DNA of 62,919 nucleotides, filler included, from Globobulimina sp. (lineage: Eukaryota): assembly GCA_003354225.1 (NCBI GenBank). It is 30 parts of 30 records of this genome, joined end to end, with 100 filler letters (N's around TTAATTAATTAA, not from the genome) between each part and the next. Parts side by side here need not be neighbours in the genome. Positions count along the whole stretch, not along the records: positions 16,816 to 18,816 come from PIVH01009848.1; 29 more parts are not named here. One strand, given 5' to 3'. Each line of letters starts with the position of its first letter. Positions within the stretch are counted from its first letter, which is position 1. The notes under the pieces are model-generated. The model did not search any database and was not told the origin of the DNA. It saw only the letters and a list, made by a program, of their open reading frames with translations. A program made the position numbers and the translations under genes. Positions 1 through 62,919 of this stretch are shown piece after piece.

Positions 1-197
1 GTTATGTCTTTTGCTTTAGTGCTGGGAATAACTGCTGGTTCATCTACTACTCTCTTATTAAATAAATTGATATAATATCATATGTATAATTTTTAATATT
101 CGTTCTTAGTAATTTGAAGAAGACATTTTAATTTAATTTTCATGATCTGACAGAAAACTGTAAAAACAGTCGTACTTAAAAAGTTACTTTTGCAATC

Positions 198-1270
198 ATG
201 GCCGAACAAAAACTGGATGAAAAAGAGAAACTAGAGTTGTTATTATGTGATTGTCATCACTTATCCACTGAAAAAACGATAAATATCCAAAGATCAAAAA
301 TGTCAGTACAAAAATTTGTAGATATTGCCAAAAAAGATATGGGTTTAACTAAAACCATCAAAATATATCGTGAGAATGGTGTGGAATTAACATCATCCAA
401 TTTATACAGAATATGTAATAATGATACATTATATGTTTCTAATGGTAAAAGATTGGACGAATCACTTGAATCAATATCACTTTGTGTGATGGGTGCTGGC
501 GCAGTAGGTAATGTTTTGATATATTTCCATATAATATTACATTCTATGATATATTAATACAATTAAAGGGAAATCAGCGATAACATTACGATTTATTCAA
601 GGTCACTTTGTAGAAAATTATGACCCAACGATAGAAGATGCATATCGTAAACAGGTCGATGTCGATGGTAATCAATTATTGATAGATATACTGGATACGG
701 CCGGACAGGAAGATTTTGAATGTCTTCGCACCCAATGGATGAAAGACAAAGATGCCTTTGTTTTGGTGTTCAGCATTGTGCGCCAAGCATCATTGACAAA
801 ATTAAAAGATTATTATGACGGCATTGCTGAAGTATACGATGATGGCAATGCTGAAGTACCACCAATAATATTAGTTGGCAATAAAGTTGATTTGGATAAA
901 AATCATATCGCTCATATCAGTGAGGAAACTGATGTGACACACAATTATTGTGATTCACAGGAAAATGGCCAACAAGAAACCCCTGAAAGGAAAGTTACAA
1001 TGGAAGAGGCTGTGGAATTTGGCAAGAAAATTGGTGTTGTTCATTATGTTGAAACCAGTGCAAAATCAGGTATTTTATATCAATTATATAATATGTCATG
1101 TGTTTATGTATAAATATGTACATTATATAGGGTATAATGTTGAAAATATGATTGGTAAAATAGTTCGACATTTAGTAAATCGGAAATATAGAAGTGATCA
1201 GAGGAAATATGGTAGGAAAACGACCACTGTTGAAACAACAAAGTGGTGGGCAAAGTGCCAAATCTTGTAA
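198..1270 (+). CDS. Ras-family small GTPase with N-terminal KHA/DCX-like extension; 3 exons (198-507, 569-1069, 1131-1270)
   Basis: Removing two 61-nt GT-AG introns gives GAGAVGKSA, effector loop YDPTIEDAYRK, DTAGQE, NKVD, ETSAK and C-terminal CAAX (CQIL). Confidence 0.93.
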
Positions 1271-1360
1271 TATTTTGTTTAGATATTTTCATTTGTACGT
1301 TTGGTTTGAGTGCTTTTTGTTTCATTCATTAAACATACTTTGGTTTATCCTTGCGCAAAG

Positions 1361-2002
1361 ATGGAGATTGATGAAGAGGAAAAACTTGGTCATAATGACG
1401 GATGTATGACGGTGAGTGAGCCGGAAAAGATATTTTATTGCAGAGGTATTAATGATATACATGGACATGGCTTAGACCCGGTGTTATTCTCAACGGTTAA
1501 GGTGTTAATTAGGGATTTAAATAATGCTAAAAGTGTTAGCAATGCCAATTATAATCAACATGGATATGACGCAAATACAATGATGCCATGTTATGAATTA
1601 TATGTTGTTCATTATTTTCTCACTGTTTATATGTTTATAATAATCAGTTTTTAAATTATATCATCGATTTATTTCAAGTGTAAAGATAACAGGATTTATC
1701 ATAGAGGTTAAAATTAAGGATAAATATACAATGTACACAGTGGATGATAGCACAGGAACTGTAAACTGTAAATCATGGATAAAATCATCAAACCAAAATT
1801 CAAATAAATGGAAAATCGGACACTGGGTAAAAATTGAAGGCAAAGTGAATTGTTTTATGCATTCAATTGAAGTGAATATTGAATTAATACAATCGATCAT
1901 TGATCCAAGTGAGGAGTTACTACATTGGTTAGAATGTGCTAATATTGTCAACAATGTATTGCAAAAAACATTGAAATATCCCATCGAGCCCCAAACAATC
2001 AA
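1361..2002 (+). CDS. STN1: CST complex subunit STN1 (OB fold), 3' truncated; intron 1590-1647
   Basis: GLDPVLFSTVKVLIRDL, YTVDDSTGTVNCKSW and DPSEELLHWLE resemble STN1 N-terminal OB-fold motifs; a 58-nt GT-AG intron restores the frame. Confidence 0.8.
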
Positions 2003-2102
2003 NNNNNNNNNNNNNNNNNNNNNNNNNNNNNNNNNNNNNNNNNNNNTTAATTAATTAANNNNNNNNNNNNNNNNNNNNNNNNNNNNNNNNNNNNNNNNNN
2101 NN
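2003..2102. other. Artificial contig spacer (first of 29 identical spacers)
   Basis: 44 N + TTAATTAATTAA (stop in all six frames) + 44 N recurs about every 2.1 kb; intervening contig lengths fall 2002, 2001, 2000, 1999. Confidence 0.99.
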
Positions 2103-2702
2103 AGCAGTTTTATTTGCGATTTCTATGCAGCGAGTTCAGCAAACAGTGAATATGAGGCCCGAAAATTGAATGACTGTATCAAAAAATTGGATAGAAATGA
2201 TCTCATTGATATTGTTCGATTTGCAATGACAAAGCATAAAGATATTAGAGACATGGTAGCAGTCAGAATGTCGGAAATAGAATCTGAATCTACGGATTTT
2301 TTGCTCCAAGAATTTCAATATAGAATCAAGGAATTAGTGGAGAAGTTTAGTAAACTAACATGTGAACAACAATTGAATGCAACGGATGCGTTTGTTGACA
2401 ATGTATCAGATATGATATTTGAGGCTAAACATATTAGTTCTGGAAACCAACACATTTCGATGCAAGTGCTCATTCTAATGGCAGAAGCAATCAATAGCCA
2501 CCGAATTGGATCCAATATACGAAAATCAATTGACTCGATGCGAATTAATGATACCATCATATTTACAATGAAAGTTTTGCTACAAAGCAAAGAAATTAAA
2601 AGCAATGCATCCTATTATGAATCTATCCAAAAAATACAATCACAAAAGCGAAATGAATTTGATTCTGTGTTGTCACTTTTTGCTATATTTACTGAGATTT
2701 AA
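2103..2702 (+). CDS. Hypothetical protein, 5' truncated
   Basis: Open frame of at least 178 aa to TAA; no motif recognised. Confidence 0.5.
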   Translation, partial: SSFICDFYAASSANSEYEARKLNDCIKKLDRNDLIDIVRFAMTKHKDIRDMVAVRMSEIESESTDFLLQEFQYRIKELVEKFSKLTCEQQLNATDAFVDNVSDMIFEAKHISSGNQHISMQVLILMAEAINSHRIGSNIRKSIDSMRINDTIIFTMKVLLQSKEIKSNASYYESIQKIQSQKRNEFDSVLSLFAIFTEI

Positions 2703-2792
2703 CTCATTTGACCCAATATTTTTTTTGTTGCTATATTTAATGTTGAAAAGTGGAGTTTTTTTTTAAGTTTTTTTTTAGTACCTACAATACTA

Positions 2793-3842
2793 ATGATGTC
2801 GTGCGAAAGTGAAGAGAAATTATCATATCAACTGGAACCCTTACAACATGAAATAAGATTGGATGAATTAACAGAACTTACAGAAGCACGCACAATAATG
2901 GTATATCACCATCTTTATACTTAAAATTTTAGACTCGTCCCTGACGGAGGCAACATTACTGCCGAAACGTCGGACTTTTAACAATTAAACAAATAATACA
3001 CATTCAAGGTATATCACCCGCATGCAATACTTTTTGAAGAACACAAAACAAGCCATGGTACAGTAATTGCAATACGTGAAATAATTGAACCAACGAACAT
3101 TGAATTTTCGACAAAATTTCGTTCCTCAGTGGATGTGTCACGTTTAATATGTTCCGGAGATTTAGTTTGTAAGATTAATGAAACAAATATTGAACCAAAT
3201 ACACCCTACAAGCAATTTGAAATAATATTAAATCAACAGTTTAAAAAAGCAAACAATAAGCCAGTTAGTATTACGATCCTTAAAACCTCAGACAAAAAGC
3301 ATGGTAAATTACGCAATGCGTCGACTGTTCGAAATGCACTGAAATGGAAATCTCAGCAAGCAGCGCGATACAAAGACCCACGCAATGTATTAAAACGTCG
3401 TTTAGATTCAATTTACATTCAACTATTTATCTTTATACTAATTATCATCGATTTATGTATCTTTGCAGTGGGCGAGGCAGCAAATACAGCTCTAAGCCAA
3501 CAGGACATTGCAATTATAACCTTTATAATATTGGCTATTTATGTGAGTGAAATATTATTGCGTATCTATGCAATGAGAGCAGAAATCTTCTTCAAAGACC
3601 CATTGGAAGTGTTGGACTTAATTGTTGTTATGGCCTCATTCATATTGAATTTAGTGGAATATAGTTCAGCTGCTATGTTTGTTCGAGCAGCTCGATCATT
3701 GCGCGCTTTTCGAGTGTTGCGAATATTCCGATCTTTTAGATTATGTGTTCGGACTTCAAAAACATTACGCAATGCACCGAGGAGTATCCGTCAAGTGGTC
3801 CGACTAAACAAACAGGGATACCATGATGACGAATTTGATTTG
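2793..3842 (+). CDS. Voltage-sensing phosphatase (VSP/TPTE-like), N-terminal part: PDZ-like domain + S1-S4 sensor + linker; intron 2901-3008
   Basis: Four hydrophobic helices; S4 RAARSLRAFRVLRIFRSFR; RQVVRLNKQGYHDDEFDL resembles the VSP/PTEN linker (VSxNKRRYxxDGFDL); upstream ICSGDLVCKINETNI is PDZ-like. Confidence 0.85.
2900..3018 (+). mobile_element. Candidate intron-forming insertion flanked by 11-nt direct repeat GGTATATCACC
   Basis: Repeat at 2900-2910 and 3008-3018; 2901-3008 begins GT, ends AG, contains an in-frame stop, and its removal joins two in-frame exons. Confidence 0.65.
2937..2975 (+). ncRNA. Minimal type I hammerhead-ribozyme-like motif
   Basis: GTCC-CTGACGGA-GGCA(ACATTAC)TGCC-GAAAC-GTC-GGAC: stem I, near-consensus core, stem II, GAAA, loopless palindromic stem III, GUC triplet; core differs from CUGANGA by one nucleotide. 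Confidence 0.65.
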
Positions 3843-4049
3843 TTCTCATAGTTGCAAATAAATCAATAGCTTCCGAAGGTTTTGCATCCGTATACCGATA
3901 TAATAGCCACGCACAAATCATTGTACCTGTTCGACCTTTGCCTCCTTTACAATGTATAGCCACACAATTATCGTCGTGTCGGTCCAACCATTCACTGATT
4001 CCATTGCAAAGTTTAAACATATTTGATATAGTTGGTACGCCATGATCTG
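3840..4049 (-). CDS. PTEN-like phosphatase exon of the same VSP gene, inverted
   Basis: DHGVPTISNMFKLC...AIHCKGGKGRTGTMICAWLLY...RT; preceded by intron-like AT-rich sequence ending AG. Confidence 0.9.
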
Positions 4050-4590
4050 CTCACAAAATATATAAACAATATATACATAAATATATATAGATAAATCATA
4101 CAAANNNNNNNNNNNNNNNNNNNNNNNNNNNNNNNNNNNNNNNNNNNNTTAATTAATTAANNNNNNNNNNNNNNNNNNNNNNNNNNNNNNNNNNNNNNNN
4201 NNNNAAACAAGAAAATATTCCAAAACCGGAATCTATGAAAATTCTTCGAAAAATAAAAATTGATTCATAGCACACTATTTATATTAAACATATTGTTTCA
4301 ATCAATATTTATATTTAACCATCACATTGCTACCATAAACACAGAGAACATGCACAAATTTGGTTACTTTTACTTTCAAATTTGTACATGTTTATGGTCT
4401 CAAACGTCAAATCGTCGAACCCAAAACGTTTCGTGAAGTGATCTGGTCATCTCCTTACACTTCAATTAGTTTACGGTGTGTCAATAGTCTGAGAAACAAA
4501 GTATGTATTTTGGACCAGGAGAGAATCCACTTTGAAAAAGCGTAGACCTTACATGATATACATATATATATATACACTATATTTTAATTA

Positions 4591-4980
4591 TTATATTTGA
4601 TTTTGTTGATCATCATTAACATCATTTGTTTCAATTAATTTATAATTTTGATTTTTACCAATTTCAGCAGCGAATTTACCAAAATAACAACCAATATAAG
4701 CAATCATAGCATTTCAACCAATGCAAAATGCACAACATACACAAAATATAATTATTCCAACAACCATAACAATAACTTGTGTAATTAATGCTATATCATC
4801 AGACACGAACACATCTTGATTTTGCACATAATCGTCATTATCGTCATATAATTGATCACCAAAATCATCCTGATTTGCACCAAATGTTCTCTTACTTAAC
4901 GCAGCACCATATTTAGTCAAAGAATTACCAAATAATGATAAAGAATTACCAAAACTCTTCAAAGAATTACCAAATTCCTT
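4591..4980 (-). CDS. Single-pass membrane protein fragment with in-frame TGA at 4714-4716
   Basis: FGNSL repeats, hydrophobic Cys-rich helix; frame continues 40 codons past TGA to TAA. Confidence 0.45.
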
Positions 4981-5756
4981 GTTTTATATATATGCGACAA
5001 TGATATGTTCAATTTTACTTATTTCAGTGTAAAAATACCTCATTTTCCTTTGTCATTGGTCGAGAACTGCCAGATTGAACCTGTGGTTCTTTTACAATTT
5101 CTACTTTTTTTAATTTAGGCGGCTTAGCCAATGCTGAAAGTAAAGACTTCTTCGCCAATGCGGTTTTCCTATCCATGCATTTCCCACCAAAACATTTCCC
5201 CACCGACCTGCTTTTAACACAAAAACATTTACTTCCAACTAATTATAGAAACAATTTAATTATTGTAAAATACTAAAATTATATGCAATTAAACATACGT
5301 TTCTGGAAACAATCTTGTTTGGTGGAACAAGCTTCAGTTTTGTAAGCAATTTCTGTGGCTGATTTTGGACTTTGTGGTATTGGGGCTTTCTTTTTTCCTT
5401 TTCTTTTTAACAAATATTTTGCCCATTTAAATTTGGTCATACATGAACCTGAAAATGGCGGATTATCCATACATATTCCTTCACTAAAATGTCCGTGTTC
5501 GGTATCACATTCACATTTAGAATGGTGAGCTGTATGTGTGTCAAATTGTACATGTCAATGCGATTATATTATGCATACAGTATTATGTATTACCTGTTTG
5601 TGCGCAATCTCTGCCGGTTCTGCAAGCGTCTCCAGCAAATTTTATGGATGATGTTACTGCAAACAATACTAAACACAATAATGCTGCTTCTCTCATTAAT
5701 CTCATGGTTTGAAGTAAAGACTAGCCGGTCACTTCGAAAAAGGTTTAGCATTTTAT

Positions 5757-6149
5757 ATGGACAGCATTAGTTCTACTGATTATGCTGCGCCTCTGGAGCT
5801 GGCGTTTGTAACTAACTCTAATGATAGCACCACTGCTGTAAAAAGTTTATTTAAAGAATTAAATTTAGGTATATTTGATCCAGAATTTAAATGTAACGTC
5901 AGTTTGATGATTGAGTGGATCTGCACGAATAACACTAACGACGATTTTATTAAACATGTGTTGGAAGCATCAATAAAACATGATGTCAATATCATATCTA
6001 TGTTACAATTTATAGTTAAATCATACCCAAAACAAGGAAATTTTGACGATAAGTACCAAGTTGCTTTGACTCGTTTGAGGCATTGTGTTTTCGAGAAAGC
6101 ATGCAAACGATTTAAATTTACGTTGAACTTTTCTTTTGTGAGCCAGTGA
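5757..6149 (+). CDS. Hypothetical protein
   Basis: 130-aa ATG ORF, no motif recognised. Confidence 0.4.
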   Translation: MDSISSTDYAAPLELAFVTNSNDSTTAVKSLFKELNLGIFDPEFKCNVSLMIEWICTNNTNDDFIKHVLEASIKHDVNIISMLQFIVKSYPKQGNFDDKYQVALTRLRHCVFEKACKRFKFTLNFSFVSQ

Positions 6150-6306
6150 GTCGTTCAGTACAAGTCATTGAGAGCAACGCTATTTGTTACAAGTAACCCT
6201 TTAACANNNNNNNNNNNNNNNNNNNNNNNNNNNNNNNNNNNNNNNNNNNNTTAATTAATTAANNNNNNNNNNNNNNNNNNNNNNNNNNNNNNNNNNNNNN
6301 NNNNNN

Positions 6307-6666
6307 TTGTTTTGAGTCTTTCTATGCTCCGTTTGTCCAAATAATCAAGAATATGACATACTGATTCTTTTGATAGTGATGAAAATAAATCACTCTCATT
6401 TTCAGTATTTTTGCTGGATGTGCATCTTTATATTTTCTTTTCTGTCTGATAATAATATCACAAATAGGTTGTAATTTAGGCTCTTTTGCATTGGCTATAA
6501 TTAAATTAAGAATAGATTTGATTCCAAAGAGTGGAATTATTTTTTGTAAGCATTCATTCATAACTTCGGAGTTAGTATCTTCATCATCTAACAATCGATT
6601 TGCTTGCAACTGTTTTATTAAATGGTTCCTTCCCAAATATCGTTTTTTTAAGTTTGATGTGTACAT
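6307..6666 (-). CDS. F-box-like protein, frameshifted and truncated
   Basis: A frame shift at the A5 run near 6410 gives DLFSSLSKESVCHILDYLD (F-box-like). Confidence 0.45.
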
Positions 6667-6734
6667 TAAAATATGGAGGGAGCTAGTTTTTACTTTGGTT
6701 AAGTTTTAAATTAATTGTTATAACATATTGGATC

Positions 6735-8308
6735 ATGAATGCGTATCAGCAAGATATCAATGGAATTCTTCAGAATTTAATGCAATACATTGACAACGCG
6801 ACGTCAGCGAATGAGTTACATCCATTGATGGAAATAATGCCTTTAGATTTAATCAAACAATGCATCAAACAAAGAATTATAGAATTGCATAATGTTGTGA
6901 CATCATCACCAAATAATACCAATAATATATACAGTCCAATATGTTCTGCTCAATACAATGAAATGAGAAAATATGCATTAAGTATCTCTCCAATTACAGA
7001 CATTTTATCCACAGACATAATAATTCATACTTTATCATTTTTAACTACCAAACCGTTGCCAATATCAATTGAGTCATATGACGACGACCAGGATTATGAT
7101 TGTGACTACTTTTGTGACCAAAAAGCTTTTGTGAGATATTTACAGTTTCTACCAACATTATCAAAAGCATTCAAATCCATAATGAATCACAGTTATTTTT
7201 ATGGTTCAAAATATCCGCTAATTATTCACGATATTGACTATAAACCAATAAATAAACCGGACATTCCAAATTTTGATCCAACTCCAGTTCATATTTACGC
7301 AGCACATTGGGCTTAGAAATTATTCATTGCCAATACAATGTGCGTCCCAATACAATGGATTCCACCGTGCCGTGGAGAGATCGAACGAAAGTGATCATTC
7401 AATGCAATATGTTACATTTCAAAACAGCAAATCCAAATATTTTGAGCGTTTTAACCCAAATAAATCCAAAGTTAATGTATGTTGGTGGTTACGCTCCAGA
7501 ATTGCGATTAAAAACGTATCCAACATTTCGTAATGTTGTATTTTTATCAGTAAATAATTTGGATTTCCGTAACATGGCATGGTTGAATGCGGCAATTCTG
7601 AAAATGAGAATTCCTTTTAACATAACGTCGGCGAAGCAGTTTAATGCAGGCCTTAATTCGTTGAATTTATACGCATTGCATTTGACGGACAATCGTTGGA
7701 ATGTCTTAACAAAATTGGATTTGACAATATCAATGCCAGAGTTGCAATTTTTGGCTTTTGGGTCAGATTTGAATGTTCCTCATTTTGATAATAATGCAGC
7801 AGCAGAACCAGTACAGGCATCGTTTTTGAAAACATTAGATTTGAGTAAATGTGTTAGTTTGCTTGGAATTCATTTTTTTATGAAAGTTCCTTTTAGCTCA
7901 ATTGTATGGAATAAAGAATATCCATTGAAATTTGTCAATGTTGCTGCTGATGACAGGTTGGAGAAACAAGATGTTTCATACTGTACAGAGTGGTATAATG
8001 CATATGAAAATGGAGGGATTTGTAGTGATATGGTGATTGGACATTGTTTTTTCAAAACAGCAGCGAAAGTGTATAGGTGGCGTTTTTTACCGAGAAAACA
8101 TGGAATTGCGACGAGATTTAGCGCATTTGCAGAAAACGAGGGAAATAATGAAAGGAAAAGGTGTAAAAAGCGAAGATCGATGGACTTTGATGAATTGGTG
8201 GAATATATTGGAAATAAGTCAAATATTGGATGGTGTCAGTTTACTGAGAATGCATTGTTGAGTGAAGCATATTTTGTCAAACAAATCGCAAAAAATGTTC
8301 CAAGAAAA
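6735..8308 (+). CDS. F-box-like/LRR-like protein with apparent frameshift near 7310
   Basis: ITDILSTDIIIHTLSFL is F-box-like; two long ORFs overlap at 7307-7316. Confidence 0.5.
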
Positions 8309-8408
8309 NNNNNNNNNNNNNNNNNNNNNNNNNNNNNNNNNNNNNNNNNNNNTTAATTAATTAANNNNNNNNNNNNNNNNNNNNNNNNNNNNNNNNNNNN
8401 NNNNNNNN

Positions 8409-9089
8409 AAATAGTTTTTCTGCGGGATACGTTTTACCATTAACTGCCGTTAATTCATTTTTTATTCGAATGCGTTGCCGTTGGGTTTGTGTTTGTGAAT
8501 TATTAAATTGTTGCAATGTTTTTTCATCAAATTCATCTGATTTAACTTCAAGTTTTTTATGATTTTTTTTCAAATTTTCTTTGTTATAATTGTCATTCTC
8601 TTGGTCATGAAACTCATCATCTTCTTCCTGGTCGGAGTAACAAATTTGGTCCTCATACAACGACATTTTGAACCTCTCAAAAAGCATCCACGTATTTTTT
8701 TGTGTTGTTGCCAAGTTCATATATCTGTAATTAAAATATTACTGTATTTTATTATTGTGTATATTTATGCATTGGTTAATTAACGTGAATTTTGCATCCA
8801 TTCCGAATGAGACTGCATCGCCTTTGTCATCGAGCAATATGATAGTTTTGGGTTTAACAACATCGCCATATTTCTTTGAATTCCATCTAGAATGTACATA
8901 AACCTCTTCATTTATGGCGTATGCCAAACCTTATTAATATTTTTATTGCCATTATTACAATGTTCAATGTTGCATGTTTATTGTTTATACCATACCTAGC
9001 CCATCAGTGCCAAAATCAATAGCAATATACACTTTGAACTTTGCTTTATCTGCTGGCTTGACGTAAGAGTGTGAAGGTGACGAGGTCAT
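8409..9089 (-). CDS. HSP70 superfamily (HSPA12-like) protein, N-terminal part; introns 8930-8995 and 8725-8784
   Basis: Spliced IAIDFGTDGLGLAYA...KPKTIILLD...FGMDA...LFERFKMSLY. Confidence 0.8.
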
Positions 9090-9321
9090 TATAGGGATTT
9101 CCGATACTGTTTTTTTTTTTAACTTTAAACTGTTTTTCAGTCAATATTAAACTGTTAGATATACCATTGATTATTTTATGGGATATAATAGTTGTATTTG
9201 AAATTATCTTTGTATACTACTTATTTGAAATTATGGAATACACAAAAGGCCAGGAAATGAACGACTATTGAAAGAATGGTTATAATTCAAATTAAGCAAA
9301 CATCAAACCTATCCATAAAAA

Positions 9322-10410
9322 TTACGCAAGAGTCAATGATTTTATTATTTTGAATGTTTTTGAAATGTATTTGCTTGGAACACCGAATATATGCAGTGTT
9401 ATTTCATCTAACGTCTGCAATTTAATCCCATCAATCTCATGCTGTTTCAATTGACTTGCAATGGATTGAATTCCTATAAACTGGTGATTCTTTGCCCATT
9501 GGTATACATGATTTGCATTCCATGCATCAACAGACTTTCTATCCAATATTGTTACTTCATTCCTATCCATTCTTTGTGGTGAGGCTTGCGATATTATTTG
9601 CGGTCTTGTTGTTGGTGGTGCTTTTAACAAAGACATAAAGATACTGTTCGAGCTCCTGTTGCTATTGATATTGCCATTGCTGCTTACTTTTGATTCTACA
9701 GATTTATTGCTAATGCTTTTTGGAGTATGGATTTGTGTTTGATGCGTATTGTTTGATGACAGTTGGATTTGTTGCTGACGATTCTTATATACTGAATTGG
9801 TTGTTTGTTCCCATGTTAACGTAGACGATGCCGTCTGATATGAATTGGAATGAAATCTATCCCTTATTTGCGCATTTTCAATTCTTAATTCTTGTATTTC
9901 TTTATTATAATTATCCATAGTTTCCAATTGATGCTGCACCACATTGTGTTCTGTTGACAAATCATTTTGTAAATCTTGAATCATTTCAATTAAATCATTT
10001 TTATTATATTTTCCCAACATATTGCCATCGGAAATAACATTTCTTTTTGAATCTGAAAAATCAGATTTTAAGATTTTAAATGCTTCGTTTTTCTGTTTTG
10101 TGGTGATTTCTAATTCTTGGCTTAATACAATATTTTCATCACTTATTTTCCGATTTATTATCTCATATTCATCCACTTTTTCCTTCAAAATAACATTGTT
10201 CTCTTCAAAATTCTTTATAATTTCACTTAATTTATTTTTTTTATTTTTATACCAATCCAAACTGTTTAATGATTTTTTTAGAAAACCTGATGTTTTGATG
10301 AAATTTTGTTTTATTAATTCTCTCTCTGCGGTTAAATCTGACATTTGATGTTTTAAAATGCCAATACATTCTCTGCTATCTTTTAGTTGTAAACATAATT
10401 TTGATTCTCT
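9322..10410 (-). CDS. Coiled-coil protein with C-terminal SAM domain
   Basis: WNANHVYQWA...LKQHEIDGIKLQTLDEITLHIFGV. Confidence 0.75.
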   Translation of the reverse strand, partial: RESKLCLQLKDSRECIGILKHQMSDLTAERELIKQNFIKTSGFLKKSLNSLDWYKNKKNKLSEIIKNFEENNVILKEKVDEYEIINRKISDENIVLSQELEITTKQKNEAFKILKSDFSDSKRNVISDGNMLGKYNKNDLIEMIQDLQNDLSTEHNVVQHQLETMDNYNKEIQELRIENAQIRDRFHSNSYQTASSTLTWEQTTNSVYKNRQQQIQLSSNNTHQTQIHTPKSISNKSVESKVSSNGNINSNRSSNSIFMSLLKAPPTTRPQIISQASPQRMDRNEVTILDRKSVDAWNANHVYQWAKNHQFIGIQSIASQLKQHEIDGIKLQTLDEITLHIFGVPSKYISKTFKIIKSLTLA

Positions 10411-10510
10411 NNNNNNNNNNNNNNNNNNNNNNNNNNNNNNNNNNNNNNNNNNNNTTAATTAATTAANNNNNNNNNNNNNNNNNNNNNNNNNNNNNNNNNN
10501 NNNNNNNNNN

Positions 10511-12227
10511 ATATTTACCAATTGCAAATAAACATATTTTAGATACTCATAATAATAATGATAACAACACCAATATTTCTTTTGACGATTACGAAACAAA
10601 ATGCACGTTTGATGATTATCAGATATTTCATGATTTAGTAGATAAATGTCTTACAAATACTAATATTACAAATAATAGAATCAGTTTAAAACAAATTCTT
10701 GCACATAAATTCTTTACACATCGCAAATGTTTATATGATAAAGTTATTCAATGCATAGAACCATTGAAATCAACAGAATCAAAACTATCACAAACACTCA
10801 ATCTCAGGAAGGAAAGTATTTTTGCGCCCAAATTAAAAGCAAAAAATGGTAAAAACTCTGTTGAATTTTTATTTGCAAATATCAAATGCAGCAACGGTCG
10901 CAGTTTGGATCCGGATGTTAACGACGTCGACGTTTCATGGGATTTCGATCTGGATATCGGTGACACGCAACAACCATTAATATTGGATCAGGTTGAATAT
11001 GATGACCATGGCATTGGCATTGATATGGCCGTGGTGTGTAATACACCGATGCATGCGCACAATTATAGCAATACAATGCAAAGCACAATATCCCATTTAT
11101 CACCATTCGTATCTTCATCGCCACTCTGTCCACTCAATGCACTCAAAAATAGTGGTCGTGATCATGATTTACCCAATATAATAAAATTAAATGTTGGCGG
11201 CATTCGTATATTTTCAACAACATTAACAACACTAAGAAAATACGACACTATGTTGAGTAAGAAATTTAGTGGAGTTTATGATGCCGAATATGATGAAACA
11301 ACGGATTCGTATTTTATTGATAGAGATGGCAGCCATTTTTCATATATTTTAAATTATTTACGCAGTGGAAAGCTAATTATACCAACGCCAACCGGTAAGA
11401 ATAAATATGATCCCTTATTCTATGAGGAATTGTATGAAGAAGTGTGTTATTATCAAATTCATCCATTAATAAATATATTGAATCGTGAAAATATTTATTT
11501 TTATTCGACTATATTAGGCAATGAAGATTGTGTGTCAATATTAAAAGAATGGATAGCAAACCCGACAGTCGCCAGTGTCCCGACAGTCGCAGCAAAGCCA
11601 AAAAGAATTGAAAATAAAGAATCAGAGATGGAGAAAATCAAAAATCAGAAATGGAAATTAATATATCGAGCGTCTGAAGATGGATATGAATCATATGAAT
11701 TTCATCGTCATTGCGATTTACAAGGCGCGACTATCACATTAATACATAGTAATAATCGCATATTTGGAGGTTTTACAAACATTTCATGGAAATCGGACAG
11801 CAGAGACAAATATACAGCAACAAAGGACGAATGCGCAAATACATTTATATTTGTGATGAATATTACAAATGACGTAAATAATTTGAAAGCATTTAAATGG
11901 AATTTTATTGATAAATATTATAGTTCATATGGCAGCAATTTACCAGTTGTTCATGAAAAGAATATTGGTCCAGCATTTGGTTGGTATCATGTGCTTAAAA
12001 AAAGAGGTAATGATATTAATAACATTTCAAATGAACTCAATCAGCCATCACAAACAACCACAATAAGCCAGGATGGAATTATCATCGGAGACAAATGTAA
12101 TATTCAAAATAATTCATGTTGGACTTATTGTGCTTATTTTAATACACCAAAAAACTCGGCGCATCTGGCTGGCAGTAAATACTTTTTTGTTAAAGATATT
12201 GAAGTATATCAAATCTCATTCACATGA
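10511..12227 (+). CDS. Protein with kinase C-lobe remnant + KCTD-type BTB + TLDc, 5' truncated
   Basis: DLVDKCL...NRISLKQILAHKFF; IKLNVGG...YFIDRDGSHFSYILNYLR; WKLIYRASEDG..FHRHCD...IFGGFT...VKDIEVY. Confidence 0.85.
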
Positions 12228-12612
12228 GTTTCATGCAGGTGCTGCAAACCAATATACGCATTTCTGCCTTATCAAAAAAATCTATTTTTACTTGAAAAAA
12301 TCATGCAGTTTCCATCATTCTTGTACTGTCTCACTGTATGTGGCTGGTTTGTAAAAAATCAGTTTGTAGTATTTTAAGATATATTCCAAAAGATAAGTTG
12401 TATACATTTAATTCAATTATCTGAGAAACGCTTTGCAAATCCAGAAACAGTTTGCTATAGATTTGTCTTGGGTTTGTTCTGTGTTTGTTATAACTTTGTG
12501 TTGGGTTTGCAANNNNNNNNNNNNNNNNNNNNNNNNNNNNNNNNNNNNNNNNNNNNTTAATTAATTAANNNNNNNNNNNNNNNNNNNNNNNNNNNNNNNN
12601 NNNNNNNNNNNN

Positions 12613-13434
12613 GGTGTCGTTATGATCCCGACCCATAATATCACATAAATATTCATGTAATTTGCAAGTTAATCCTTCATAAATAGTTCTTGCCGCAGCT
12701 GTAAACAATACAATATCCCACGAACTATCCAATGATTCTACAAAGTCTTCCAAACCATAGCGGAGCCGCACAATGTATCCATTGTAAATAAATGCGGCAT
12801 TATCATAGCCTTTCCGTGTGAAGGAAGGCATAAAATTTTCAATTTCAGCAGAATCATCTTCAAAGGAGATAAATTTATGATGTATATGGAAATTTAATTC
12901 ATATTTTATTTCACAACCAATCACAGTTAGCTCTTTGATTAACGTTTCCCGGCAATCGAGAATTTCGTTTGTTTTATCATCTATTTTATAGGGAAAAGTG
13001 AACGTTTTTTTCTTTTTCAGCCGCGTTGGTAAAGTATGACAATGGTCGTATTCAATGATATCAGTGTTGTAGAAATCAATTAAGTCATCGTCACCTAATT
13101 GTAATTTTAATCTATACCAAATAGAAGTAACTGTTCCAGGCTGTTCATCGTTGCCGTTATAATAATATGTGATATTATCATCGACACAAATTTCATCAGC
13201 AAAATATTTGGTATATAATAATGTGTTGTCAATGTCTAAGATGATAAGTGGCCGCGATGACGCTGCAATAGTATCTATATCATAATCAATTGGTTCTTTT
13301 TGGATGCGCTCCACAAATGTCTCAACGAATGATAGATAGCCAAAGGATTCTTCAAATAAATCTATTATTTGATCTTGACTGCATGCTTCGAGAGCATAAC
13401 AGGTCTGTTGTTGTTTTGGTGCATCTCTACTCAT
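12613..13434 (-). CDS. FCP1/SCP (NIF) family HAD phosphatase, 3' truncated
   Basis: LIILDIDNTL (DxDxT) and VRLRYGLEDFVESL...IVLFTAA. Confidence 0.75.
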
Positions 13435-13589
13435 TATCAGTGCATATGTGACATGCAAAGTATTTAAAAAAATAGCTAGAGTTTTTTTTTCAAAGGTTTT
13501 AAAATTAATAAACAATAATGAAGGGAATATATCTCGCTTATAAACGTCCATCACCACTCACTGGATCACCTCGAAGTTATTGTTATTTG

Positions 13590-14222
13590 CTAATATACAA
13601 AGTTCGTTAATATTAATACAATAAAAATTAGACATGAACATGATTTATCTGGATTTGAGTTGCTACATTTTATGAATTGCGACCATTGATAATCATTATT
13701 GCATTTTCCGTATTCGTCCCATGCAACTAGTTCCTTTGCGAATTTATCATTACAATTTTTGCTATTTGCTGGGTACATTTGTGTGAAAACTCCAGTTTTA
13801 TTGCAGCTGAATTTGACAGAACCAAAGTGTTTCTCCATTGTTGGCAAAGTGAAACATTGTTTCACAGGAAACGGAAACTCAGTGTAAGCACCAGAGCGAT
13901 CACAATTGGTCTCATCATAGTTACGGATTATTGCATGATTGCATATATTTCCTGTGCACTGCAATTGTGATTTATCATATTCTTGAATAGATTTATTTAT
14001 CATTGGATCCTCGCAATCTGCTCCGTTATAAAGTTTTACAAGTACTGCTGTTCCACTTTCGGTGCATGACACAGTGATTGATCGATGTGACATATGTTCG
14101 TATCGACTAAAACAAACATCCAATGAAATCCACGGCGTACCATTTGCTAAAATTGCTCGACATTCTGCATCGATTGAATTTACAAAATAAGTTATCAACA
14201 ATAGACAAAGTGATGGTGCCAT
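13590..14222 (-). CDS. Secreted Cys-rich protein, possibly GPI-anchored
   Basis: Signal peptide, many Cys, hydrophobic C-terminus. Confidence 0.65.
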   Translation of the reverse strand: MAPSLCLLLITYFVNSIDAECRAILANGTPWISLDVCFSRYEHMSHRSITVSCTESGTAVLVKLYNGADCEDPMINKSIQEYDKSQLQCTGNICNHAIIRNYDETNCDRSGAYTEFPFPVKQCFTLPTMEKHFGSVKFSCNKTGVFTQMYPANSKNCNDKFAKELVAWDEYGKCNNDYQWSQFIKCSNSNPDKSCSCLIFIVLILTNFVY

Positions 14223-14284
14223 GTTTTGATGATCGAGTACAAAACTAAATTTTAAAATAACAAAAAACTTTTGTTGAATTCATT

Positions 14285-14614
14285 ATGGATCGGTTCCATA
14301 TATTCAATGAATCTGATCAAAAAAGCAAAGATATTATAAATGGGTTTCTCAGAGAACATCAAAAGAAATATTTTGAAAAAATGCAGATTGCATATTTTAA
14401 TATTCCAAAGATTGTTAATCATATTTGCGTATCATATATTTATGAACCAGTACGATGGGATAAACAATATAAGCATAAAACCATTACAATTAATGAATTC
14501 GAAAATTGTGTGATCCATGACAATGGGGTACGTTCTGCATTTTGCTATGGAAATGTGTTTTTGACAGGAACTGCAAAGCGTGGTGTCCATATTTGGAAAT
14601 TTAAGGTTGGTAAA
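14285..14614 (+). CDS. Hypothetical protein (possible SPRY-like family), truncated
   Basis: IINGFLRE...IPKIVNHICVSY leader and GVHIWKFK. Confidence 0.4.
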
Positions 14615-15035
14615 NNNNNNNNNNNNNNNNNNNNNNNNNNNNNNNNNNNNNNNNNNNNTTAATTAATTAANNNNNNNNNNNNNNNNNNNNNNNNNNNNNN
14701 NNNNNNNNNNNNNNTGGTATCCGAATGTCCGGGCTGTGCCTACATCAAATGCTTGATTGTACAATGCGCCATCAATTACTGATGGGAATGAGAGTAATTC
14801 TCCAAATGTCGATTCCTATATAACCATTGGAAAGAAATGATTTGTGATAAGTGTATATGATCCAACCTCAAGTGTTTGAGCATCCATATTGATTAAAAGC
14901 AATATACATATGCATATGTATACTGTTTCCACCATGTTTTGTTTTTCTTAAAGGGGCTGGAAATGTTTTTAATCTTAGAAAGATTTTCTGGATGATTTTT
15001 TTGTGTTAACTTTAAACTCAACTCAAGAGAAAAGC

Positions 15036-16715
15036 ATGGCAAACAGAAACAGTAATATGTACAAAGGACAGTATGAATGGATTATTAAAGGTAATGAATT
15101 AACACAAATGATTAAAGCTGATAATGGACAGAGATTTACATCGCAGACATTTAAAATGTGTTCATTAGATTGGTGTATTGGAGCATGTCCAAATGGTAAT
15201 AGTGAGAATAATGTTGGTGCATTTGATGTATTTTTAAAATTATTGGCCTTACCACAATCACAACAAGGGAATAAGATAATTATTTGTCGAAGAATTTATT
15301 GTAAAGAATTGGATTCGAGTCATACATTTATCACTGAATATAAAAAAGATGACAGTAAAGGATGGGCAGATTATACATTATCATTAAATGAAGTGAAAAA
15401 TAATAATATGAAACAGATAAGTTTTATAATTGAAATAAGAATATTACGAATAATGAACGAATCATCTTTGGGCACTAAAATAATTTATGAGAATGACATA
15501 TATTTTGATAAATCATTTAATAAACAATTATTTAATTGGATAATTGATGCAAAATTAATTCAAAAAATGAAAAATTCTTTAAATGGAAAACGATTTGAAT
15601 CACCAATTTATAATAAAATGTGGTGTTTAAAAATCGCACCAAATGGATACAAAACAACACGAAAAGATTATTTTGATGTTATTCTTCGAATTTGTGCATT
15701 TCCACAAAATATCTCTAAAATATCGGTTCGATTTCAAATAAATTGTAAAGAAATGCAAATAAATACAGATTGGACAAATGATTTTGATATCAATGGATGT
15801 ACTGGTTGGCTTTGGTCAGATGGAACAGAAAATGTATTCTCATTTACAGATTTTAAGAATTATAATTTAAATGCAATAGAATTTGAAGTAAATGTAAATA
15901 TTTTATCAATTTATGATAACAACGGAAAGAAAATCAATAACAATGAATGGAATAAATATATAAAAGAAAATGATGAAAAAAAAGAATGTGAAAATATTAT
16001 TTTAGAATCATTAGTAACAAGAATGGATGAAATAAGTTCACAAATTAAATCATTAACAAATATCATTACAAATATACAACAAAATCAACAACAACAACAA
16101 CAGAAAAATGAGCAACGATTTGCAAATTTAGAACAGAATGCAAATAAACAAAAACAAATTAATAAATTAATAGAGAATAAAGAGTCAACGACATATACTA
16201 TGGATTGCATTGCGAACTCTCCATTTAAGCACATTGTAAATAATACAGAACTGTCAGAACATTACAATGCTATTATTGCGAAATTAAATCATCCCTTTAT
16301 TTATTGTTGGGTCGTATCTGACGGTATTGTTGATGCACAAAGATATGATTTGAGATTTAATTTATACATTAAACATATTGGTAATTTGTATGAATATAAG
16401 TTCCACACAACCCACAAACAAATAAAATATCTCCACGACAACGCATACACAGGAAAAGACAGTAGATTTCATTTCGCACAAATGGCGTTTCCAAGGCCTA
16501 CAAATCCACAACGTATACAACGAAAACATCGGGGCTTGGATCAGCAAATGGGATTAATGGATGATTTGTTAGTGATCAAGCCAGAGATTCAAACACTTGC
16601 GTCTTTTGATAATCAAATAGATGGAAATTATCAGTGTACAGCACCAGGAAGGAAATATTTGCGAGCGAATTTTTGGAATTCTGAACAAAACAAAGCTACA
16701 CAACGCGATAACGAT
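15036..16715 (+). CDS. Tandem MATH/TRAF-domain protein with coiled coil, truncated
   Basis: Two repeats of W.I...NG.RF.S....W.L...PNG....FDV.L. Confidence 0.75.
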
Positions 16716-16876
16716 NNNNNNNNNNNNNNNNNNNNNNNNNNNNNNNNNNNNNNNNNNNNTTAATTAATTAANNNNNNNNNNNNNNNNNNNNNNNNNNNNN
16801 NNNNNNNNNNNNNNNGGATTGAAACGGTAAAATTGGTCTGATTGCAATTAATTCCATTTCCAAAAATTAATGATAT

Positions 16877-17094
16877 TGGTTCGGGTAGGATTTAAACCTA
16901 CATCCATGCGAATTGAATGTATAGCATTGGTTTATAATAAGTTATTGCTAACAAACACTCTCTCTTCATCGTTAATCTCTAAACCGCTTCGAGCGGTTTG
17001 TGAATTTGGTTAGTAACCGCCATATAAATGAAGGCGAGCCTCAAGGATACGACCGAAGTCGCAGACGCATTCTCTATCATTGAGATACCGAACC
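16877..17094 (-). tRNA. tRNA-like gene with a 146-nt structured insert in the anticodon loop; identity ambiguous
   Basis: Acceptor GGTTCGG/CCGAACC + A73; D arm TCTC-AATGATA-GAGA; anticodon stem TGCG(T)/(T)CGCA; T arm GTAGG-TTTAAAT-CCTAC; T5 run about 10 nt downstream. Confidence 0.7.
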
Positions 17095-17271
17095 ATTTGT
17101 TATTGTTCTTGTTTAATCTCCATAACCAAAACATATATTTAGTACATTCAAGTATTGCTACATTTGATTAATGGGACAAGAGACAGTAATATTAAGTGCA
17201 GCACTCTGAAATTAAATGTATTTGTATTTTCTTTTTTCACAAAAATCACAACAGTGTGGACCGACTGTGTT

Positions 17272-18816
17272 ATGTCTCTTTCTTATGGTGTTGAAGAGTT
17301 TCTTTCTTTGTCATCACACGCAGTGATTAGCGGCCTGCAAAACAGACCGGAACTAAATGGAGGATTAGGAACTATCCTGAAATTTGTTAAAGAAAAAGAA
17401 CGATATCACATTCAAGCAACATTTGGAGTGGAAAAATACAATCTTTTATTAAAGAAAAACAATTTAATTTTTGTGAGCAATATTCATGAACTTATCCATG
17501 CACAAAATGTGGCATTCTCTACATTGCCATGGTTATTAAAAGGAATTGGTGCAAAAAAGGAGAAGCTTGATGACGATGCAAAATATGACGAAATTCAAAT
17601 AGAAGAATTAAATAAATCAGATATTGTTCTAATTCATGGTTTAATAAACAAACCGGAATTTAACAATTTATTTGCAGAAATTGTATATTTTAACAATCGA
17701 TCCAAGCGATACCATATCAAATTTGAATATAAAAGCAAAGTGGAACATAAATCGATGAAATCAAGCAATTTACAGTTAATATTTCCCTTTAAATATCGTG
17801 AATATACAGCAACAAAATGTGTGACCTGTTCAACACCAATATCATCTCCACAACAATTGCTTACATGTCCTGGCTGTGCGTCATTGAATTACTGCAGTCC
17901 ACAGTGTAGAAATAAACATTTATTTGCTGAGAAACATCTCGGTCAACCATGTTATATCTATCGATGTAATATGTTATACAATGTATCCAAGTATAAATAT
18001 ATTTTATATCAACAATTTACACCATCTGATATGCGGCAATTTAAAACAAAAGAGATTGCTGACTATAAAAATTTTTGTCATGTATGTACTATGTACAGTT
18101 CATAGTTGTCATAATGCATACATTTTTTTTTCATTTTTCTGAAATTTGAAGGGTAAAAACAGAAAAAATACGAGTATTAAAACAAATATTCGTAATTGGG
18201 AAGATTGGATGAAACATTTTGGATTTGATTATGAAATTTGTAACAATCATTCTCATCCAATGTCTGTGTATCATATTTTAAAACAATATTTTTTAAAATA
18301 TACAAAATTTGACAAAAAAACCATTAATATTAATTTAGTGGGATGCTCTGATGCAGAATTTGCTGGAATTGAATTTTCCGAACCAATGATTGCTGACATT
18401 GCTGATTGGAAATGGCGATGGAAAATGATGGCTCATTTATTAGAACCATTAAAAATAAATATTACATGTTATGGAGATGAGTTAAACGAACATTGTGCAA
18501 ATTTTAAAAGTCGAAATTTGGCAATGTCTTTTAAGAGAGGGCTGTATTTACCAAACAGAACAAAACTTGAAAATGAGGTTGATATTGTAATTGGTTTAAA
18601 TGCAGGAATTCATGAACACAAAAATGGATGGGTGCCTGTGATAAAATATTGTGTTCAAAATAAAATAGCAATGATGTTTACAGAATATTGTATGGTTGAG
18701 TATGAATTATATATTCGACATTTATTGGGAGGATTAGTGGTGCAAAATAACTTAATTGTTGCATTTAATCAATTTAGAGATCCAACCTTAGCTTTAACTC
18801 CATTTACACGACGCAT
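17272..18816 (+). CDS. MYND zinc finger protein (MSS51/ZMYND15-like C-terminus); intron 18082-18151
   Basis: CVTC...CPGCASLNYCSPQCRNKH..H..C; ININLVGCSDAE, GLNAGI; two N-terminal I.GL.N.PE.N repeats. Confidence 0.8.
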
Positions 18817-18916
18817 NNNNNNNNNNNNNNNNNNNNNNNNNNNNNNNNNNNNNNNNNNNNTTAATTAATTAANNNNNNNNNNNNNNNNNNNNNNNNNNNN
18901 NNNNNNNNNNNNNNNN

Positions 18917-20755
18917 CGTCGCTGTACGAATGGACGCTGTGATCGCTGTATTCCTCCTCATCCATCGCCGGCTGCGGACTGCGTGGACTTAATGGTGGCG
19001 AGTTACAGGTGCTCGCCGGCGGGGAATGGATGGCGCTGCGCGGCGACGGAAGATCCAAATTGTGCATTTCGTGCAACTCTCTCTGTGTCGTGATGGTTAG
19101 GTTTTGCTCATTGACTGTGCCGTAGTTCAGATTCAACTGTTTGCGGTTTAACGTCTGTCCGTCGTCGGGAATGGGCGGGATGTCGCGGCTGAGACTGTGC
19201 GATTTGTGCGCGTTTTTGTTGTGTTTCCGTGCTTTTTTGGGCGACATTGCGTTGGAATGATGCGACAGCGATTTGGATTTATGAGAGCGGTTTTTGCGGC
19301 TGGAATGCGACCGCGATTTGGAAGCGTTGGAAGGCGAACGGGGCGAACGTTCGCGGTGTGGCAAGGGAGGCGATTCGAGCACGGGTATATTGATGGCGAT
19401 AGGTTCCATTTCCATGGCGCGATGCTTGCGTTTCTGAGACTTCTTCTTGGATTTGGACTTTTGACTTCGCTGCGATTTGTAGGATGAACTGCTGTTTTTG
19501 CGCATGTGCACCTGGCCCGTTTGTGGCTGTGTTGGTGTGTTGGATTTGTGGGTGTATGGCAGCGGCGCATTGAAGGCGTTGGGCGGTTGGATGTCTTTGT
19601 GTTGGCCTTTTTTGCGTGGCGAGGATGGATTGGACGGGTTGTTGCGAGAATTGCTGCGCGAAAATGGGTTTTTAGGGGTGCGCGGCGACCGTTTTTGTCG
19701 AAAACTACCATGTTCCACACTGTGGATGGTGCGATTTGCCTGATTTCGTCATGTTTTTATACATATTCCATTTGTACGTCAATTATACAGAAAAACACAT
19801 TGTTAACGTTAACTGTATGCGGTATGGATAGATTGGGATTATTATTCTGCGCATTTGTATTTATATTATGTTCGTCAAACGCCAACGTAGGGAACGGCGA
19901 ACTGGTGAGGCCGTCGTCGCTGTCGCTGCTCAAATGGCCTGGATTTGCGTTATTGTCTATGAACTCAAACTGCGTCATCGGTGGCTTATTGCTCGCGTTC
20001 ATCGGTGGCGGTATCGGCGGTGTGTTGTCCAGCGCATTCTCGCTGTCACTGTCGTTTTGGTTTTTAATTTGATGTTTGAGTTGTTTCAATTGATGCGATT
20101 GCAATATTAATTGTCGCTGTTGTTGCTGTAATTGTTCCTGCAATGCTTGTATTTGGGTGAACTCACAGTCCTCGTCAATGATATTGTGGTTAGAGTTGTT
20201 ATGGCTGCTCGTATGGATCGTGGTTTGTTTACTGTTACTACGTGGATTACTGTGTGGATTACTGTGCGGATTGGCTGAATGTTTCATATCATCGCTGTCG
20301 TCATCGTAGGCGCCGGCATACTCGTCATTTTCCAAGATGTCGTCGTCGCGGTTCTGAGAGGACAGCTCCTCCTCTTCTGACGTGGTGGTGTCCTCTTCCT
20401 CTTCTTCTTTGATGTCGAAGACGTTGCCATGGCGAGGAGGTATATGGCCACTGTTGGATGGAAGTGGTTGTCTTCTTTTTCGAGTGCTGGAGGCTGGAGC
20501 TGTAGGGGTTATATTTTGGGTTTTGTATCGATGGTGATTTGTGATTTCAGAATTAGTGAATTTAAGTATAAGCAGTTGCGGACGTACGTGGTTGTGTACG
20601 TGTGTGTTTTTGTCGTGGTGGCGGGTTATATCCGTCGTAATCGAGGATAGTTTCAGACGACACGACACAATTTGGAGTGAACTCGCTTTGCCGAGAAGGG
20701 ATTGACATTCCAATGTAGTAATCTGATTTGTTCTCACTGTTTAAGACGTTCATCA
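18917..20755 (-). CDS. Low-complexity Ser/His/Pro/Asn-rich protein, probably multi-exon
   Basis: Two long ORFs separated by an intron-like AT-rich segment at about 19740-19810; exons GC-richer than most contigs. Confidence 0.5.
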
Positions 20756-21017
20756 TTGTAATTGATTGATTTCTCGTCGCTTTGCTTTGTGTGAAGCAAA
20801 ACAAAGCAAATATGACAGGGTTTTATTGATAAATAGGACAAATTCTTTTTTTAATTGTTTTGTTTGTTTGGGTATTGGATGGATGGTCCTCACTAAAAAA
20901 ACAACGTCAAAAAGAACNNNNNNNNNNNNNNNNNNNNNNNNNNNNNNNNNNNNNNNNNNNNTTAATTAATTAANNNNNNNNNNNNNNNNNNNNNNNNNNN
21001 NNNNNNNNNNNNNNNNN

Positions 21018-21463
21018 CAATATCAGATATTGTCATAAAAGGAGGTGAAATTAATCCAATAGTTGACACCTTTATTTACATTGCCATAGATTATCCACAG
21101 CAAGAATTCACTCCTAAGGAGGAGAAGGGAATTCCCGAAATGGAAATTATTCCTATAGCTGATGTACAACCCAGCTTTCCGGGTGGTGAGGAGGCAAGAA
21201 TTAAGTACTTTGGAAATAATGTAAAGTATCCTCCAGTTGCAAGAAGTGTCGGAATACAGGGGGTAGTATATGTTACCTTTGTTGTTGAGAAGGATGGTTC
21301 TGTTACTGATGTCAAAATATTAAAGGGTATTGGTGGCGGATGTGATGAAGAAGCTATCCGTCTTATTGAAAATATGCCAAGATGGAATCCCGGCATACAA
21401 GATAGTAAAACAGTGAGGGTACAATTTAATATGCCTATTAAGTTTACGCTTAGGACATTTTAG
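21018..21463 (+). CDS. tonB: Bacterial energy transducer TonB, C-terminal domain (Bacteroidota-like)
   Basis: PSFPGG...VKYPPVA...IQGVVYVTFVVEKDGSV..VKILKGIGGGCDEEAIRLIENMPRWNPG. Confidence 0.9.
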
Positions 21464-21487
21464 TAATTAATAGAATTTATCAAAGAT

Positions 21488-21521
21488 AAAAGGTCAATAC
21501 CATAGTGTTGACCTTTTTTTT
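21488..21521 (+). terminator. Rho-independent terminator of the tonB fragment
   Basis: AAAAGGTCAATAC-CATA-GTGTTGACCTTTTTTTT hairpin plus T run about 25 nt after the stop. Confidence 0.8.
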
Positions 21522-21568
21522 ATCCTCACCAATGATTCCATTTAGGTTTAGCTATTATGGTATGATGT

Positions 21569-23018
21569 TTGGTTTATTATACATTGAATGTAATTGACGC
21601 AAAGACGGTTATTACAAATTGGGCCATATCAAACTTACAAATCGCAGCACAACTTATATTGTTACCATTTTATTGCTGCTATCTTTCAATAAATATGTGC
21701 AAAGAGGAAGGTTTATGTGAATGTAAAAAGGATGCAAATACAGAATCGACTGAATCGACTGAAGCTATACAACCATCGGCGAGTGACTCATGCCGCAAAG
21801 TATTATGCCATATTTTAGAGTGCGTTGCCTTTCCATTGATATCATTCTATGACTGGATTATGGCGAACTGGATATTTATTATTCCCTATATTCTATTTCT
21901 AATGTGGTTGCTGAGTACATTTGGTTTGATTGCAGCTGATATAAACGCAATGGATTCAGTGATACCATTTATAGGACTTTTATTGTTTGGACAATCCATC
22001 GTAAAACAGCATGCCAAGAATGGTTACTGTTGCATTAAAATCGATTGTGATTTTGGATGTGGTTGGGCTGATTCTAAATTATTTGATAAGGACAATGTGA
22101 GGGATAAACTGAATCGGATGAAATTCTTAATGGGCGATGGTGAGTGGAAAACACTCTTCTTTTTAGGCGCAGTTTGTGATAATAACCATAGCAAAAACAA
22201 TCAATATCGTAAATTGGGACGCTATTTTGTTTCATTTTTGTTTGGTATGATCTCCATTTTGGTTCGAACTGTTTTCAGGAAAGCTTCCTTTGTGGAATGT
22301 GGCGGAGTTTGTATATTCAGTTTGGTGATGGGTGCTTTATTTAATATTGTCATTATGAACCATGTGTTGTTGCATATTGTGCAGGAATTCTTTGATGCGC
22401 TTAAATGGTTTGGACATAAAATGAAGCAGTTGGCGGATGTGTTGGTGTTCAATTTTGGCACTGATCGAGTTGGAGAAGACTTTTTATTTCTGCATGAGGC
22501 TGAAAATACTCCCAAATGGTTTGAAATATGGAATGTGATCCAACTTCAAGGAAGGAGACACTTTAAAGAGTTAGAAACAAACTTATTGGGAATTGTGGTA
22601 TCTACGTTTGGTGCGTCGACCATTTTAGTGTATCAGTATGTTTTTGGATATTATACGACGGAATTAACAGTTGGAATGTTGTACATTTGGATTGTATTTT
22701 TATTGATATTGCTGTCTATTGTGAAATATTCAAAACATTTTGACGAGATACAGGACAAACAATTGTCATCACTCAGTACACAGAGTCAATATATCAATAA
22801 TTTAATGTTCCAAATACAATTAAATTATTACTCGCAAGGTGTGAATGTATTTGATACGGTCAACAATAAAATTATTTATTATCAAAACATCGTCCATCTG
22901 GTGAAAAGTTATCAGGATCAAATTGCAAAAAGAACGTTATCTCCAACTATTATGGGACTTAAATTTGACAAACTCTGTTATAGATTCTTCATTTTTTTCG
23001 TTGTCAGTATCGTGCCGG
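21569..23018 (+). CDS. Eukaryotic multi-pass membrane protein, partial
   Basis: About 480-aa frame with several hydrophobic helices and Cys-rich loops. Confidence 0.6.
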
Positions 23019-23211
23019 NNNNNNNNNNNNNNNNNNNNNNNNNNNNNNNNNNNNNNNNNNNNTTAATTAATTAANNNNNNNNNNNNNNNNNNNNNNNNNN
23101 NNNNNNNNNNNNNNNNNNATATTATTTTGTCATATTTCTCTGGGTTGGAATTTTTTAACATTTCACAACAAAATAAACAGAAAAAACTGTGGAGTTCTAA
23201 GAAGAAGCTCA

Positions 23212-23799
23212 TTATGGCATGGCAGCGGTTGACGAATTCGAATCTGTTGTCTCTGACTCTGCATTGACTCTGTTTCCCTGTCCATTTAATATACGTACTG
23301 CTTTTTTTGCATCTTCCAACGTTAATCCGTATTTCCGCTCCACTTTCACAAAATGGCCAGCCATTATTTGTTGGCAGTGCTCATTGCCTTTATCCAAATT
23401 CATATCATCCAACACAACCCATGATTGTACTTGAAACCTTTTATTTAGCCTTTTCTCATTCACTTTAAAATATTGATCAATTTCAACGGCTCTTTTGCTT
23501 CGATGCAAAGTCGGAGTCACTCCAATCACCAAACTATTGATGCTATCAATATCCAGATAAGATTTCAATGTGTTTAGCAATAATTTTCTTGACTCTCTAC
23601 GTTTCCTCCAATTCGATGACAATACAATTTTGGACTCATATTCTGTGTTTGTTAGAATATACTTCAAATATTTCAAATGAATGTTTCCAATGGCGTTGGA
23701 TGGCAGTGTTTCGGAGGAATTGAGAACCCCATCAACATCCAAAAATATAATACATATTGGAAGCGGAGCAATTGTGGGGGGCGCAAAGGAACAACCCAT
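23212..23799 (-). CDS. HAD-superfamily protein (HAD_SAK_2-like)
   Basis: IIFLDVDGVLN, IVLSSNWR, GVTP, RAVEI, WVVLDD, GLT. Confidence 0.85.
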   Translation of the reverse strand: MGCSFAPPTIAPLPICIIFLDVDGVLNSSETLPSNAIGNIHLKYLKYILTNTEYESKIVLSSNWRKRRESRKLLLNTLKSYLDIDSINSLVIGVTPTLHRSKRAVEIDQYFKVNEKRLNKRFQVQSWVVLDDMNLDKGNEHCQQIMAGHFVKVERKYGLTLEDAKKAVRILNGQGNRVNAESETTDSNSSTAAMP

Positions 23800-24084
23800 T
23801 ATTATTAAATTAGCGTGTCAGAAGCAACAATTTTTAGTTGAAAAACATTAGTAATAACTATGATGTAGATTGTAGATGATAATTTCCTTTCATTTTACCT
23901 TCACAGAAACGTCTGTTTGCAATCGGACATTGTATACAATTGTTATTCGTTTAACGTTGAATGAGTTTCCCATCGCTCTTAAATTTAAATAGAGAGAAAA
24001 AAGAAACAAAAAGAAGAACCAAACCAAACCACAATAAAAATAAAATAGCCACACAAAAGCATACAAAGTCATATAATAAGTCGA

Positions 24085-25119
24085 TCATAATACTGATTGT
24101 TGCATATTTGCATCTTCATCATCGTCATCTTCGTCATCTTCGTCATCCTCAAACTGGTCATCATCGACGTTGGCATCTTGATATTGTTGATACTCCGATA
24201 CTAAGTCATTCATATTTGACTCCGCTTCGGTAAATTCCATTTCGTCCATTCCTTCGCCAGTATACCAATGCAAAAATGCCTTCCGTCGAAACATAGCCGC
24301 AAACTGTTCGCCAACTCTTCGAAATATGTCTTGAATGGAAGTAGTATTCCCAACAAAAGTAGCACTCATTTGTAACCCTTTCGGAGGTATATCACAAACG
24401 GATGATTTAATATTATTTGGTATCCATTCCACAAAATATGCCGCATTCTTATTCGATACATTCAACATTTGCTCGTCGATTTCTTTCGTACTCATTCTTC
24501 CGCGAAACATGGCAGCCGCAGTTAAGTAGCGGCCATGACGCGGGTCACTGGCACACATCATATTTTTTGAGGAAAACATTTGTTGCACCAACTCTGAGAC
24601 TGACAATTGACGGTAATCTTGCGCGCCATGCGAGGTTAACGGAGCAAAGCCACACATAAAGAAACTGTTTTTGTAATACAATGTGTATACATTTGTATGT
24701 AATTTGCAAATTAAGCCAAACATACAAAAAACACCAAACTGTAATCTTGGAAACGGTACTAAGTTAACTGCTAATTTGCGCAAATCGGCGTTTAACTGAC
24801 CAGGGAATCGTAAACAGCACGTAATGCCACTCATAGTCGCAGAGACTAAATGGTTCAAATCACCATAAGTTGGTGTGCTTAATTTTAAAGTTCGAAAGCA
24901 AATATCATACAAAGCCTCATTGTCAATCACCATCACTTCATCCACATTCTCCACCAATTGGTGCACAGAAAGGGTGGCGTTGTATGGCTCGACCACTGTA
25001 TCAGATACTTTTGGCGATGGAAACACCGAAAAAGTGCACATCATTCGATCCGGATATTCTTCGCGAATCTTACTGATCAATAAAGTGCCCATACCAGAGC
25101 CTGTACCGCCGCCCAACGA
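24085..25119 (-). CDS. TUBB: Beta-tubulin, 5' truncated; intron 24665-24739
   Basis: [57 protein letters not shown]; splicing restores FPRLHFFM. Confidence 0.98.
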
Positions 25120-25299
25120 NNNNNNNNNNNNNNNNNNNNNNNNNNNNNNNNNNNNNNNNNNNNTTAATTAATTAANNNNNNNNNNNNNNNNNNNNNNNNN
25201 NNNNNNNNNNNNNNNNNNNGGTTTTTAACAAACACAGCTGCATTTATTTACAATATGACATTAATATCAACCGAAAAACCTTACTTTGGACTGTGAAGC

Positions 25300-26914
25300 A
25301 TGACGTCCTTTATCTTTGCCACTAGAATCGATAATGGAACTGTATTCTTAATGGCTGGTTTATTACTACTCATTTTTATACCAACATCAATTTTTTTTGG
25401 CTATCAAATGTTTAAAAGAAGAAGTAATATCACAGTGAATAAGCGGTATCCAACCATAACATTTTACACTGCAATTTGTTTTTCTTTACGATTAATTATC
25501 TCTGCAATTATATTAATCTTACTTGTCACAGATACTATTGATGTCACATCTGATGCCTATACATTTTTGTTAGCATTTGATAACATGTTTTTATATTTAT
25601 TTTTAATTTTATTATTATGGCGAATGTGGAACATTAATTATGATTTGCAATGGATTAATAAATCAGTTTCCAATGAACAATGGAGATCTATCATATCTGC
25701 ACACGATGAATCTGTCATTGCTATCGGACATAAACTCTCATTTTATTTAAAATATAATTCAACATTTGGTGCCTCTGCATTTTGTGGAAAGCTCTTCATT
25801 CCAATCTTATTTACAATATATTTCGTCTTTGTCAATATACCAATAATAATATCCGATGATTTTACAAATGATGAAAGTGTTTCTGCATTGTTCTCGCGTT
25901 TACCATTTATAATCACATTTTCATTGTTAATTATTGTATTTATAATTACTCCCAAAACAGTTGCAGGAAAAACGGATGCTTTCTATATTGTATCTGAGTT
26001 AAAAATACTTTTTATCTTTTATATATTGATTGTAATCATAGCAATAACTGGTTTGGTTTATGGTCGTTTTTTGTATGAACCAATTGAGGATCAAAGCCGT
26101 TATATTTATCTTTTAATTGAAGAATCATTATATTTTGCATTGGAATGGCTGATTGTGATGTTTTCTACGGTTTATGTGTTGGGCAAAACTGGTGAAATCA
26201 TGGCAAAATATCATGTTTCCAGATATCGCGGACAGACTGAGACAAAAATGATTAATATGGACAAGAAAGTGGTTACGCAGTTATTTCAAGCTTTGCAGAA
26301 AGAGGACATATTTGATGCGTTTTTAAATCATTTAGCTGCCGAGTTTTCTGTTAAGTTTTTGAATATTAATTTTATAATTTTATAGTGACTGTTAATAATA
26401 CAAACATTTATAGTTACAAACATTATTGGCATTGATTGAGTTTTTACAGTTTCAACGTTATTGTCACAAATATTTTATTAAGAATCCCATTGCGTATCAA
26501 ACATTATTGCCAGAGAACGAGAGCTTGTCATTGGAATCGGATCGGATCAGATTACCGCAAGATTTGCCACAGTCTGATATTGTATTTTTAAATTTTGACA
26601 GTGAGATTACATTGGATTTACAGGATTTCTTCGTTCGAACACAAAGTAAATCATATAGTTTATATGAGAAATATATTGCACCGGGATGTGTGTTACCTGT
26701 TCCATTTTCAGATACAACGAGACAAAAATATATCGATAAGATGAAGGATTTAAATGTTTGGTTATATGAAGTGGAGGAAGTTAAGAATTTATATGATATG
26801 ATGCATTTTTTGGATAGTTCAATCAAGGATATTTATCAATTATTATCGGCCTCATATTCTACGTTTCATAGTAAGGCGGATGCTGATATGCTTGAATTGT
26901 TGTGTGAGATATAA
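25300..26914 (+). CDS. 7TM-RGS protein; intron 26350-26413
   Basis: About seven TM helices, then FDAFLNHLAAEFS/LQTLLALIEF...LYEKYI RGS-like domain. Confidence 0.75.
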
Positions 26915-27624
26915 TACATTCTTCAATTTGAGGATGTCTTCTATGTATAGCTTTTTTAGAATTTATATCCTTGCACATTTGTACGAGTTCATTCTGGATT
27001 TCCGGAAATCGGATAGAACTTATTATTTACTTTTCGTGACTCAGATATTTTTTCGTGAATTATTGGTTTGTCATGATATTGTCGTGATTTCAGATTTTTT
27101 TCCCTCTCTCGTGACTATCCTATTTCTGATCGAAAATCCAGAGTTAACTACTCGCAAAAAAAAAAGAGCAAAAAAACAAAAACGGATCGAGATACACAAC
27201 TACTCCCAAATTAAAACGGANNNNNNNNNNNNNNNNNNNNNNNNNNNNNNNNNNNNNNNNNNNNTTAATTAATTAANNNNNNNNNNNNNNNNNNNNNNNN
27301 NNNNNNNNNNNNNNNNNNNNATGTATGTTAATATATATGGACATACCATGGATAGAATAGAATAAAAAACGGCCATAATACCATAGTAACCAAACTAATC
27401 ACAAATCCAGCACATAATGAATACGATACAGTTTTGTCGTCATCGAAGGTAATCTTCATATGGTCCGTATCGCCGTCCAATCCTAATTCTGTTAAATCAT
27501 TGGCCAATAACTTCTCGCCTCCCTCGAATGTCTCTCCTTTTGCTCCTTTGGCTCTTTGAAGGTTGACTTTTTGTGCCATTATTTGAAAACTGTTTTATTT
27601 TTAAAGTATATTTTTTTATGTTTG

Positions 27625-28539
27625 ATGATGGCATCAGTGGAAATACAGATGTTAATCGTTCATGGGTTCATTAAGGAGCATTTTAATATAACGTTTCCAG
27701 AGGTATTGGCACAAATAATTATTTTATTTTTTGACCAATACCATCGGATCTATGCGGAAGGTGCCTTATTAAAACAGTTATTACCAACAAAGTTTATGTT
27801 TAAACGATATACCAAACCAATTGGCAGAGATTTCGAGGTGAAAGAAATCTTATTTCGAATGGAAGTCTATCAAAATCTTTCCGCAAAGAAAGTGGATTTT
27901 ACGGTCACTATTAAATCGTATCAATCACATACTATTTCTCGATTGACTTTTTTATTGCAATTATATTGTCCTCAAACACAGACAAGGCACCATAAGGTGG
28001 TAACAGTTGAAAATAATGTGATTGATAGTGTATTTGGGTGGGATTCAGAATATTTACCGTACGCTTCTTATTTTCAGTTGTTTGATACATTGCAGTTTTG
28101 CTGCTTTGTAGATATATTTAGAATCACATACACAAAGAGAGCCATACATGATTATATTAAACCAATTTCAACACAAAAACACTTTACTCATAAAATTGTT
28201 GTCGACGGAGAAATATTAGATTCATTACATAATCACAATCGACAAATATTCTATTCAGAAACATTTGGAACTTGTAACAATTGGTATATTCAAGGAAGGG
28301 TAAAATATTCAAGCGAGGTTGGTGGTACATTACATTTGAAATTAAGACTATTATATCATCCAAGTTCTGCCGTACATTACGAGTACGATTTGGATGAAAT
28401 ACATGGTAATTATAGCAGCCATCAATATGGAACGGGTTTCAATGTTACTAAATTTGTGTTTGACCAAACTGATTTCAAATATACGCTAAACGAAAATAAT
28501 CCATCATTACAGTTGAAAGTAACCCTCAAGCTCAAATAA
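27625..28539 (+). CDS. Hypothetical protein, MATH-like beta-rich family
   Basis: LIVHGFIKE...FPEVLAQIIILFF leader; FYSETF...WYI segments. Confidence 0.5.
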   Translation: MMASVEIQMLIVHGFIKEHFNITFPEVLAQIIILFFDQYHRIYAEGALLKQLLPTKFMFKRYTKPIGRDFEVKEILFRMEVYQNLSAKKVDFTVTIKSYQSHTISRLTFLLQLYCPQTQTRHHKVVTVENNVIDSVFGWDSEYLPYASYFQLFDTLQFCCFVDIFRITYTKRAIHDYIKPISTQKHFTHKIVVDGEILDSLHNHNRQIFYSETFGTCNNWYIQGRVKYSSEVGGTLHLKLRLLYHPSSAVHYEYDLDEIHGNYSSHQYGTGFNVTKFVFDQTDFKYTLNENNPSLQLKVTLKLK

Positions 28540-28607
28540 CGTTTTCTTGAAATTCCTGATAAAAAATAAGATTTTCAAGCTGACCTTGGTTGTTTTCAGT
28601 TTGCATC

Positions 28608-29321
28608 ATGTCCAATAAATACACCTACAACAGCAACCAAAACCACAGCGCGTCGTCCGCTCATTCACGCGCAGCGACCTACGCCAAACAAAAACAGCCA
28701 GCGTACAAAAAAAAGCAAACGCCCAGCTCCCATTCCTCGTCCAATTCAGTAGCCACTACGTCCAACGCCACCTTGAATGACATCGAGACCACGCGGTCCG
28801 ATATGCGCGACATCCTATGGCAAAACGCAGAGCTCCTGCAATCAGACCCCAATTACCGTAAAAAAGTGTGGCGTTATATGAGCAAAGTGTTTTACGGCAA
28901 CCACAGCTCCAACATCCAGTACAACTTCGACCATTTCAGGAAATTCCAATTGCCCGCCACCGCCAACACGTACTTCGCGCAGCAAAAGCAAAACAAAAAC
29001 AAACTCAACGTGTTATTAGACAAACAAAAGGGAAACAAAAACAAGGACTTCAACATCATGACGGGCAGCAAATTGAAGCTCTTATTAGACCGCGAGGAGA
29101 CGTACAGTGACTTCCTCATCAATTCCAACCCGAATCAGGTGATTTTAATGAACAAAGTACGGCCCAAAATGGAGAGCATTTTGTCCGCCTACGCCTGCGC
29201 CAACGACAACAAATTCGGGCTGTCGGGCGCCGTGCAATTATGCGCCGTGATTTTGACCACTTTCAGCGTGGACGGCAGCAACGAGGCGCACAGCAACAGC
29301 GACTGCCAGGACACCTTTTTT
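28608..29321 (+). CDS. Hypothetical protein, truncated
   Basis: Long ORF with C-ending codon bias unlike the upstream gene. Confidence 0.55.
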
Positions 29322-29421
29322 NNNNNNNNNNNNNNNNNNNNNNNNNNNNNNNNNNNNNNNNNNNNTTAATTAATTAANNNNNNNNNNNNNNNNNNNNNNN
29401 NNNNNNNNNNNNNNNNNNNNN

Positions 29422-30554
29422 AAACAAGCACGGCATCGAGCCGACCAAACCTCAGGATTGGCAAATTGCAAAAGGTGACGTAGTAGAAGTAATTCGCGGT
29501 CGCGATGAAGGCAAACAAGGCAAAGTATTACGTGTATACCGTCGCGGCGAGTCCGCAGCCATTGAGGGTATAAATTTGCGCTTGCACAAAACCAAGGGGT
29601 CAGCGGGTGAAATCGTGACTGAATTCCGTGCCTCGAAGATGTTAGTTAAGAACCTTGCGTTGGTCGACCAAGACACCAATTTGCCGACCAGAATAGAATG
29701 GAAATATCAACAAACTGCCATTGACACAGAACGGTATCAACGGGTACGACAAAGTATTGTCAGTGGTGAGATTATCGGTAAACCCAAAGAAGGCAAACCA
29801 AAGAGAAAAATCCGGGAAGTGCATCCGGATAAAGATACGCCGACACGCCTCGCCAATGTGCGAACTTGGGTCGGTCCCTGGGAGTTCTTTACAGACGAAC
29901 AGAAGGAATACATTATTGAGGACAGTAAGGAGAAAATAGATTTGCCCAATTTGCAGAGTAAACTGCCGGAGTTGATGTATAATAATGTTGAGGAAGTTAT
30001 GTACTGTACATGTTTCATAGTGTTTGTTGTTTGCTTTTGAATTTGTTTTCATTGTTAGTGAAGTAAATGTTTTTTTACTTTGCTTGACTCAAAATGTGTG
30101 CATGTTTGTTGAAATTTATATAAAGGTTCAGGAATATCTTCGCATGTTACCGTATTGTCCACATACTTTTTTCAAGCCTGGTAATTGTGCGCCACATTTA
30201 TATGAAAAAGCGTTTATTGCCAAATGGAGTAATCGGAGATTAAAAAAGGAATTGAAATTGGAAGATGGAAAGAGGGATATTGATAGAGAGGATTTGAAAC
30301 AACAATTGGAGACTTATGATAGGTCAACGTTCCCGATTTATTTGACAAAGAAAATCGACCCCGATCATCATTGGCCGAGAGTTAAACCAGCCATTGATCC
30401 AAAATTTAAACAGTTTCATAAATATTTGAGACAGTATAGTGATGAGGATGAGGTTATGAAATTGTTGGATGATGAGTTTGGAGATGAAAGGGATGACCAT
30501 CAGGAGCTGGATGAGGAGGAAGAGTTTGAGGATCAGGAGGTGAAAGATCAATGA
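29422..30554 (+). CDS. MRPL24: Mitochondrial ribosomal protein uL24m, 5' truncated; intron 29996-30125
   Basis: KOW motif WQIAKGDVVEVIRGRDEGKQGKV, EGINL, RVRQSIVSGEII, DKDTP; long C-terminal extension. Confidence 0.85.
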
Positions 30555-30939
30555 TTATATTGACATTGCCAATGACTTTGACTTGTCTTGAAAACGTTTG
30601 TAAAACAACACTCACCGATAGTCGAGATTTGTAACCGATTTCCCGATTTATAATGTGGCGCACAATTATTTTGTGCGCCACATTTGTATGATAAATATTA
30701 TAAATTATTTTGTCGGGAAAACTGTTTTTTGGTCCAAAACAAAAACAGCTAAAATTCGTGTAATCTGATGGAAACCTTTTATTTTTATAGTAGAAACACT
30801 TTTTATTTTGACTAATATAATATTCATACTCATAATTGATGATGGTGAATACTCATAATATGATCTGATAACTCATAATTAACATTTATTTGTCCAATTT
30901 TCTCCACTCACAACACCTGAACAAATCCGAATTAAACTA

Positions 30940-31422
30940 ATGAATATCGACCCAATTCCATTGCCACAATCGCCGCTTGCAAAAGAAAGGAGAAAGCGAA
31001 AATACGATCAAATGGAAGCAGAAGAAATATTTGATTTAAACGATCAAATTGAGCCTCCAACAAAACGTAGAAAATTAGACATTAATTTATCAAAATTACC
31101 AACATTAACTGCCTTATCACAAACAAAAGATTTGAGTGATATTACATTTCAAGTTGGAAATAAACAATTCTTTGGTTTAAAAGCAATATTTGCCATAAAA
31201 TCAACAGTATTCTGCACTTTGTTACTCCCACCCCAAGGGGCACCAATTGGATGTATTCAAATCAATGATATTCTATCTGATGCATTTCAATTTATTCGCG
31301 ATTCTTTTTATGATTTAAGTCCCCAATTAACATTAAAAAATGTAATCTGTGTATTAAATGCAGCAAAAATTTATAAACTTGATGTTATTCAACATGAATG
31401 TGAAGAATATTTAAATACAATT
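30940..31422 (+). CDS. BTB/POZ-domain protein, truncated
   Basis: SDITFQVGNKQFFGLKAIFAIKSTVF...NVICVLNAAKIY. Confidence 0.85.
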
Positions 31423-31580
31423 NNNNNNNNNNNNNNNNNNNNNNNNNNNNNNNNNNNNNNNNNNNNTTAATTAATTAANNNNNNNNNNNNNNNNNNNNNN
31501 NNNNNNNNNNNNNNNNNNNNNNATTTTCGCATTTAATAACCCAGAAAGCACCATCTTTAATCGACAGTTGTATCAATAAC

Positions 31581-32909
31581 ATGTTACAACGTTGGAAAAG
31601 CCCGCAATGCGAATGTGATCAACGCCATTCATGTAAAGATATTGCAGGTGGCATTTTGGACATTATTGTCTTACAAAAATATGATGTAATATGCCCAAAC
31701 GGTTACGCTTTTTTTGCAGCACACAATAAAACTACATACTTATCACTACTTCGCTTATTATGTGACATCATCACAAAATTAAATAATGGAAGATGTGCAT
31801 TGAAAGACAAAACATTGATGATTGAAATATTGAAGTGTTGCAAGAAGATAATAAATAAAACAATGTATCCCAATCTGAAGAACAAATCGATAATATATTT
31901 AATGTGTGGCTTAGTTTCCATTTTATGCAAACATTTGAAAGACGAAGGGAGATTTTGGCGGCAAATGCTGGGAATGATGACGCAGTTTGAATTACATTTT
32001 TGTGCGGATATATTTTGCATTATGTTGGAATGTTATCCGTCGCAGATATGTGCGCATAAAGACGCCTTTGTTATGAACTGTTTTAAGTATATATTTCTGT
32101 CGCATTCACAGCCGATTTTAAGCAATAATAATATAACGAATGCTGACCTAATTAAAGTAAAGCAATGTTACCAGCGACTGAGCAATGTTGTAAATGGAAA
32201 ATGGAATTATATATTGTCCTCATCGCGCGATGACATTCTGGTGACACAGTTAAATGAGTACATATCGAATGGGTATTTGGATGATGATAAGTCCGGCGAT
32301 ACTTTCAATGGAATAACCATGATTTGTGGCTGTGACATTCGTTATGCAATCAATCATTTCTTACCAAATATATTATATCCGATATTGTATAAACAATTTG
32401 AACATAATAATAAGAATAATAATAATGCCAACTCGCAGTGTGTGGTGTTTTTAGTGGATTTATATTTTTCATGTATTAACCGAGTGTATAAACGACTGAA
32501 AAAATGTAATCCATCCCAAAAATCACAATGTGATGCGATTCGAAATGATATTTCGTTGATCATGGAGTCTGTATTGATATTATCCATCCATGTCAATAAT
32601 AATAACAATACAGCTGTGCCAATTGCGATTACTCTTTGTTGTTTGAACAATTTGTTTAAAATCAAAAAGAATGAGTATATCGAAGATATTTTGTTTTCAA
32701 ATGTTCATTGCGATCAACAATTATTGACATTTGTTACCAAGCTATGTTCGGAATGGACGCGGAGAATAAGGAATGATTTAACGGTGCAATCGGATACACA
32801 TCGAGAACAATGTTTTTTTAATGCATTTCTGAGGATCACAGCAAATGTTTTTAAACGCAAATCGTACAATATTGAAGCTTTTGAATCTTTAAAAACTCAA
32901 TATACCTAA
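31581..32909 (+). CDS. Hypothetical helical protein
   Basis: 442-aa ORF; no motif recognised. Confidence 0.55.
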   Translation: MLQRWKSPQCECDQRHSCKDIAGGILDIIVLQKYDVICPNGYAFFAAHNKTTYLSLLRLLCDIITKLNNGRCALKDKTLMIEILKCCKKIINKTMYPNLKNKSIIYLMCGLVSILCKHLKDEGRFWRQMLGMMTQFELHFCADIFCIMLECYPSQICAHKDAFVMNCFKYIFLSHSQPILSNNNITNADLIKVKQCYQRLSNVVNGKWNYILSSSRDDILVTQLNEYISNGYLDDDKSGDTFNGITMICGCDIRYAINHFLPNILYPILYKQFEHNNKNNNNANSQCVVFLVDLYFSCINRVYKRLKKCNPSQKSQCDAIRNDISLIMESVLILSIHVNNNNNTAVPIAITLCCLNNLFKIKKNEYIEDILFSNVHCDQQLLTFVTKLCSEWTRRIRNDLTVQSDTHREQCFFNAFLRITANVFKRKSYNIEAFESLKTQYT

Positions 32910-33002
32910 TTATAAATTGATGGCGTTGTGTTGTGTTTTTATATCTTGTAATCTGAGTCAAATGTTTTTGTACTACTTAAAGTTTTCTCCTTTCAACTCA
33001 AC

Positions 33003-33350
33003 ATGTTCCAAAACTATGCGTATGATGGCACACTAAAAGAGAAAGCAAAACAAAAACAAAAAGCTGAAAATGACACCGCAAATAAAACAGGAGCGGGATA
33101 TCATATCGATGAATTTGAGAATGTATTACAAAATCAAAAAAACATTATCAAGGCGACTCCGGATGATCGATACAACGCAGCAATAAGTTTAGGAGACCCA
33201 GACTCTGCAGATATTCGTATTGTAGGTTTAGGTCATAGTGGCTGCGGGAATTCATCATTAATGCTGCGGATATTTTACAATGAATACGATGATGAGCCTG
33301 AAGATAATGCCTTGTTACAATGGGAACAACACCAAATGCGGATATATTAC
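33003..33350 (+). CDS. Divergent small-GTPase-like protein, first exon
   Basis: IRIVGLGHSGCGNSSLMLRI resembles a G1 loop with K replaced by N; followed by GTATTT donor-like site. Confidence 0.5.
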
Positions 33351-33354
33351 GTAT

Positions 33355-33396
33355 TTGTCCGAGCGAAGCGAGGTGTTGTCCGAGCGAAGCGAGGTG
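33355..33396. repeat. 2 x 21-nt tandem repeat TTGTCCGAGCGAAGCGAGGTG
   Basis: Exact tandem duplication, GC-rich within AT-rich DNA. Confidence 0.95.
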
Positions 33397-33659
33397 AGTC
33401 TTTTGTATCTTTCAAACTTTCTAAACAAGAATAAAATAAAACATAACACGTATGAACCAAAAATTAAAATATAAAAATCCTAAAATAGGTTTTTATACTA
33501 ATTGTCAAAATCATTGTCGCTCANNNNNNNNNNNNNNNNNNNNNNNNNNNNNNNNNNNNNNNNNNNNTTAATTAATTAANNNNNNNNNNNNNNNNNNNNN
33601 NNNNNNNNNNNNNNNNNNNNNNNAAAAAAAAAGCTCTACGAAGCGTACTAAGAGTCATC

Positions 33660-33940
33660 ATGTTTTCGACCCGATTCAGCATGTTTCCTGTTTGTTTTTT
33701 GGTGCTTTGTATTGTAAATGGAAACTACAATGAAGAGATATCTGCATTGAATGATGACTTCAACAGAACCGAAAAATATCACATATTCAATGTGAATGCA
33801 AAATCGCTGCTTTCCGACAGTATCATTGAATTTGAAGCGTTTAATCAATATTACAAAATAAAATTAGCCGCAAACCAAAACTTTCCAATTGATACAAACC
33901 AACTAAAAAAAAAGTAGACACCGAAACATATAAATCATGG
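33660..33940 (+). CDS. Secreted protein exon 1, reprolysin (M12B) propeptide-like
   Basis: Signal peptide and IEFEAFNQYYKIKLAAN; stop right after an A9 run suggests a homopolymer error. Confidence 0.4.
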
Positions 33941-34063
33941 TACGTAACATATACAATATAAACTGTATAATAAATATTTAATAAATGAAAAACGAACAGT
34001 TATTATTTTGGCACAGTATTAAGAGAGGTGTCTCACTTTTCACTCTCAAACTACTTTTATCAC

Positions 34064-34879
34064 TTATTCCAAGCATTCAGTTCTCACATATTTTTTTGTC
34101 TGTCCATCTATTCCCATATTTTGAAAAAAGACAAAAAGACAAAGACAAAAAGACACTTTACATTCAAAATATAAATAAAGGGTAATTAAAAATAAAAACA
34201 CCTTGAGGACAATTACCGTAGATCCTGTTATTATATTTTTCCCATTATACTGAGTTACTGCTCTATCCATCCCATAGTCAGTGTGTGAAGTATAAAGATA
34301 ACTTCTATTTCCAAGAATATCCAGACAATTTTTAATTCCAGTGTTTAATTCCACAATTTTTAATAAATGATCACTGGACAATATACAAATTCCATTTTTT
34401 CTCCCTGTATGCTGAATTATATTCTTTTTCACAAATTCACAAAATTCATTAAGACTATCCAAATATTTATATTTCTCAATCAGTGATAGAAAATCAATGC
34501 AAAAAACATTTAATTGGTCAGCATGGCATTTCCATATTTTAATATATATATCAATACCATCATATGTTTTTCTCAATTCATAACAATATACTGCCATTTG
34601 TTCTGGAATATAATTGGTTTTGGTATCCGATTGAATCTCTATTCCAAACATGTTGATATACAATTGATATGCACCAGATTCACAATCGGATAAACCTTTT
34701 TGTTCTTCTTCAAGGTCCATTAACCAACGAGAATCTGTATGTTTCTGTTGTTGGCCTTTATAAAATAAAAATGCCACAGTTGAATCAACAAAACCTTTAA
34801 TCAATTTTTTATTTGCTTTTTTGTTTTTCTTTCGTCTCTTAAATGATGTACATTTTTCATTTTTGTAATGATGTAACAT
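34064..34879 (-). CDS. Hypothetical protein
   Basis: 271-aa ORF; the 3' part probably reads into an intron. Confidence 0.45.
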   Translation of the reverse strand: MLHHYKNEKCTSFKRRKKNKKANKKLIKGFVDSTVAFLFYKGQQQKHTDSRWLMDLEEEQKGLSDCESGAYQLYINMFGIEIQSDTKTNYIPEQMAVYCYELRKTYDGIDIYIKIWKCHADQLNVFCIDFLSLIEKYKYLDSLNEFCEFVKKNIIQHTGRKNGICILSSDHLLKIVELNTGIKNCLDILGNRSYLYTSHTDYGMDRAVTQYNGKNIITGSTVIVLKVFLFLITLYLYFECKVSFCLCLFVFFQNMGIDGQTKKYVRTECLE

Positions 34880-34903
34880 TCTTATAGGATAGGATAGTAT
34901 AGG

Positions 34904-34963
34904 AAAGATGTGAATGATGATGATAAATTTAGCAAAGATGTGAATGATGATGATAAATTTAGC
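34904..34963. repeat. 2 x 30-nt tandem repeat
   Basis: AAAGATGTGAATGATGATGATAAATTTAGC twice. Confidence 0.9.
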
Positions 34964-35821
34964 AATTATGATAATAAATATGTATAATATTAGGCAATTA
35001 TGAATTATGATATATAATACAATGTGATTTCTGTATTAAATTTGAATGCATTAATTGTTTATGAGTACATGTTTGGTGATGATGCTCGTGTGTCACCACC
35101 ATCCACTCCTAGGCATGGTGTAATACGCATAAATTATCCTTTTCTATCAATATCTATCCACATAAACAGTCAACACTGTATTATTGCATAATATTTATTC
35201 TTATTTTACATTATTAATGCACATCACAGCATAATATTTATTCTTATTTTCTTAATATTTATTCACAAATGCACATCACACATTATGAGGATTTTGCTAT
35301 GTGGCACATAGCAATATTAGCATGACAATTTGCTTACTCTTTCAAATTGTTTGTTTTGATGTGCATTTTTGCAGGAGTAAACAATAAAAAACTTGATTAA
35401 TCATGTTAATTTGAAACGATTTTCAGTTCTTGCAACTTGTATTGAATAAAATGTTTGTGCAGTATTTATGAAACTATATTCACACTATAGAATACTGTTC
35501 TAAACGTATCAAAACATAAGCAGGGACACCATGTTTTGCAAAGACTCTCACCCTATACTTTTGTTTTAAAAAGACTGTTTTTGGCAAAATCATGTCGTCG
35601 ATCCCCTTCGTTTCAGAACCTGANNNNNNNNNNNNNNNNNNNNNNNNNNNNNNNNNNNNNNNNNNNNTTAATTAATTAANNNNNNNNNNNNNNNNNNNNN
35701 NNNNNNNNNNNNNNNNNNNNNNNAAAAATAAAAAAAAACAGAAAAAAATGTATTAAATACAGGTATTATAACAGATAAAAAAAATTTAAAAGAAAAAACA
35801 TTGCTAAAATAACATAAATAT

Positions 35822-37723
35822 TTATTCACATTTGAAAGTTGCAGGACATTTATCACTTGAACCATTATTTGAAGCATCATCATATATCGCATCATCCTCA
35901 TCGTCCAATGGAATTAATTCAGCGCCAACTCTCAAATCCATATCACTTCCACCAAATGCATCGCCGCCATGGTGCCCCAACAATTCATCCTGTTGTTGTT
36001 CATAATGACTTGAACCAGACCTTATTTTATGTAATTTATTCATTAACTCATCCAATTTGATATCGACATTCATCGATCCAACCATGATATGTTTGGACCG
36101 TTTCCGTCCATAATTCCTCCCCAATGTGTTTGTATGCGATGAGCTGTCACTCGAACTCTTCGAATGCGACTCTTCTGCGCATCGCGTCACATACTCCAAA
36201 TTTCCACCTTCCGCATCATTTTCTGGTACCTACATATTTTGATTTATGCCACTTAGTTTCAAACTGACTGTACATAGCCAAATTGCTCACATTTTTGTAT
36301 ATAAATAAGTTTCAAACTGAACATGTGAACAAATTCGGTTTCAAACCATAAAATAAAATGAATTATGACCTGCACAAAAATATCAATAGTTCGTCCACGC
36401 GCATTTCGAACTTTTTTCACATCGGAGCCGGAATCAAATCCCGCCGCAATATCATCGATATCGTCAATTTCCACTCGATCACCGTCCACAATCTCATACA
36501 AATTGAATGAGCTCTTTGGTAAACCGAATTGTATAGAAATTGTACTGCGTAGCTCATCAAAGTTCATTTCATTCCAATTGTACTCTGCGTATAAATCGCC
36601 AGCATCGCCACCTGCAGTTACTATCTCGTTTGATAATGAATATTTAAAATGTTTATTGTTATAATGCACAGTGATGACATATTCGCCTTCATTGTCTTGG
36701 TCCTCTTCTTCTTCTTCTTCGACGATGGGAGAGCCCGAACGAACTGTGGTCATATTCATGTTCATATTGCCTGGCCGGTCCTTGACAATCTCAATGAAAC
36801 TAATTTGTTCCGCATCGCCTTTGGCAACCTTTTCTTTCTTGAATTTCCAACATAGACATCTCGCAAACACTGTATATAAACGTTTGTGAGCCCATTGCAA
36901 AATGGAGCCATGATGTTTAGCTAAAGTCACTTAAAAAAACTTTAGCTAAAAGCATGTGTAAAATGACTAGACCTTGACATTTTAGTTTGAGCAAACTAGC
37001 CATCATAAAATATAAAAAAAAATGCGTAACATACCAACTAAAACCAATACCACAGCACACGCGGCCACAGGAATTAGAAAATCATCCAATGTAAAAGAGG
37101 CAACCACGGCCGCATTGGATGAACCATCCGTATTTTCGTCAATAACTTCAATTGTTGGCTCCACAGTTGGTTCAGACGTTGGTTTTGCCGTTGGAGCAGT
37201 ACTAATCATTGTATACACATCAAAATAATGATAAATTTATATGCAAAATAACAAAACAAAACAAAACCTTGGTTGATTTGTAGGATGTAATGTTGGGTCA
37301 ATTGTAGGCTCAGTACTGTACATCAGATTTATGAGTTAGTTTCAAACCGAAAACAAAAAAAAAGACAAAAAAACTACGTTGGCTCAGATGTAGGATCATT
37401 CGTTGGACCATGGGTTGGAATATATGTTGGTTCAATGCTACATATTATTATGTGAGTTAGTTTCAAACTGAAAAAAAAAAAATAAAAAAAAACCTACGTT
37501 GGATGCGATGTTGGACCACTGCTCGGATTATGGCTTGGTTGTTTGGTAGGGTCCACCGACGGTGCTTTAGTAGGCCGAGTGCTGTATATTCCAAAAATTT
37601 ACGACTTAGTTTCAAACTGAAACTGGAAAAAAACCTACGTAGGATGCGATGTTGGGTCGTTTGTGGGGTCAGTGGTTGGAGTATGCGTAGGTTGAGAGGT
37701 AGGTGGCACTGAGGGCAGTTTAG
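35822..37723 (-). CDS. PT-repeat single-pass membrane protein, 5' truncated; introns 37582-37638, 37438-37497, 37316-37377, 37202-37267, about 36930-37034, 36230-36369
   Basis: PTxx repeats in small exons, TM FLIPVAACAVVLVLV, acidic cytoplasmic tail; GT-AG boundaries keep the frame. Confidence 0.75.
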
Positions 37724-38450
37724 NNNNNNNNNNNNNNNNNNNNNNNNNNNNNNNNNNNNNNNNNNNNTTAATTAATTAANNNNNNNNNNNNNNNNNNNNN
37801 NNNNNNNNNNNNNNNNNNNNNNNTGAACGCATTATTTGTCGGAAAGATGGAGAATAAAAAAACTCCGATAATTTTTAGATGATGTCAATCTGCGAAAATA
37901 CGATGCATATTTTATATTCAATTTGTGTATCGGAAATTTTCGGTAAAATGATGACAGATAATTTGCTGAGTTGTGGTATGGATGATGTTATATGGCTCAT
38001 TATTTGCGATCTGATGCTATGTGATTGGTTTGGTGATATTAATGGTTTTATTGCTGACATTGATACTGCAAAAATATATTTTGGTGTACGGATAGATAAA
38101 GATGTTACTGATAGCAACGAAATCGCCTCTTTTGTGTAGTACTCTGCTGTTCTTAAACCTTGCCGCAAGGAATTGATTTTTTCTTCCAATTCTATGGATA
38201 CGTATGGTATAATTTATTTTCGTCCAATTCTATGGATATAAGATAACATTTCAGATAATTACTCAACGTCGCATTTCTTGTGATTCTGATGGTGCAGATT
38301 GAACGCTGTTGGGTTTTCGTCCGAATATTGCACTGCCAGTGATATTGTGTGACATTAATAGGAGTAGCATTGCCAATGTGTATAGTTTTGGAATCATGAT
38401 TGAAGCGAAAGTTTGGGCTCAGCGTTTTTCAGATTTTAAAATTAAGCGAC

Positions 38451-39185
38451 ATGTGTCAGTACGAACAACGTCTACAATTATTGGTATATAGCTACGTGAG
38501 GAATGTAGAAACGTCAACATTTAAGCTGCCAACTGATTTGTTAAACACGTTTATTGCGTGGTGCAGAATAGATCCTATACCAATGTTTGATTTTGTTTTT
38601 AAACAAAATGATCATTTGGTGGTGGAAATGTTTATGGATGAATTTGTGACTAAACTTGTGAAAATAAAATATTATGAAATATTCTCGAACCAAAAGACAT
38701 TAAGTAAATTGAAAAAAGTAACCAAAATATATGACAGTCAATATGCGCTCAGTTTCGCTACAATTTGGGGGAGTTGGCGGGGAGTATCACTTCAAGTGAT
38801 TGTGTATGGTGAACAGAACCAAATCATTGGGAGAACAGCCTGGAAAACGATGTACCGAATAATTGAAGCACCGTTTGCCAAATTTAATTTTGAAGATGAA
38901 TTGCAATTTGATGTTGATAATGAAGGTTGCATCACTTTAAATGGATGGATATCTGCAATAAATAAAAATAATGTTGATGTAAATGATATGGATAGTAAAA
39001 GATTGTTTTATTATTTGCATTTCTATTTTGATAAAAAAAGGGATAGCAATGGTGATAAAATACGTATTGGTGTAAAACATGTGAATGATTTTTTGGAAGG
39101 AGTGCAAAGATCTAATTATAGTGAACATTATCATGCATTACGAACTGAATTTGTTTATGTGATAACACTATTGTCACTAATGTAG
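38451..39185 (+). CDS. Hypothetical protein with EF-hand-like segment
   Basis: LLVYSYVR...LPTDL leader; FDVDNEGCITLNGW. Confidence 0.5.
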   Translation: MCQYEQRLQLLVYSYVRNVETSTFKLPTDLLNTFIAWCRIDPIPMFDFVFKQNDHLVVEMFMDEFVTKLVKIKYYEIFSNQKTLSKLKKVTKIYDSQYALSFATIWGSWRGVSLQVIVYGEQNQIIGRTAWKTMYRIIEAPFAKFNFEDELQFDVDNEGCITLNGWISAINKNNVDVNDMDSKRLFYYLHFYFDKKRDSNGDKIRIGVKHVNDFLEGVQRSNYSEHYHALRTEFVYVITLLSLM

Positions 39186-39360
39186 TTTTGCTGCTATATC
39201 TTTTTTCTTTAGTTGACTTTATGGCAAATGAATACTGATCATCGAATAGAAAACAGCTGCAGATGATAATCGACAATACGAATCTACTAAATGCACGCTA
39301 CGATATCCTCACAAAAAGACACTTTCAATTGTTTACTTTCGAATTTTTGTTTTTAAATAG

Positions 39361-39823
39361 ATGGAATTGTTTAAATTCTTTGGCAATAACATTGAATGGA
39401 TATTAGTATTATTATCATGTATTTGTTTTATGTTTAGTTTTATTGAAACAATACCATTTTGTGCATTAACTTTACCAATTTGGATGTTATTATTTTCCAT
39501 CAAAATGCATTTAATGAATGTACATTTTGATACCACATCAAAACCTCAAAATAAGTATTATTCATTAAAGTATTTCATGTCAATTATTATTATGGATGTC
39601 GGTCTTACGTTGGGTGCATTTGATTATTTTGGAATTTTCCCCAACATTGCTTTGGCTGTTACGGTAACGTTCGTTTTTGGATTCTTACTCATTTGTATAA
39701 TGTTACTATTAAACTATGTTTGGATTAAATTTATGCGCGTGTCCAAAGACTATGTATTGGTTTCCATTATGGTTTATCCAACCTTATTAACATCATTTTT
39801 TATTTGTATTAGTTATTTTTCCC
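39361..39823 (+). CDS. Multi-pass membrane protein, truncated
   Basis: Several hydrophobic helices. Confidence 0.5.
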
Positions 39824-40777
39824 NNNNNNNNNNNNNNNNNNNNNNNNNNNNNNNNNNNNNNNNNNNNTTAATTAATTAANNNNNNNNNNNNNNNNNNNNN
39901 NNNNNNNNNNNNNNNNNNNNNNNATTTGGATCATATTGTTATTCAATGTACGCGTGGTGCTGGATTGTCTTCATATCAATTTTCATTATGTGGTTTATTG
40001 GATATTTTAAGTGAAACAAGAAAAAGAAATAAAATAAAATGTTCATTATATGGCGTATGGAAGGACAGAGAAGAAGGTAGTGGAGATAGACGAAGTTGGT
40101 TATATTATTTACATTCATCAATCTCATCATCATTAAATATTAAATATCCAAAAATTAAAATATCAATTCAACAAACAAATGATTATTATGGAGATAGAAA
40201 TGATTTATTAATTTTTGACTGTGTGTGATTGTTTTTGTGGTTTGTTTTGCTTTCACTGTGTGAGTGTAAATATTATTATTATAATTCCAGATAATTGACA
40301 AAATCTACACATATTCTATCCATATTTAAAGCAAATGTAATTTAGTTTTGTTACTTCTGTATAAAGCAAATGTACAATTTTTTAAAAATTGAGAGATTCA
40401 CTAAATTTCAGATGAACCATTGTACAAACTAATTCGAATAAATCTCATATAATTCTTTTAATACATTGTCATAGAAATAATGACAAACTCTGCTCGATCC
40501 ATTAAAACAATGATCGGTGATGATACTCCCCGTCATTTGACCGTCTATCAACATAACCATAACTACAATCACCCGCTGATATAGTTCCGTCCTCAGTGCA
40601 GTCCACATTATTCATACGAACTAAAGATCCATCACCGGAGGCTTCAAAACAAAAATCTGCAATTTTTTCCAACAAACCAATCACCGCAAGTAAGACCATA
40701 ATCATCTGCTCAACATTTCAATTAATAATTGTTGGATGTTTTAACTAAAGTTTTCTGTGTTTCAACGTTGCACGAAG

Positions 40778-41765
40778 ATGCTGACCCGTCAACACCATAT
40801 ACTATCACAGATGCTATTATTCAAAGGATGTTTACCCGAAGAAGCGATTAAAAATGAAATATTCCGAAATGACGATGAAGACTCTGACTTTGAAGAAATG
40901 GTGAATAGAATCAATAGATGGCACGAACAGACAATGACATCGCTACAAATTGAGTCACATCAATGGATTGATAACAAAACATATTATGGTTGGAGAACCA
41001 CGGTAAGCACTGACGAAATCAGTGCAAAATCAATCAACTCATTGAATACAAAACAAATTGCTTTTTGGAAAATATTTTTAAATGTCATGATTCAAAACAG
41101 TGGTTTATCTTCGCTCAGTGCTGCATATTCAGTTTAGTTTACTGCACAATGCATACACACAGATATTTGAATAGCTCTCGGCATTGTAAATACTATGAAA
41201 GTTAAACCGCGCAGCAATGCTGGGAATAAAATTTATATTAAGTAGCTCGGAATTATTATCATTATTTACAATATTGGAAAAAGGGAAATATATTCAAACA
41301 ATGGAACACGCTGAATTTGATGATGTGGAGTTTGAGGAAAAAGAATCAGAATTTGATGCAAATATAGATAATAAGCAAGGAAATAAATATTATGTGATTG
41401 GGCCTCGTTCATTTATTGATTTGAAAGTATGGATTGAATCAAAAACGGAACATGGCGATCATGAATGTGTGCTGTGTAGCGATTATGTGATGTATAAAGG
41501 ATTTAAATGTCAGTATGAAAATTGTCCGAACATCGTACATCAACAATGCATAAAACAATATTTAGAAGCTAATAATGATAAATGTCCGAGCTGTCAAAAT
41601 CCGCTTAATATTAATAATATAGGTGACGGTCTCAAGGAATATGTTCAAATATTAAATCATCCAAATGACGCTATTAAAGTTGTAACAAATTTAAAACAAT
41701 TATCCCATGACAACACAAACAATACAAACAATGCAATGCAAGATAGTGACGATGCTGATGATTGA
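40778..41765 (+). CDS. NSE1: Smc5/6 subunit NSE1; intron near 41100-41215, boundaries uncertain
   Basis: HHILSQML...; IGPRSFIDLKVWI; RING-like CVLC...C....C...VHQQC...CPSC. Confidence 0.75.
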
Positions 41766-42023
41766 CGATATATTTGACACTTTGGGGTTATTTACCTTCT
41801 AAATTACATACTTTAGAATAGGACCTGTTTGAAACACTGCGTTTTAGAAAAATTTTAAAACCTATGGAGAGGTCATCACCATCTCCTAACAAAACGACTT
41901 GCGAATTTGCGGATTTTAAAAACNNNNNNNNNNNNNNNNNNNNNNNNNNNNNNNNNNNNNNNNNNNNTTAATTAATTAANNNNNNNNNNNNNNNNNNNNN
42001 NNNNNNNNNNNNNNNNNNNNNNN

Positions 42024-42659
42024 GAATGCGGATGTGGATGTGGATGCGGATGGGCATAATATGGAGGCCCTGGCCTAGGAGCACGTGGATGTGGGTGGGA
42101 TGAATACATTCGTCTGTCGTATTGCGGCGGTGCTTGCGAGTGACTGTGACTGTGGCTGTGGCTGTGACTGTGCGTATTCCTCCGTGAACTGACATTATTC
42201 TTCCTAGGCACAGCCTTTTTAATATCTAACTTCCTGCCATGCATTGTCAATGTGTCACCTTGCGATAAAATTTCTGGCGCCTAAAAATTATACAAATTGG
42301 TTGCTTTCAAACTGAATTCGGTCGATTTCAATTTTAAAATTGGTGGTGTTTTTTTTTACATACAATGGATTGTGAGGTGAATACAACGAAGCCAAATCCT
42401 CGAGATTTCTGAGTATGTGGATCCTGTGTTGTGTGTTTGTATGGATGCGATTGTGCGTTTTTGTGTGTAAGGATATGGTTTGACACTAAACTACCATAAC
42501 CACACAGTCTTCCAATTGGCCCCATTTTTCCCAATACTCTCTGAATTGTTTTTGTGTGGTGTCTTTGGATAAACCACCGACAAATAATTTGTTGGGATTG
42601 AATACTTCGTCATGACGACGCCCACCTGGCAATTTCGGTGGTTTTGGTAATTCCTCCAT
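42024..42659 (-). CDS. RRM RNA-binding protein (hnRNP A1/Musashi-like), 2 introns, truncated
   Basis: KLFVGGLS (RNP2), SRGFGFVVF (RNP1), GRKLDIKKAVPR; His-Ser/His-Pro tail; intron 42281-42363. Confidence 0.88.
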
Positions 42660-42836
42660 TGTTGTTGAGAAAATTGTTGGTTAATTATTGAGGCTAGGAT
42701 TCAACGATATGCTCAACAAAAACTTTGCTTGAAAATTGTTTTGTGTCAAAGTAAGTTTTTCAGAGAAAAAGCAATGATTTTGTTAATTCAGGTATAGTTT
42801 AAATTCTGTATTATTTGATATTTAAACATCCATGAT

Positions 42837-44023
42837 TCAGTATCCAACAAAGTACGGCCATGGTTCAGAAAAACCATTGATTTTACAATCTTTATTTGTT
42901 ATCACAATGGAATGAAATGGATCATCACAAAATTCACAATATGTCTTTACAACGATTGTTGATTTTTGACATTCTCTAAAATCATCGACTGCTTTCATTA
43001 TTTCCTTAACCTTTTTTTTCGTAGTTGTGAATCTAACAATAAACATAAACTCATTTACATTTGATAACTGTGATAATATATTTATAATTCGCGCAACACG
43101 TAAAATTAAATGTGATCCGGAGTGTTTTTTCAAATCACTGTCAAACTTTACTGAAATTTTAAAACGTTTTCTATTCACTTTTTTTGTGTTATATAAACCA
43201 TATTCAATTCCAGCAAACACAGCATCACAGTCAAAAAATAACTTATCTTCAATATCAATATATTCTAATAATGGTTGGCTTGATATTATTTTTTCAATCA
43301 TAATTATCATATCCTTATCACAGCGTTGACAGCAAGGAACTACACTAACTTTTCTTAATTGGTTTGCTGTTTTAAGAATATTATTAAGAACATCGTCACA
43401 TACACATTCTACTTGTAATTGTTGCAATTTACTGAATGAAATGTTTGATTCTATCGTCACATCATCATTGTCATGATTTAAATATAAATATTCTAATTTA
43501 TTTGCATAAACACGAAGAAATGTATTGGCTATGTTTGCAGATAAAAGAATTACGCTTGAATCCATGGCCAATCCTTTCAAATTGACAAATAAAGTTTGAA
43601 TATCTTCCTCTGAAACAAAATTTTCTGAAGAAACATCAAATAAAAATAAATGTTGAACCATAGAAAATTTTAATAATATTTTCTTCCAGAACGTAGAATC
43701 ACCGCTATTTACATCTTCGAGGGTTAATGATTTAATATTATTGAAATTAATAGAATTCTGATCCATAAATGCCTGTGTATTGTCTATATCGGCACCATCA
43801 CAATTTAAAATTAAATGTTGTAAATTATTTGCAACCGATTTTTCTGATAATCGGAATTTATCAAATTGTGTCAAATAAAAACATAAGCGATTTATTGATG
43901 GATATCTTTGCAAAGCGAATGATTCATTTTGGGGAAGAGAATCAAGAGATTTGTCATAAACCAGATCAAGACAACGTAGTGTATTTGGAGTGTTGCAATG
44001 TATCATTGCTGCACGGTTTACTT
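42837..44023 (-). CDS. LRR-like protein, 5' truncated
   Basis: Repeated LxxLxL motifs (LQHLIL, IKSLTL, LEYLYL, LQQLQV). Confidence 0.6.
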
Positions 44024-44123
44024 NNNNNNNNNNNNNNNNNNNNNNNNNNNNNNNNNNNNNNNNNNNNTTAATTAATTAANNNNNNNNNNNNNNNNNNNNN
44101 NNNNNNNNNNNNNNNNNNNNNNN

Positions 44124-44270
44124 TCGGAGCAGAATAAGTCAACTTCCTAATCCTAACCTCAGCCGGAGTAATAGGTCGCGAAGAACCATCAGACTCAACA
44201 ACATTCGGCTTCCCAACACGAACCTTCCCAAGCTTAATTTCAAAATCCTCACTCGGACTAATAGAATCAA
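44124..44270 (-). CDS. rpoB: Archaeal-type RNA polymerase subunit B fragment
   Basis: EIKLGKVRVGKPNVVESDGSSRPITPAEVRIRKLTYSAP. Confidence 0.8.
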
Positions 44271-44375
44271 TATTAATCTTAGATTCAGGCTTCAAGGCAC
44301 TCAAAACAAAGCTCTCCACATTAGCATTCCTCCCCTCACTAGCCCACGGCTGATCCATACACCTAACATAATATT

Positions 44376-44793
44376 CTCGATCAACGGCATATAATCCATT
44401 TCCAGTGTTAGGAATATCAAATATATCATTTAACTGACTTAACATGGACTTATTATTTGTATCACTGTTTCGTGACTTATATTTGGCATATATTAATATT
44501 AAAATACTAAATAAAATCATTAATGAATGCATTACAATGTTGGTTCTTACTGATTGTATCACGAAGCTAATAATATAAATAATAGGAATAATACATAATA
44601 AAAAAAGGCGGCGATGATACTTATATTTATGAATTCCGACAGAATCCGTTCGTTCTTTCATTGCTTGCCATAGATGAACCTTTATGTGGTTTACATCTGA
44701 ATCAGCGCTCTCTGAAAGGGTTTGTTTTTCTTCTCGCTGTACAGAATGTTGTTGATATTCTGTCAACTGTGTCTCCATCTGGTGAGTTGACAT
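44376..44793 (-). CDS. Eukaryotic two-TM protein, N-terminal part fused to foreign DNA
   Basis: MSTHQ start and two hydrophobic helices; composition changes near 44375. Confidence 0.5.
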
Positions 44794-45038
44794 GGTTTTC
44801 TTTGGCTGATATACTGTTACTGCCTGATAGCAAGTTTTCCTTTTAAAGTGAAACAATAATAAAAATTTAGAACATTCTTCTCTTTTATTGAAAAAAAGAT
44901 GGGGAAACACATCAGAAAATACATTGAAGCAAAACACAAAATAAAATCAAGGAAAATGTAAATATTTATATTGAAAAAAAAATTAAGTTATAAATTATAC
45001 GAAATAAATAGGACGGTTTACAATAAGATAAAAAGTAT

Positions 45039-45962
45039 TCAAAATCCAACATGGAAACATTTAATAATATTTGTGATTGTATTACCACAAAATGCACATT
45101 TCTTATATTGTTTGACTTGTTGAACACAGTTGGAACAAACGGCAATATGTCCACATGGTATCATTATATGATTAGCTTCGCCATCACTGCACACCACACA
45201 TAACTGACTCTTTTTATTCTGTTTATTATTATTGTTGCTCTGGTTTTTCTTTTTCTTTTCTTTTTTATTCTTATATTCTTTTAATTGAATAATCCTTTTA
45301 ATATTTTTTAATATTAAATCCCTATCGTTTTTGTGTAGAACTTTGAATGATCGCAGTATAAAATCATTCATCTCCGGCAAATCCTTGCCGCATAGTCCAG
45401 ATTGTTGAATTTGATGATGATAATTTGCTTTTTCATATTTCTCATTTTCGATATGTTTTATCCAGATTATAACATCATTGTTGCCCCATTTATTCCAGGT
45501 TGGCTCTAATCTTTTATTGAAATTATACTTTAAGAGACTGGCAATTGTATTCAATTCATGTTCAAATTTATCCACACATTGTTTCGTTTGCTTTATTGCC
45601 GATATTTCGCTTTGGATTTTGGAGCTTTGTTCATGTAATTCCTTGATCGAATTTTCTGTTTCTCGAATCGACTCAATTTGGAACAACAATTTATTTTTGG
45701 TTCGCATCAACGCTGAAAAATATTGTTTCTTCTCGTTTTGTAATTGTTGCATTTTGACATCTAACTCATACATTTTCTCATTACATTTCGTAATCATTAA
45801 TTCTGTTTTTTCTTTGTTATTTTTCAGGATCGAATACGTGTTCGCAGTGATCAATAATTTGTCTTTTTTGGTTAACAACTCCATATTCTTCAAATCAGAT
45901 TGAAATTGCAATGCTTTTTGAAGCATGGACTCTCCCTTTACATTATCACCATTATCGCCCAT
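45039..45962 (-). CDS. Coiled-coil + SAM-like + C3HC4 RING protein
   Basis: WGNNDVIIWI...LCGKDL; CVVC...IPCGHIAVCSNC...CAFC. Confidence 0.85.
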   Translation of the reverse strand: MGDNGDNVKGESMLQKALQFQSDLKNMELLTKKDKLLITANTYSILKNNKEKTELMITKCNEKMYELDVKMQQLQNEKKQYFSALMRTKNKLLFQIESIRETENSIKELHEQSSKIQSEISAIKQTKQCVDKFEHELNTIASLLKYNFNKRLEPTWNKWGNNDVIIWIKHIENEKYEKANYHHQIQQSGLCGKDLPEMNDFILRSFKVLHKNDRDLILKNIKRIIQLKEYKNKKEKKKKNQSNNNNKQNKKSQLCVVCSDGEANHIMIPCGHIAVCSNCVQQVKQYKKCAFCGNTITNIIKCFHVGF

Positions 45963-46223
45963 ATCCGTGCCGTTATTTTCCTTTTTATTCCTATTTGCTT
46001 TGTGATTGCTTAAATTATGTCTGATTTCAACATGTTTTCGTTTGTCGTAGTCCGTAAATATAACATTTGAATTAAATGATTTCTTAAATTTATTCCATTC
46101 ATATTTTCTTTGCTTAATATTATNNNNNNNNNNNNNNNNNNNNNNNNNNNNNNNNNNNNNNNNNNNNTTAATTAATTAANNNNNNNNNNNNNNNNNNNNN
46201 NNNNNNNNNNNNNNNNNNNNNNN

Positions 46224-46715
46224 ATCCGGTCTCCGTGCCAACAACAGCAATTTCGCCGGCAACAACAAAATCGGTGGTCCAAACTCCCGGGTCATAACTG
46301 GCGATGTGGATGGGATTGGCGGGATCACTAATGTCCAGCACCCAAACACCGTCACCCGCAATACCCATGTAGGCCAGGTCGCCCGAAAGGCTCACGGTGC
46401 CAATGGACTCAGGCGGATTGAAGCGTCCCAGGAGTGACATGTTTGCTGGATCGCTGATATCGATAACAAAGAGACCTTGATTGTAACAAGCCACGTAAGC
46501 CTGGTCGCCAGCAACCTTGACAATATGAGCCGTTGGCCCGGTGATAAGAGAATCTAGGACAACCGGGCTCATGGGATCACTGACGTTAACCGACATCAGA
46601 CAGTTCGCAGAGCATACGTAGACATGGTCCCCCGCCAGGGAAAGGTGTTCCGCATACCTCATTGGCTCTTGAGTTGCCAGAGTTGGGTTTGTGGGATCAC
46701 TGACATCAAAAACAA
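46224..46715 (-). CDS. Prokaryotic LVIVD-repeat protein fragment
   Basis: Repeated GD.AYV.....GL.V.DISDPANP units; GC-rich, no introns. Confidence 0.85.
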
Positions 46716-46719
46716 GCAT

Positions 46720-47416
46720 ATTTCCATTTGCAGCCATCCTTTCAGGTAAAAACAAATTGGATGTGACCGAAGTCAAACCATCGCAGCCCCGCGGCAATGC
46801 GCCGCCCGCCATCTCCATCATTGAGACGGACATCAAAGTGGATTTTAAGGAGCCGCGCGATTACAAGGAATGGGAAAAGAAAAATAGAGGCAAAAATTTC
46901 AACGCGAAGAGCGAAACGAAAGCAAATGAGGAGAATGAGGTGGAGGAGGAGGAGGATTTTGGAGCCATCGATCCATTGCAAGTTGCACAAAATAGCAAGA
47001 AAAAGTATTTCGAGTCGCTTGAGCAGAGCGGCTTTAATGCGCAGAAATTACGCAAACAGAAATCTGCGCTGAGCTCACCGCCATCGGCTGCGGCTTCGCC
47101 GAATAAGAATAGCAACGATTTTGGTGTAATTAACCCATACTCGACTCGCGGATTGCCATTGGGCAAAAGCAAAGGGAGCGTGTCGCCAAATGACAAGAGT
47201 GGAATGTGCGAGTATCATAAGCCGAAATTTATAAATGGCAACATGGCGATGGGCAAGTTATTGAAACAAAAGTCTGTGAGGAAGGAAGAGGAGATTGTTG
47301 GTACTATGCGCTATATTTACGAGGTTGATGAACATGGCAATAGGGATTTAGTGCGGAGGTTGCCGGTAAGGAAAATAAATCCAAATGCGAAAAGTAGTGC
47401 ACATTCATTAAAATGA
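46720..47416 (+). CDS. UFD1: UFD1-family protein, C-terminal half
   Basis: LDVTEVKP...AISIIETDIKVDFKEPRDYKE matches the end of the UFD1 UT3 domain. Confidence 0.75.
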
Positions 47417-47644
47417 TGACTTTTTGTCGTGTTTTTTTGTATGTGTTGTTTGAATTTTCTTTCTTTTTTTTGCATTGTTATTTTTCAATTTCGTAACTAA
47501 TTTACTTTTTGCTACACGTCCAAAAGTGACCAAAACTGTATGAAAAACGCACGGCAATGATGACATGTTTGTATATGGACTGACTTCGGACACACAGGCA
47601 ACAAAAACATAGAATTACGGAGCTACACAACATTGAACATTTAT

Positions 47645-48223
47645 TTATACACTGCACTCTTTGTGCATGGACGAAACAGACTGATCATAAGTTACTTGTG
47701 TTATAGTCTGACTTGTGTACGACTGTATATGTGCTTGTTGTTGTTGTTTGTATATTAGTTTTTGAATAACTGGAGCCGGTGGCGATTTATTATAATATGA
47801 AATGTCTTGGATTGACCGAGAAGTATCCGATTGTATACCAAAAATGCTATTATTATTAGGTGTAGATAACGTTACCGATTTGTTATTATTTCTGTTCAAA
47901 CATCTGCAGCAACAACAAAAACAACAGCAATAGCAACGGAAAGTGTTATCCTCCAAATCATCCTCATCGAAATGGAAACATATAGGACAACATAAGTCTG
48001 TCGAGGGTATTTTACGAAAAAATGCTAATATTACAATGGTTGGCAACCATTCCCAAAATACTATACAAAATACGGCAGCAACACCCAAATTATTATTTAT
48101 TTCATTCAATGAATCTGTCCAAACACCGGTTGATAAGATAAAAAAATATATACATCGAGTTAAAAATATGATAAATGTAACAAAGACGAATTTTAAGCTG
48201 AAAAATGCTTTGGATTTACCATG
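47645..48223 (-). CDS. GPR137/THH1-like membrane protein, C-terminal part
   Basis: FWEWLPTIVILAFFRK followed by Cys-rich tail. Confidence 0.55.
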   Translation of the reverse strand, partial: HGKSKAFFSLKFVFVTFIIFLTRCIYFFILSTGVWTDSLNEINNNLGVAAVFCIVFWEWLPTIVILAFFRKIPSTDLCCPICFHFDEDDLEDNTFRCYCCCFCCCCRCLNRNNNKSVTLSTPNNNSIFGIQSDTSRSIQDISYYNKSPPAPVIQKLIYKQQQQAHIQSYTSQTITQVTYDQSVSSMHKECSV

Positions 48224-48323
48224 NNNNNNNNNNNNNNNNNNNNNNNNNNNNNNNNNNNNNNNNNNNNTTAATTAATTAANNNNNNNNNNNNNNNNNNNNN
48301 NNNNNNNNNNNNNNNNNNNNNNN

Positions 48324-48927
48324 CAAGCAACAAAACTCGCAAAAACATTTGAAAATGGTCTCAAAACTAAACAAAATACAAAATGATGAAGAATGTATTT
48401 CGAAAAAATATTGCAAAATAAAAAATGAGTCGATTGAATTCAAAACAATTATTGACAGTTTATATAATAAGTTATCGTCGATTAATAACGATTTGCTTTC
48501 CACATTGAATGATATACAAACAAATTATTATAAAAAAAATAAAAATAAAAATAATAGAATGCAATATGATGATACTTTGAAAGCTGCGCAAATTGTGGAT
48601 GGATTCACTGTGAATGAATTGGAGGAAATCATGCATTGTAAAGGCAAAAAGAAAGAATGTTATGGCATAGCAAACGATTCATATTCACCAAAAACAATAT
48701 TATGGGATAAATACGGGGAGAAAATATTTGTTCTACAACTATTCGAAAAAATAATTGATGAAAGAATAAGATTGGAAATGATGATTTGTAAATTAAAAAT
48801 GCATCAAAATGGTGCTGCAAATAGTGATAATTTGGAGAATGATCAATTTGAGAAAATAAAAATAAAACATCAACAGCACATAAATGAATATCAAGCAATG
48901 CTCAACAAATTCAGAAAACATAAATGA
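48324..48927 (+). CDS. Hypothetical coiled-coil protein, 5' truncated
   Basis: Open frame of about 200 aa. Confidence 0.45.
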
Positions 48928-49604
48928 TATACATCTCTTCTGTTACATCTCTTCTGTAAGATTTTGTATGGGTATATTTAATAATATAGATTTTTTTTAA
49001 TAGCGCTAGAAAAATCATTTTTTTATTGCATTTGTTGTGTTAGGTCCTAGGATGATCGTAGTACTGGCGCATCACCAAACAATTTGTGTTTCTTGTGCAA
49101 ACAACCTGGGATGGTTGTTTGCGATGATTGTAATGAGAATGGCATCCATTACTTCTTCCCGTGTCGTACGTGTAAAAAGTACGACTGAATAATGTTCATA
49201 ATAACTACCACAACATAACGTTTTTTGTAAATATTGTTTTGTTGATTTATTTGTGTATTCTGTGTACAATGTGTTTGTTTATGGGAAATGTTCAGTGTAA
49301 AAACAGACACATGTAGATTACGGCTAGAAATTTTACATTATATATTCATATTGCATTTATTGTTATTTGTAACCAAAAAAATAACCAAAAATGCGTCACA
49401 ATCTCTGGTAGTCGCTCTTGAAATAAAAACAGATTCCATTGTATTTTTGGTGTAAAATCTTTATACGTATTTTTGGAGTACAGGAAGCGCCCTTAACTAG
49501 TTTTCAAATAAGGGGAAGCGCCCTTAAACGGACCATGACGGCACATCCAAAAACTATTAATGTAAAATGAACATCGTTTATTTGATTGTTCTGCCCATAT
49601 CAAG

Positions 49605-50323
49605 TTGAGATATACACCATTATCATTGTATTTTTCTATCACAATATACAATGTTATTGTCACAGTATTTTTAAACATTCAATGTGAGGCACAATTCCAT
49701 TTATCCAATGCTATACTACCACAAAAAATGCACATGCATTTTGCAGGAATTTACAACGAAACGTTTACTGTTTTTGGTGGTAAGGATTCTACACAATCAT
49801 TCATCACAGAATCTCTCTCAGCATCAGTCTCCTTCACATTTAACATCAGTGCATGGAATCTAAACACTGTAACAATGCCATTGGGCATAACCGGCCTATA
49901 CACTTATTCAAAAGTTACCATAAATGAAAAAATATATATAATTAATCCGTACATATCGGGTGGTTCAGCTGTCGATCAACATGGAATGTTTATTTACAAT
50001 TTAGCTACAAATGGATACACAGTCTCAGTGACACCAACATACTCCGTTGCCGGTGCCTGCGCAGTGCATAACAGCAATACTAATATTATATATGCACTTG
50101 GTGGGAACGAGGCGGGTGTTTACAGAAAACACACTCAGCGATTCAACATTTCAAGCAATACATGGCTCAGTCTTGGAGGCAACACAGTATATTTCAAATC
50201 GTACGCAGGCTGTTCCTTTGATGCAGCAAATAGTTATATTTTCTATTTTGGTGGTTATGGGTCATCTTCATCGCCATCGTCACCGTCTTATCTCAATGCA
50301 ATTGAAAAATATAGCGCGTCTGA
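49605..50323 (+). CDS. Secreted kelch-repeat protein, truncated
   Basis: Hydrophobic leader; TVFGG, IYALGG...RFNISSNTW, IFYFGG...IEKY. Confidence 0.75.
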
Positions 50324-50423
50324 NNNNNNNNNNNNNNNNNNNNNNNNNNNNNNNNNNNNNNNNNNNNTTAATTAATTAANNNNNNNNNNNNNNNNNNNNN
50401 NNNNNNNNNNNNNNNNNNNNNNN

Positions 50424-52423
50424 TTGATATCCTTGTTTAGATGATAAATATTCTCAGTATAAATCTTTACTTTGGGATCAAATAATTTGCCGTTGTAATG
50501 CAGTAAATGGACTATACATTTACCGGTATTATTATTCTTTTGCTCAATTTCTTGCTTTATTAATTTACAGACATCATTTTGATCATATTTAATATATTTA
50601 CACTGTGAAAGTTGCCCATTTTTATCAATAAATAATTTAAATTGTAATAAGCGTGCACATTGTGAATTGGAATGATTATTATTAACCAACACAAATATGT
50701 TATCATTTGATTGCTGCAATGACGATAATTTATTCTTATTATCAAATTGTTTTATTTTGCCAGTATTGGACATGGTTACTACATCAATGTCGCGAATATC
50801 AATCTTATTTTTATTTTCTATATGTAAATATTGAATAATTTGGTATTTTAACACATCAATTGAGCAATAATCAACTAACGTACATGTTGGTAATATGTCA
50901 CAGGTATTATTAAATACAATATTTACGCTACTAAATGATACATCATTACTACTGACCGGCAAATCGATGTCACGAAATACGACATATTGTTGAAATATTT
51001 TATTACAATGCAAACATTCATATATTAATCGTTCAATTCCATCAAATATTTTACGTACAATTGAATTATTTGGATTATGTTTGCTCACTAATTTAGCAAT
51101 AATTTTATTCTCGTCACTCACCGATAGTGTATTACCATGATATAATTGATATTTATCCATATATTCGATTGCTTTTATTGATTTACCATTATTGCCCAAT
51201 TTAATTCGATTAATTTCCTCTTCAATCTCAGAATCTAATGCTTGTAACATAATAGTTAATGATCGAACAGAATCATCTTGTTCACCTGAACCAAAATCTG
51301 AATCAATGTTATTTAATGCATTAAGAATATCTGAGGGTCGATGGGTGCGGACATAGTTTGATTTACAATTTTTTGCTGGTTGATTATAAATTATATCACA
51401 TAAATCGGTCCATGCATTCAACATTGGTCGATTGCGAATTTTGGATTGCTTATTCCATCCGAACCATTTTTTCTGCGCGTTTTTGGCACTCACAAAATTG
51501 GGGGATTTTGCGCGTTTTTTTAAATATCTGCTTAAGTATGGTGACTGACATAATAATTGGATTGACGTATTTAAAAAACATGTAAATCCCATGTTATCTA
51601 AACCAATAACACCCTTTGATGTTGGTGTTGACAATTTTTCTTCATCGACTGCTGTAGAATATAATTTATGATATTTTTGTTTTGCTGACTGTAATTTTTC
51701 CATAAATTTTCGTCGGGGTAATTTTTTGGATATAATTAATGTTAAATCATCACTGGTTGTATCTAATAACTCTTTTCCATCCATAATTTTACCAAACTCT
51801 TTTGCATATTTCTTAAATGCTGGTACTGAATTCACCCAACATTCGACATCGTCTTTGCTCCATTCACTCATTAATTTTTCATTCCAGTTCAATGGCTCAC
51901 TCTTAATTTTAATTAATTTTATTCTTTTCTGCCAACCTTTCTTATCAATATCAATATCAATGTAATCGATCTCAAATTTATTATCAATCGCACATATTTC
52001 TACCTTGATTGTACTGCCATAAATAGTTAATATTTTGCCATCGACCCATTCATTACTGTCTAATAACAATTTAATTTTATCATTTTCTTTAAGTTCGATT
52101 TTATCAGATAATTGTTTATCTTTTTTATTCTCTGTGTCATTTTGTTTATCATTTTTATTCTCGGACTTCTCTGTGCCATTTTGTTCATTCTCTGTGTCAT
52201 TTTTAGTTTGGTCACACGGTCGAAGAACTTTTGCTATTTCATCCTTTAAAACTACTTCAAATTGCTTACCGGTACCAGGAGGCATTTCAAATACGATTTG
52301 AATACGACCACTATCGAAACAACCGCATACTTTTGCATTTACCCAGTTAGCGCTGCACTCATTGCCATTGCTTTTCTTATCACGCAATTTATATAACACA
52401 TCATCACCTCTTTTATACACATG
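50424..52423 (-). CDS. Ubiquitin-specific protease with Tudor-like and SAM-like N-terminal domains, truncated
   Basis: Cys box GLDNMGFTCFLNTSIQLL, EQDDS, IFDG...CLHC; WSKDDVECWV...MDGKELL. Confidence 0.88.
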
Positions 52424-52538
52424 NNNNNNNNNNNNNNNNNNNNNNNNNNNNNNNNNNNNNNNNNNNNTTAATTAATTAANNNNNNNNNNNNNNNNNNNNN
52501 NNNNNNNNNNNNNNNNNNNNNNNCATATTACTGTCAAT

Positions 52539-54107
52539 ATGCATCAACAAACATTTATAATGCATTCAAAAAAAGGCAAGAAACATTTAATTAGGTCCAT
52601 GCAAACAAATGACAGCGACCAAAATATTAAAACATCGATGCAATTGTCATTACCAACAAATATCAAACACTTACATGATTTAAACCGGATTGGCATAATA
52701 ATCCCAATAATTTATCAAAAACCGGGCAAAAACGAGCAAGAAGAAAAGAAAGAGAGTACTGATTATTATACAAATGCACCACGAGATGTTATTGCAGTGT
52801 TACAAGAGAGAAAAACCAGACTAAGTTCGAATGATTTTGGAAAAGGAATATTATTTCCATACATTATCAATAACGAAAATTATGAATGGTACATTTTAAG
52901 CGATTTATATATAACCACGATACAGAAAAATTATAAATTGCAAAGAGCATTGATTCAAAATGAAATAACCAATGATGCGCGAAGGAGCCATTTAGAACAA
53001 ACATATTTATCATATTCGTATGGCAAAACCAAAAATGTTATAAAATCAATAATTTTATGTAGCAAAACGATGAAAGTATGCGTGTTTACAACAACCTGCG
53101 GCTTATTCTACACAGAACATAGATTATGTTCTAACTATCATGATAAGAATGATAGCAATAACTATGAGATGAATATCTCCGTACCATTGCTTTATCGGAC
53201 TGAGTATAGCTGGAACCAAAGGGGCAAAGATATGTTTGTGGATTTTTGGACGCAGGGAAACAGCGATATTTATGTTTGGAATTATAATAATAACATAATA
53301 TATAATGTATGCTTTAACATTGCTGTCCTGCATAAATATAATGATATTGATCTAAGTGAAATGGTAAAAGATATGGATAAATCGCAAAATATGCTGTTTG
53401 CGGATGATGAGGATGGCAATGATCAAAAATCGGATGATATGGCAGCTTCTGAAGAAGAAATGAATGCAAAATTACGAGAGAATGGCGTCTTAGCAGTAAA
53501 TGCAATGTACAAAATTGATACAAAGTTATCAATTTTTGCTGTAAGACCACAAAAAGATGATTGTGAGATAAAGGCAGTTTATTATGAGAGTGGTATTGGT
53601 GAATATGTTGAAGCTGTTTATTGGATCGAAAGAAATATAAAATTTGGAAATTGGAGGTTTGGTGGAATTGCGAAACAACATTTATTTAAAACATCAAAAC
53701 AGAAAAGTATTCAAAGTGGATTAAGGAAACGAGAAAAGAGGTTTTATCAAACTGCGCCAAAGGGACTTACACAAGAAATGTTTTACATTGGTTTTGTTGA
53801 TGAGAGAGATGTCAGTAATAAACAATTTGTCATTATATTAAAAAATCATGTTGTGACTATCCCGTTGTTAAAGAAATGTGATGTTGATAATGAACATAAT
53901 ACAAAACCATTTGCGTATTGTTTAAGTGTTAAAGATGTGGCACCGAAATTATTATTAATGAATAATGAAATAAAATTTGATGCAATAAATCAATGGCATT
54001 ATAATTATTCAAATCATACATTATATATATTTGAAAAAATGGCAGCAACCGGTGTTTATCCATACAGAATGAATGAAATTGCAATTAATGCATTCACCTT
54101 TGATTAA
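52539..54107 (+). CDS. Hypothetical protein
   Basis: 522-aa ORF; no motif recognised. Confidence 0.6.
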   Translation: MHQQTFIMHSKKGKKHLIRSMQTNDSDQNIKTSMQLSLPTNIKHLHDLNRIGIIIPIIYQKPGKNEQEEKKESTDYYTNAPRDVIAVLQERKTRLSSNDFGKGILFPYIINNENYEWYILSDLYITTIQKNYKLQRALIQNEITNDARRSHLEQTYLSYSYGKTKNVIKSIILCSKTMKVCVFTTTCGLFYTEHRLCSNYHDKNDSNNYEMNISVPLLYRTEYSWNQRGKDMFVDFWTQGNSDIYVWNYNNNIIYNVCFNIAVLHKYNDIDLSEMVKDMDKSQNMLFADDEDGNDQKSDDMAASEEEMNAKLRENGVLAVNAMYKIDTKLSIFAVRPQKDDCEIKAVYYESGIGEYVEAVYWIERNIKFGNWRFGGIAKQHLFKTSKQKSIQSGLRKREKRFYQTAPKGLTQEMFYIGFVDERDVSNKQFVIILKNHVVTIPLLKKCDVDNEHNTKPFAYCLSVKDVAPKLLLMNNEIKFDAINQWHYNYSNHTLYIFEKMAATGVYPYRMNEIAINAFTFD

Positions 54108-54627
54108 TATTATGTTTTGTTTTTGTTGATATGAATATGTCGCGTTTATGTAGGCTAAATATATATTGTGCAAGGATAAAACGAGAGGAAAAACGTGGAT
54201 AATGGCAGAAACGTCCACCCATAGTTGGAAGGAGTGAAGCACAGATTTGTGTTAGGCACATCTTTGGAGACTAGGAAATATATTTATAACTATCATTGTA
54301 TTCTAATGGATTTTTCTGAGGAAAGGAGAAAATATAAGGGACTTAAACAAAAAAAATTCAATGAAATTTTGTCATCCGGTTATATTGAGGATTTTGTTAC
54401 AATTTATGGCTTAAATAATTATAAAGTTGTATTGGCAAATGGCGAACATATAGAATCAACATTAAATTTATTAACCAAAACATATTGGTCACACAATGTC
54501 ATTCCGACAATATTTGACATGAANNNNNNNNNNNNNNNNNNNNNNNNNNNNNNNNNNNNNNNNNNNNTTAATTAATTAANNNNNNNNNNNNNNNNNNNNN
54601 NNNNNNNNNNNNNNNNNNNNNNNACAG

Positions 54628-56370
54628 TGGATGGTATGCTGTTGATTATGAATATGCTGATTACTTTACATGGGGAATGGGTGAAAGTTGTCAGTTTTTC
54701 AACGCCGATTGTGTCAGTAATGACGAATCTAATTTTGAGCAGTATTGGTGCACAGACTCCGCTGATGATGGATGTTCCTATGATTACAGCACAGTGTCAG
54801 AGTGTGTCAATCAAAAAACAGGTACTATACCGACTCAATTTAGATATTATACGGATCCACAATTTGCTGGGCCTGAATCGCACGATTTTTGTGCATTTAG
54901 AATACCAGAAACACATTCGATTTATACCGATTATGAGGAAACTTGTTGGGATTTAAGAGGGAATATATACTCTGCGACCGCGCAATATCAAGGTGTTGTA
55001 TTTGGAGCTAATTCGCGTTGTGTCGAAGTAGATTATGATGACATGAAAAGTGGTTATTGTTTCCAACACGAATGCGTTGGATGGCGTGCTAGAAATAAAT
55101 ACTTTTCTGCAGTTCGAATCAAAATTAATGACGGTTCAATCGGTGATTTGGAAATAATTACATGTTTAAGGAATGATGCAATGTCATGGAAGGAATCTAA
55201 ATCGTACGGAGCATGGATAAAATGCCCAAATATTGGTATGTTACATCGATATCGTCAGTTAATTGCGGTTGTTGTTTTTATATATTTTTATCCAAAAAGA
55301 CACGATTTGTGGGAAAACCTCAAAGCCTTTTAATTGTTTTTGGGGGCATTACAGTGATGCATTGAATGCATGTATTTGTTCGGTTGGATATATTGGCAAT
55401 GATTGTTCTGTAAAAGACATAAATCGTTTAGCCATTGAAGCGTCCGTCGCTACGACAGTAAGATCACCACAACAATCTGCGGCAGGAATATGTATCACAA
55501 ATAGTATCAGTGCCAATGTGAATGGTTTTTATTTGTATGACGGTGAATATGAAGGTATTGCCTCATATACCTATGACGGGAGTAACATTAATAGCCATTT
55601 TATATATTATATGCGGTTTTATTCTCAATGGAATATAGGTATATTTAAGGCCGATTTGTCAGTATATGCATATTGTACGCAATCATGGCCAAATAATCAA
55701 ATGATGACAATGGATATTACAGATTGTAAGTTGTGGCTGACCTGGGATGGCATCAATGGATGGAATTATGATAATCGTATTAATGTATTTCAGTGCACAA
55801 ACACATTTGCACCAACATCAAATCCAAGCATAACACCAACAAATATCCCAACAATTGAGCCAACAGCAAATCCCACAAAGAATCCAACTATAAATCCTAC
55901 TTTTAACCCAACCGTAGAACCAAGTATAAATCCAACAAATTTCCCATCAGATTTTCCAACTGAAATACCAACAATTAATCCAAGCATATCACCGTCAAAT
56001 ATACCGTCATCATTACCCACATTATCACCAATAATATTACCTACATCGCAGCCTACGCTCGAACCAACACATAAACAATCGTTGCATCCTACTCTTGAGC
56101 CAACATATGTTCCTACAATTTCCCCGACATATAATCCTCCCACATTTGACCCTGCAATTTTCCCTACAGTTTCTACGTCCATTCCAACTATTTACCCAAC
56201 ATATAATCCAAGTTTTGAGCCAACAAAGCAACCTACAATTTTTCCTACAATTTTTCCTACTGTTTATCCTACAGTTTATCCTACACTTTTTCCTACATTT
56301 TATCCAACACATAACGGCATAAACACATCTCCAAATTCTACAACCAAACCAACAGACTACAATCGCACTG
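54628..56370 (+). CDS. Leishmanolysin (M8)-like protease, C-terminal part with EGF-like domain and PT-repeat stalk; intron 55236-55299
   Basis: GWYAVDYEYADYFTWGMGESCQF, FGANSRC, IKCPNIDTIC; CICSVGYIGNDCS; long PTxx array. Confidence 0.75.
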
Positions 56371-56457
56371 GAATTATACTTCAGTCCCTGGCCTTGCCAG
56401 GTCTTGGTCTGTCACGCATTTCCGGAAATCCTCACTGGATAAGAGGAGTTGCCGGAT

Positions 56458-56622
56458 ATGGCTGATTTTTTACCGGCCATTGACCAACTGGGCTATAACT
56501 GCTTTCTGGCCGAGTATCGCGGCTATGGGATGTCTGACGGTAAACCGGCCCTGGTCGATATGCTGGCTGATGTGGAGCGGATTATGGCTGCTATTGGACA
56601 GCCCCCGGGAAAGCTGGTGTTG
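56458..56622 (+). CDS. Bacterial alpha/beta hydrolase fragment
   Basis: LGYNCFLAEYRGYGMSDGKP; abrupt GC rise after about 56380. Confidence 0.8.
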
Positions 56623-56894
56623 NNNNNNNNNNNNNNNNNNNNNNNNNNNNNNNNNNNNNNNNNNNNTTAATTAATTAANNNNNNNNNNNNNNNNNNNNNN
56701 NNNNNNNNNNNNNNNNNNNNNNACACCACGTCGGTATATACCAAAAATACATTAAATACAACGCGTTGTGAATGTGTTATCTCCCATAAAAAATAGAATG
56801 CAAAAGCAATCGAGCTTAAATATGAAATATACATAGCCTCCAATAACAAGAAGAGTGACGTTGGCAAATTAAAGATTGTTTGAGACAGATAACA

Positions 56895-56964
56895 CTTTCA
56901 CCTGTTTGGGACAATGGAGCGCGTCCAAATCGCTCCTTCGTGGGTTCGATTCCTGCATCGAAAG
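56895..56964 (+). pseudogene. Degenerate tRNA-like element (CCA-containing loop)
   Basis: B box GGTTCGATTCC in a T arm; GGAGCG/CGCTCC stem around GTCCAAA; partial acceptor CTTTC/GAAAG; D arm abnormal. Confidence 0.4.
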
Positions 56965-57699
56965 AGGTTCAATCAAGACACTCACAGAATTATTGCTCTC
57001 CTCTTCTTTTTTTTTGATATTAAAGCAACATATTTAAACTCAAATTGAATACATATTTTTTTGATTCATTTTTTATTCTTTGCATCCAATACTTTCATTC
57101 CAACCAATTAGATCTTTTTCCAAATCCTTATGACTTTTTATAAAATAACATCCGAAACACACTGCATATTCACATTCAATCCACACACAAATGTCACACA
57201 TATTTTTGATGTTTAACACTATCCCTTTCCGCAAACTCAACAATCATATATATTACTCATTGCTCAATATGCTGTTGACTGTGCTTGCGTGTCGACCGCA
57301 TCTACAAGGACAATCATTGATAACTTGCAGTTGCTATAAAATTCATATGTGACACGACCATAAATCCTTCAATGACAGGTATATGAATTGTATGACTTAA
57401 TGATTTAATGATTGTGTGTAACTACAATGTGTATGTTTCTTAATTTATATCCAAAACGTTTTACTCTCAGCACACTTCGTATTCTTGATTTGTTACAAGT
57501 TGTTGTTTATCCATCAGAAATTTCAGGAATCAGACATATTCTGAAACGTACCATCGTCAACAAGAATCATGCAATATCAACAGTCAAGACGTTGCTGCGT
57601 ATTCATATTATTACTTTTTCTAATCCAAAACAGTTGAGAATGGTCTCTTTATGCTCATACAATAATATATATTCAATTCCCCTCATGATCAGCAATTGG

Positions 57700-58721
57700 T
57701 AATGGCCAGACAATAAACTGTAACCCAGTTTGTGATTGCAATACGTACGGTGAATGTTATCAAGACACATTGAATTGCATTGGATCGACATACTGCACAG
57801 TCCGGTGCACGCATCGCGACGCTTGCCAGGACGCAGTAATTAACTGCAAAGATGGCATACCGTGCAATGTAGAATGTGGTGAATATGGATGGGACGATGA
57901 ATGGTCCACATACAAAGACGGTGGCTGTTACAGCGCACAAATCAATGGCAACAGCGCCTCCAGTTTGACAATTACGACGGAAGCAGAATATGAGAGTGGT
58001 TATCCTCAAAAATCATTAGAATACGCCACTATTAATTGTCCAAATGGAGGAAGTTGCAGTGTGTCGTGTACTGGAACATATTCAAACTGCTTCCAAGCCA
58101 CAATTACCGCAAACGATGCGAGTAGTTTGAATATTTATTGTACCGGAACGCAAAGTACACAAACCTGTGGGTATATGACTGTATATTGTCCGGACACTGC
58201 GTCCAGTGTTTGTTCGCTGCAATATTCTGGAACAAGCAACAGTTACTGGGAGTTCTATGAACTGGATATTTACTCATTGCATGGATTTAATCAGGTGGCC
58301 ATCTCAGGGACCTCTTCAGTTGCAAGCACCTATGCCACTGTACACTGCCAAGATGGATATGTATCGTCATGCTCTATCTTAGGCACTGCTAATTCGTGCA
58401 ATTCACCTACTGATATATGTACAAATCCACCGACAAAGAGCCCCACTCTAAGTCCAAGTGCACAGACCACAGCTCCCACTTCACCACCATCTGTGGCACC
58501 CAGTAATGCTCCTACATCGCCACCTTCATTTGCCCCATCAACAGCTCCCACCCAATCACCCAGTAATGCACACACATCACCACCAAGTCATATACCTACA
58601 AGTCCGCCATCATTGGCACCCAGCAATGTACCTACTTCAACGCCTAGTTTAGCGCCAACTGATGCCCCTAGCATTGCACCTAGTAAAGCGCCAAGTAATT
58701 CGCCTAGTAATGTACCATCAT
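57700..58721 (+). CDS. Cys-rich repeat surface protein with PS/PT stalk, truncated
   Basis: Repeats of C.....C..A.I.C; PTxxPS array. Confidence 0.7.
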
Positions 58722-59069
58722 NNNNNNNNNNNNNNNNNNNNNNNNNNNNNNNNNNNNNNNNNNNNTTAATTAATTAANNNNNNNNNNNNNNNNNNNNNNN
58801 NNNNNNNNNNNNNNNNNNNNNATATTATTAAAGCAAGGATAGGATATGGAAGTGATAAATCCTGGTTAAGTGATATTTTGAATGAATCAGTAAAACAAAG
58901 ATTTAATGATAAAAAATGGAATATAAATTTATCAAAAGATGGTGGCTGGGATTATTTGACAATTAAGCAATGATTTAATTTTTTTTATATTCTTTTTGCG
59001 TGTTTTTTGTGATTTGTTGTTTTCAGACTTTTCAGTCCTAAACTCCTAAAAATAACAGCTTAAGCGGGC

Positions 59070-60370
59070 ATGGATCCGTCTGAACCCGAAAGCAATGCAA
59101 ATAAAGAGAATGTAAATCAGGGCAATTCAGAAGTATCCGCTTCCAAACAAGAGTCAGACAGTGATTCCCAAAGTGACGCAGAATCTAAACAAAATCTGAT
59201 CGATAAGAATGAATTTAATACGAAATATGACAATTTACAAAGACAATGGTTGGATGGCTTTGTCGCTCCAAAAGATTTAGATCCCGAACAAGTTAAAAAA
59301 TACGGCGACCATTCCTATATATTATCATATATCTTACCCGCCAATGACGAAAAAAACAAAGAAATCACATTCCATCCCAATTATTCCTACGCATATACCA
59401 ATTACGAGAAAGACTGTATTTTGCCCTCAATGGACCAGGATACGTTGAAAAAAACCCAGGCAAAGTTCCAAGCGCATGTCGACAGATTGGAAAAGAAAAT
59501 ATTATCCAAAATCAGAAAGCAGCAAAAAAAATTGACCGCAGCCGAGCAAAAAAAGGATGAACAGGAAAAAAAGCGAAAATCCGGATGGATTGTACCTGAA
59601 TTTTGTGTGCCAATTCGTACTGATATCCGAGCGTTTGATTTTTGTGCATTGGCCAAAAAACAAAAGGAATTAAGGTGCGGAAAAAGAAATTATTTTTCCA
59701 GCCCGAAACTGACATTTTTAGTGTCGCATTTTTTCAGTTTGAAACTGAAAAAAAAAAATCCAAAAATATGCATGGATTTTTTTTTTGAGTTTGAAACTGC
59801 AAATTTTCAGTTTGAAACTGAAACGGATGCGCTTTGTGTTGATTTAGTGGCCGTTTATTTGACGTGATTATGATGGATCCGCCATGGCAGTTAGCGACGG
59901 CCAATCCGACCCGCGGCGTCGCGATCGGTTACAGTCAGTTGGAAGATAACATCATATCGGGTTTGCCCATCCATATCTTGCAGGAGAATGGCTTTTTGTT
60001 TGTGTGGGTCATCAATGCCAAGTATCGATTGGCGTTGTCGTTGTTTAAGCGATGGGGCTACAAAATGATTGGCGACGTTTCGTGGGTCAAGCAAACGGTG
60101 AATCGGCGCATTGCCAATGGGCATGGATTTTATTTACAACATGCAAAGGAAACGTGTTTGATTGGCTTGAAAGGCGATATACGGCAGATTCGGTACACAA
60201 AAGGCATTTGTTCGGATGTCATTTATTCGGAAAGAAGAGGGCAGTCGCAAAAACCGGAAGAGATTTATCAATATATTGAACAGTTAGTGCCCAGAGGATA
60301 TTACATGGAAATATTTGCGCGCAGAAATAACCTCAGAAATGGCTGGTTTTCTATTGGTAATGAACTTTAA
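59070..60370 (+). CDS. AMT1: MT-A70 family adenine methyltransferase, AMT1/MTA1 clade (DNA 6mA); intron 59675-59847
   Basis: FDVIMMDPPWQLATANPTRGVAIGY, GHGFYLQHAKETCLIG, SERRGQSQKPEEIY, EIFARRNNL..W.SIGNEL. Confidence 0.9.
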
Positions 60371-61070
60371 TTTTGTTTTTATTTTTTTTTAATTTCTATT
60401 TAACTGGTATTCAAGCATTGGATTCTTTTTTTTTACTGATTAATTTTGGTTAGTTCGACGAAACGTGTTTGATAATTCAAGAATGGTTTGTTCGATCTCA
60501 AGAAAAATACACAGCTAAAAGACAGTTTTGATACAAAGTTCTGATACAATTTCATAATTATTGTACATGTCATTCGTTTCTGGGCGCAAACAAAATCCAA
60601 CACAACTTCTCCGAAGTTCGCTTAACGAGTTCTACGGATTCCAACACCATTTTGGACTGCAACACTTTTCTATATTTTTTCTCATTTTCAAACATTTTTG
60701 CATGTTGTTCTGCTTCCTTTCTTTTCCTGTCCTCTTCCAATATGGCTAGCTCCTCTTCATCTAATTCGACAATTATTTCTTGTATTGGTTCTACAGAATC
60801 TACTCTGATCTCATTATCCTNNNNNNNNNNNNNNNNNNNNNNNNNNNNNNNNNNNNNNNNNNNNTTAATTAATTAANNNNNNNNNNNNNNNNNNNNNNNN
60901 NNNNNNNNNNNNNNNNNNNNCTCCCAGCAGGCAATTGACTAAGTGCTTTTTGAGTCTTTAAGTAGTAGAAGATAAGAAAAAGTTAGTTGACTATGGTCAA
61001 TTGGGGGAAAGGCCCGAACAAGAAATAAATAAATACAGCATTTGGTGTGGAAAAGTAAAGGGAACTAAAA

Positions 61071-61736
61071 ATGATACTACTTTGGTGGCTCGCAGTATTG
61101 TTTATGAGTTTACTTTTTAATCTTCAACCTTTTGCCGTGACCATTAGGGAACGTTCAATGTATTCGTGGGTCAATAAAAATATTATTAACGGTGATATAT
61201 TCCTAGATAAAAATGGCGAATATGATATACCACAAACATTGATTATTATTGTATTGTTTTTTGTTGCTTCATGGTATGGTGCTAAATTATTATGGCATTG
61301 TTGTACCTATACTGTAGATGTTAGCGCAGAATGGCAGAAATTAATCAAATTATGCAAAAGAATGCGTGCAACACTACGTTTACAACGCATTCCTGTTATT
61401 ACATACCGTAAAGCTAAAAATGATAAAAACGATAAAAATGAAAACGAAAATGATAATGAAATCCTTGAAATGAAATCTGATGATAATACAGAAAAAAATG
61501 ATATTAATACTAATAATTTTAGTGATCAACAACCACATAATGATAAATGTGCCATATGTTTGGAAGATTTTATTTACGCTGAAAAAATAAAATTATTACC
61601 ATGTCAACATGGTTTTCATTCAAAATGTATCAATCCGTGGCTAACAAATCTATCTGAATTCTGTCCTATGTGTAAAAAAAGTATATTTAATAAGGTTGAT
61701 AATGTATTAAATACAAAAGACATAATCACAGATTAA
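61071..61736 (+). CDS. Transmembrane RING-H2 E3 ligase
   Basis: TM helix, then CAICLEDF...LLPCQHGFHSKCINPWL...CPMCK. Confidence 0.88.
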   Translation: MILLWWLAVLFMSLLFNLQPFAVTIRERSMYSWVNKNIINGDIFLDKNGEYDIPQTLIIIVLFFVASWYGAKLLWHCCTYTVDVSAEWQKLIKLCKRMRATLRLQRIPVITYRKAKNDKNDKNENENDNEILEMKSDDNTEKNDINTNNFSDQQPHNDKCAICLEDFIYAEKIKLLPCQHGFHSKCINPWLTNLSEFCPMCKKSIFNKVDNVLNTKDIITD

Positions 61737-62013
61737 TGTTTCTGAGATTGTACATGTTTACTTACTTATAACATAATAGCAAATTGTATAATGAATGATG
61801 GATTCTGCAAAAATAATCACTATTTTTAACTAGTCACCCATCAAAAAATCTGTTTGCACTTTTTGTATGCACATTTCTTAGAATCTATAAAAGATCACAG
61901 AATCGTACCGTTTCTGTGGAAAGAGCCACTTTAAACGATATATCTCATTCATATCTCATTGGTTGTATTAATTGCAGTTTTTAGTAAAGTGGGTCTCATT
62001 AACTATTTAAATA

Positions 62014-62397
62014 ATGTCAGTGCCCTATGCGTATGTGTCGCAAACGAGAAGTACATCGGAAACTGGTGCTTTAATAAGTGAACAAATCCACCATCAAACC
62101 CAAATAAGAGAGAATGCATTTAAATTATTTCAGGCCTCACGTAGATATTGCCGTGGTTTAACAAGAGCAAATATTAAAGTACCCTCACCACAGCATGCAC
62201 GGGTTGATAATATGGGATATCAAACATCAAATAAATGCACACAAATCACATTATCACGAGTTGTCCATGGCGGTAAAACAACAAATATTTCAAAAGCAAA
62301 ATTAAATGCTATGAATCAAGCAATGAATCGAATTATTGATAAAAATAATCAATTATTAATACAATGTAGGAAACAATCAAATGAACCAACAAAATAG
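62014..62397 (+). CDS. Hypothetical protein
   Basis: 127-aa ATG ORF. Confidence 0.45.
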   Translation: MSVPYAYVSQTRSTSETGALISEQIHHQTQIRENAFKLFQASRRYCRGLTRANIKVPSPQHARVDNMGYQTSNKCTQITLSRVVHGGKTTNISKAKLNAMNQAMNRIIDKNNQLLIQCRKQSNEPTK

Positions 62398-62919
62398 TGA
62401 TAATGCAATGAATTCTCTCCAAAATAACAATTGTAAATATTTTATTATTACTATTGCAGTTCAATTTTTACATATTGTTCCGTTTGTTCACAAACTCAAA
62501 AAAAGCAACAATGATTGAAGCAGCAACACATTTTCAGAACTTTGTAAAATGAAAAACACTTCACAGTTTTTCTGATGATGAAAAATTAATTAATTGCTTA
62601 TTAATCAGTAATGTGTATATAAAATAGTGCGAATGTGCGCATATAAAATTTCAGTAAAACAAAAGTTCAAAACCATGACATAATTTCTTTATCTTAGCAT
62701 TATTTGCAAGACTTTTCTCAATCAACACACCATAATTTTTTCTTCATTTAACCATTTTTTAAACAACATATAAATGATTGCGATGGTTGCGGTGTGATTT
62801 CCAAATTGTTTGCCTAAGACCCAACATTCAGTTCTTACTCTCGTATTCGTTTTATTTTTGGATATAATTCTAATATTTTTCTGTCATTCCATTCTGCAAA
62901 TTTACCAAAAATGCCTTCA

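Follow-up and report, generated by a model that had tools for sequence, protein, structure and literature searches.

The window analysed here (the whole stretch of Globobulimina sp. DNA, 62,919 nucleotides in length) contains an ion-channel-like gene that carries a 108-nt intron close to its 5' start (Table 1). Since the coding part of exon 1 consists of exactly 36 codons, the intron lies in phase 0. Two segments of exon 1, EEKLSY and the terminal ...RTIM, are common to the homolog P0004, and exon 2 matches the Pfam family PF00520 with an E value of 3.2e-14; the protein atlas gave no usable match. When the frame of exon 1 runs on into the intron, it meets an in-frame stop (TAA at 2922), and the frame of exon 2 is open only downstream of another TAA (2994-2996); none of the frames over the hammerhead-like motif described below is open for at least 40 codons. 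The first-pass annotation regarded this intron as longer than is typical here, which is roughly right, its 108 nt and 65% AT being set against the 59-66 nt and 76-85% AT of six short AT-rich candidate introns of the window, taken from a heuristic, RNA-unvalidated list.

Table 1. Features of the intron-bearing locus, with positions counted along the window.
Feature	Position	Strand	Remarks
Exon 1, coding part	2793-2900	+	Translates as exactly 36 codons; C-terminal end ...ARTIM
Left arm of a possible longer duplication	2891-2910	+	20 nt, 85% identity with 2999-3018 (repeat search)
Left copy of the 11-nt direct repeat	2900-2910	+	The intron opens with bases 2-11 (10 nt); GT donor (G|GTATAT)
Spliceosomal intron	2901-3008	+	108 nt, GT..AG, phase 0, 65% AT
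AT-rich 5' part of the insert	2911-2930	+	10% GC
Hammerhead-like motif	2937-2975	+	39 nt; descriptor scans, only such site in the window
Motif, helix I	2937-2940 with 2972-2975	+	4 bp
Motif, CUGA-CG-GA box	2941-2948	+	First core strand
Motif, helix II	2949-2952 with 2960-2963	+	4 bp, 7-nt loop, closing pair G2949-C2963
Motif, GAAA	2964-2967	+	Core
Motif, helix III	2967-2970	+	Palindromic ACGU; 1 bp (A2967-U2970) and 2-nt loop CG
Would-be cleavage site	after C2971	+	GUC triplet
A-rich 3' part of the insert	2977-3007	+	59% A over 2977-2998; position 3007 gives the AG acceptor its A
Possible branch point TTAAC	2978-2982	+	Predicted from the sequence
Right copy of the 11-nt direct repeat	3008-3018	+	Its opening G closes the AG acceptor; exon 2 begins with the remainder (codons V Y H P)
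Exon 2	3009-3851	+	280 codons and stop; N-terminal conserved domain and voltage-sensor-type Ion_trans segment

Contigs of public runs were placed on the window at 80% likeness, and only those belonging to the locus itself were placed. Contigs from three runs of three studies (X2, X6, and X8) join position 2900 to position 3009 exactly, in agreement with the removal of the intron precisely at the sites that the first-pass annotation had predicted. The X2 contig (917 nt), which begins at 2788 behind an adapter, shows no mismatch over 2788-2899 and a single one over 3008-3600; it skips 108 nt with GT..AG ends (cut +1, both = 11). The X6 and X8 contigs represent a variant that is 95-99% alike and is also joined to 3008. 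The loose ends that these two contigs display at 3598 were considered as a further splice site and are merely three mismatches at the end of the alignment. As for X1, one contig (2967-3433) includes this intron's 3' end and its junction to exon 2, and the region 2791-2966 has no cover in the contigs of this run. No extra contig of any run falls on the interior of the intron, a result that says nothing on copy number. The X2, X6, and X8 contigs are probably RNA, because sequencing adapters terminate contigs at 2752, 2788, and 2816, positions that coincide with the gene boundaries, and because neighbouring genes differ sharply in depth (128 versus 60, 143 versus 21, and 96 versus 6). Were they DNA, the joined form would represent an intron-less allele and would not prove splicing.

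The analysis of the intron ends revealed a direct repeat whose two exact copies of GGTATATCACC stand in register with the GT..AG intron. The phase-0 intron proposed in the first-pass annotation is borne out by the exon translation and by the contig junction, and the repeat has the part assigned to it: the GT donor stems from the left copy, whereas the G that closes the AG acceptor belongs to the right one. Besides the two exact copies, the window holds one site with one mismatch, 0.69 sites being expected at up to one mismatch. Exact direct repeats of at least 11 nt at a spacing of 40-200 nt number 34 in the window and hence are not rare; repeats of at least 8 nt that are in register with GT..AG and also restore a long ORF are rare, with five cases, among which only the 2901-3008 intron has a repeat of at least 11 nt. 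Beyond these 11 nt, six of the nine adjoining positions match, a level that is reached by 2.8% of the 9-mer pairs taken at a distance of 108 nt in the window (empirical p of about 0.028); the additional matches are no more than suggestive of a duplication of 20 nt.

Splicing restores the conserved ...RTIM|VYHPH..., as had been anticipated, and the site is read through uninterrupted, as ERTI[M/L]VYHPHA, in all seven homologs that span it (P0001, P0004, and P0007-P0011), a count from which P0002, P0003, P0005, and P0006 (which fall short of the site) and P0012 are excluded. The intron is in this sense absent from the corresponding site of the relatives, which are 58-75% identical and could be paralogs rather than orthologs. 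Six of the seven (P0001 and P0007-P0011) sit on genomic contigs, because each of them keeps another, unspliced intron: the reading frame of P0001 continues past KWKEEQE through an in-frame intron of 21 codons, and P0007-P0011 stop just past EQ[E/Q]G. The translations of P0002, P0003, and P0005 start with junk ahead of ARY. Two introns present in relatives are missing from the window copy, indicating that intron loss occurs in this gene. Since the repeat is in register, the contigs join the two exons, and the seven homologs are uninterrupted, the 2901-3008 intron is, as read from the sequence, lineage-specific and the product of an insertion that duplicated its target.

The inserted DNA amounts to about 97 nt (2911-3007), or to 88 nt should the duplication actually comprise the imperfect 20-nt repeat. 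Its central part (2931-2976) has 57% GC and lies between flanks of 10% and 16% GC. The interior does not significantly resemble either of the neighbouring exons and folds better than its shuffled versions (z -3.3, one of 200 shuffles being as good), with a hairpin stem of just 12 bp interrupted by two internal loops. The possibility that this is a host intron of a snoRNA or miRNA was also considered and rejected, the Rfam matches being at chance level only (SNORA66, E 0.68, in the exon; mir-142, E 9.8).

The GC-rich part embeds the hammerhead-like motif. All the 11 specified bases of the hammerhead core are present, in order, and three helices are arranged around the core, with the closing pair G10.1-C11.1 and the pair A15.1-U16.1. 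The spacing of the core departs from the strict one, in that, compared with the conserved core (CUGANGA ... GAAA ... UH), the CUGA-CG-GA strand has one extra base in the CUGANGA box or, equivalently, an A9->G change and a bulged A, which places the motif one edit from the canonical hammerhead. This variant, taken strictly, appeared in none of 300 simulated windows, and any form at most one edit from the canonical hammerhead in 12 out of 666, i.e., about 1.6e-5 per 108-nt stretch on one strand, with the descriptor having been composed after the site was seen. The canonical pattern gave seven overlapping matches at three places of the window (versus 5.9 expected), none of them at the intron. The Rfam hammerhead models gave no match at E<=10 on either 501 nt (2700-3200) or 61 nt (2925-2985), and over the window no hammerhead match reached the gathering score. 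The hammerhead-like motif recognized by the first-pass annotation is real and far beyond chance; it is not canonical and has no Rfam hammerhead match. A palindromic ACGU helix III suits the formation of dimers. According to the predicted folds, the rod-like minimum-energy structure (-15.6 kcal/mol) exceeds the hammerhead conformer (-10.6 kcal/mol) in stability by 5 kcal/mol. Because helix III has 1 bp, the core is one edit off, and the rod-like fold is the more stable one, this copy of the hammerhead would probably be inactive by itself.

On the whole, the explanation tentatively favoured here is that the intron is young and derives from a single insertion of a fragment of a hammerhead-bearing retroelement into a continuous coding exon. 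According to this model, about 97 nt of foreign DNA would have entered between ...ATG and GTATATCACC... of the uninterrupted exon, and 11 nt of the target would have been duplicated upon insertion. A donor look-alike, G|GTATAT, would have existed in the coding sequence already before the insertion; the left copy of the repeat would have become the 5' splice site, the right copy would have remained coding, and the AG acceptor would be composed of the last A of the insert and the first G of the right copy, with the A-rich 3' part of the insert offering a branch-point-like TTAAC. Given a donor in the left copy and a composite AG, the spliceosome would excise the insert together with one copy of the repeat exactly, so that the original frame would be regained. 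The insert would most likely be a short fragment or cDNA of such an element, for instance a Penelope-like pseudo-LTR with a severe 5' truncation or a monomer of the retrozyme type; its integration may have occurred through target-primed reverse transcription, or a staggered break may have captured it. The probable inactivity of the hammerhead would explain why the motif is tolerated inside a pre-mRNA. The two features that would speak for retro-insertion are the A-rich 3' end and the long target duplication; as for the former, the stretch with 59% A adjoins the right copy of the repeat, which is weak evidence in a genome of 69% AT.

The main rival to a retroelement insertion is the repair of a break with unrelated filler, a scenario that has to be taken seriously even if it appears rather unlikely. 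It assumes that a staggered double-strand break was closed by end joining, that the fill-in of the overhangs gave the 11-nt repeat, and that the captured filler is unrelated DNA, the likeness to a hammerhead being coincidental or irrelevant and neither a mobile element nor a family of such inserts being involved. The 11-nt flanking repeat would fit staggered-break repair equally well, and newly gained introns of Daphnia show exactly such a footprint. Moreover, the interior is single-copy in the window, the repeat search revealed no terminal inverted repeats of the insert, no Rfam family matches the interior, no transposon ORF lies nearby, and the motif fails the strict hammerhead criteria. However, the occurrence of a near-hammerhead by chance is very unlikely at the simulated rate given above, and the palindromic helix III is typical of the type I hammerheads of animals and of Penelope-like elements, as described in PMC4209133. 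It should also be considered that the filler might itself be the cDNA of a retroelement, in which case break repair would differ from the insertion of a retroelement mainly in the source of the filler.

A more ambitious explanation, which takes up the intron-generating element proposed in the first-pass annotation and must be regarded as doubtful, is that the insert belongs to an active or recent introner family of small hammerhead-carrying retroelements, shorter than 100 nt and mobilised by a Penelope-like RT/endonuclease, whose target duplication of about 11 nt would supply the donor and half of the acceptor. The single copy seen behaves just like a member of such a family, in that the splice sites come from the element and/or the target duplication and the mRNA is restored. 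Introner families that draw one of their splice sites, or both, from the duplicated target are known (PMC9860276), and non-LTR retrotransposons account for about 5% of the introner examples categorised with confidence (PMC12130899). Against this, no second copy of the insert was found in the 63-kb window, which holds dozens of genes, and no other intron of the window has an in-register repeat of at least 11 nt. A scan of metagenome contigs with the variant core plus GAAACGTC gave 40 matches, roughly the number expected by chance as estimated by hand; three of the 40 have both stems (helix I of at least 3 bp and helix II of at least 4 bp), none comes from AT-rich DNA with related flanks, and none of the five best-looking loci gives an Rfam hammerhead match. 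The canonical-or-variant core pattern matched 18 times in prokaryote genomes and once in viral contigs, always in unrelated records. The GIY-YIG Penelope RT that the first-pass annotation had envisaged as the carrier of the same motif did not come to light in the window, whose 107 ORFs of at least 95 aa contain no RT, GIY-YIG, or transposase domain; the source may lie elsewhere in the genome. Membership in a spreading family would thus be conjectural for this insert, which is single in the window.

The idea of an old intron, lost in all the sampled relatives and flanked by a repeat due to chance, whose GC-rich hairpin would be a functional intronic RNA (a small RNA or a splicing-regulatory structure), is very improbable. 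A functional hairpin would explain the extra length, the interior does fold better than its shuffles, and the gene clearly loses introns, the window copy being without the two mentioned above; nevertheless, all the seven spanning homologs lack this intron, an intronic copy of 10 nt identical to the start of the exon would not be expected, and the hairpin matches no Rfam family and has the short, twice-interrupted stem already described. Scarcely credible is the tandem duplication of an exon segment with a G|GT junction, one copy of which would have turned into an intron (segmental-duplication model): the spacing of the repeat does equal the length of the intron, and the repeat possibly extends to 20 nt at 85% identity, but the local alignment of 2911-2998 with the 300 nt downstream and the 290 nt upstream remains within the range of shuffles (34, 152, 224, and 54 out of 300 scoring as well in the four comparisons), and the core with 57% GC is unlike the coding flanks.

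To our knowledge, few clear single-event intron gains show both a legible footprint and a guessable source of the insert. At this locus, four features coincide, i.e., splice sites supplied by a duplication, relatives without the intron, the loss of two other introns from the same gene, and a near-hammerhead insert. Should the insert derive from a Penelope-like element or a retrozyme, retroelements of this class would join the known sources of new introns, and the locus would represent a naturally occurring hammerhead motif that a spliced pre-mRNA tolerates. If a family of hammerhead elements existed, it would constitute an introner that derives from retroelements and bears a ribozyme, and would connect self-cleaving RNAs with the origin of spliceosomal introns. 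If, on the other hand, the insert is unique filler, the locus would add another neointron of the break-repair kind, which would be ordinary although well documented. A full-text literature search found no paper in which introner and hammerhead occur together, and the words "Penelope" and "ribozyme" are absent from the main text of PMC12130899.

The comparison with known mobile elements reveals both similarities and differences. The Penelope insertions described for Adineta vaga (PMC3846280) have target duplications of 8-10 bp and a very low copy number, being often single-copy and 5'-truncated, which resembles the situation found here; they also possess recognisable pseudo-LTRs of about 180-220 bp, whereas the insert is shorter than 100 nt. 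Unlike Penelope-like elements and non-LTR retrozymes, it is accompanied by no pseudo-LTR, no tandem arrangement of hammerhead units, and no RT/GIY-YIG ORF in the window. The retrozymes of Xenopus are depleted from introns and exons, as stated in the preprint 10.64898/2026.07.22.740005. In the account given in PMC4209133, the helix III of metazoan type I hammerheads is short (1-2 bp) and bears a small palindromic loop of 2-4 nt, and the minimal hammerheads that Penelope-like elements carry possess a helix I of 4-5 bp, a helix II of 6-8 bp, and an unpaired base where helix II has its 5' end. The motif of the intron shares with these minimal type I hammerheads the 4-bp helix I, the helix III made up of 1 bp and a 2-nt loop in a palindromic ACGU, and, possibly, the unpaired base ahead of helix II; it differs from them in the core, which is one edit off, and in helix II, which has 4 bp versus 6-8 bp. 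Most of the genomic copies of minimal hammerhead and retrozyme motifs reported in PMC4209133 and in the preprint 10.64898/2026.07.22.740005 are single and dispersed, and the motif found here is likewise single.

As in introners, there is an insertion with target duplication, the splice sites come, in part or entirely, from the duplication and the adjacent exon, and the length of the mRNA is unchanged (as described in PMC9860276 and PMC12130899). Introners are, however, defined by many similar copies, and one copy was seen in the window; the insert also lacks terminal inverted repeats, and its target duplication of 11 nt, possibly 20, exceeds the 3-9 bp given, after earlier work, for cut-and-paste introner families. 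The neointrons of Daphnia pulex, attributed in PMC4202315 to the repair of staggered double-strand breaks and flanked by repeats of 4-12 bp, are similar in being lineage- or population-specific, in having a far end that repeats the terminal bases of the exon (11 bp in this case, exact), and in possessing a unique interior, the insert being single in the window. Finally, unlike the neointrons presented in PMC4202315, the interior of this intron is structured, GC-rich, and hammerhead-like, with an A-rich end, which hints at a specific source of the inserted DNA.

The 11-mer GGTATATCACC is located at 2900-2910 and again at 3008-3018, near the 5' end of a voltage-sensor (ion-channel-like) gene in AT-rich, gene-dense eukaryotic DNA (window GC about 31%). 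The first-pass annotation had described this direct repeat as being in register with a phase-0 GT..AG intron, and the description stands, a sequence search having confirmed two exact copies; since exon 1 amounts to 36 codons and exon 2 opens in frame at 3009, the intron is in phase 0, and its removal restores the frame. Read without splicing, the frame hits a TAA at 2922, and that of exon 2 is open only downstream of the TAA at 2994-2996. Exact direct repeats of at least 11 nt, 40-200 nt apart, are common in the window (34 cases); those in register with GT..AG and restoring a long ORF number five at a length of at least 8 nt, and the GGTATATCACC pair is the only one of at least 11 nt. An extension of the exact 11-mer to 20 nt (2891-2910 versus 2999-3018, 85% identity) is rated only as possible, because the empirical probability of the 6/9 additional matches is 0.028.

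Coordinates of the intron, its flanking exons and its hammerhead-like core
Feature	Position	Strand	Remarks
Exon 1, coding part	2793-2900	+	36 codons, translation ending ...ARTIM
Intron	2901-3008	+	108 nt, GT..AG
AT-rich 5' part of insert	2911-2930	+	10% GC
GC-rich core of insert	2931-2976	+	57% GC
Hammerhead-like helix I	2937-2940 / 2972-2975	+	paired
Hammerhead-like CUGA..GA strand	2941-2948	+	CUGA-CG-GA, one surplus base
Hammerhead-like helix II	2949-2952 / 2960-2963	+	7-nt loop
Hammerhead-like GAAA	2964-2967	+	
Hammerhead-like ACGU	2967-2970	+	
Predicted cleavage nucleotide	C2971	+	
AT-rich 3' part of insert	2977-3007	+	16% GC; 59% A in 2977-2998
Exon 2	from 3009	+	280 codons open, translation beginning VYHPH

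The locus was found in eight sequencing runs from four studies, and the contigs of four of them (X1, X2, X6 and X8) were aligned with it. The 2900/3009 junction, which the first-pass annotation had proposed to look for in reads, is indeed present: the 917-nt contig of X2 joins both exon parts, with no difference over 2788-2899 and a single one over 3008-3600, and skips exactly 108 nt ("skips 108, GT..AG (cut +1), both 11" in the alignment). The contigs of X6 and X8 represent a variant (95-99% alike) likewise joined to 3008, whose exon 1 end diverges from that of the window; at 2870-2899 it is shorter and altered, 23-24 letters replacing about 29, which probably reflects haplotypes or strains differing in length without loss of frame. 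Since adapter sequence terminates contigs at 2752, 2788 and 2816, i.e., at the neighbouring gene's ends and the start of the studied gene, and the depth of the two genes differs two- to sixteen-fold, we infer that the runs with joined contigs are RNA and hence that splicing occurs at this junction; if they were DNA, they would reveal an intron-less allele, supporting the gain and not the splicing. The contig of X1 (2967-3433, at least 99% alike) runs from the 3' part of the intron through the junction; as its sample may be that of the window assembly, it is not counted as independent.

The exon-2 protein has twelve database relatives, eleven of which were compared. The intron site is reached by seven of these (P0001, P0004 and P0007-P0011), the other four beginning further downstream, and in 7/7 the sequence ERTI[M/L]VYHPHA is unbroken, so that the intron absence that the first-pass annotation had proposed to check in orthologs was found; at 58-75% identity, these relatives could be paralogs. 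For P0004, listed in EukProt, a transcript origin is possible; the remaining six bear the marks of genomic DNA. P0001 carries a 21-residue in-frame insertion after KWKEEQE (none in P0004 or the window protein), P0007-P0011 all stop a few residues past EQ[E/Q]G, and P0002, P0003 and P0005 start with unrelated residues immediately ahead of ARY, indicating that relatives have introns after KWK.EQ[E/Q] and after NKQG. The window gene is uninterrupted at both positions (KWKSQQAARYKDPRN and NKQGYHDD); in sum, it is without two introns present in its relatives and has one absent from them, two having been lost and one gained near the 5' end, a pattern reminiscent of cDNA-mediated intron loss.

The final ~110 nt of this gene are overlapped, on the opposite strand, by a 104-codon open frame (3739-4050, -) with a protein-tyrosine/dual-specificity phosphatase catalytic motif (Pfam PF22785, PF22784, PF00782, PF00102). 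Voltage-sensing phosphatases combine a voltage sensor with a PTEN-like phosphatase; here, the two are convergent, suggesting either an inversion or a misassembly. The same frame matches PTP-SAK (E 1.7e-08), of the "Swiss Army Knife" RNA-repair set, to which HAD_SAK_2 at 23215-23817 (-; E 1.9e-22) also belongs. Just downstream of the gene lies one pair (4105-4204) of the 44-N runs that recur every ~2.1 kb (58 runs, 2552 N in total) and are masks, not assembly gaps. Elsewhere, open frames with bacterial-type TonB_C (21020-21460, +; E 1.2e-20) and LVIVD repeat (46225-46860, -; E 1.6e-26) are located in segments of 37-40% GC versus ~30%, and may be horizontally acquired, contaminant or chimeric. 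The palindromic 13-mer CAGTTTGAAACTG, a candidate small repeat or regulatory motif, occurs nine times at no more than one mismatch (0.15 expected), with sites at 36254-36319, 37458-37619 and 59735-59820 inside longer local repeats.

The insert between the two repeat copies (2911-3007) has a GC-rich core that is hammerhead-like, in the type I order. The hammerhead-like motif reported by the first-pass annotation is retained in its order and as the sole descriptor site, and is weakened by a surplus core base; an alternative reading of these letters is an A9-to-G change plus an unpaired A ahead of helix II. In a descriptor scan, 2937-2975 was the sole site of the window, and 300 first-order Markov simulations gave none; a broader descriptor, allowing any form up to one substitution or insertion away from the canonical core, returned the same sole site and was matched in 12/666 simulated windows (chance ~1.6e-5 per given 108-nt stretch, one strand), all these figures being upper-bound impressions and not clean tests, as the descriptors postdate sight of the motif. 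Rfam hammerhead models gave no match in the window at gathering score, nor at E<=10 on 501 nt or 61 nt around the motif. The lowest free energy belongs to a rod-like fold pairing GACG with CGUC (-15.6 kcal/mol, z -2.8); the hammerhead conformer was evaluated at -10.6 kcal/mol. The hammerhead likeness is strong, yet short of class membership. The motif stands alone, its helix III measures 1 bp, its core deviates and an alternative fold is stable, so that cleavage of the pre-mRNA by it is unlikely.

The intron is confirmed as real, recent and made by insertion. A donor look-alike, G|GTATAT, would already have been present in the exon; GTAT-type donors occur in 4/6 short AT-rich candidate introns, heuristically listed and without RNA validation. 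The insertion would have duplicated 11 nt of target, placing one donor look-alike copy upstream of the insert and leaving the other downstream as coding sequence, the insert's terminal A joining the G that opens the right copy to give the AG acceptor (TTAAC lies 26 nt upstream). The spliceosome would then excise the insert and one repeat copy, restoring the frame, an outcome matched by the joined contigs, taken as RNA, and by the homologs. The A-rich 3' end and the long duplication fit target-primed reverse transcription and, equally, cDNA capture at a staggered break. A retroelement bearing a hammerhead is the source to which the hammerhead-like core points; a single insertion of a fragment of such an element is a tentative reading, to which we give slightly less than an even chance. 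Break repair with unrelated filler DNA, the main rival, is less likely; the 11-nt repeat falls within the 4-12 bp given for Daphnia staggered-break neointrons in passages of PMC4202315. A true intron-generating, ribozyme-carrying family, as originally proposed, is improbable; the window holds no further copy of the insert and no other intron with a comparable repeat footprint, and the 107 window ORFs of at least 95 aa contain no reverse transcriptase, transposase or GIY-YIG domain, so that the search for a GIY-YIG Penelope reverse transcriptase came back empty within the window. Metagenome contigs scanned for the variant core gave 40 matches, chance-like and unrelated, and scans of prokaryote and viral collections for the motif gave unrelated records only. 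That an old intron was lost in every relative is very unlikely, given the seven unbroken proteins and the intact repeat. A tandem-duplication origin is disfavoured, the interior resembling the neighbouring exons no better than shuffles do.

Compared with known intron gains, the footprint matches that of Daphnia staggered-break neointrons, whose repeats are shared by exon and intron ends (PMC4202315, in part), and also the recruitment of splice sites by introners from their own target duplication, as described in passages of PMC9860276. According to the main text of PMC12130899, in which both "Penelope" and "ribozyme" are absent, introners stem from many transposon classes, non-LTR retrotransposons included; a full-text literature search found no publication combining "introner" and "hammerhead". 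Portions of PMC3846280 describe Adineta vaga Penelope insertions as having 8-10 bp duplications and being often single-copy, and a preprint (10.64898/2026.07.22.740005, in part) reports that the introns and exons of vertebrates are depleted of retrozymes. As for the ribozyme, sections of PMC4209133 characterize animal type I hammerheads by a 1-2 bp helix III and a palindromic loop of 2-4 nt, such motifs cutting solely as dimers; for Penelope-like element minimal hammerheads they give a helix I of 4-5 bp, a long helix II and, at the 5' end of the latter, an unpaired base, and they note small palindromic helices III in rotifer motifs. The helix II of the intron motif is short, in contrast to the long one of the Penelope-like forms, and the motif shares with the Penelope-like and rotifer hammerheads, as there described, the 4-5 bp helix I, the unpaired base before helix II and the small palindromic helix III.

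Follow-up and report, generated by a model that had tools for sequence, protein, structure and literature searches.

The element described here, which lies on the minus strand at 17094-16877 of a 62,919-nt window (the whole stretch of Globobulimina sp. DNA that was analysed), is truly of tRNA origin and is arranged like an RNA polymerase III (Pol III) gene. Checked pair by pair, it forms a complete cloverleaf that is interrupted after position 37 by an insert of 146 nt, and it belongs to a family of several non-identical copies. Most likely, it is neither a decoding tRNA nor spliced. The explanation that we place first, and to which we accord about an even chance of being correct, is a tRNA-derived dispersed family, arranged like Pol III genes, whose product would be an unspliced RNA with the shape of a tRNA. 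Since the family is repeated and the splicing signals are missing, a tRNA-derived repeat or a tRNA-like RNA is likelier than a working tRNA gene. The parts of the element and its immediate surroundings are the following.

16816-18816: piece of the window that holds the element, which ends 61 nt from the left edge of this piece
17095-17101, minus strand: last 7 nt before G1, where the likeness to other copies approximately ends
17059-17094, minus strand: 5′ tRNA-like half, with the acceptor 5′ strand, U8 and A9, the D arm, A26, the anticodon-stem 5′ strand and loop
17094-17088 with 16884-16878, minus strand: acceptor stem, seven Watson-Crick pairs
17085-17071, minus strand: D arm, within the 5′ half
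17085-17082 with 17074-17071, minus strand: D stem, four pairs
17069-17065 (5′) and 16911-16907 (3′), minus strand: anticodon-stem strands, flanking the loop that bears the insert
17069-17066 with 16910-16907, minus strand: anticodon stem, four pairs plus a U31-U39 mismatch
17064-17059, minus strand: 5′ part of the anticodon loop, C32 U33 G34 C35 G36 A37
16913-17058, minus strand: insert of 146 nt, after position 37
17063-17048, minus strand: hairpin H1, a perfect 6-bp hairpin with a C(UUCG)G cap, partly exonic
17042-17031, minus strand: hairpin H2
17018-17008, minus strand: hairpin H3
16999-16981, minus strand: hairpin H4, 8 bp, from the inverted-repeat search
16950-16946 with 16926-16922, minus strand: hairpin H5
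16877-16912, minus strand: 3′ tRNA-like half, with U38, the anticodon-stem 3′ strand, the variable loop, the T arm, the acceptor 3′ strand and A73
16906-16902, minus strand: variable loop
16901-16885, minus strand: T arm, whose loop has U54 U55 U56 A57 A58
16901-16897 with 16889-16885, minus strand: T stem, five pairs, with a 7-nt loop
16884-16878, minus strand: acceptor 3′ strand, followed by the discriminator A73 at 16877
16866-16862, minus strand: T5 run, 11 nt past A73, resembling a Pol III terminator and presumably acting as one
16816-16861, minus strand: downstream flank, alike (with indels) in a 920-nt contig of run X2 and cut by the piece edge

The stems have the lengths (7, 4, 5 and 5 bp) and the spacers of an intron-bearing tRNA gene, the anticodon stem consisting of four pairs and the U-U. 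The perfect acceptor, D and T stems of the original prediction and its T5 run were thus recovered on the minus strand, and its tRNA shape stands once the U31-U39 mismatch, which it had not mentioned, is added. An inverted-repeat search indicates a possible eighth acceptor pair, -1:73. U8, A14, A15/U48, G18, U54, U55 and A58 are in place, which agrees with the U8-A14, A15-U48, G18-U55 and U54-A58 pairs claimed at first. The nucleotides that we take, by reference to yeast tRNA-Phe, to form the 9-23-12 and 13-22-46 triples are also present (A9, U12-A23, C13-G22 and G46). In the canonical tRNA consensus, the D loop contains G18 G19 and the T loop U54 U55 C56. The element has neither G19 nor C56: as had been noticed from the outset, it carries A19 and U56 instead, and the two can still pair with each other. 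The 3-70 pair is U-A, in keeping with the predicted absence of G3-U70.

The tRNA shape is genuine and not a product of chance. A scan of the window for split cloverleaves by their stems alone returned this site and no other, and when the window was shuffled 300 times under a first-order Markov model, 16 of the shuffles contained the same pattern, so that the stems alone would be met in about one window in 20 and are not compelling. Looser pairing, with G-U allowed everywhere, gave 20 entries in the window versus 4-18 in 30 shuffles, which is approximately the chance level. The real site is separated from chance hits by ARAGORN, because the conserved nucleotides are present: at default settings, the in-silico spliced form was called as a tRNA-Arg(GCG), whereas none of 45 spliced chance split cloverleaves, obtained from 860 shuffles, was called. 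The search with long introns allowed, which had been recommended, gave a divided answer, with nothing called in the window at the default threshold and this site as the sole call at 95% of it; the calls in the window rose to 7, 31 and 137 at 90%, 85% and 80% of it. An alternative offered by ARAGORN, which places a 148-nt intron at 31/32 of a Leu(CAA), was rejected: it removes nucleotide 26, has a U at 37 and is without the long variable arm.

The window consists of 30 pieces of about 2.0 kb each, joined by spacers of N44 + TTAATTAATTAA + N44; sequences on the two sides of a spacer are therefore not truly adjacent, and features near a piece edge are cut. Its G+C content is about 30%. The piece that carries the element (16816-18816) is eukaryotic. 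The element is adjoined there by a plus-strand gene (17253-18816) encoding MYND and MSS51_C domains, whose 70-nt GT..AG intron (18082-18151) is crossed by joined contigs of runs X2 and X6, and other pieces of the window encode Ras, tubulin, BTB, MATH, UCH and MT-A70 domains. The best database proteins for a β-tubulin fragment (24088-25119, minus strand) are only 75-87% identical to it, an unusual divergence for a β-tubulin, and one that may point to a eukaryotic lineage that has been little sampled; a BTB+TLDc protein encoded in the window has its best relatives at 52-61% identity. ORFs with TonB_C and LVIVD repeats are found at 21020-21460 (plus strand) and 46225-46860 (minus strand), in two pieces of higher G+C which look bacterial, so that the assembly probably mixes bacterial DNA with that of the eukaryote.

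That the element belongs to a family was established from contigs of four public sequencing runs matched to the 2-kb piece. Sixty contigs of run X1 and 54 of run X2 matched this piece, the likeness classes (99% or more, 95-99%, 90-95% and below 90%) containing 15, 23, 18 and 4 contigs for X1, and 11, 18, 19 and 6 for X2. The original prediction had named many decayed copies as the sign of a tRNA-derived SINE, and this sign is at least partly present: in both runs, the element is covered by many short non-identical contigs, 85-99% alike, which among the pieces listed are 61-111 nt long with 0-7 differences each. The unique 1.7 kb of the piece is covered by few long contigs. The summed depth over 16883-17083, which is not to be read as a copy number, is 56-157 in X1 versus 8.6 beside the element, and 271-331 in X2 versus 57 beside it. 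Blanks in cover (X6 and X8 over the element, X2 at 17151-17284) were not counted as evidence.

The differences between the copies are not confined to substitutions. Loose ends and indels occur inside the element at 16910, 16918, 16933, 16970-16978 and 17049: other copies have an ATA insertion at 16933, in the H5 loop, and in their linkers beyond H4 they have gained 1 nt and lost 4 nt at 16970-16972, and gained 4 nt at 16978. At 17049, copies of X1 and X2 run on into a different sequence which, as judged by eye, again forms a self-complementary hairpin at the place of H2, with an extra C-G pair and a G-U replaced by G-C, both strands being altered with respect to this copy. By eye also, the indels of the variant copies sit in predicted loops or linkers. 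Among the loose ends shown, those of two X1 contigs part from the present copy at 17101, 7 nt ahead of G1. Past the 3′ end, the 920-nt X2 contig remains alike through the T5 run to the piece edge, and therefore at least one other copy shares sequence past T5. No second copy was found in the other 29 pieces of the window, either by pattern search with up to 3 mismatches or by sensitive blastn. One X2 contig ends at 17082-17086 and continues into letters that resemble a sequencing adapter, an indication that short fragments with ends some 9-13 nt inside the element are numerous.

Outside these runs, a viral contig collection contained no match to three element patterns, and a prokaryote genome contig collection none to the 5′ half of the element. 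Two metagenome contigs (L001 and L002) share only a 21-mer with the element and have no cloverleaf around it, and in a bacterial MAG a 23-mer of the T arm and acceptor strand lies within an EPSP-synthase-like coding stretch (L003, 6937-6959); both were set aside as chance matches. In the literature searched, none of five sequence strings from the element is printed in the main texts, and searches at the keyword level returned no matching long tRNA intron, interrupted-tRNA SINE or multi-copy tRNA-like RNA.

In the model that we put forward, the stretch would be one copy of a tRNA-derived unit belonging to a family dispersed in the nuclear genome of an AT-rich eukaryote. The unit would be laid out as a Pol III tRNA gene, with the copies becoming alike a few bases ahead of G1 and the discriminator followed by a T5 run, and would encode a full class-I tRNA body whose anticodon loop is broken after position 37 by a hairpin-rich segment of about 146 nt, variable between copies and apparently not removable by the known rules of tRNA splicing. 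Transcription from internal A- and B-box-like sequences would yield an unspliced, non-decoding tRNA-shaped RNA of about 220-235 nt, and the unit would have multiplied in the genome in the manner of tRNA pseudogenes or SINE-type repeats. As regards transcription, one X2 contig joins 18081 to 18152 across the GT..AG intron of the neighbouring gene, and run X2 therefore contains RNA-derived sequence. Some X2 contigs on the element run unbroken from the T arm into the insert; on one side of the junction, each of them covers fewer than 31 letters. They give a hint that the element is transcribed, DNA in the run being another possible source.

Several observations count against a simple repeat. The insert is flanked on both sides by tRNA halves, and the acceptor stem is without a mismatch; in known tRNA-derived SINEs, the tRNA-related part is contiguous at the 5′ end. 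The 3′ flank, of which the piece contains 61 nt, shows neither a target-site duplication nor a tail, whether A-rich or of simple repeats, and with the T5 run placed directly after the tRNA-like 3′ end, Pol III would stop before any tail. Furthermore, the retention of all the stems and tertiary-pair nucleotides in this copy, together with that of the H2 hairpin in the variants, suggests selection on the fold rather than free decay. In this same flank (16816-16868, minus strand), the T5 run is overlapped by an Sm-site-like AAUUUUUGG (16868-16860), past which lies an imperfect hairpin. A weak Rfam match to SL2 (17.8 bits, E 4.9) in this downstream region, which is alike in another copy, is probably due to chance in AT-rich DNA. 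Upstream, 9 nt at 17143-17151, 49-57 nt before G1, could pair without a mismatch with the final 9 nt of the insert (16913-16921); by our estimate, chance alone would give about one pair of this kind in such an AT-rich stretch.

In a second reading, which we consider unlikely, the copies would constitute a functional family of unspliced "tRNA-scaffold" RNAs, in which a complete L-shaped tRNA body bears a variable multi-hairpin domain in place of the anticodon loop. The role of this body would be to attract binding proteins or the enzymes that process tRNAs, and to lend stability to the hairpin domain. The nucleotides speak for it, since the stems and tertiary pairs are all kept, A19-U56 still pairs where G19-C56 is replaced, and H1 has its C(UUCG)G cap. 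Forcing the cloverleaf, moreover, costs only 1.7 kcal/mol (-58.6 versus a free minimum of -60.3 kcal/mol). The whole 218 nt is stabler than its shuffles (z -3.28, with 0 of 200 as stable); against this reading, the 146-nt insert alone is no stabler than shuffles (z -1.35), 18 of 200 of which fold equally well or better. All five of the hairpins first proposed for the insert are present, but with no stability beyond that of shuffled sequence. Variants of X1 and X2 bear a different self-complementary hairpin at the H2 place and confine their indels to linkers and loops, as seen by eye; against this reading, the copies differ by up to about 15%. Contigs of the element occur in a run that also has spliced mRNA contigs; nevertheless, no relative was found outside the runs in the metagenome, viral and prokaryote collections, and no Rfam family supports this reading. 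Indeed, Rfam, which had been suggested as a check on the insert, gave it no match: in the window there were none at gathering scores, and the five obtained at E up to 10 (E 0.9-8) were neither tRNA nor tRNA-like. C/D-box, H/ACA and hammerhead motifs were found in the insert neither by eye nor by Rfam at E up to 10. The existence of a new class of Pol III ncRNA, consisting of multi-gene, unspliced "natural tRNA-scaffold" RNAs with tRNA-like processing and a copy-specific hairpin domain, is doubtful.

A third reading, quite improbable in our judgement, takes the element as a genuine nuclear tRNA-Arg(GCG) gene whose exceptionally long 37/38 intron is removed by the tRNA splicing endonuclease. The insert does lie exactly at the canonical 37/38 place, C32, U33 and A37 are in order, the spliced form passes ARAGORN at default as a tRNA-Arg, the layout with its T5 run is gene-like, and tRNA genes are normally multi-copy. 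The signals for removal are another matter. As had been foreseen, the proximal anticodon-intron pair is absent, C32 facing a C at intron position -3, and only one of four positions can pair between 32-35 and intron -6 to -3. The archaeal-type bulge-helix-bulge has a 4-bp helix and two 3-nt bulges that hold the cut sites; of 197 loose candidates for such a motif, none was cut at the borders of the insert (36/182). The 3-nt bulge that a fly-type rule places at the 3′ cut site was not found either, and the 5′ cut site is buried in the perfect 6-bp hairpin H1, which is built partly from exon nucleotides 33-37, so that the anticodon lies inside it and is sequestered. U56, A19 and the U31-U39 mismatch, as well as the lack of an ARAGORN call at default with introns allowed, also tell against a working gene. 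No contig in the four runs joins 17059 to 16912 and thereby skips the 146 nt, which counts for little, since assemblies rarely include mature tRNAs. In Drosophila, according to PMC6614914, C32 pairs with a G at the third-last intron base in 16 of 16 intron-bearing tRNAs, the 3′ cut site lies in a 3-nt bulge, and breaking the proximal pair blocks splicing.

In favour of a spliced intron, the fly tRNA-Tyr genes listed in PMC4536317 have introns of about 20 to 113 nt within one family, the 113-nt one being structured and forming a stable circle; a removed intron of the present element might likewise be a stable or circular RNA, as is fly tric31905. As to the anticodon, eukaryotes spare G34 for Arg and avoid GCG in favour of ACG, according to PMC5372738; tRNA-Arg(GCG) genes are absent from human, yeasts and fly and occur where the tRNA gene set is inflated, as in the cow. 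GCG falls outside the anticodon set that is normal for eukaryotes. A reader of CGY codons may still be needed, for these account for 75 of the 248 Arg codons in 20 ORFs. The exceptionally long structured intron, one of the two options of the original prediction, is weakened by the missing proximal pair and bulge-helix-bulge, the unseen 17059-16912 joint and the usual sparing of GCG in eukaryotes (PMC5372738); the other option, an unspliced tRNA mimic, survives.

There is only a slight probability that the element is a MITE-like palindromic DNA element, its inverted repeats and internal palindromes mimicking a cloverleaf. MITEs are defined by terminal inverted repeats of at least 10 bp and by target-site duplications. 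The element has terminal inverted repeats of 7-8 bp and several internal perfect palindromes, and it is multi-copy, but the terminal repeat is 8 bp at most, the ends are otherwise dissimilar, no flanking direct repeat was seen, and the spacing and conserved nucleotides satisfy ARAGORN, unlike 45 of 45 chance cloverleaves. Finally, a chance resemblance in AT-rich DNA is very unlikely, for in spite of the shuffled windows that contain the stems, the chance hits fail in ARAGORN where the real site passes, and the boundary of the repeat unit falls at the tRNA-like 5′ end.

The tRNA-derived dispersed family remains the explanation that we prefer. If it is a simple tRNA-derived repeat, it is an unusual one, in which a whole tRNA with a large anticodon-loop insert has been multiplied, and it would illustrate how interrupted tRNA genes can turn into repeats. 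Should the RNA be stable and selected, nature would have its own equivalent of the engineered "tRNA scaffold", and the RNA would be a new kind of tRNA-shaped ncRNA. If it is spliced after all, its intron would be among the longest nuclear tRNA introns, and one that lacks the base pair which splicing is believed to require.

Among known systems, tRNA-derived SINEs and amplified tRNA pseudogenes resemble the element in their tRNA origin, their A- and B-box-like internal sequences, their many non-identical copies and a repeat 5′ boundary at the tRNA start. Unlike such SINEs, the element has its tRNA part split around the body with no contiguous 5′ head, an intact acceptor stem, a T5 run right after the tRNA-like 3′ end and, in the 61 nt available, neither a visible tail nor a target-site duplication. 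Small Pol III RNAs with a tRNA-type internal promoter, such as vault RNAs, may be compared with it for the paired 5′ and 3′ ends, the A- and B-box-like elements, the variable middle and the T-run terminator; they lack a complete cloverleaf, whereas the element keeps one and has no Rfam match. A tmRNA also combines a tRNA-like body with a large extra domain. It is however bacterial or organellar, with G3-U70, a tag reading frame and no D-arm cloverleaf of the present kind, whereas position 3-70 of the element is U-A; the tmRNA-like layout suggested at first finds no support, because the host is a eukaryote and neither ARAGORN nor Rfam detects a tmRNA in the window. U56, A19 and the anticodon GCG set the element apart from a normal cytosolic tRNA, and the "forbidden" anticodon recalls inflated tRNA gene sets (PMC5372738). 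A close structural likeness concerns the fly tRNA-Tyr gene CR31905 with its 113-nt intron (tric31905; PMC4536317, PMC6614914): both are interrupted exactly after position 37 by a long hairpin-rich segment that partly pairs with the anticodon, and both belong to multi-copy families with variable inserts and a T run after the gene. They differ in that the element lacks both the C32:G(-3) pair and the 3-nt bulge of the 3′ cut site, its 5′ cut site lies in a perfect hairpin, and its insert of 146 nt exceeds a fly intron already termed "unusually large" in its own paper.
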